Shown here: one piece after another, positions 1 to 19,636 of the stretch
How the letters are laid out: each line of letters opens with the position of its first letter
Numbering within the stretch: position 1 is the stretch's first letter
Source of the DNA: Candidatus Iainarchaeum sp.
GTDB taxonomy: Archaea; Iainarchaeota; Iainarchaeia; Iainarchaeales; DTGL01
NCBI GenBank assembly: GCA_038886995.1
Contig: JAWALG010000021.1
Location: forward strand, 1-19,636
Direction: 5' to 3'
DNA length: 19,636 nt
Position numbers and translations under genes: made by a program
Notes under the pieces: model-generated
What the model was told of the DNA's origin: nothing
Databases searched by the model: none
What the model saw: the letters and a program-made list of their open reading frames with translations, nothing else

Positions 1-388
1 CAAGGTTCTGACCCCACAAGTAATAGGGCAACGATATTTTATGCCTTATTGTTTCAAATATATCGCGATAGCAGTCATGTAAAAGCATTATCTTTCTTGG
101 TGCCTTTGCATATAGCCCAAAATAGTCACTGCTTATTACCAGGTCAAAGTATTTGGATTTTTTGTTAAAATAGCTCCCTAAAAGCTTAGCTTTGTATATT
201 TCCCTATGAGGAACAAACCTCAATGAAGAGAGGGTTGCTCTTTGCAACATATTTAGTTTAAGCTCGGAAAATGCAAAAACATCTACTTCATGGCCGCGAT
301 TCTCCAAAACATCAGAGAGCATTTTTACAAAAACTTCTGCACCACCAATAAACTTAATGCTATTTGGAAGCAAAAAAGCTATCCGCAT
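1..388 (-). CDS. Glycosyltransferase family 4 (GT-B), N-terminal part; runs off the left edge
   Basis: Not in the ORF track. Manual translation from ATG at 388 gives MRIAFLLPNSIKFIGGAEVFVKMLSDVLENRGHEVDVF..., the typical GT4 N-terminus (GGAE, RGHEV). SD GGTGA at 394-398. Overlaps the end of the GT2 gene. Confidence 0.85.
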   Translation of the reverse strand, partial: MRIAFLLPNSIKFIGGAEVFVKMLSDVLENRGHEVDVFAFSELKLNMLQRATLSSLRFVPHREIYKAKLLGSYFNKKSKYFDLVISSDYFGLYAKAPRKIMLLHDCYRDIFETIRHKISLPYYLWGQNL

Positions 389-1361
389 TGGAATCACCTT
401 TATAAGTTACCTCGGAACTTATTTTCAACCAATAATAAGCACTAGTTGGAACTAGCATTAAATATCTAACATAGAGAAAAAAGCAATATGCCAACAATTC
501 TGTAATCTTGTATTCTCTTTGTCTTGCCTTGGTAATTACATAAAAGACGCCAATAAGGGTGAATGGTATTGCCAATAGTATAAAAATTGGCACTAAAATT
601 GCCATGGCGTAAAAAAAAAGCAGTAGCCAAGCAAATAAGCCAAGAATAAAGTCCCTTATTAAGCGATAACCAAAATGCTCCTTGAAAAGTTTTGGAAATT
701 TTTTGTGAAGCAACAAATTATTCCTAACCATGTGTAAATTTTTTATTATTTGCAAAGGGCTAATTTTTTTTGCTGGGTGAAAAACTCTTACTTTAGGATC
801 AAAAACAATGTTGTACCCTGCTGATATTACTTTAAAGCCCAAGTCCGTATCTTCTGCAAAGTAGCAATACCTCTCATCAAAGCCTTTTGTCTCAATCAGA
901 ACGCTTCTTTTGAATGCATAATTAGCAGATATATACTTCTTGCCAGTAAGATTTTCCGGCGCTTGCTCATACAAATGCTTGTAGTTGCTATATATGAGAC
1001 CTTCTACTCCTGCAGCATCTTTATTTTTCCTAAAAGCCGCGCCCAAATTCTCCAGCCAGTCACTGTCAGGTATGCAATCATCGTCTGTAAATGCAATTAT
1101 TTCGCCTTTGGCTTTTTTTATTCCAAAGTTCCTTTTTGCATCACAGCATTTATTCTCAATCCTGTAGAATCTTACGCCTTTTTTGCGGAATTTTTTCTCA
1201 ACTATGTGTAGAGTATCATCCTGAGTATCACTAACGACAATCACTTCATATTTTTTCTTTGGATATGTTTGATTTAATATTGCATCTAATGCTACAGACA
1301 AACTTTCAGGCCTTTTGTGCGTTGGAATTACTACGCTAATTCTTGGCTTCAAATCAAACAC
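360..1361 (-). CDS. Glycosyltransferase family 2 with C-terminal TM helices
   Basis: ISVVIPTHKR, RNFGIKKAKGEIIAFTDDDC (DxD), GFDERY..AEDTD motifs; hydrophobic C-terminus; GTG start. Confidence 0.92.
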   Translation of the reverse strand: MFDLKPRISVVIPTHKRPESLSVALDAILNQTYPKKKYEVIVVSDTQDDTLHIVEKKFRKKGVRFYRIENKCCDAKRNFGIKKAKGEIIAFTDDDCIPDSDWLENLGAAFRKNKDAAGVEGLIYSNYKHLYEQAPENLTGKKYISANYAFKRSVLIETKGFDERYCYFAEDTDLGFKVISAGYNIVFDPKVRVFHPAKKISPLQIIKNLHMVRNNLLLHKKFPKLFKEHFGYRLIRDFILGLFAWLLLFFYAMAILVPIFILLAIPFTLIGVFYVITKARQREYKITELLAYCFFLYVRYLMLVPTSAYYWLKISSEVTYKGDSNADSFFASK

Positions 1362-1400
1362 CTAAACCAAACATCTGTTAAAATTAATTAAAATTTTCAA

Positions 1401-1415
1401 CGAAATGCTTAAATA
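1401..1415 (+). promoter_or_regulatory. Archaeal BRE/TATA promoter of the 1437 gene (likely leaderless)
   Basis: CGAAA (1401-1405) followed by CTTAAATA (1408-1415), about 22 nt before ATG 1437. Confidence 0.55.
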
Positions 1416-1436
1416 GATAAAAACAGTTATGCAATT

Positions 1437-2291
1437 ATGCCTAAAACGCCAAAAAAGCCTTCAAATGCACGCAGTAGTGCCGCAAAAGGCCCAGCCAAAA
1501 AGCCTACGGCGCGATATAAACCAGTTGCTGAGGCAATAATGAGGGAAACAATTCAGATTTTGCAAAGTAGGAAGCCGCGTGAAAAGAAGATTGAATTGTT
1601 GTCCGTTCAATCAGCCCTAATCAAAAGCCATATTAAAAGCGGCTTGATCCCTTGGCAAACAGGGAGACGCCTTTTGAGAGCGCTGCAACAAAAAACAGAG
1701 CTTAGCCTTAAGACAGAAACACTTTCTTTAGCTTATGCTGGTGTATATACCCCAAAATTATTTTTAGAACTTGAAGGCCTTGTTAAAAACAAGGTATTGA
1801 GCAGAGCAGGTGCAGCCAGATTGTCTGCCGAATATCTTCAAAAGCTTTTCTCAAGCAAAAAGATTTCACATGATCTGGTTGTTTTAGAAAAGCCAATTGA
1901 ATGGAAGCTTAAATTCATTGAGTTTAACCAAGCAGCATTAGAAAATACAGCAAAGCGCTTTGGGTTTACACAAGCAATGAAAGACAATATAAAAAGGAAG
2001 CTAATGCAGGTCACAGAAAAAGTCCTTGACTATGAAGCCAGGAAAACTATGCCGGTTGTGAACACTCAAATATTTGGCGCAATTGAGTACGCTAGAAAAA
2101 GCGGTTTGATAACAGAAGAGCAAAAAAATGCGTTGAGGCAAACTGCAATAAGGAGTCAGCTTAGAGACATGTTGGCTGGCAGGACAAAAACAGTTAACTA
2201 TGTTTACCTTGAATCTGAGATAAATCAGCTACCTGTTGATATGAGGGCTGACCTTATTGAACTCTTGAAGGAGCTAAGAGCCAGGTTTTAA
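1437..2291 (+). CDS. Hypothetical basic, alpha-helical protein with Lys/Pro/Ala-rich N-terminal tail
   Basis: 284-aa ORF with correctly spaced TATA box; no recognisable catalytic motif; N-terminus MPKTPKKPSNARSSAAKGPAKKP. Confidence 0.75.
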   Translation: MPKTPKKPSNARSSAAKGPAKKPTARYKPVAEAIMRETIQILQSRKPREKKIELLSVQSALIKSHIKSGLIPWQTGRRLLRALQQKTELSLKTETLSLAYAGVYTPKLFLELEGLVKNKVLSRAGAARLSAEYLQKLFSSKKISHDLVVLEKPIEWKLKFIEFNQAALENTAKRFGFTQAMKDNIKRKLMQVTEKVLDYEARKTMPVVNTQIFGAIEYARKSGLITEEQKNALRQTAIRSQLRDMLAGRTKTVNYVYLESEINQLPVDMRADLIELLKELRARF

Positions 2292-2561
2292 AGATTTGCA
2301 TTGTTTGCCCAAAATTTGAAAAAGTTCATAGTGTGTCTTTTCCCTAAACTCAAGAACCTTTTCCCTGGAGTGGCTACCAGAAATAATCTTCGGCCTTTCG
2401 CCAACAAGTTGTGAGAGTTCATCTATAAGCTCTTTATTAGCAAGTTCTTTTTCAGGTTTTGCTCTTAACGAAACAACCCACGCATTTCGCCATTCGTCAA
2501 ATCCCTTTACCTTAAATTTTTCTGAGCCAGGTATGATATGAAAGCTAACCTTTGCAGCCAT
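2274..2561 (-). CDS. DUF167 / UPF0235 (YggU-like) protein
   Basis: V.F.IIPGS...VSLRAKPEKELANKELI..LS....KIISGSHSREK matches the DUF167 pattern. Start moved to ATG 2561 (MAAKVSF) to avoid overlapping the upstream gene. Confidence 0.8.
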   Translation of the reverse strand: MAAKVSFHIIPGSEKFKVKGFDEWRNAWVVSLRAKPEKELANKELIDELSQLVGERPKIISGSHSREKVLEFREKTHYELFQILGKQCKSLKPGS

Positions 2562-2571
2562 ATTATTCGCC

Positions 2572-3231
2572 TTATTTGTTTTTCTTTTCACTAACATACA
2601 ATAGGTAGGAGTAAATGCAAAGAATAATTGATGAAATAATAATTGATAAAATTAATGCCAAAATTATTGTTGGTAACAAGTTGACTACCGTGACAACAAA
2701 CAAGAAAAGCAAACCATGGATAAGAAAAACAATGCTTCCTGCCTTATTAGTTTTTTCCCAGACCTTATCACTGCTTAAAGTCCATGGTGTCCTTATGCCA
2801 ACGAACCAGTTGCGCTTTGATTTTTTAAGCAAGAGTGAGATATAAATAAAGAGCAAGCCAAAAGCTGGAAGCAGAAAATGGTTGATTTCTACAGCATAGC
2901 CGAGGCCTGCTGCAATAATAAGCATGTGAATATAAAGTGAAAAAAAGCTAAAAACAACGATAAAGCCCTTAAAATATGGCATAAAAAACGAATAGTTCTT
3001 CTTTAAAGGATCCATCTTAGGCAGGTAGGCAAGAAGAATTACAATTAGAACTGAAAGAGCTGGCATGACCAACAATCCGAATTCTTTTTTCATATAGCCG
3101 TCAACTTCGCCTTTTATATTCCAATGCGTAGGAATTTGCTCCGGCAGCTTTGGGTAAAAGTATGTGCTTAACACAAAAAAAGAAGTCAATATCAGAATTA
3201 CCAAAAGCCAAAACTTATCTATGTGCAACAT
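2572..3231 (-). CDS. SdpI/YhfL-family immunity-type membrane protein (DUF1648 + SdpI)
   Basis: LPEQIPTHWNIKGEVDGY (DUF1648) and RNWFVGIRTPWTLSSDKVWEKTN (SdpI signature); multiple TM segments. Confidence 0.9.
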   Translation of the reverse strand: MLHIDKFWLLVILILTSFFVLSTYFYPKLPEQIPTHWNIKGEVDGYMKKEFGLLVMPALSVLIVILLAYLPKMDPLKKNYSFFMPYFKGFIVVFSFFSLYIHMLIIAAGLGYAVEINHFLLPAFGLLFIYISLLLKKSKRNWFVGIRTPWTLSSDKVWEKTNKAGSIVFLIHGLLFLFVVTVVNLLPTIILALILSIIISSIILCIYSYLLYVSEKKNK

Positions 3232-3234
3232 TTT

Positions 3235-4233
3235 TTATTCCCTCAGTAGTTTTTTCATTTCTTCGTAGCTTGGTGGCAAGCGATAGCCAATTGACGCAAT
3301 TATGCGCCTTTTTTCAGCAGGATCTGTTATTCCAAACCTTTCAAATGCCTTCTCAAGGTTTGCAATCTCCTTGTTCATAATTGTGCCCCTCAATAGCTCC
3401 CATTCGCTCTTGCTCATTCCTTTGAAAACCTTCGTTTGCAAGGATCTTAATGCCTTAATGTCGCCAAAGAAAATTCCTGCAAAAATTTTTTCCAATATGA
3501 TATGCCTTTCCCTTGGCATCACTGCTTCTGGATTTATGAAGCGCGTGCCAGCATCAAGTCTGATGCCATGTACCTTGCAAAGCTTTATTGCTTTCATCTC
3601 TATCTTTGGATTAGTACCAATAAAAATAACATCAATATCTGACTCGGGGGCAAAGTAGCCTTTTGCCATGCTGCCTCTCACGATCATTCCAACATAGCTC
3701 CGTCCGAATTTTTTTCTTAATTGAAGGTCTATTGCTTTTAGCTCACGGGCTTTTTCAAAAAGACCTTTTAAAAAGGGCGTTGCAACGTAAGGCCTAAGCC
3801 TTGTGAGAAGATATCTGTTAGCGTCGGAATTTGGTGCCTTTGTCTGCTTTGGTTTGCTTTTCTCAACCTCCTGAGTTGCAGCCATTTTTTCTTTGACAAA
3901 CATTAACTCCAAATTTATCCTTTTTCTATCTTCCGGGTTAAAGCTTTTGAGTGCTTGCGGAATGTGCTTTGCTAAAAATGACTGGCTAGTTGTAGAAAGA
4001 ACACTCATTGCGGCAGAGCGCATAGCCGGGTTTTCGCTTATAAGTGCAGCCAGTGCAACCTTGAGAGGCACACGCCTCCTGCCAAGAGCACGATAAAAAG
4101 CATGTTCTGGGCTTTTGTGCCAGATGTTTGCATGCGTTACTCTTATGCCTGCTTTTTTTGCATCTTTTACTTGCTGGGCTGCAATACTTGCCTGTTTAGC
4201 GTATTTTGTTCCTCTAATTCGCCTTTTTACCAT
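3235..4233 (-). CDS. Pol-beta superfamily nucleotidyltransferase-domain protein with long basic N-terminal extension
   Basis: GMIVRGSMAKGYFAPESDIDVIFIG is the hG[GS]x9-13DhD motif, at about residue 185-205, with a candidate third Asp in IRLD. Confidence 0.75.
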   Translation of the reverse strand: MVKRRIRGTKYAKQASIAAQQVKDAKKAGIRVTHANIWHKSPEHAFYRALGRRRVPLKVALAALISENPAMRSAAMSVLSTTSQSFLAKHIPQALKSFNPEDRKRINLELMFVKEKMAATQEVEKSKPKQTKAPNSDANRYLLTRLRPYVATPFLKGLFEKARELKAIDLQLRKKFGRSYVGMIVRGSMAKGYFAPESDIDVIFIGTNPKIEMKAIKLCKVHGIRLDAGTRFINPEAVMPRERHIILEKIFAGIFFGDIKALRSLQTKVFKGMSKSEWELLRGTIMNKEIANLEKAFERFGITDPAEKRRIIASIGYRLPPSYEEMKKLLRE

Positions 4234-4294
4234 AATGCAACCTTTCTCATTATGGTTTTTTTATTTTTTAATGCTTTTGTTTAACTATTCAATT

Positions 4295-4573
4295 ATGAAG
4301 ATATCCACTTATGGCTTCTTTGGTGTTTTAGCCTCAAAGACAAGGTTCTCAATAGTCAGGGCGCTAATGAAAGGAGAGCTTTCAGTAAAGGAAATATGTG
4401 CTAAAGTAAGATGCGAGCAAACAAATGTATCGCATCAGCTTAAAGTCCTTGAAAGGTATGGTGTTGTTTTTTATAAAAGGGATGGCAAAAAGAAGCTATA
4501 CGCAGTGAACGAGGAGGTAAAGCCAATTATCAAACAAGCTCAGAGGTTTATAAGGAAAAATTGCAAAAAATAG
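4295..4573 (+). CDS. ArsR/SmtB-family transcriptional regulator
   Basis: LASKTRFSIVRAL..GELSVKEI...EQTNVSHQLKVL..GVV...RDGK...Y winged HTH; start placed at ATG 4295 (92 aa). Confidence 0.88.
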   Translation: MKISTYGFFGVLASKTRFSIVRALMKGELSVKEICAKVRCEQTNVSHQLKVLERYGVVFYKRDGKKKLYAVNEEVKPIIKQAQRFIRKNCKK

Positions 4574-4576
4574 TGC

Positions 4577-5134
4577 TCACAAGTATTTGGCTTTTAGCCA
4601 GACAGCGAGTTTTTCAGCTGCTCTCGCTCTGTGCGATATCTTGTTTTTCTCTTTGCGCAGCATCATGCATAGTGGCTTTTTGCTTTTCACTGGCACAAAG
4701 ATTCTCTCGTATGGCATCACTTTTCTGTTTTTGCAGTAAACCTTTTGGGAAATTCTTCCTTTAAGCAATCCAACAAAAACTTTTTTGCGAGTTCCATCTG
4801 TAAAGCAAATCGCTGTCTTGAAGTAAGCTTTGCCGGATTTCTTTGAGGCCATTTTCAAAAGCCCTTCATAGCCAATTTTCTCAAATATGCGCTTAGCCCT
4901 TACCCCTGGGAAGTCGTGATAGCCCTCAAAAAATATTCCTGTGTCTTCAACAATTAGAGGTTTCTCAATTAGGGAATATGCCTCGGCTGCTTTGTGCCTT
5001 GCTATTTCGTCTATGCTACCATTGCAATCCTCAGAAAGCTCTGCCTTGTGCCACTTAAGCTCAATGCCGTACTCTGCTAAAATACGCTTTATTTCCAGGA
5101 ACTTTTGCTTATTGCCTGAAACGAAAAAAAGCAA
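4577..5134 (-). CDS. rdgB: Ham1/RdgB non-canonical purine NTP pyrophosphatase (XTP/dITP diphosphatase)
   Basis: SGNKQKFLE, A..KA, VEDTG, FPG, EKNKISHRARA motifs; TTG start preceded by AGGTG SD. Confidence 0.9.
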   Translation of the reverse strand: MLFFVSGNKQKFLEIKRILAEYGIELKWHKAELSEDCNGSIDEIARHKAAEAYSLIEKPLIVEDTGIFFEGYHDFPGVRAKRIFEKIGYEGLLKMASKKSGKAYFKTAICFTDGTRKKVFVGLLKGRISQKVYCKNRKVMPYERIFVPVKSKKPLCMMLRKEKNKISHRARAAEKLAVWLKAKYL

Positions 5135-5142
5135 AGAGACAC

Positions 5143-5397
5143 CTAAAAGAAGTCCTTTCTTTGCTCAGGATACAAGCCAGAGACAAAAAACATAAACGCA
5201 CCAAAAACAATAAAGAAAAAGCCAAGTGCATAAAAAATCTTAATGTATGCGACCAAAGAATCGGAAATGCCTGAAACTAAACTGGCAGCTGCCTTGCCAT
5301 TGTTTGAAAATGGCTCCATGAAAAAATATGTAAGAACAAGGAAAAAAATTCCTGTAACATAAAAGAAAAGCGCATTCGTTTTTGTAAGAAGTGGCAT
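5143..5397 (-). CDS. Small membrane protein (2 predicted TM helices), unknown function
   Basis: 84-aa ORF with two hydrophobic stretches, tightly packed between co-oriented genes (8 and 12 nt gaps). Confidence 0.7.
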   Translation of the reverse strand: MPLLTKTNALFFYVTGIFFLVLTYFFMEPFSNNGKAAASLVSGISDSLVAYIKIFYALGFFFIVFGAFMFFVSGLYPEQRKDFF

Positions 5398-5409
5398 AAA
5401 CGCATTAAG

Positions 5410-5991
5410 CTACAAAAATGTTTTAAAAACAATGAGTTCCTCAAAAAAGAGGCGCTGCCTTGCTATGATCCTAAAATTTGCCTTCAATGATTTAAGCTTT
5501 TCTTTTGTAGCTGCTTCCCCTGTAATGCTGCTCTGAACAAAATACGCGCAACCTTTTTTTGTGAGAAACTCTGGCAGCTTAACCAGAAACTTAAAAAGAA
5601 TCTCATTACCTTTTTTACCACCATCCAATGCTTTGTCTTTTTTGCCCTCAATTGGAAGATAAGGTGGATTAAAAACAATGCACTCGAACTTTTGCCCTAG
5701 CACTGGCTCAAAAAGGTCTCCTTGCACAACCTTTGCTTTTGAGGAAAAACCTAGGCGCTTTATGTTTTCTTCTGTATTTCTGACTGCATCATCATTAATA
5801 TCAACAGCAGTAACATTGGCTCCTTGCATTAGCATGTTAATTGTCTGAATTCCACAGCCACAGCCAATATCAAGGGCTTCTGCATTGGGTGTAACTTTTA
5901 CATTTTCTGCCAAAAGAAATGAGTCCTCTGCTGGCTCATATATTGAATCGTAGACAATTAGCTCAAAACCCCTGAAAAAAACTTTCCTCAT
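5410..5991 (-). CDS. HemK2/MTQ2-family (release factor glutamine) methyltransferase
   Basis: YEPAEDSFLL, LDIGCGCG (SAM binding), VDIN, FNPPYLP, LDGG..G motifs; ATG at 5991 (alternative TTG 5997). Confidence 0.9.
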   Translation of the reverse strand: MRKVFFRGFELIVYDSIYEPAEDSFLLAENVKVTPNAEALDIGCGCGIQTINMLMQGANVTAVDINDDAVRNTEENIKRLGFSSKAKVVQGDLFEPVLGQKFECIVFNPPYLPIEGKKDKALDGGKKGNEILFKFLVKLPEFLTKKGCAYFVQSSITGEAATKEKLKSLKANFRIIARQRLFFEELIVFKTFL

Positions 5992-6017
5992 TTGCAAAAG
6001 CTAATAAACCAAACAAA

Positions 6018-6023
6018 TTTAAA
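6018..6023. promoter_or_regulatory. Palindromic TATA element, possibly bidirectional (HemK2 operon on -, ncRNA candidate on +)
   Basis: TTTAAA lies about 27 nt from ATG 5991 and about 22 nt from the first base of the 6045 stem; A-rich BRE-like sequence on its left. Confidence 0.45.
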
Positions 6024-6044
6024 CATTGGCGCACTTAAGTTAAT

Positions 6045-6126
6045 AGCGGATTGGCAGACCTGGTTTGATTGGTTTAAAGACCAGCAAAACCAACTCTCTT
6101 AGCAGCATACTGCCAATCCGCTTTTT
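6045..6126 (+). ncRNA. Putative small structured non-coding RNA of unknown family (~78 nt plus U-tract)
   Basis: Perfect 13-bp terminal stem AGCGGATTGGCAG (6045-6057) / CTGCCAATCCGCT (6110-6122); internal pairing within 6060-6093; TATA upstream; T5 at 6122-6126; no ORF. Confidence 0.6.
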
Positions 6127-6215
6127 AGCATTAATCCTTGCTTAAACGCTGTTGGCATTAATATTATATACTACTTTTTGCATCCTATCTTTAATTTTGA
6201 AAAGGAGGTATTGCT

Positions 6216-6665
6216 GTGTTTGGATTTGGAAAAGGAAAAATAGATCTGCAGCTTGAAAAGTTTAATTACCACCCAGGGGAAACAATTAAGGGAAAGGTAA
6301 TCCTCGCCCTCAATAAGCCAGTAAAAGCTAGGCGCCTTAAGGTAAGATTTTTTGGGGAAAGGCAAAAGAGAGAAACTGTCGTGGTTGGCAGCCGTAGATC
6401 TACTGATTATAGCAACGAGATTGTGTATTCCTTTGAAATGAACCTTGATGGAGAAAAAGAGTATATTGGCAGGGAATATAACTTTGAAATAATAATACCA
6501 CAAGACCTTACGGCAAAGGTTGATTTAAGCAATGCTGGCGCTTTAGGTGCAGTGATGCAATTTGCAATGTCAATGGCACCTAAGCCAAGGTGGTTTGTGG
6601 AAGCAGCCCTAGATGTGCCAATGGGCTTTGATGTAGCAAAAAAGCTTCAGATAAACATTGGCTAA
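6216..6665 (+). CDS. Arrestin-N / SpoOM-like beta-sandwich protein
   Basis: Strong SD GGAGGT (6204-6209) with GTG start; pattern I.L.L....Y.PGETIKGKV.L....PVKAR.L.V.F.G.....YNFEIIIP...W.VEA.LDVP resembles the arrestin-N/SpoOM fold. Confidence 0.65.
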   Translation: MFGFGKGKIDLQLEKFNYHPGETIKGKVILALNKPVKARRLKVRFFGERQKRETVVVGSRRSTDYSNEIVYSFEMNLDGEKEYIGREYNFEIIIPQDLTAKVDLSNAGALGAVMQFAMSMAPKPRWFVEAALDVPMGFDVAKKLQINIG

Positions 6666-6669
6666 AAAA

Positions 6670-7338
6670 TTAAAGCCATTTCTTTGCCCATGCACAGAAG
6701 CCACAATCTTGGGCTGGCTCAGGCGGTTTGTTAAGCTTAAGCACAGCAATTGCCTCATCAAGAACTTTAGCTCCGCGCTCTGGCATAGTTTTAACCTGAA
6801 CAAGTTCGCACTCAAAAAGGATTTCACCTGCTTCTTTCACTTCTTTTGGGTAGTAAAATAAAAGATAACCAAAATCTTCCGTGTTATAGCCATTTTTTCT
6901 CAGCAAAAGGTTGTATATGTCAAGCTGAAGCTCGTAGTATGATGCACTGTCCTCTTTTGGTGCAGAACCCCTTGTTTTGAAATCAAGCACAATAAGCTTT
7001 CCATTGCGCTCCAAAATACTATCAATAGCACCCGCCAAAATAATACCTGATTCATGCTTATACTGCAACCCTTTTCTTGCATTGCGCCATTCGCGAAGTT
7101 TTTCCTTATCGCTGAAAAGATTACAGCCATGGCAAAGGGCATTATTCCTTATCTCTGGTGGCAACACACCTTTGTCTATATACTTATCAAAATGTTCCTT
7201 GATTATTCTATCCATGCCACTTTGAAGCGATGGAAATGCAAAATCAGGCCTTCTTATGCCTTTAACGAAATGTAGCCAGAAGCATCTTTTACACTCTAAA
7301 AAAAGCAAAAGCGTTGTTGGTGATAACCTAAAATCCAT
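6670..7338 (-). CDS. Solo Cas4-like / RecB-family PD-(D/E)XK nuclease
   Basis: LSPT....FLECKRCFW, GAIDSIL, IVLDFKT, QLDIY, C-terminal CGFC; start likely ATG 7338 (ORF extends to 7356). Confidence 0.85.
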   Translation of the reverse strand: MDFRLSPTTLLLFLECKRCFWLHFVKGIRRPDFAFPSLQSGMDRIIKEHFDKYIDKGVLPPEIRNNALCHGCNLFSDKEKLREWRNARKGLQYKHESGIILAGAIDSILERNGKLIVLDFKTRGSAPKEDSASYYELQLDIYNLLLRKNGYNTEDFGYLLFYYPKEVKEAGEILFECELVQVKTMPERGAKVLDEAIAVLKLNKPPEPAQDCGFCAWAKKWL

Positions 7339-7390
7339 ATTTTTTTCTTGGTGCAATCTTCATAAAAATCTTTTACACCCACCAGATAGT

Positions 7391-8125
7391 ATGCTTGCAG
7401 ATATTCATTGCCATCTTGACGAATTCCAAAACCCAGAAGAACAGATAAGAAAAGCCAAGAAAACAGGGGTTTTTTTAATACTCTCTAATTCTGTCGACCT
7501 CAAAAGCATGCAAAAGAACTTGGCTATCTCAAAAAAATTTGATATTGTGAGATGTGCCTTAGGCATACACCCAAATGAAATAAATAAAATGGCTCAAAAG
7601 GATATAGATTCTGCTTTTGCCTTTGTCGAGGAAAATATTGCAAGTTGCTCAGCGATAGGTGAAACAGGGCTTGATTTTAAGTATGCTGATGAGCAACAAA
7701 AAAGCAAGCAGGTGCTTGCATTAAAAAGGCATATTGAAATAGCTAATTCCGCGGATATGGCAATACTTGTTCATTCCCGCATGGCTCGTGAGGAGTGCCT
7801 TGAAATGCTTGAGAAGAATGACGCAAAAAAGGTCGTGCTTCACTGGTTTGTTTCTGGAGAGAAGCTACTTGAAAAAGCACTTTCGCTGGGCTATTATATC
7901 TCAATAGGCCCAAGCGTACTCTTTGAGAAGCATGTCCAAGAATTTGCAAAGCTTGTGCCTCCGCAAAACATGCTTTTTGAGACAGATGCGCCTGTAGAAT
8001 ACAACGGAAAGAGAGCTGAGCCAGCTTGGGTAAAAGAAGTTTCAAAAAAGGTAGCGGAAATAAAAAGCATTGAACATGAAAAACTTTGTAATACAGTTGA
8101 AAAAAATTTGAAAGCATTATTTTAG
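7391..8125 (+). CDS. tatD: TatD-family DNase
   Basis: DIHCHLD, GIHP, IGETGLD, VHSR, LHWF, ETDAP metal-ligand motifs; true start ATG 7391. Confidence 0.93.
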   Translation: MLADIHCHLDEFQNPEEQIRKAKKTGVFLILSNSVDLKSMQKNLAISKKFDIVRCALGIHPNEINKMAQKDIDSAFAFVEENIASCSAIGETGLDFKYADEQQKSKQVLALKRHIEIANSADMAILVHSRMAREECLEMLEKNDAKKVVLHWFVSGEKLLEKALSLGYYISIGPSVLFEKHVQEFAKLVPPQNMLFETDAPVEYNGKRAEPAWVKEVSKKVAEIKSIEHEKLCNTVEKNLKALF

Positions 8126-8140
8126 CCAGGCAAGCTTCTG

Positions 8141-8154
8141 CAAAACTTTATATA
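8141..8154 (+). promoter_or_regulatory. BRE/TATA promoter of the P-type ATPase operon
   Basis: CAAAAC followed by TTTATATA (8147-8154), about 24 nt before ATG 8178. Confidence 0.6.
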
Positions 8155-8177
8155 TGCTTTTTATCTACTATTTTGGC

Positions 8178-10880
8178 ATGGACTGGCATGCTATTAGTGC
8201 TGATGAAGTGCTAAAAGCTCTAGGCACTTCTACCAAAGGGCTTGATGAAAAGGAAGCAGAAAAACGCCTTGGCCAGTATGGCAAAAATACTATAGAAGCA
8301 GAGCTTAAGATAAGCCCACTGAAGATATTTCTTAGGCAGTTCACAGATTATTTGATTTTAATCCTCATTGCTGCAGCAGTGATTTCATTCTTGATGAGCC
8401 AACTTCCGGGGGGCGAAGGGCATGAGATCGACGCAATTCTAATTGTAATAATACTTATAGCAAATGCTGTCATTGGCTTCTTTCAGGAATACAAAGCTGA
8501 AAAAAGCATACTTGCACTTAAGAAGCTTGCAGCTCCAAATGCTGTGGTCTTACGCGATGGCTCTGAAAGGATTCTTCCTGCTGAGCTACTTGTGCCTGGG
8601 GATATTGTATTTTTAGAAGCGGGAGCAAAAGTACCTGCGGATGCAAGAATCATTGAGCAAGCAAATCTTCAAGCAGATGAGTCAATGCTCACTGGAGAAA
8701 GCGTGCCTGTTTCAAAAAGCGAGAAAGTAATTCCCAAGGAAACTGTGCTGGCCGAAAGAACAAATATGCTCTACATGAACACGTTCATAACCAGTGGCCG
8801 GGCAAGTGCTGTTGTTGTTGCAACTGGAAAGAACACAGAAATTGGCAAGATAGCAAAGATGCTCTCTGAAGTAAAAGAAAGACCAACCCCATTCCAAATG
8901 GAGGTTGATAGGCTTGGAAAAACAATAGGCATTGGCGTTATTGCAATAATTGCTTTTGTAGCTGTTTTGCAGCTCGCAGTAATAAATGATACGCCTTTTG
9001 AAATCTTCTTAAGGTCTGTATCCCTTGCAGTGGCTGCTGTCCCAGAAGGGCTGCCAGTAGTTGTAAGTGTTGTTCTTACCTTAGGCATAAGAAAAATGGC
9101 TAAGAAAAGGGCACTTGCCAGAAAACTACCGGTTGCAGAAAGCTTGGGTTCAGTGAACGTAATATGCACTGACAAAACAGGCACCCTTACTGAAAACAGA
9201 ATGACTGTGAAAAAAATTTACTTCAATGGCAATACTTATGATGTTACTGGTGCTGGCTACGATGAAAAAGGCGGCTACTACATTGGGGCTAGAGCAGTGG
9301 ATAGCAAAGAACTTGCGCCCTTGCTAGTTTGCGGCGTACTTTGCAACGATGCTAAGGAGCACAACAACGGCGATAAAAAAGAATATTTTGGTGATCCCAC
9401 TGAGATAGCGCTGCTGATTTCAGCAAAAAAAGCGGGCATAAGCCCTGAAGAAGAACGCTCACAGAACATCCGTGTTTATGAGGTACCATTCACAAGCGAC
9501 AGGAAGATGATGAGTGTTGTATGCAAACGAAATGGTGAAATGAGAGTTTACTCAAAAGGTGCGCCAGAGATCCTGGTTGAGCATTGCAGCCATGCGCTTA
9601 TAAATGGAAAAGAAATAAAGATGAGCCAAGGGTTAAAAGAAGAGATACTAAAAGCAAATAAAGAAATGGCCAGCAATGCTTTGAGAGTGCTTGCATTTGC
9701 AACGAAGAAAATTAGCACTATTGAAACTGATGAGAAGAGCATTGAAAAAAATCTTGTGTTTGTGGGGCTGCAAGGAATGATAGATCCGCCAAGGGCTGGA
9801 GTTAAAGAAGCACTCGAAGATTGCAGAAAGGCCGGCATAAAGGTAATCATGGTTACCGGCGATAATCTTGACACAGCACTTGCCATAGGAAAAGAACTCG
9901 GTTTTAATACTGAAAACGCGCTCGGCAGCAGAGAACTCGAAAGTCTCAGCGATGAAGAGTTAAAAAATAGAATTGATTCGGTTGAAATCTTTGCAAGGGT
10001 TACACCAATACAAAAGGTAAAAATAGTGGACGCTCTACACGCAAAAAATAATGTTGTTGCAATGACTGGTGATGGGGCAAATGACGCCTTGGCTTTAAAA
10101 AAAGCAGATGTTGGCATTGCGATGGGCATCCGCGGCACAGATGTTGCAAAGGAAGTTAGCGACCTCGTGCTATTAGATGACAATTTTGTTACTATTAGAG
10201 ATGCAGTGGAAGAAGGCCGAGCCATATTCGATAATATAAGAAAGTTTGTCAACTACATGCTATCTGCAAACTTGGGTGAAGTGCTTATAGTTTTCTTTTT
10301 TACAATTCTACAACTTTTTTTCAGTTTCGGAGAGAATGTTGCTATACTCACCGCAGCTCAATTGCTATGGATAAATATGCTGACTGACAGCATGCCAGCA
10401 ATTGCTTTAGGACTTGACCCTGCTGCACAAGACATAATGGGCAGAAAGCCGAGGAAAGCCACCGAAGGCGTTATAAATAAAAGGATGCTTTTTTCTATTG
10501 CCAGCATAGGCATTCTAATGGCTGTAGTAGTATTGGGGGTTTTCATGTATGTTTTCTTATCTTCACCAGACAAACAAAATCGTTTTTTGGTTGCACAAAC
10601 AATTGCATTTACAAGCATAGTTGTTTTCGAATTGGTGCGTGCAAATGCTGTTAGGGTCAGCTATAGAATAAATATATTCACAAACAAATGGCTTTGGACT
10701 TCATTGGCAATTGCTATGGTTTTGCAGCTTGCCATATTGTACACACCTCTTAATGCAATCTTCAAAATAGTTCCATTGTCGATATATGATTGGCTTATTG
10801 TTACTACAGCTGCTGCCATATTCGCAGCAATGATGCTTATAGTAACTAAGCTAGAAAAATTAATTTTTTTGGGTGATTGA
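8178..10880 (+). CDS. P-type ATPase, P2A (SERCA-like Ca2+-transporting)
   Basis: TGES, VPEGLP, DKTGTLT, KGAPE, DPPR, TGD, GDGAND motifs; M5 NLGE and M6 WINMLTD; start placed at ATG 8178 (MDWHA). Confidence 0.95.
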   Translation: MDWHAISADEVLKALGTSTKGLDEKEAEKRLGQYGKNTIEAELKISPLKIFLRQFTDYLILILIAAAVISFLMSQLPGGEGHEIDAILIVIILIANAVIGFFQEYKAEKSILALKKLAAPNAVVLRDGSERILPAELLVPGDIVFLEAGAKVPADARIIEQANLQADESMLTGESVPVSKSEKVIPKETVLAERTNMLYMNTFITSGRASAVVVATGKNTEIGKIAKMLSEVKERPTPFQMEVDRLGKTIGIGVIAIIAFVAVLQLAVINDTPFEIFLRSVSLAVAAVPEGLPVVVSVVLTLGIRKMAKKRALARKLPVAESLGSVNVICTDKTGTLTENRMTVKKIYFNGNTYDVTGAGYDEKGGYYIGARAVDSKELAPLLVCGVLCNDAKEHNNGDKKEYFGDPTEIALLISAKKAGISPEEERSQNIRVYEVPFTSDRKMMSVVCKRNGEMRVYSKGAPEILVEHCSHALINGKEIKMSQGLKEEILKANKEMASNALRVLAFATKKISTIETDEKSIEKNLVFVGLQGMIDPPRAGVKEALEDCRKAGIKVIMVTGDNLDTALAIGKELGFNTENALGSRELESLSDEELKNRIDSVEIFARVTPIQKVKIVDALHAKNNVVAMTGDGANDALALKKADVGIAMGIRGTDVAKEVSDLVLLDDNFVTIRDAVEEGRAIFDNIRKFVNYMLSANLGEVLIVFFFTILQLFFSFGENVAILTAAQLLWINMLTDSMPAIALGLDPAAQDIMGRKPRKATEGVINKRMLFSIASIGILMAVVVLGVFMYVFLSSPDKQNRFLVAQTIAFTSIVVFELVRANAVRVSYRINIFTNKWLWTSLAIAMVLQLAILYTPLNAIFKIVPLSIYDWLIVTTAAAIFAAMMLIVTKLEKLIFLGD

Positions 10881-10881
10881 T

Positions 10882-11361
10882 TTGGACTTTTTTGAAGTTG
10901 TAGATAAAAGGTTTTCAGCTAGAAAATATCTTAAGAAAGATGTGGAAAAGCGCCTAATAGATATGGTTATAGAAACCTCAAAGAAGGCACCAAGCGCTGG
11001 AAACTTAAAAGCATACAAGATACTCGTAGTTACCAAGCAAAGGACCAAAGAAGAAATTTCAAAGGCTGCTTACAATCAAAGTTTTGTCTCTGAAGCGCCT
11101 GCGTTGCTCATATTCTGCGCATTGCCAAGCAAAAGCGCTAGCGTTTATGGTAAAAGGGGCGCTGAGCTTTATAGCATACAAGATGCAACTATTGCTGCAA
11201 GCTACGCGCAGTTGGCAGCCACAGCACTTGGCTTAGCCACTTGTTGGGTTGGTGCATTCAATGAAGATAGAGTTAAAGAGATTCTAGGACTGCGTGATGA
11301 TAAACCTATTGCAATAATGCCACTTGGCTTTGCTGATGAAAAAAGATTGAAAAAAAAGTGA
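10882..11361 (+). CDS. Nitroreductase-family flavoprotein
   Basis: KRFSARKY, APSAGNL, LAATALGLATCWVGAF motifs; TTG start 10882 with GGTGA SD (10872-10876), coupled to the ATPase stop. Confidence 0.92.
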   Translation: MDFFEVVDKRFSARKYLKKDVEKRLIDMVIETSKKAPSAGNLKAYKILVVTKQRTKEEISKAAYNQSFVSEAPALLIFCALPSKSASVYGKRGAELYSIQDATIAASYAQLAATALGLATCWVGAFNEDRVKEILGLRDDKPIAIMPLGFADEKRLKKK

Positions 11362-11400
11362 AATAAAAAAGTTAAAAAAAATTTAATAAAAAAAGTCAAA
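11362..11400 (-). terminator. U-rich archaeal terminator region downstream of the micro-ORF
   Basis: The minus strand reads TTTGACTTTTTTTATTAAATTTTTTTTAACTTTTTTATTT directly after the TAA at 11402-11404. Confidence 0.55.
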
Positions 11401-11401
11401 C

Positions 11402-11440
11402 TTACTTCTTCTTTTTTGCTTTCTTTTTTGCTGCCACCAC
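11402..11440 (-). CDS. Putative Lys-rich micro-peptide M(V)AAKKKAKKKK (11-12 aa)
   Basis: GTG GTG GCA GCA AAA AAG AAA GCA AAA AAG AAG AAG TAA, preceded by tandem SD motifs GGAGGT (11451-11456) and GGGGGTGA (11442-11449); TATA-like TTAAATA at 11488-11494; U-tracts after the stop. Confidence 0.65.
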   Translation of the reverse strand: MVAAKKKAKKKK

Positions 11441-11563
11441 TTCACCCCCTACCTCCTTCAGATTTGGTAATAAGATGTATGAACAACTATTTAATTGTTT
11501 TGGTAATATGCGGCAAGTTAACGAAAGAAAAATCTATGAAGAACTTTTCATATGTAAACTTTT

Positions 11564-12709
11564 TCACTCAGCTCTAAGTGCTTCAATAGGGTCAAAGTTG
11601 CTTGCTTTCCAAGCTGGATAGAGACCTGCGATAAGACCAATTGCTACTGCAAACAGAAATGCTTCGACAGCAAGCTCAGGTGATAGATACAATCTTACAG
11701 GTATTTTACCTCTCATGAAATCAGAAAGCATTACACCAAAGGTAAGACCAAAAATTCCGCCAAGAATCCCAATTATAATGGACTCGTAAAGTATCATCTT
11801 CACTATTGTGCTTTTAGTCCATCCTGAAGCTTTTAGAATACCTATCTCTTTGTAGCGTTCCATAACGCTCATGAGCATTGTATTTAGTATTCCAACAGCC
11901 GCAACTAATGATGCTATTGAGGCTACGGCCATAACAAGAAGCCTTATATTACCCAAAACATCAGATAGTGACTCAGTAAATTGACTTGAGCTCACAACTC
12001 GGTAATTATCACCAAGCTTGAATTTTATGAGTTTTGCCATCTTTTCTGACTCCTCAGGGTTCTCGAGCTCAACGCTTATCTGTGTTACTTTGTTTTTTGG
12101 AAAACCAATAAGGTCGCGCAAATCATCTATGTCCATCAATACACCGTAGTTGAAAAGCTTCGAGCCCGTCCGATAAATACCTACAACGACAAACTGCCTG
12201 TCATTTATCTTTATTTTATTTCCAACAAATTTTCGGTAATCTTCAGATATGCCTTCACCTATAACAACGCTTCCTTTTTCGCCAGGGTTTAGATTCCTGC
12301 CCTTAAGAATCTCACCACTTACACCACCAACAGTCTGACCGGTTTTTTCAAAAACAGTGCCAAAAAGCCGTATCGTGGAAGTCATGCTCATAGAACCAAG
12401 AGGTGTTTCTTTGCCGTCTATGCCTCTTGTGATTGCGGTTACAACTGGTGTTGCCCTTTTTATGCCAGGCATCCTTCTGAGCTCATAAACAATTTTTTCA
12501 TCAGTTCTTGCGTACAAAGGACCATAAGCGCTTCTTTCGAAAACTATTATTCCCTGAACCTGTGAAACCGTGTTTTTTATTTCGAGAAAAAGGCCATCTG
12601 CTAAAGCAGTCATCAGAATTATTGCCAGAACACCAACAGCTATCATACTTACTGACAAAAATGTGCGGAACTTTTTTCTCTGCAGGTTCATGAGCGCTGT
12701 TTTGAGCAT
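11564..12709 (-). CDS. ABC transporter permease, MacB/FtsX (type VII) family
   Basis: NLQRKKFRTFLS, large extracytoplasmic loop, GILNTMLMSVMERYKEIGILKASG, LYPAWKASNFDPIEALR. Confidence 0.93.
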   Translation of the reverse strand: MLKTALMNLQRKKFRTFLSVSMIAVGVLAIILMTALADGLFLEIKNTVSQVQGIIVFERSAYGPLYARTDEKIVYELRRMPGIKRATPVVTAITRGIDGKETPLGSMSMTSTIRLFGTVFEKTGQTVGGVSGEILKGRNLNPGEKGSVVIGEGISEDYRKFVGNKIKINDRQFVVVGIYRTGSKLFNYGVLMDIDDLRDLIGFPKNKVTQISVELENPEESEKMAKLIKFKLGDNYRVVSSSQFTESLSDVLGNIRLLVMAVASIASLVAAVGILNTMLMSVMERYKEIGILKASGWTKSTIVKMILYESIIIGILGGIFGLTFGVMLSDFMRGKIPVRLYLSPELAVEAFLFAVAIGLIAGLYPAWKASNFDPIEALRAE

Positions 12710-13402
12710 CTATCTTTCCTCCACTCTATCAATGAGGCCGTCCTTTATGTAAAGAATCCTATTGCCATACTTTATAAGCGACAAGTCATGAGTTACTATT
12801 ATGAAGGTTTTATTTTTTTCTTTATTCATCTTTTGCAAGGTATCCATTATTTGCATGCTTGTCTTGCTGTCAAGGTTGCCTGTTGGCTCATCAGCCAATA
12901 CAATCTTCGGGTCGTTTATTAGCGCTCTTGCAATTGCAACCCTTTGGCATTCACCGCCACTCAGCTCTGTTGGTTTATGGAACATTCTATGCTCAATGCC
13001 TACAAGCTTTAGCAATTCCTTTGCCCTTTTGATCTTCTCAACATCATCAATCTTTATTGGCTCAAGAGGGAGCATAACATTTTCCAATGCATTTAGAGTT
13101 GGTATGAGATGGAAGGACTGGAAAACAAAGCCAATGAATTTCCTTCTCAGCAAAGCTAAGCCCCAATCATCTAGCATCTGAAGGTCCTTGCCATTTATGA
13201 AAACTTTGCCTGAGCTCGGCTTATCAAGTGCGCCCATTAGGTGAAGCATTGTGCTTTTTCCTGAGCCACTAGGGCCTATTATTACCACAAAGTCACCTTC
13301 GTAAACATCAAGAGTCACGCCACAAAGCGCCTTTACTTTTACCTTGCCCATTGAATATTCTTTACAAACATCTTTCATTTCAATTATCTTCTTCTTAGGC
13401 AC
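12710..13402 (-). CDS. ABC transporter ATP-binding protein, LolD/MacB-like
   Basis: GPSGSGKST, LSGGECQR, LADEPTGNLD, VTHD; likely GTG start at 13402 with GGAGG SD (13412-13416). Confidence 0.95.
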   Translation of the reverse strand: MPKKKIIEMKDVCKEYSMGKVKVKALCGVTLDVYEGDFVVIIGPSGSGKSTMLHLMGALDKPSSGKVFINGKDLQMLDDWGLALLRRKFIGFVFQSFHLIPTLNALENVMLPLEPIKIDDVEKIKRAKELLKLVGIEHRMFHKPTELSGGECQRVAIARALINDPKIVLADEPTGNLDSKTSMQIMDTLQKMNKEKNKTFIIVTHDLSLIKYGNRILYIKDGLIDRVEER

Positions 13403-14537
13403 CGCGCATCGCCTCCACAGGATCAAGTTTTGCAGCCCTATATGCTGGATAAACGCCAGCAATTATGCCAACAAAGAAAGCAAAAAGAACTGCCTGAGCA
13501 ACAGAGCTCGCAGTTACCAGCGTTGGTATTCCAAGGTAAGTGTTTATGTAATAAGCAATGGTGATACCAATAAATATACCGAATATACCACCGAGAAGTC
13601 CCATAAATGCTGATTCAAATAGGATCAATTTCATTATGCTCCAGCTTGTCCAGCCGGAAGCCTTTAAAGTGCCTATTTCTTTGTAACGTTCCATGACACT
13701 CATAAGTATTGTATTTATTATGCCCATTGCAGCAACAAAAGCAGATATTGCTGCAATTGCAAATGCAACTATGTTAAAATTTCCAAGCATGTTTGATACA
13801 GTATCGGAAAAATCGCTTGTGCTCATTGCCTCAACCTGTGATCCATACAAGAAGTTTATGCGCTGTGCAACCTTTTTGTCTTCCTTTGGGTCTTCAAGCT
13901 CAACATAGAATGTATTAACTTTGTCGTTGCTTATGCCAGCAAGCTCCCGCGCTGCGTCTATGTCCATCACTATTATATTTCCATAAAGTTCTGATTCTGT
14001 CTTTAAGATGCCCTTTACCTTGAATTGTTTACCATCAACCCTTATATTTGAGCCAACAAACTTTTTCCTGTCATCAGCTATGCTCTTGCCTAATAAAACA
14101 TAACCTCTGTCATTGCTGCTTAACATTTCACCCTGTTCCAACTCACCAATCCAGCCAGATCCGCGGAGCTTTTTATACTGAGCTGGGTCAACACCATAAA
14201 CAAAAACAAAGGAAGACATAGATGAAAATCTTAGCAGCTGATTGTCAATGGATTTTGGTGTTGCCCAAATTTCTGGTACCACAACCCTTACGCCTTGTAC
14301 ATTGGAAAGTTTTTGGCCTAAGGATTCATCAAGCCTTGAGAACGGCTGGTCTGCAACGCCCTTTTGCATTACCATTACACCTTGAAAGGAACCAAAAACA
14401 GAGGTCATCTCATTGTATATGCCATCAATAACAGCAGTCAAAGTTATCAGTGCTGCTATTCCTATAACAATGCCCAATACCGCTAAGAAAGTCCTAGTTT
14501 TTCGCCTGAAAAGGTTAAAGAAAGCAAGTTTTATCAT
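13395..14537 (-). CDS. ABC transporter permease, MacB/FtsX family (paralog of 11564-12709)
   Basis: NLFRRKTRTFL, GIINTILMSVMERYKEIGTLKASGW, YPAYRAAKLDPVEAMR. Confidence 0.93.
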   Translation of the reverse strand: MIKLAFFNLFRRKTRTFLAVLGIVIGIAALITLTAVIDGIYNEMTSVFGSFQGVMVMQKGVADQPFSRLDESLGQKLSNVQGVRVVVPEIWATPKSIDNQLLRFSSMSSFVFVYGVDPAQYKKLRGSGWIGELEQGEMLSSNDRGYVLLGKSIADDRKKFVGSNIRVDGKQFKVKGILKTESELYGNIIVMDIDAARELAGISNDKVNTFYVELEDPKEDKKVAQRINFLYGSQVEAMSTSDFSDTVSNMLGNFNIVAFAIAAISAFVAAMGIINTILMSVMERYKEIGTLKASGWTSWSIMKLILFESAFMGLLGGIFGIFIGITIAYYINTYLGIPTLVTASSVAQAVLFAFFVGIIAGVYPAYRAAKLDPVEAMRGA

Positions 14538-14555
14538 CTTCTATCATCGGCCAAA

Positions 14556-15785
14556 CTAAAGCTTCCTTAAAGCGAGCTGCCTTATCACCAGCTTAATTAT
14601 GATGTAGATAAGCACCAGAATAATGATTATGAACACATAGTGCATGTATGGACTTGGCTCCGGAGCTGGGTTTACATAAACAGAATAAGAAGTGGTAAGC
14701 TTCTGCTCCTTTTGCATCTCGTCAAGGTATGTTATTGTTATCTTTATGTCATGATATCCAATGCTGGCGTTTTGATCAACGCTCAAATCAAAAATAGCAG
14801 ACCCAGAATCTTCACTTTTTATTTCGCCAATATATGCGCTCTTTGATCCAACAAGGGAAGAATCGTTTTCTATGTGCACTGTAACCTTCTTTGCGCTCTC
14901 CTTACCGAGGTTATCAAGCTGCACAGCAAGCGATATAGAATCGCCTTGCATTATTTTCTTATCATCCCTGCCAGAAATAGAGTAATCTATGCCTGAGATT
15001 ATAAGCTCAGGCCTACCATACAGATGTATGGAAAAAAGTTGTGTCTTTGTTTCACATTCCCTGCAGCTGGCACTAAGCTTAAAGGCGTAGGTGCCCGGAA
15101 CTGCGGCTTCGCTTGCAGTTATTTCAAATGACACCTTCTTTGAGCCGCCAACGCCAATGTTGCCGAGTTCTTGCCTCATATCTGATTGGAGTATAAAGCC
15201 AGGAAGTGTATTTGTGCCAACAAGCGAGAGCTCAGCAAATACATTTCTTGCTTCTAATGAGCCTGTGTTGGCAACTTCTGCGCTTATAACAATTTTTTCC
15301 CCTATGTGCGGGAAATAATTAGAAGATCTCACATCAGAAATAGAAATTTCATATATGTCAGATATTAAAATGGTCGTATATCTATTGTCGTTTATATCGA
15401 TAATGCCATTTTTGTATTTCATAAAAAGTGTTAGCGTATAAGTTCCGGAAGGCAAATCCCTTGGTGTATCAAAAACAAATACAACCGTCTTTTTCTCCTT
15501 TGGCTTTATAGCGTCAACTATCTGCTCAGTTGGGCCTCTCCTAAACTGTGCGGGAAACAAAAGCTGCAGATTTATATCCTCTGCTGTTGTGTATAGCCCT
15601 AAATTTTCCAATGTTATTGCAAGGTTTATAGAATTGCCTGGGTATGCTACTGTTGGCTTTTGCAAAGTAGAATCAATTCTTAGGAGATAGTAGGGGTCTG
15701 CTTTTTGCGAAACTACTGAGGGGAGAAGAAATATTAAAACCGCTAGAGATAAAAAAATGTAACTATGCTTATAGCTGCGTACCAT
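14556..15785 (-). CDS. COG1361-type S-layer-domain / Ig-like surface protein associated with the ABC transporter
   Basis: Signal-like N-terminus from ATG 15785; three similar beta-rich units (PG..I.L.ITLENLG; GEKIVISAEVANTG; GDSISLAVQLDNLG); C-terminal TM anchor with basic tail. Confidence 0.8.
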   Translation of the reverse strand: MVRSYKHSYIFLSLAVLIFLLPSVVSQKADPYYLLRIDSTLQKPTVAYPGNSINLAITLENLGLYTTAEDINLQLLFPAQFRRGPTEQIVDAIKPKEKKTVVFVFDTPRDLPSGTYTLTLFMKYKNGIIDINDNRYTTILISDIYEISISDVRSSNYFPHIGEKIVISAEVANTGSLEARNVFAELSLVGTNTLPGFILQSDMRQELGNIGVGGSKKVSFEITASEAAVPGTYAFKLSASCRECETKTQLFSIHLYGRPELIISGIDYSISGRDDKKIMQGDSISLAVQLDNLGKESAKKVTVHIENDSSLVGSKSAYIGEIKSEDSGSAIFDLSVDQNASIGYHDIKITITYLDEMQKEQKLTTSYSVYVNPAPEPSPYMHYVFIIIILVLIYIIIKLVIRQLALRKL

Positions 15786-15825
15786 AACAATCACATTTAA
15801 TTTTAACAAGGGTATTATTTTAAAC

Positions 15826-15842
15826 ATATCGGAATCCGATAT
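15826..15842. promoter_or_regulatory. Palindromic operator, probable PadR binding site
   Basis: ATATCGGA-A-TCCGATAT, a perfect 8-bp inverted repeat between TATA (TTTTAAAC 15818-15825) and padR ATG 15847, in the 61-bp divergent region. Confidence 0.75.
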
Positions 15843-15846
15843 AATT

Positions 15847-16365
15847 ATGCCACAAGGCGATGCAAAACTGATTAAGATGCTTTTCAAAGGACATCTGAAG
15901 TACCTTGTACTAAAAGCCCTTAAGGATAATGATCTCCACGGTTATGCTTTGGATAATGCTTGCTTTGAGCTAACAAACCGTATGTGGAAGCCTTCTTTTG
16001 GTTCATTGTATCCAGTGCTTGCAAAACTTGAAAAAAGTGGGCTTATAAAGAGCTCAGCAGAAAAAAAGGGGCGAAAGATAAAGAAATACTCCATAACTCC
16101 AAAAGGAAAAAAAGAGCTTGAACGCATAGAAAAAAGCATGGATTGCCTAAAACAGCTCGTAAAGGTTAAAGAAAAAACGAGAGAAAGCATACTGGAAGGC
16201 CTATCCAAGGTGGCTTGCGAAGAGCTTCAAAAGCTACAAAAAACAATCCTAAAAATTTCCATATTGGCGAATGAGGGGAAACTCAATAGACAACAAATAA
16301 TGGAAATTCGTGCTGAAATGAACGGATTTAATGATAGGATAAAGGAAATAGCAAACATAAGGTGA
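15847..16365 (+). CDS. PadR-family transcriptional regulator
   Basis: KGHLKYLVLKAL....HGYAL....WKPSFGSLYPVLAKLEKSGLI....KKYSITPKGKKEL; helical C-terminus. Confidence 0.93.
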   Translation: MPQGDAKLIKMLFKGHLKYLVLKALKDNDLHGYALDNACFELTNRMWKPSFGSLYPVLAKLEKSGLIKSSAEKKGRKIKKYSITPKGKKELERIEKSMDCLKQLVKVKEKTRESILEGLSKVACEELQKLQKTILKISILANEGKLNRQQIMEIRAEMNGFNDRIKEIANIR

Positions 16366-16442
16366 TTTTGTCGCTTTGGGGCAATGCATTTTATAATTTA
16401 GTTTTTATATACTATTTTAATAATCATACTAACATGTACCAT

Positions 16443-16526
16443 GCACGGGTGTCCGAGTGGCCAAAGGAGCAGGGCTTAGGACCCTGCGGCTTAGTGCCTT
16501 CCCAGGTTCGAATCCTGGCCCGTGCA
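16443..16526 (+). tRNA. tRNA-Leu (anticodon TAG), intronless, CCA not encoded
   Basis: Acceptor GCACGGG/CCCGTGC + discriminator A; anticodon arm CAGGG-CTTAGGA-CCCTG; long variable arm GGC-TTAGT-GCC; T arm CCAGG-TTCGAAT-CCTGG. Confidence 0.97.
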
Positions 16527-16545
16527 ATAAGCCAAAGAGTCAACT

Positions 16546-17454
16546 TTAAATCAGCAAATAAAGATTGCATAGCAGCATAAAAATGGCGCTTGATGATATG
16601 AATGCGTTCGCTTTTGTGATATTACTAATTTCGCCGGCTAGCAAAACCATTAGTGAAACAAAACTAGGCAGCAATGAAAAAGCGAAGATTGCCAAATATG
16701 GGTAAGTGCCCCATATAAATGAGTATAACAATAAGCTCATTGAGGCAAAAAGGTGCAACAAAGCAATTGCCACCAAGGTACTTTTTTTACCAAAAATAAT
16801 TGCAAAATTCTTCTTTCCAATTTTTTTATCGTTTTCTATATCCGGCAGCTGAACAGACAAAGTAAAGGCAAATCCGTAAAATAGCAATGGTGTGGAAAAG
16901 ATAATCATATGCATTGTTATAGTACCAGAAGAAACAAAATTGCCATATGTGGGCACCATTAATCCAACCACTGCTGCAAAAATAAGATTGCCATAGAGCT
17001 TCTTGGAAAATTTCAAAGGGGGCGCACTGTAATACCACCCGCAAAAGTTGCCAATTAAGGAAAAAACTAGGATAATAGGGCTGAAGTCAAAAAACAAAAC
17101 AAGCATAATTGCTGTAAGGAAAGAAAGGGTAATTAGAACAATGGCTATTTTTTTGGCCAATTCCCTTAGCTTTGGACTTCTCAGTAATATGCCGCTGCCA
17201 CCAGAGAAGAAGCTTCTTTCATTATTCTTGTCAGTTTCAAAGTCAAAATAATCGTTGCTGTATGAAACCGACAAATGCGAAAAGAAAAGAACTAAATATC
17301 CTAAAAGAATTCTATCAAAGGAAAGCTCTATTCCTGAAAGATGGGCGATCTGTGCACCGAAAATATACAAAAGAAATCCGCCAAGTATAAACTGAAAACG
17401 GCCTAACTTTATAATATCCAAAGTCAAAGGCCCTGCTTTAATATTTTTTTTCAT
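16546..17454 (-). CDS. UbiA-superfamily prenyltransferase, MenA/UBIAD1-like
   Basis: NDYFDFETD...SGGSG, YSAPPLK and PDIENDKKIGK Asp-rich motifs; multi-TM; start overlaps the crtI-like stop (ATGA). Confidence 0.88.
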   Translation of the reverse strand: MKKNIKAGPLTLDIIKLGRFQFILGGFLLYIFGAQIAHLSGIELSFDRILLGYLVLFFSHLSVSYSNDYFDFETDKNNERSFFSGGSGILLRSPKLRELAKKIAIVLITLSFLTAIMLVLFFDFSPIILVFSLIGNFCGWYYSAPPLKFSKKLYGNLIFAAVVGLMVPTYGNFVSSGTITMHMIIFSTPLLFYGFAFTLSVQLPDIENDKKIGKKNFAIIFGKKSTLVAIALLHLFASMSLLLYSFIWGTYPYLAIFAFSLLPSFVSLMVLLAGEISNITKANAFISSSAIFMLLCNLYLLI

Positions 17455-18995
17455 TCGCTTACCTTCTTCTTGGAAAGGGATGTGGGCTCTTTATAGCTAA
17501 TTCCGTGCTTTTTAGAAATCAGGTTTGCTGTAATCCTGGCAGATTCATAGATTGTTGGTAAACCGCTGCCAGGATGCGTGCCACCGCCAACAAGCCAACA
17601 ATTTTCTGCTTCTTCAAATTTATTCCTAGGCCTGAAATAAAGCATCTGCGAAAGGTTGTGCGCTAGGTTAAAAGTAGCGCCTTTGTATACATTGTATTTC
17701 TTTTCCCAATCTTCAGGCGTAATGATCATTTCAGCTTTTATGTGCTTTTCAAGGTCTCCAATCTTTGCCCTCTTGGAAAAGAGTTTTATTATTTTGTTTC
17801 TGAATTTTGTTTTTTCTTTTGCCCAGTTGATTTTTGCCCTGTTGTTCGGCACTGGAACAAGTATGTAAATTGTCGAATGGCCTTTTGGTGCAAGGGTTGA
17901 ATCAACCAGTGAAGCATTTTGGACATAAAATGATGGTTCTTCTGGTAGTTTCATGTTTTTGAAGATGTCTTCCACATTGCCTTCATAGTCCTTCGAAAAG
18001 TATATGTTGTGGTGTGGCAAATCATAAACCTTGTCCAAGCCAAGGTAAATCATGAATGTTGAGCAGGACAGCCTCTTCTTTTCAAGTTTCTCTTTTGAGT
18101 ATTTCTTAAGGAATCCTTTAGGAAATAGATTCGTTGCGGCATATCCAAAATCTGCGTTTATCACAACCTCATCAGCGAAATCTTTCTTGCCATTGCTCAG
18201 CAAAACACCAACCGCTTTTCTTCCAGAAAAAATTATTTCTTTTACTGGTGTGCTCAATCTTATCTTTGCACCATTTTCTTCCGCTGCTTTTGCCATTGCT
18301 GCTGAAATTGCATTTAAGCCACCAATAACATGATATATTCCATATTTACGCTCTACATATGGGATCATAGTAAAGCCAGCTGGGCACTCCCAAGGAGACA
18401 TTCCAAGGTACTTTGACTGAAATGCAAAAGCCATCTTCTGCCTTTCATCTTTGAAATATGTGCTCAGGTTCTGATAAAGCGACTGTCTTATGCCGAGAAT
18501 TGGTATTGCCCTTATGAACCTCCAAGAAAAAAACTCGAGAAAGCTGGTGTAATCCTTCTGCAAGCATGGGAAAAGAAGCTCATAGCGTCTCTTTTCTTTT
18601 TTGTAGAATTCTTTTACACTTTCGCCACTGCCAGGAAAATATTTTTCTGCTTCTTCAATGTTTTTTTCCATTTCCTTAGAAGGGAAAAGTTCTATGTCAC
18701 CATAATCAAGATGATATAGTGGCTCAATCTCCACAAACTTTAAGTATTTTTTAGCCTTTTTACCAGCTTCTTCAAACATTTCTTCAAGTATGAATTTCAT
18801 CATTAGGAATGTCGGGCCTGTATCGAAAGTGTATGGCCCAAGCTTAATTGGCGCATTCCTGCCACCAACAACTGGCTCTTTTTCGTAAACCGTCACTGAA
18901 AAACCGCGATGGGCCAAAATCATTGCACATGCAAGACCGCCGGGGCCTGCACCAATAACAATAACCTTTTTTTCAGCCAAAGGCATTACCCCCAC
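17451..18995 (-). CDS. crtI: Phytoene desaturase family (CrtI/CrtN-like) FAD oxidoreductase
   Basis: VIVIGAGPGG Rossmann motif, GGRN, FDTGPT, C-terminal GGGTHPGSGLPTIYESARI; start GTG 18995 or ATG 18986. The symbol denotes the family, not a proven substrate. Confidence 0.88.
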   Translation of the reverse strand: MGVMPLAEKKVIVIGAGPGGLACAMILAHRGFSVTVYEKEPVVGGRNAPIKLGPYTFDTGPTFLMMKFILEEMFEEAGKKAKKYLKFVEIEPLYHLDYGDIELFPSKEMEKNIEEAEKYFPGSGESVKEFYKKEKRRYELLFPCLQKDYTSFLEFFSWRFIRAIPILGIRQSLYQNLSTYFKDERQKMAFAFQSKYLGMSPWECPAGFTMIPYVERKYGIYHVIGGLNAISAAMAKAAEENGAKIRLSTPVKEIIFSGRKAVGVLLSNGKKDFADEVVINADFGYAATNLFPKGFLKKYSKEKLEKKRLSCSTFMIYLGLDKVYDLPHHNIYFSKDYEGNVEDIFKNMKLPEEPSFYVQNASLVDSTLAPKGHSTIYILVPVPNNRAKINWAKEKTKFRNKIIKLFSKRAKIGDLEKHIKAEMIITPEDWEKKYNVYKGATFNLAHNLSQMLYFRPRNKFEEAENCWLVGGGTHPGSGLPTIYESARITANLISKKHGISYKEPTSLSKKKVSE

Positions 18996-19082
18996 AGCAA
19001 TTCTAATATTGATATACTCATAGTAAGTATTAAATAAAGCTAAATAGTTATCTTATAAGGTCTAAGAACATTTGTGTTCCTT

Positions 19083-19636
19083 ATGCCAATGATAAATCCA
19101 AAGGATTTTTTTAAATATTGTATTGAATATAAACGAAGCCCTGCTTAAAGAAAAGCTTAGTTTTCATTATTTATTGCAATAGTATTCTTTGGGTTCGTTA
19201 CAATGCTTGTGGTAGATACAATTTCCGCAAAGGATGATTATGTATTCGGCATTGTGTCTTCTGCTTACAGTTGCTTTGTTTTCATTTTAAGCTCTTTTGT
19301 AGCCGTGGTTCTTGGCTTTATCGTGTCTCAGTTGTCCACTCCATTGGGCTCACTGATAGCTTTTTTGATTATTTCAGCTGGCGCAGCCCTTTATTTTGCA
19401 ACACTCTATAAATGCATTAAAGAGTTATTCGAGATCAGTGCAACCGAAGCTGCAATTTCTGCCGCATGCGTTGCTTTGGGCTTGCTTCTTTTTTTCTCAC
19501 TCTACCCAACATCATTCCTTATGTCAAGCACAGGAACACCAAACATAAGAATTTATACAACATCACAAACGCAGACCACAACTACTGGCTTGAACCCCTA
19601 TGCTTCTTGTGAAAAATTGACAGATGCTTACGCAAA
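19083..19636 (+). CDS. Multi-pass membrane protein, partial at the right edge; 5' part interrupted (possible pseudogene or homopolymer errors)
   Basis: The frame is open from 19161 to the window end with several hydrophobic segments. In-frame ATG 19083 lies about 24 nt after TATA-like CTTATAAG (19052-19059) but is followed by stops at 19146 and 19158. Alternative start ATG 19203. Confidence 0.55.

Follow-up and report, generated by a model that had tools for sequence, protein, structure and literature searches.

A candidate trans-acting antisense small RNA family of the Iainarchaeota, predicted to pair with the 5' ends of mRNAs

The 19,636-nucleotide stretch of Candidatus Iainarchaeum sp. DNA analysed here (the window, contig C21 of an 866-kb genome, designated G000, that is 88.6% complete) contains, at positions 6045-6122 of the + strand, a unit that is moderately likely to be a trans-acting antisense small RNA of about 78 nt, a member of an Iainarchaeota family whose sequence suggests that it masks the 5' end and start codon of its mRNA partners. 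The unit carries a conserved and accessible seed that is complementary to the start regions of unlinked mRNAs, and this relation is kept across species, as would be expected of a base-pairing small RNA. The structure of the unit and its conservation, the strand, the complementarity to these messages and the co-occurrence of that complementarity with the RNA across genomes were each computed, and are described below.

Location and architecture of the unit

The unit lies between a divergent gene for an MTS-type methyltransferase on its 5' side (5410-5997, - strand) and a gene for an arrestin-fold protein on its 3' side (6216-6665, + strand). The latter encodes an archaeal protein of 149 aa with a match to the N-terminal arrestin domain (PF00339, E 1.9e-8) and a weaker one to the C-terminal domain. 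The gap between the two genes measures 218 nt (5998-6215); with the methyltransferase start placed at the ATG at 5991, it would be 224 nt. A preliminary description made from the sequence had called this gap unusually long, and it is indeed among the longer gaps of the window, but it is not unique, as the gap at 2292-2571 is longer and three others measure about 180-207 nt. The unit is present as one copy in the 866-kb genome, and its GC content of 0.474 compares with 0.286 for the rest of the gap and 0.39 for the window.

Upstream of the unit is a TATA-like box, TTTAAA (6018-6023, +), which is preceded by an A-rich ACAAA and is situated 21 nt 5' of the first paired base. The box is a palindrome, and on the - strand the ATG of the divergent methyltransferase gene (5991) follows it at a distance of 26-27 nt; judged by its position, the box may serve the small-RNA unit, the methyltransferase gene or both, as a shared bidirectional TATA box. 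The predicted body of the RNA (78 nt, 6045-6122, +) is supported by its fold and by near-identical full-length copies in two related genomes, G002 and G004. It is enclosed by a closing stem, P1, of 13 perfect base pairs, in which the 3' arm CTGCCAATCCGCT (6110-6122) is the exact reverse complement of the 5' arm AGCGGATTGGCAG (6045-6057). An inner hairpin region, P2 (6060-6092), takes a lineage-specific form with two UGGUUU copies (TGGTTT in the DNA, 6061-6066 and 6070-6075) and pairs with, and hides, the sequence AAACCA; two ACCA copies lie at 6080-6083 and 6089-6092. The conserved seed AACCAACUCUCUUAGCAGCAU follows at 6088-6108, its first part (6088-6104) being identical or different by at most one base across genera, and overlaps a 17-nt stretch, ACTCTCTTAGCAGCATA (6093-6109), that is predicted to be mostly unpaired. 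A run of five T residues at 6122-6126 is a likely archaeal termination signal. The perfect stem, the TTTAAA box, the T run, the TGGTTT and ACCA copies and the GC-richer character of the unit had all been reported in the preliminary description, and each was confirmed on re-reading.

The + strand of 6045-6122 folds with a predicted energy of -33.1 kcal/mol (z = -5.79), which none of 200 shuffled sequences equalled. The - strand folds equally well (-34.7, z = -5.0), and the strand is thus not given by the fold alone. Within the + strand fold, the AAACCA at 6087-6092, the 5' part of the conserved strand, is paired in the inner hairpin and leaves 6093-6109 free; the mean unpaired probability is 0.75 for 6093-6109 vs 0.08 for 6087-6092, in keeping with the unpaired strand of about 17 nt originally proposed. 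A switch between a hairpin and a pseudoknot, proposed at the same time for the inner region, was not supported. The two TGGTTT copies are confined to G000, G002 and G004, and the single difference among these is compatible with both folds. Outside these three genomes, family members have a plain hairpin or none in place of the double-TGGTTT region, and in other genera a hairpin of the GAAUUCUU..AAGAAUUC type occupies the P2 position.

Comparison with known RNA classes

Searched against Rfam 15 at the gathering level, the window gave no matches at this locus or elsewhere, and a search of 5950-6260 returned only miRNA and CRISPR-repeat models far below threshold (E 0.55-7.6). The preliminary description had found no match to the common RNA classes, and here no Rfam family reached its gathering threshold; the sequence evidence supports a stand-alone structured small-RNA gene, on the + strand, outside any curated family.

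Individual classes were also considered in turn. The only tRNA called by ARAGORN in the window is a tRNA-Leu at 16442-16527; this call is 86 nt long, and the whole-window Rfam scan at the gathering level lists no match to a tRNA model. The 5S, SRP and RNase P RNAs, of which a genome is expected to have one functional copy each, were all found elsewhere in the genome above threshold, and both large rRNAs are likewise located elsewhere than the unit. On contig C7, within 7-5104, one strand carries the 16S rRNA (7-1494), the 23S rRNA (1782-4751) and, only about 90 nt past the latter, the RNase P RNA (4845-5104) in head-to-tail order; the 5S rRNA stands apart at 34592-34708. A C/D-box sRNA would be expected to have a C box (RUGAUGA) near its 5' end and a D box (CUGA) near its 3' end, and both TGATGA and CTGA are absent from 6045-6122. 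An H/ACA sRNA, which would have ACA 3 nt from its 3' end, past the lower stem, and a pocket made by the two strands of an internal loop, was rejected as well: the TTTTTAGC that follows the stem contains no ACA, and the loop is one-sided and invariant rather than variable.

Distribution of the family

A BLAST search against 60 relatives recovered full-length copies in two genomes of the genus, G002 (98%) and G004 (94%), together with many further 100%-identical matches that are limited to query positions 49-69. These short matches share one invariant string, ACCAACTCTCTTAGCA, each inside a different GC-rich stem, and the loci around it have an AT box upstream and often a T-run after. The family is described here by an invariant strand of 17-21 nt, AACCAACUCUCUUAGCA(GCA), corresponding to window positions 6088-6108 and held inside GC-rich closing stems. 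With up to one mismatch allowed, the 17-mer AACCAACTCTCTTAGCA occurs 57 times in 32 of the 196 genomes of the order, compared with three occurrences of a reversed-pattern control, and is present in 11 of 12 other genomes of the taxonomic family to which G000 belongs and in 19 of 73 genera. Among the GTDB species genomes, the exact 18-mer was found at 21 loci, comprising 17 archaeal MAGs, titled Ca. Iainarchaeum, (Ca.) Diapherotrites or archaeon, and four bacterial ones. Of 24 metagenomic loci with the exact 18-mer, reading of the sequences assigned 12 to the present RNA type and two to a second type, the other ten being unrelated. Within the range searched, the small-RNA family appears to be restricted to the Iainarchaeota (Diapherotrites, DPANN), and the presence of members across this lineage bears out the original suggestion of a new family. 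Near-identical DNA of the locus itself is present in hot-spring metagenomes, and divergent strain contigs cover it in two other hot-spring metagenomes. A strain contig labelled X3 has 41 differences over 5700-6245; 37 are listed, and none of these falls in 6036-6150. No RNA data set was listed as containing the region, and a metatranscriptome from the same study yielded no contig over 5700-6500, an outcome that weighs neither for nor against expression.

Some genomes have several copies of the present RNA type, G009 having three or four and G010 four. Three copies were examined in G009 (L074, L075, L051), and two of them, L074 and L051, are each followed after about 75 nt by a paralogous lipoprotein gene (MKKDRFGLLIV...); the two copies on contig C64 of this genome are 2.7 kb apart. 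Two of the copies in G010 (L077-L079) are at contig ends.

The same motif is also found in a second RNA scaffold, in other families of the order (L027, L040-L044, L054, L055, L057-L059, L062, L173, L184). Its layout consists of a TATATA box, a hairpin GAACUUAG..GGUGAGCCUAUCCCAAUU..CUAAGUUC, the motif, a further hairpin GGGAAAGA..UCUUUCCC and then CUAUUUUCC. Seven loci of this scaffold searched against Rfam gave nothing above threshold; an sbrA match with E 0.018 scored 29 bits, where the threshold is 45, and is at the level of chance.

Conservation of the closing stem and the coding strand

Members of the family share a common plan, in which P1 is followed by a short linker, P2 (usually GAAUUCUU..AAGAAUUC), the invariant strand, in some members a third hairpin, and finally the second arm of P1. 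The motif is surrounded by about 13 different P1 sequences, whose pairing is kept across genera. A Watson-Crick P1 score of at least 15 was obtained for 15 of 24 members, where the 99th percentile of 1500 random genome positions is 14. In an alignment of a seven-sequence subfamily, which leaves out the RNA of G000 itself, both sides have changed in six of the 15 P1 pairs, and pairing is kept in 93.7% of cells, compared with 28-53% for slid partners; none of 500 shuffles reached the observed count. The statistics on P1 rest on this alignment and on per-sequence stem controls. A MAFFT alignment of 15 members (A1) had closing stems out of register and was kept out of the analysis, and a covariance model built from four sequences (R1) performed poorly on members with extra hairpins and took reverse strands, so that the alignment A4 was kept out of the statistics.

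The P1 of G000 is invariant in its close copies except for one G.U pair in G004, which on the - strand equals a C.A mismatch. Across the family, P1 is lengthened by G.U pairs in 14 of 21 members and by the opposite-strand equivalent, A.C, in three of 21, a difference that supports the + orientation first proposed from such G-U pairs. Sequence signals at the two ends were also surveyed, and the TATA-like boxes and T-runs are on the + side, in line with this orientation. An A/T hexamer ends 15-30 nt upstream of P1 in 20 of 21 members, which is a weak test in AT-rich spacers, and at least four T residues occur within 12 nt after P1 in 11 of 21.

Complementarity to mRNA start regions

In several relatives, the reverse complement of the motif forms the start of an open reading frame that encodes a lipoprotein signal peptide and lies behind a TATA-like box. 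Within G000, 6085-6109 was compared with positions -5 to +25 of 15,948 candidate ORF starts. The best duplex, at -28.9 kcal/mol, was with the gene at C3:6199; the runner-up reached -25.3, and the mean was -7.7 (sd 3.0). The best match lay between -20.4 and -27.8 for each of 11 shuffled seeds and at -22.4 for the reversed seed. As one of the 11 shuffled seeds reached -27.8 vs the observed -28.9, the in-genome energy scan alone is only modestly significant. The start of the C3:6199 gene, AUGCUGCUGAGAGAGU, pairs with 6093-6108 over 16 bp that include one G.U. Its 120-aa product combines a membrane helix at the N-terminus with an OB fold (PF01336, E 4.8e-9), and the gene sits between a DUF2101 gene and a TctA-family gene. 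A second candidate target, at C18:14173 on the - strand, is a lipoprotein gene; its open frame codes for about 1346 aa without a Pfam match, and its start pairs with the seed more weakly, over 11 bp. These two genes are unlinked and unrelated (PF01336 vs no Pfam match), and in both the reverse complementarity spans the first 12-23 nt, AUG included.

Orthologues of both genes were then compared between genomes with and without the RNA, their start codons being assigned by a simple rule. OB-fold orthologues were present in 33 of 41 genomes, G000 included; 30 with loci were analysed, and five weaker matches without loci were excluded. In all 16 genomes that carry the present RNA type, the orthologue start pairs with the seed at -17.8 to -37.0 kcal/mol (the start in G001 and G005, for example, is AUGCUGCUAAGAGAGUACUGGUUG), whereas in the 14 other genomes the values are -2.7 to -12.5 and the proteins start MEFDDF, MELSDQ etc. 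For the lipoprotein, 30 loci were available, of which 25 were parsed; five were without an ATG by the rule, leaving 20 for analysis. The corresponding energies are -19.1 to -32.6 in all 11 carriers vs -5.3 to -16.9 in all nine non-carriers. The carrier genomes are relatives, from families f1, f5, f12, f19 and f29, and few independent events therefore lie behind the split of 16/16 vs 0/14.

The bases GCUAAGAGAGUUG are read as MLRELV in most lipoprotein orthologues and, in another frame, as MAKRVA in G016; the lipoprotein start in G023, AUGCGGAGAGUUGG, is read as MRRVG. Because G016 and G023 read the target bases as other peptides, the constraint is on the nucleotides and not on the peptide. Co-variation between seed and target is mixed. 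In G003 it is compensatory, with A to G in the seed and U to C in the target, yet in G006, G011 and G012 the target has the same C as in G003 and the seed A is unchanged.

Counted on the upstream sequences, the distance from the end of the TATA-like box to the target ATG is about 21-26 nt. Established archaeal promoter geometry predicts such a spacing for leaderless or nearly leaderless mRNAs, and on this ground the OB-fold and lipoprotein mRNAs are probably leaderless. The complementary tag is also seen at the 5' end of further genes. One, at L069 (G001:C10), is ferredoxin-like (4Fe-4S) and has the tag before the ATG as a short leader; another, at L063 (G016:C40), encodes a membrane protein that starts MLRELVEVKK; a third, at L065 (G005:C39), encodes a zinc-ribbon protein that starts (GTG)AKRVG, in another frame.

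The preliminary description had raised the idea that the exposed strand acts as a guide or a template. The guide idea gains support, in that it is the unpaired strand which stays invariant across the family and which complements specific mRNA 5' ends. A search of G000 for 19-nt complements, in which G.U pairs were counted, gave no site in an rRNA or tRNA; on the rRNA contig the top match (16/19) is at chance level, and a simple guide role towards rRNA or tRNA is not borne out. For a template role nothing was found in favour.

A minus-strand element bearing the tag

A second copy of the motif in G000 lies on contig C4, at about 27750-27830, adjoining a small ribbon-helix-helix gene, and the same arrangement is seen at L072, L066, L070 and L068. 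Read on the minus strand, this element comprises an AT box, the target-like tag UUGCUGAGAGAGUUGGUU, a hairpin and a U-run, and owing to G.U pairs its hairpin is better paired on that strand in three of five genomes. Genome-wide, no other non-self site complements the 19-nt motif as well as C4:27801(-), where 18 of 19 positions pair. The element may be a decoy RNA or else a very short leaderless ORF.

Proposed mechanism

The GC-rich closing stem and the inner hairpin would together hold out the single strand of the RNA, which would pair with a small number of probably leaderless mRNAs at their very 5' end, over the AUG and the first four to seven codons. Partners predicted in its own genome are the OB-fold gene at C3:6199 (16 bp) and, more weakly, the lipoprotein gene at C18:14173 (11 bp). 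If the unit is transcribed and the pairing takes place in the cell, a duplex that covers the AUG at the very start of a leaderless mRNA would be expected to block ribosome loading and so to cause repression; the sign of the effect may also differ, as protection or destabilisation of the mRNA would be an equally possible outcome.

Alternative explanations

The strand might instead be a protein-binding or self-contained element, with its complementarity a relic of an inverted copy of a gene 5' end that has no present function. That the strand is invariant over genera, beyond the needs of simple pairing, that seed and target co-vary imperfectly, and that the motif recurs in the second scaffold, where G013 and G021 have the OB-fold orthologue locus with a start that is not complementary to the seed, would all suit such an element. 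A relic, on the other hand, is expected to decay at synonymous sites, and two unrelated genes keep the complement, in different frames, only where the RNA exists; this explanation is judged rather unlikely. A DNA site common to both places, such as a transcription-factor operator or a recombination site at the target transcription start and in the RNA locus, could also account for a shared 17-21 bp. Archaeal repressors often bind just after the TATA box, which is where the motif is placed in the target genes. The motif is not palindromic, however, and at the RNA loci its orientation is in every case opposite to that of the local promoter, from which it lies 35-55 nt downstream, and it is framed by co-varying stems with G.U pairs that are relevant only in RNA, all of which makes a DNA site quite improbable.

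The antisense reading of the unit could also hold with another main partner, namely the minus-strand small RNA by the ribbon-helix-helix gene (C4, about 27750-27801), in a toxin-antitoxin- or decoy-type antisense pair. The near-perfect complement at C4:27801(-) speaks for this, as does conservation of the element, with its own AT box, hairpin and U-run, in five genomes of the genus. Its open frames, of 11-24 codons, are conserved in neither length nor sequence, the element is seen in one genus only whereas the RNA family is wider, and the tagged OB-fold and lipoprotein genes would be left unexplained, so that C4 as the main partner is given a slender probability, a shade below that of the DNA site. 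An action in cis, as an attenuator of the arrestin-like gene (the role first suggested) or as a terminator or 3' element of the upstream gene, would draw on the finding that 10 of 17 clustered loci have a porB homologue upstream on the same strand, and that in eight of these its frame ends about 75-170 nt before the motif, P1 starting soon after. A riboswitch or attenuator should keep a constant leader position; the genes downstream vary between genera, as do the contexts at large, and each copy has its own AT box. The unit in the window stands between divergent genes, the porB of G000 (C20) has no such element behind it, and the arrestin-like gene has its own AT box and GGAGGT. Attenuation of this gene is thus not supported, and a cis element of any neighbour is very improbable. 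Finally, the terminal inverted arms, the several copies in some relatives and the few copies at contig ends might recall a mobile repeat (MITE), or the arms a chance inverted repeat. A MITE should have many copies and conserved terminal repeats, but G000 has a single copy, and in the family the arms differ and the interior is fixed, the reverse of a MITE; the target-site duplications that would mark one were not noticed in the flanks inspected. The probability of such a repeat is negligible.

Relation to known small RNAs

The trans-acting antisense RNA proposed here has parallels in both bacteria and archaea. Bacterial sibling sRNAs such as Qrr1-5 and OmrA/B have an invariant seed in otherwise divergent scaffolds and occur as several paralogous copies. 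The present family resembles them in its invariant seed and divergent scaffolds, and in the four copies of G010 and the three or four of G009; it differs in being archaeal, with no Hfq-type context known, and in having a longer seed (16-21 nt), placed in an internal loop that is closed by a long terminal stem. Among described RNAs, the closest in kind is sRNA162 of Methanosarcina mazei, an archaeal sRNA that acts both in trans and in cis and in which, according to the available text of PMC4152357, a single-stranded linker between structured parts pairs with the start region of a trans mRNA, start codon included, and lowers translation. The RNA described here similarly has a single strand between structured parts that is predicted to pair at the translation start of a trans mRNA. 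Unlike sRNA162, which masks the RBS in a long 5' UTR in that account (PMC4152357), it has predicted targets with no or almost no leader; moreover, the two RNAs share no sequence similarity, and the pairing of the present RNA is a prediction from its sequence. The same text (PMC4152357) notes that on leaderless mRNAs sRNA motifs must lie in the ORF or 3' UTR, and the interactions it gives as known for Sulfolobus and Haloferax sRNAs on leaderless mRNAs are in 3' UTRs. The present family would likewise be an archaeal base-pairing sRNA acting on predicted leaderless transcripts, with its predicted site in the first 12-23 nt of the ORF rather than in a 3' UTR as in those examples (PMC4152357).

The family is classed as a new RNA family of a known sRNA type with an unusual target site. 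It is rated as new because full-text literature searches on Iainarchaeota, Diapherotrites and DPANN found no work on small RNAs or, for Iainarchaeota and Diapherotrites, on RNA-based regulation. To our knowledge, these archaea are not growable alone and have few recognisable regulators.

A broader and distinctly tentative reading, which we regard as possible but doubtful, is that leaderless surface and membrane messages in the Iainarchaeota bear a 5'-terminal address tag of 12-23 nt, (A)UGCU(GCU)AAGAGAGUUGGUU, in any frame, which would be read by sibling sRNAs that share one seed and buffered, in one genus, by the C4 decoy RNA. If true, this would amount to a compact post-transcriptional regulon of the cell envelope in a reduced-genome archaeon, and to sRNA control at the 5'-terminal AUG of leaderless mRNAs, which is absent from the descriptions in the available text of PMC4152357. 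The finding itself offers a sequence-defined candidate regulator together with two conserved candidate targets in the cell envelope, and a testable mechanism in which a leaderless mRNA would be controlled at its first bases. In new genomes, the conserved seed and its complementary tag provide a simple handle for a search for the regulon.
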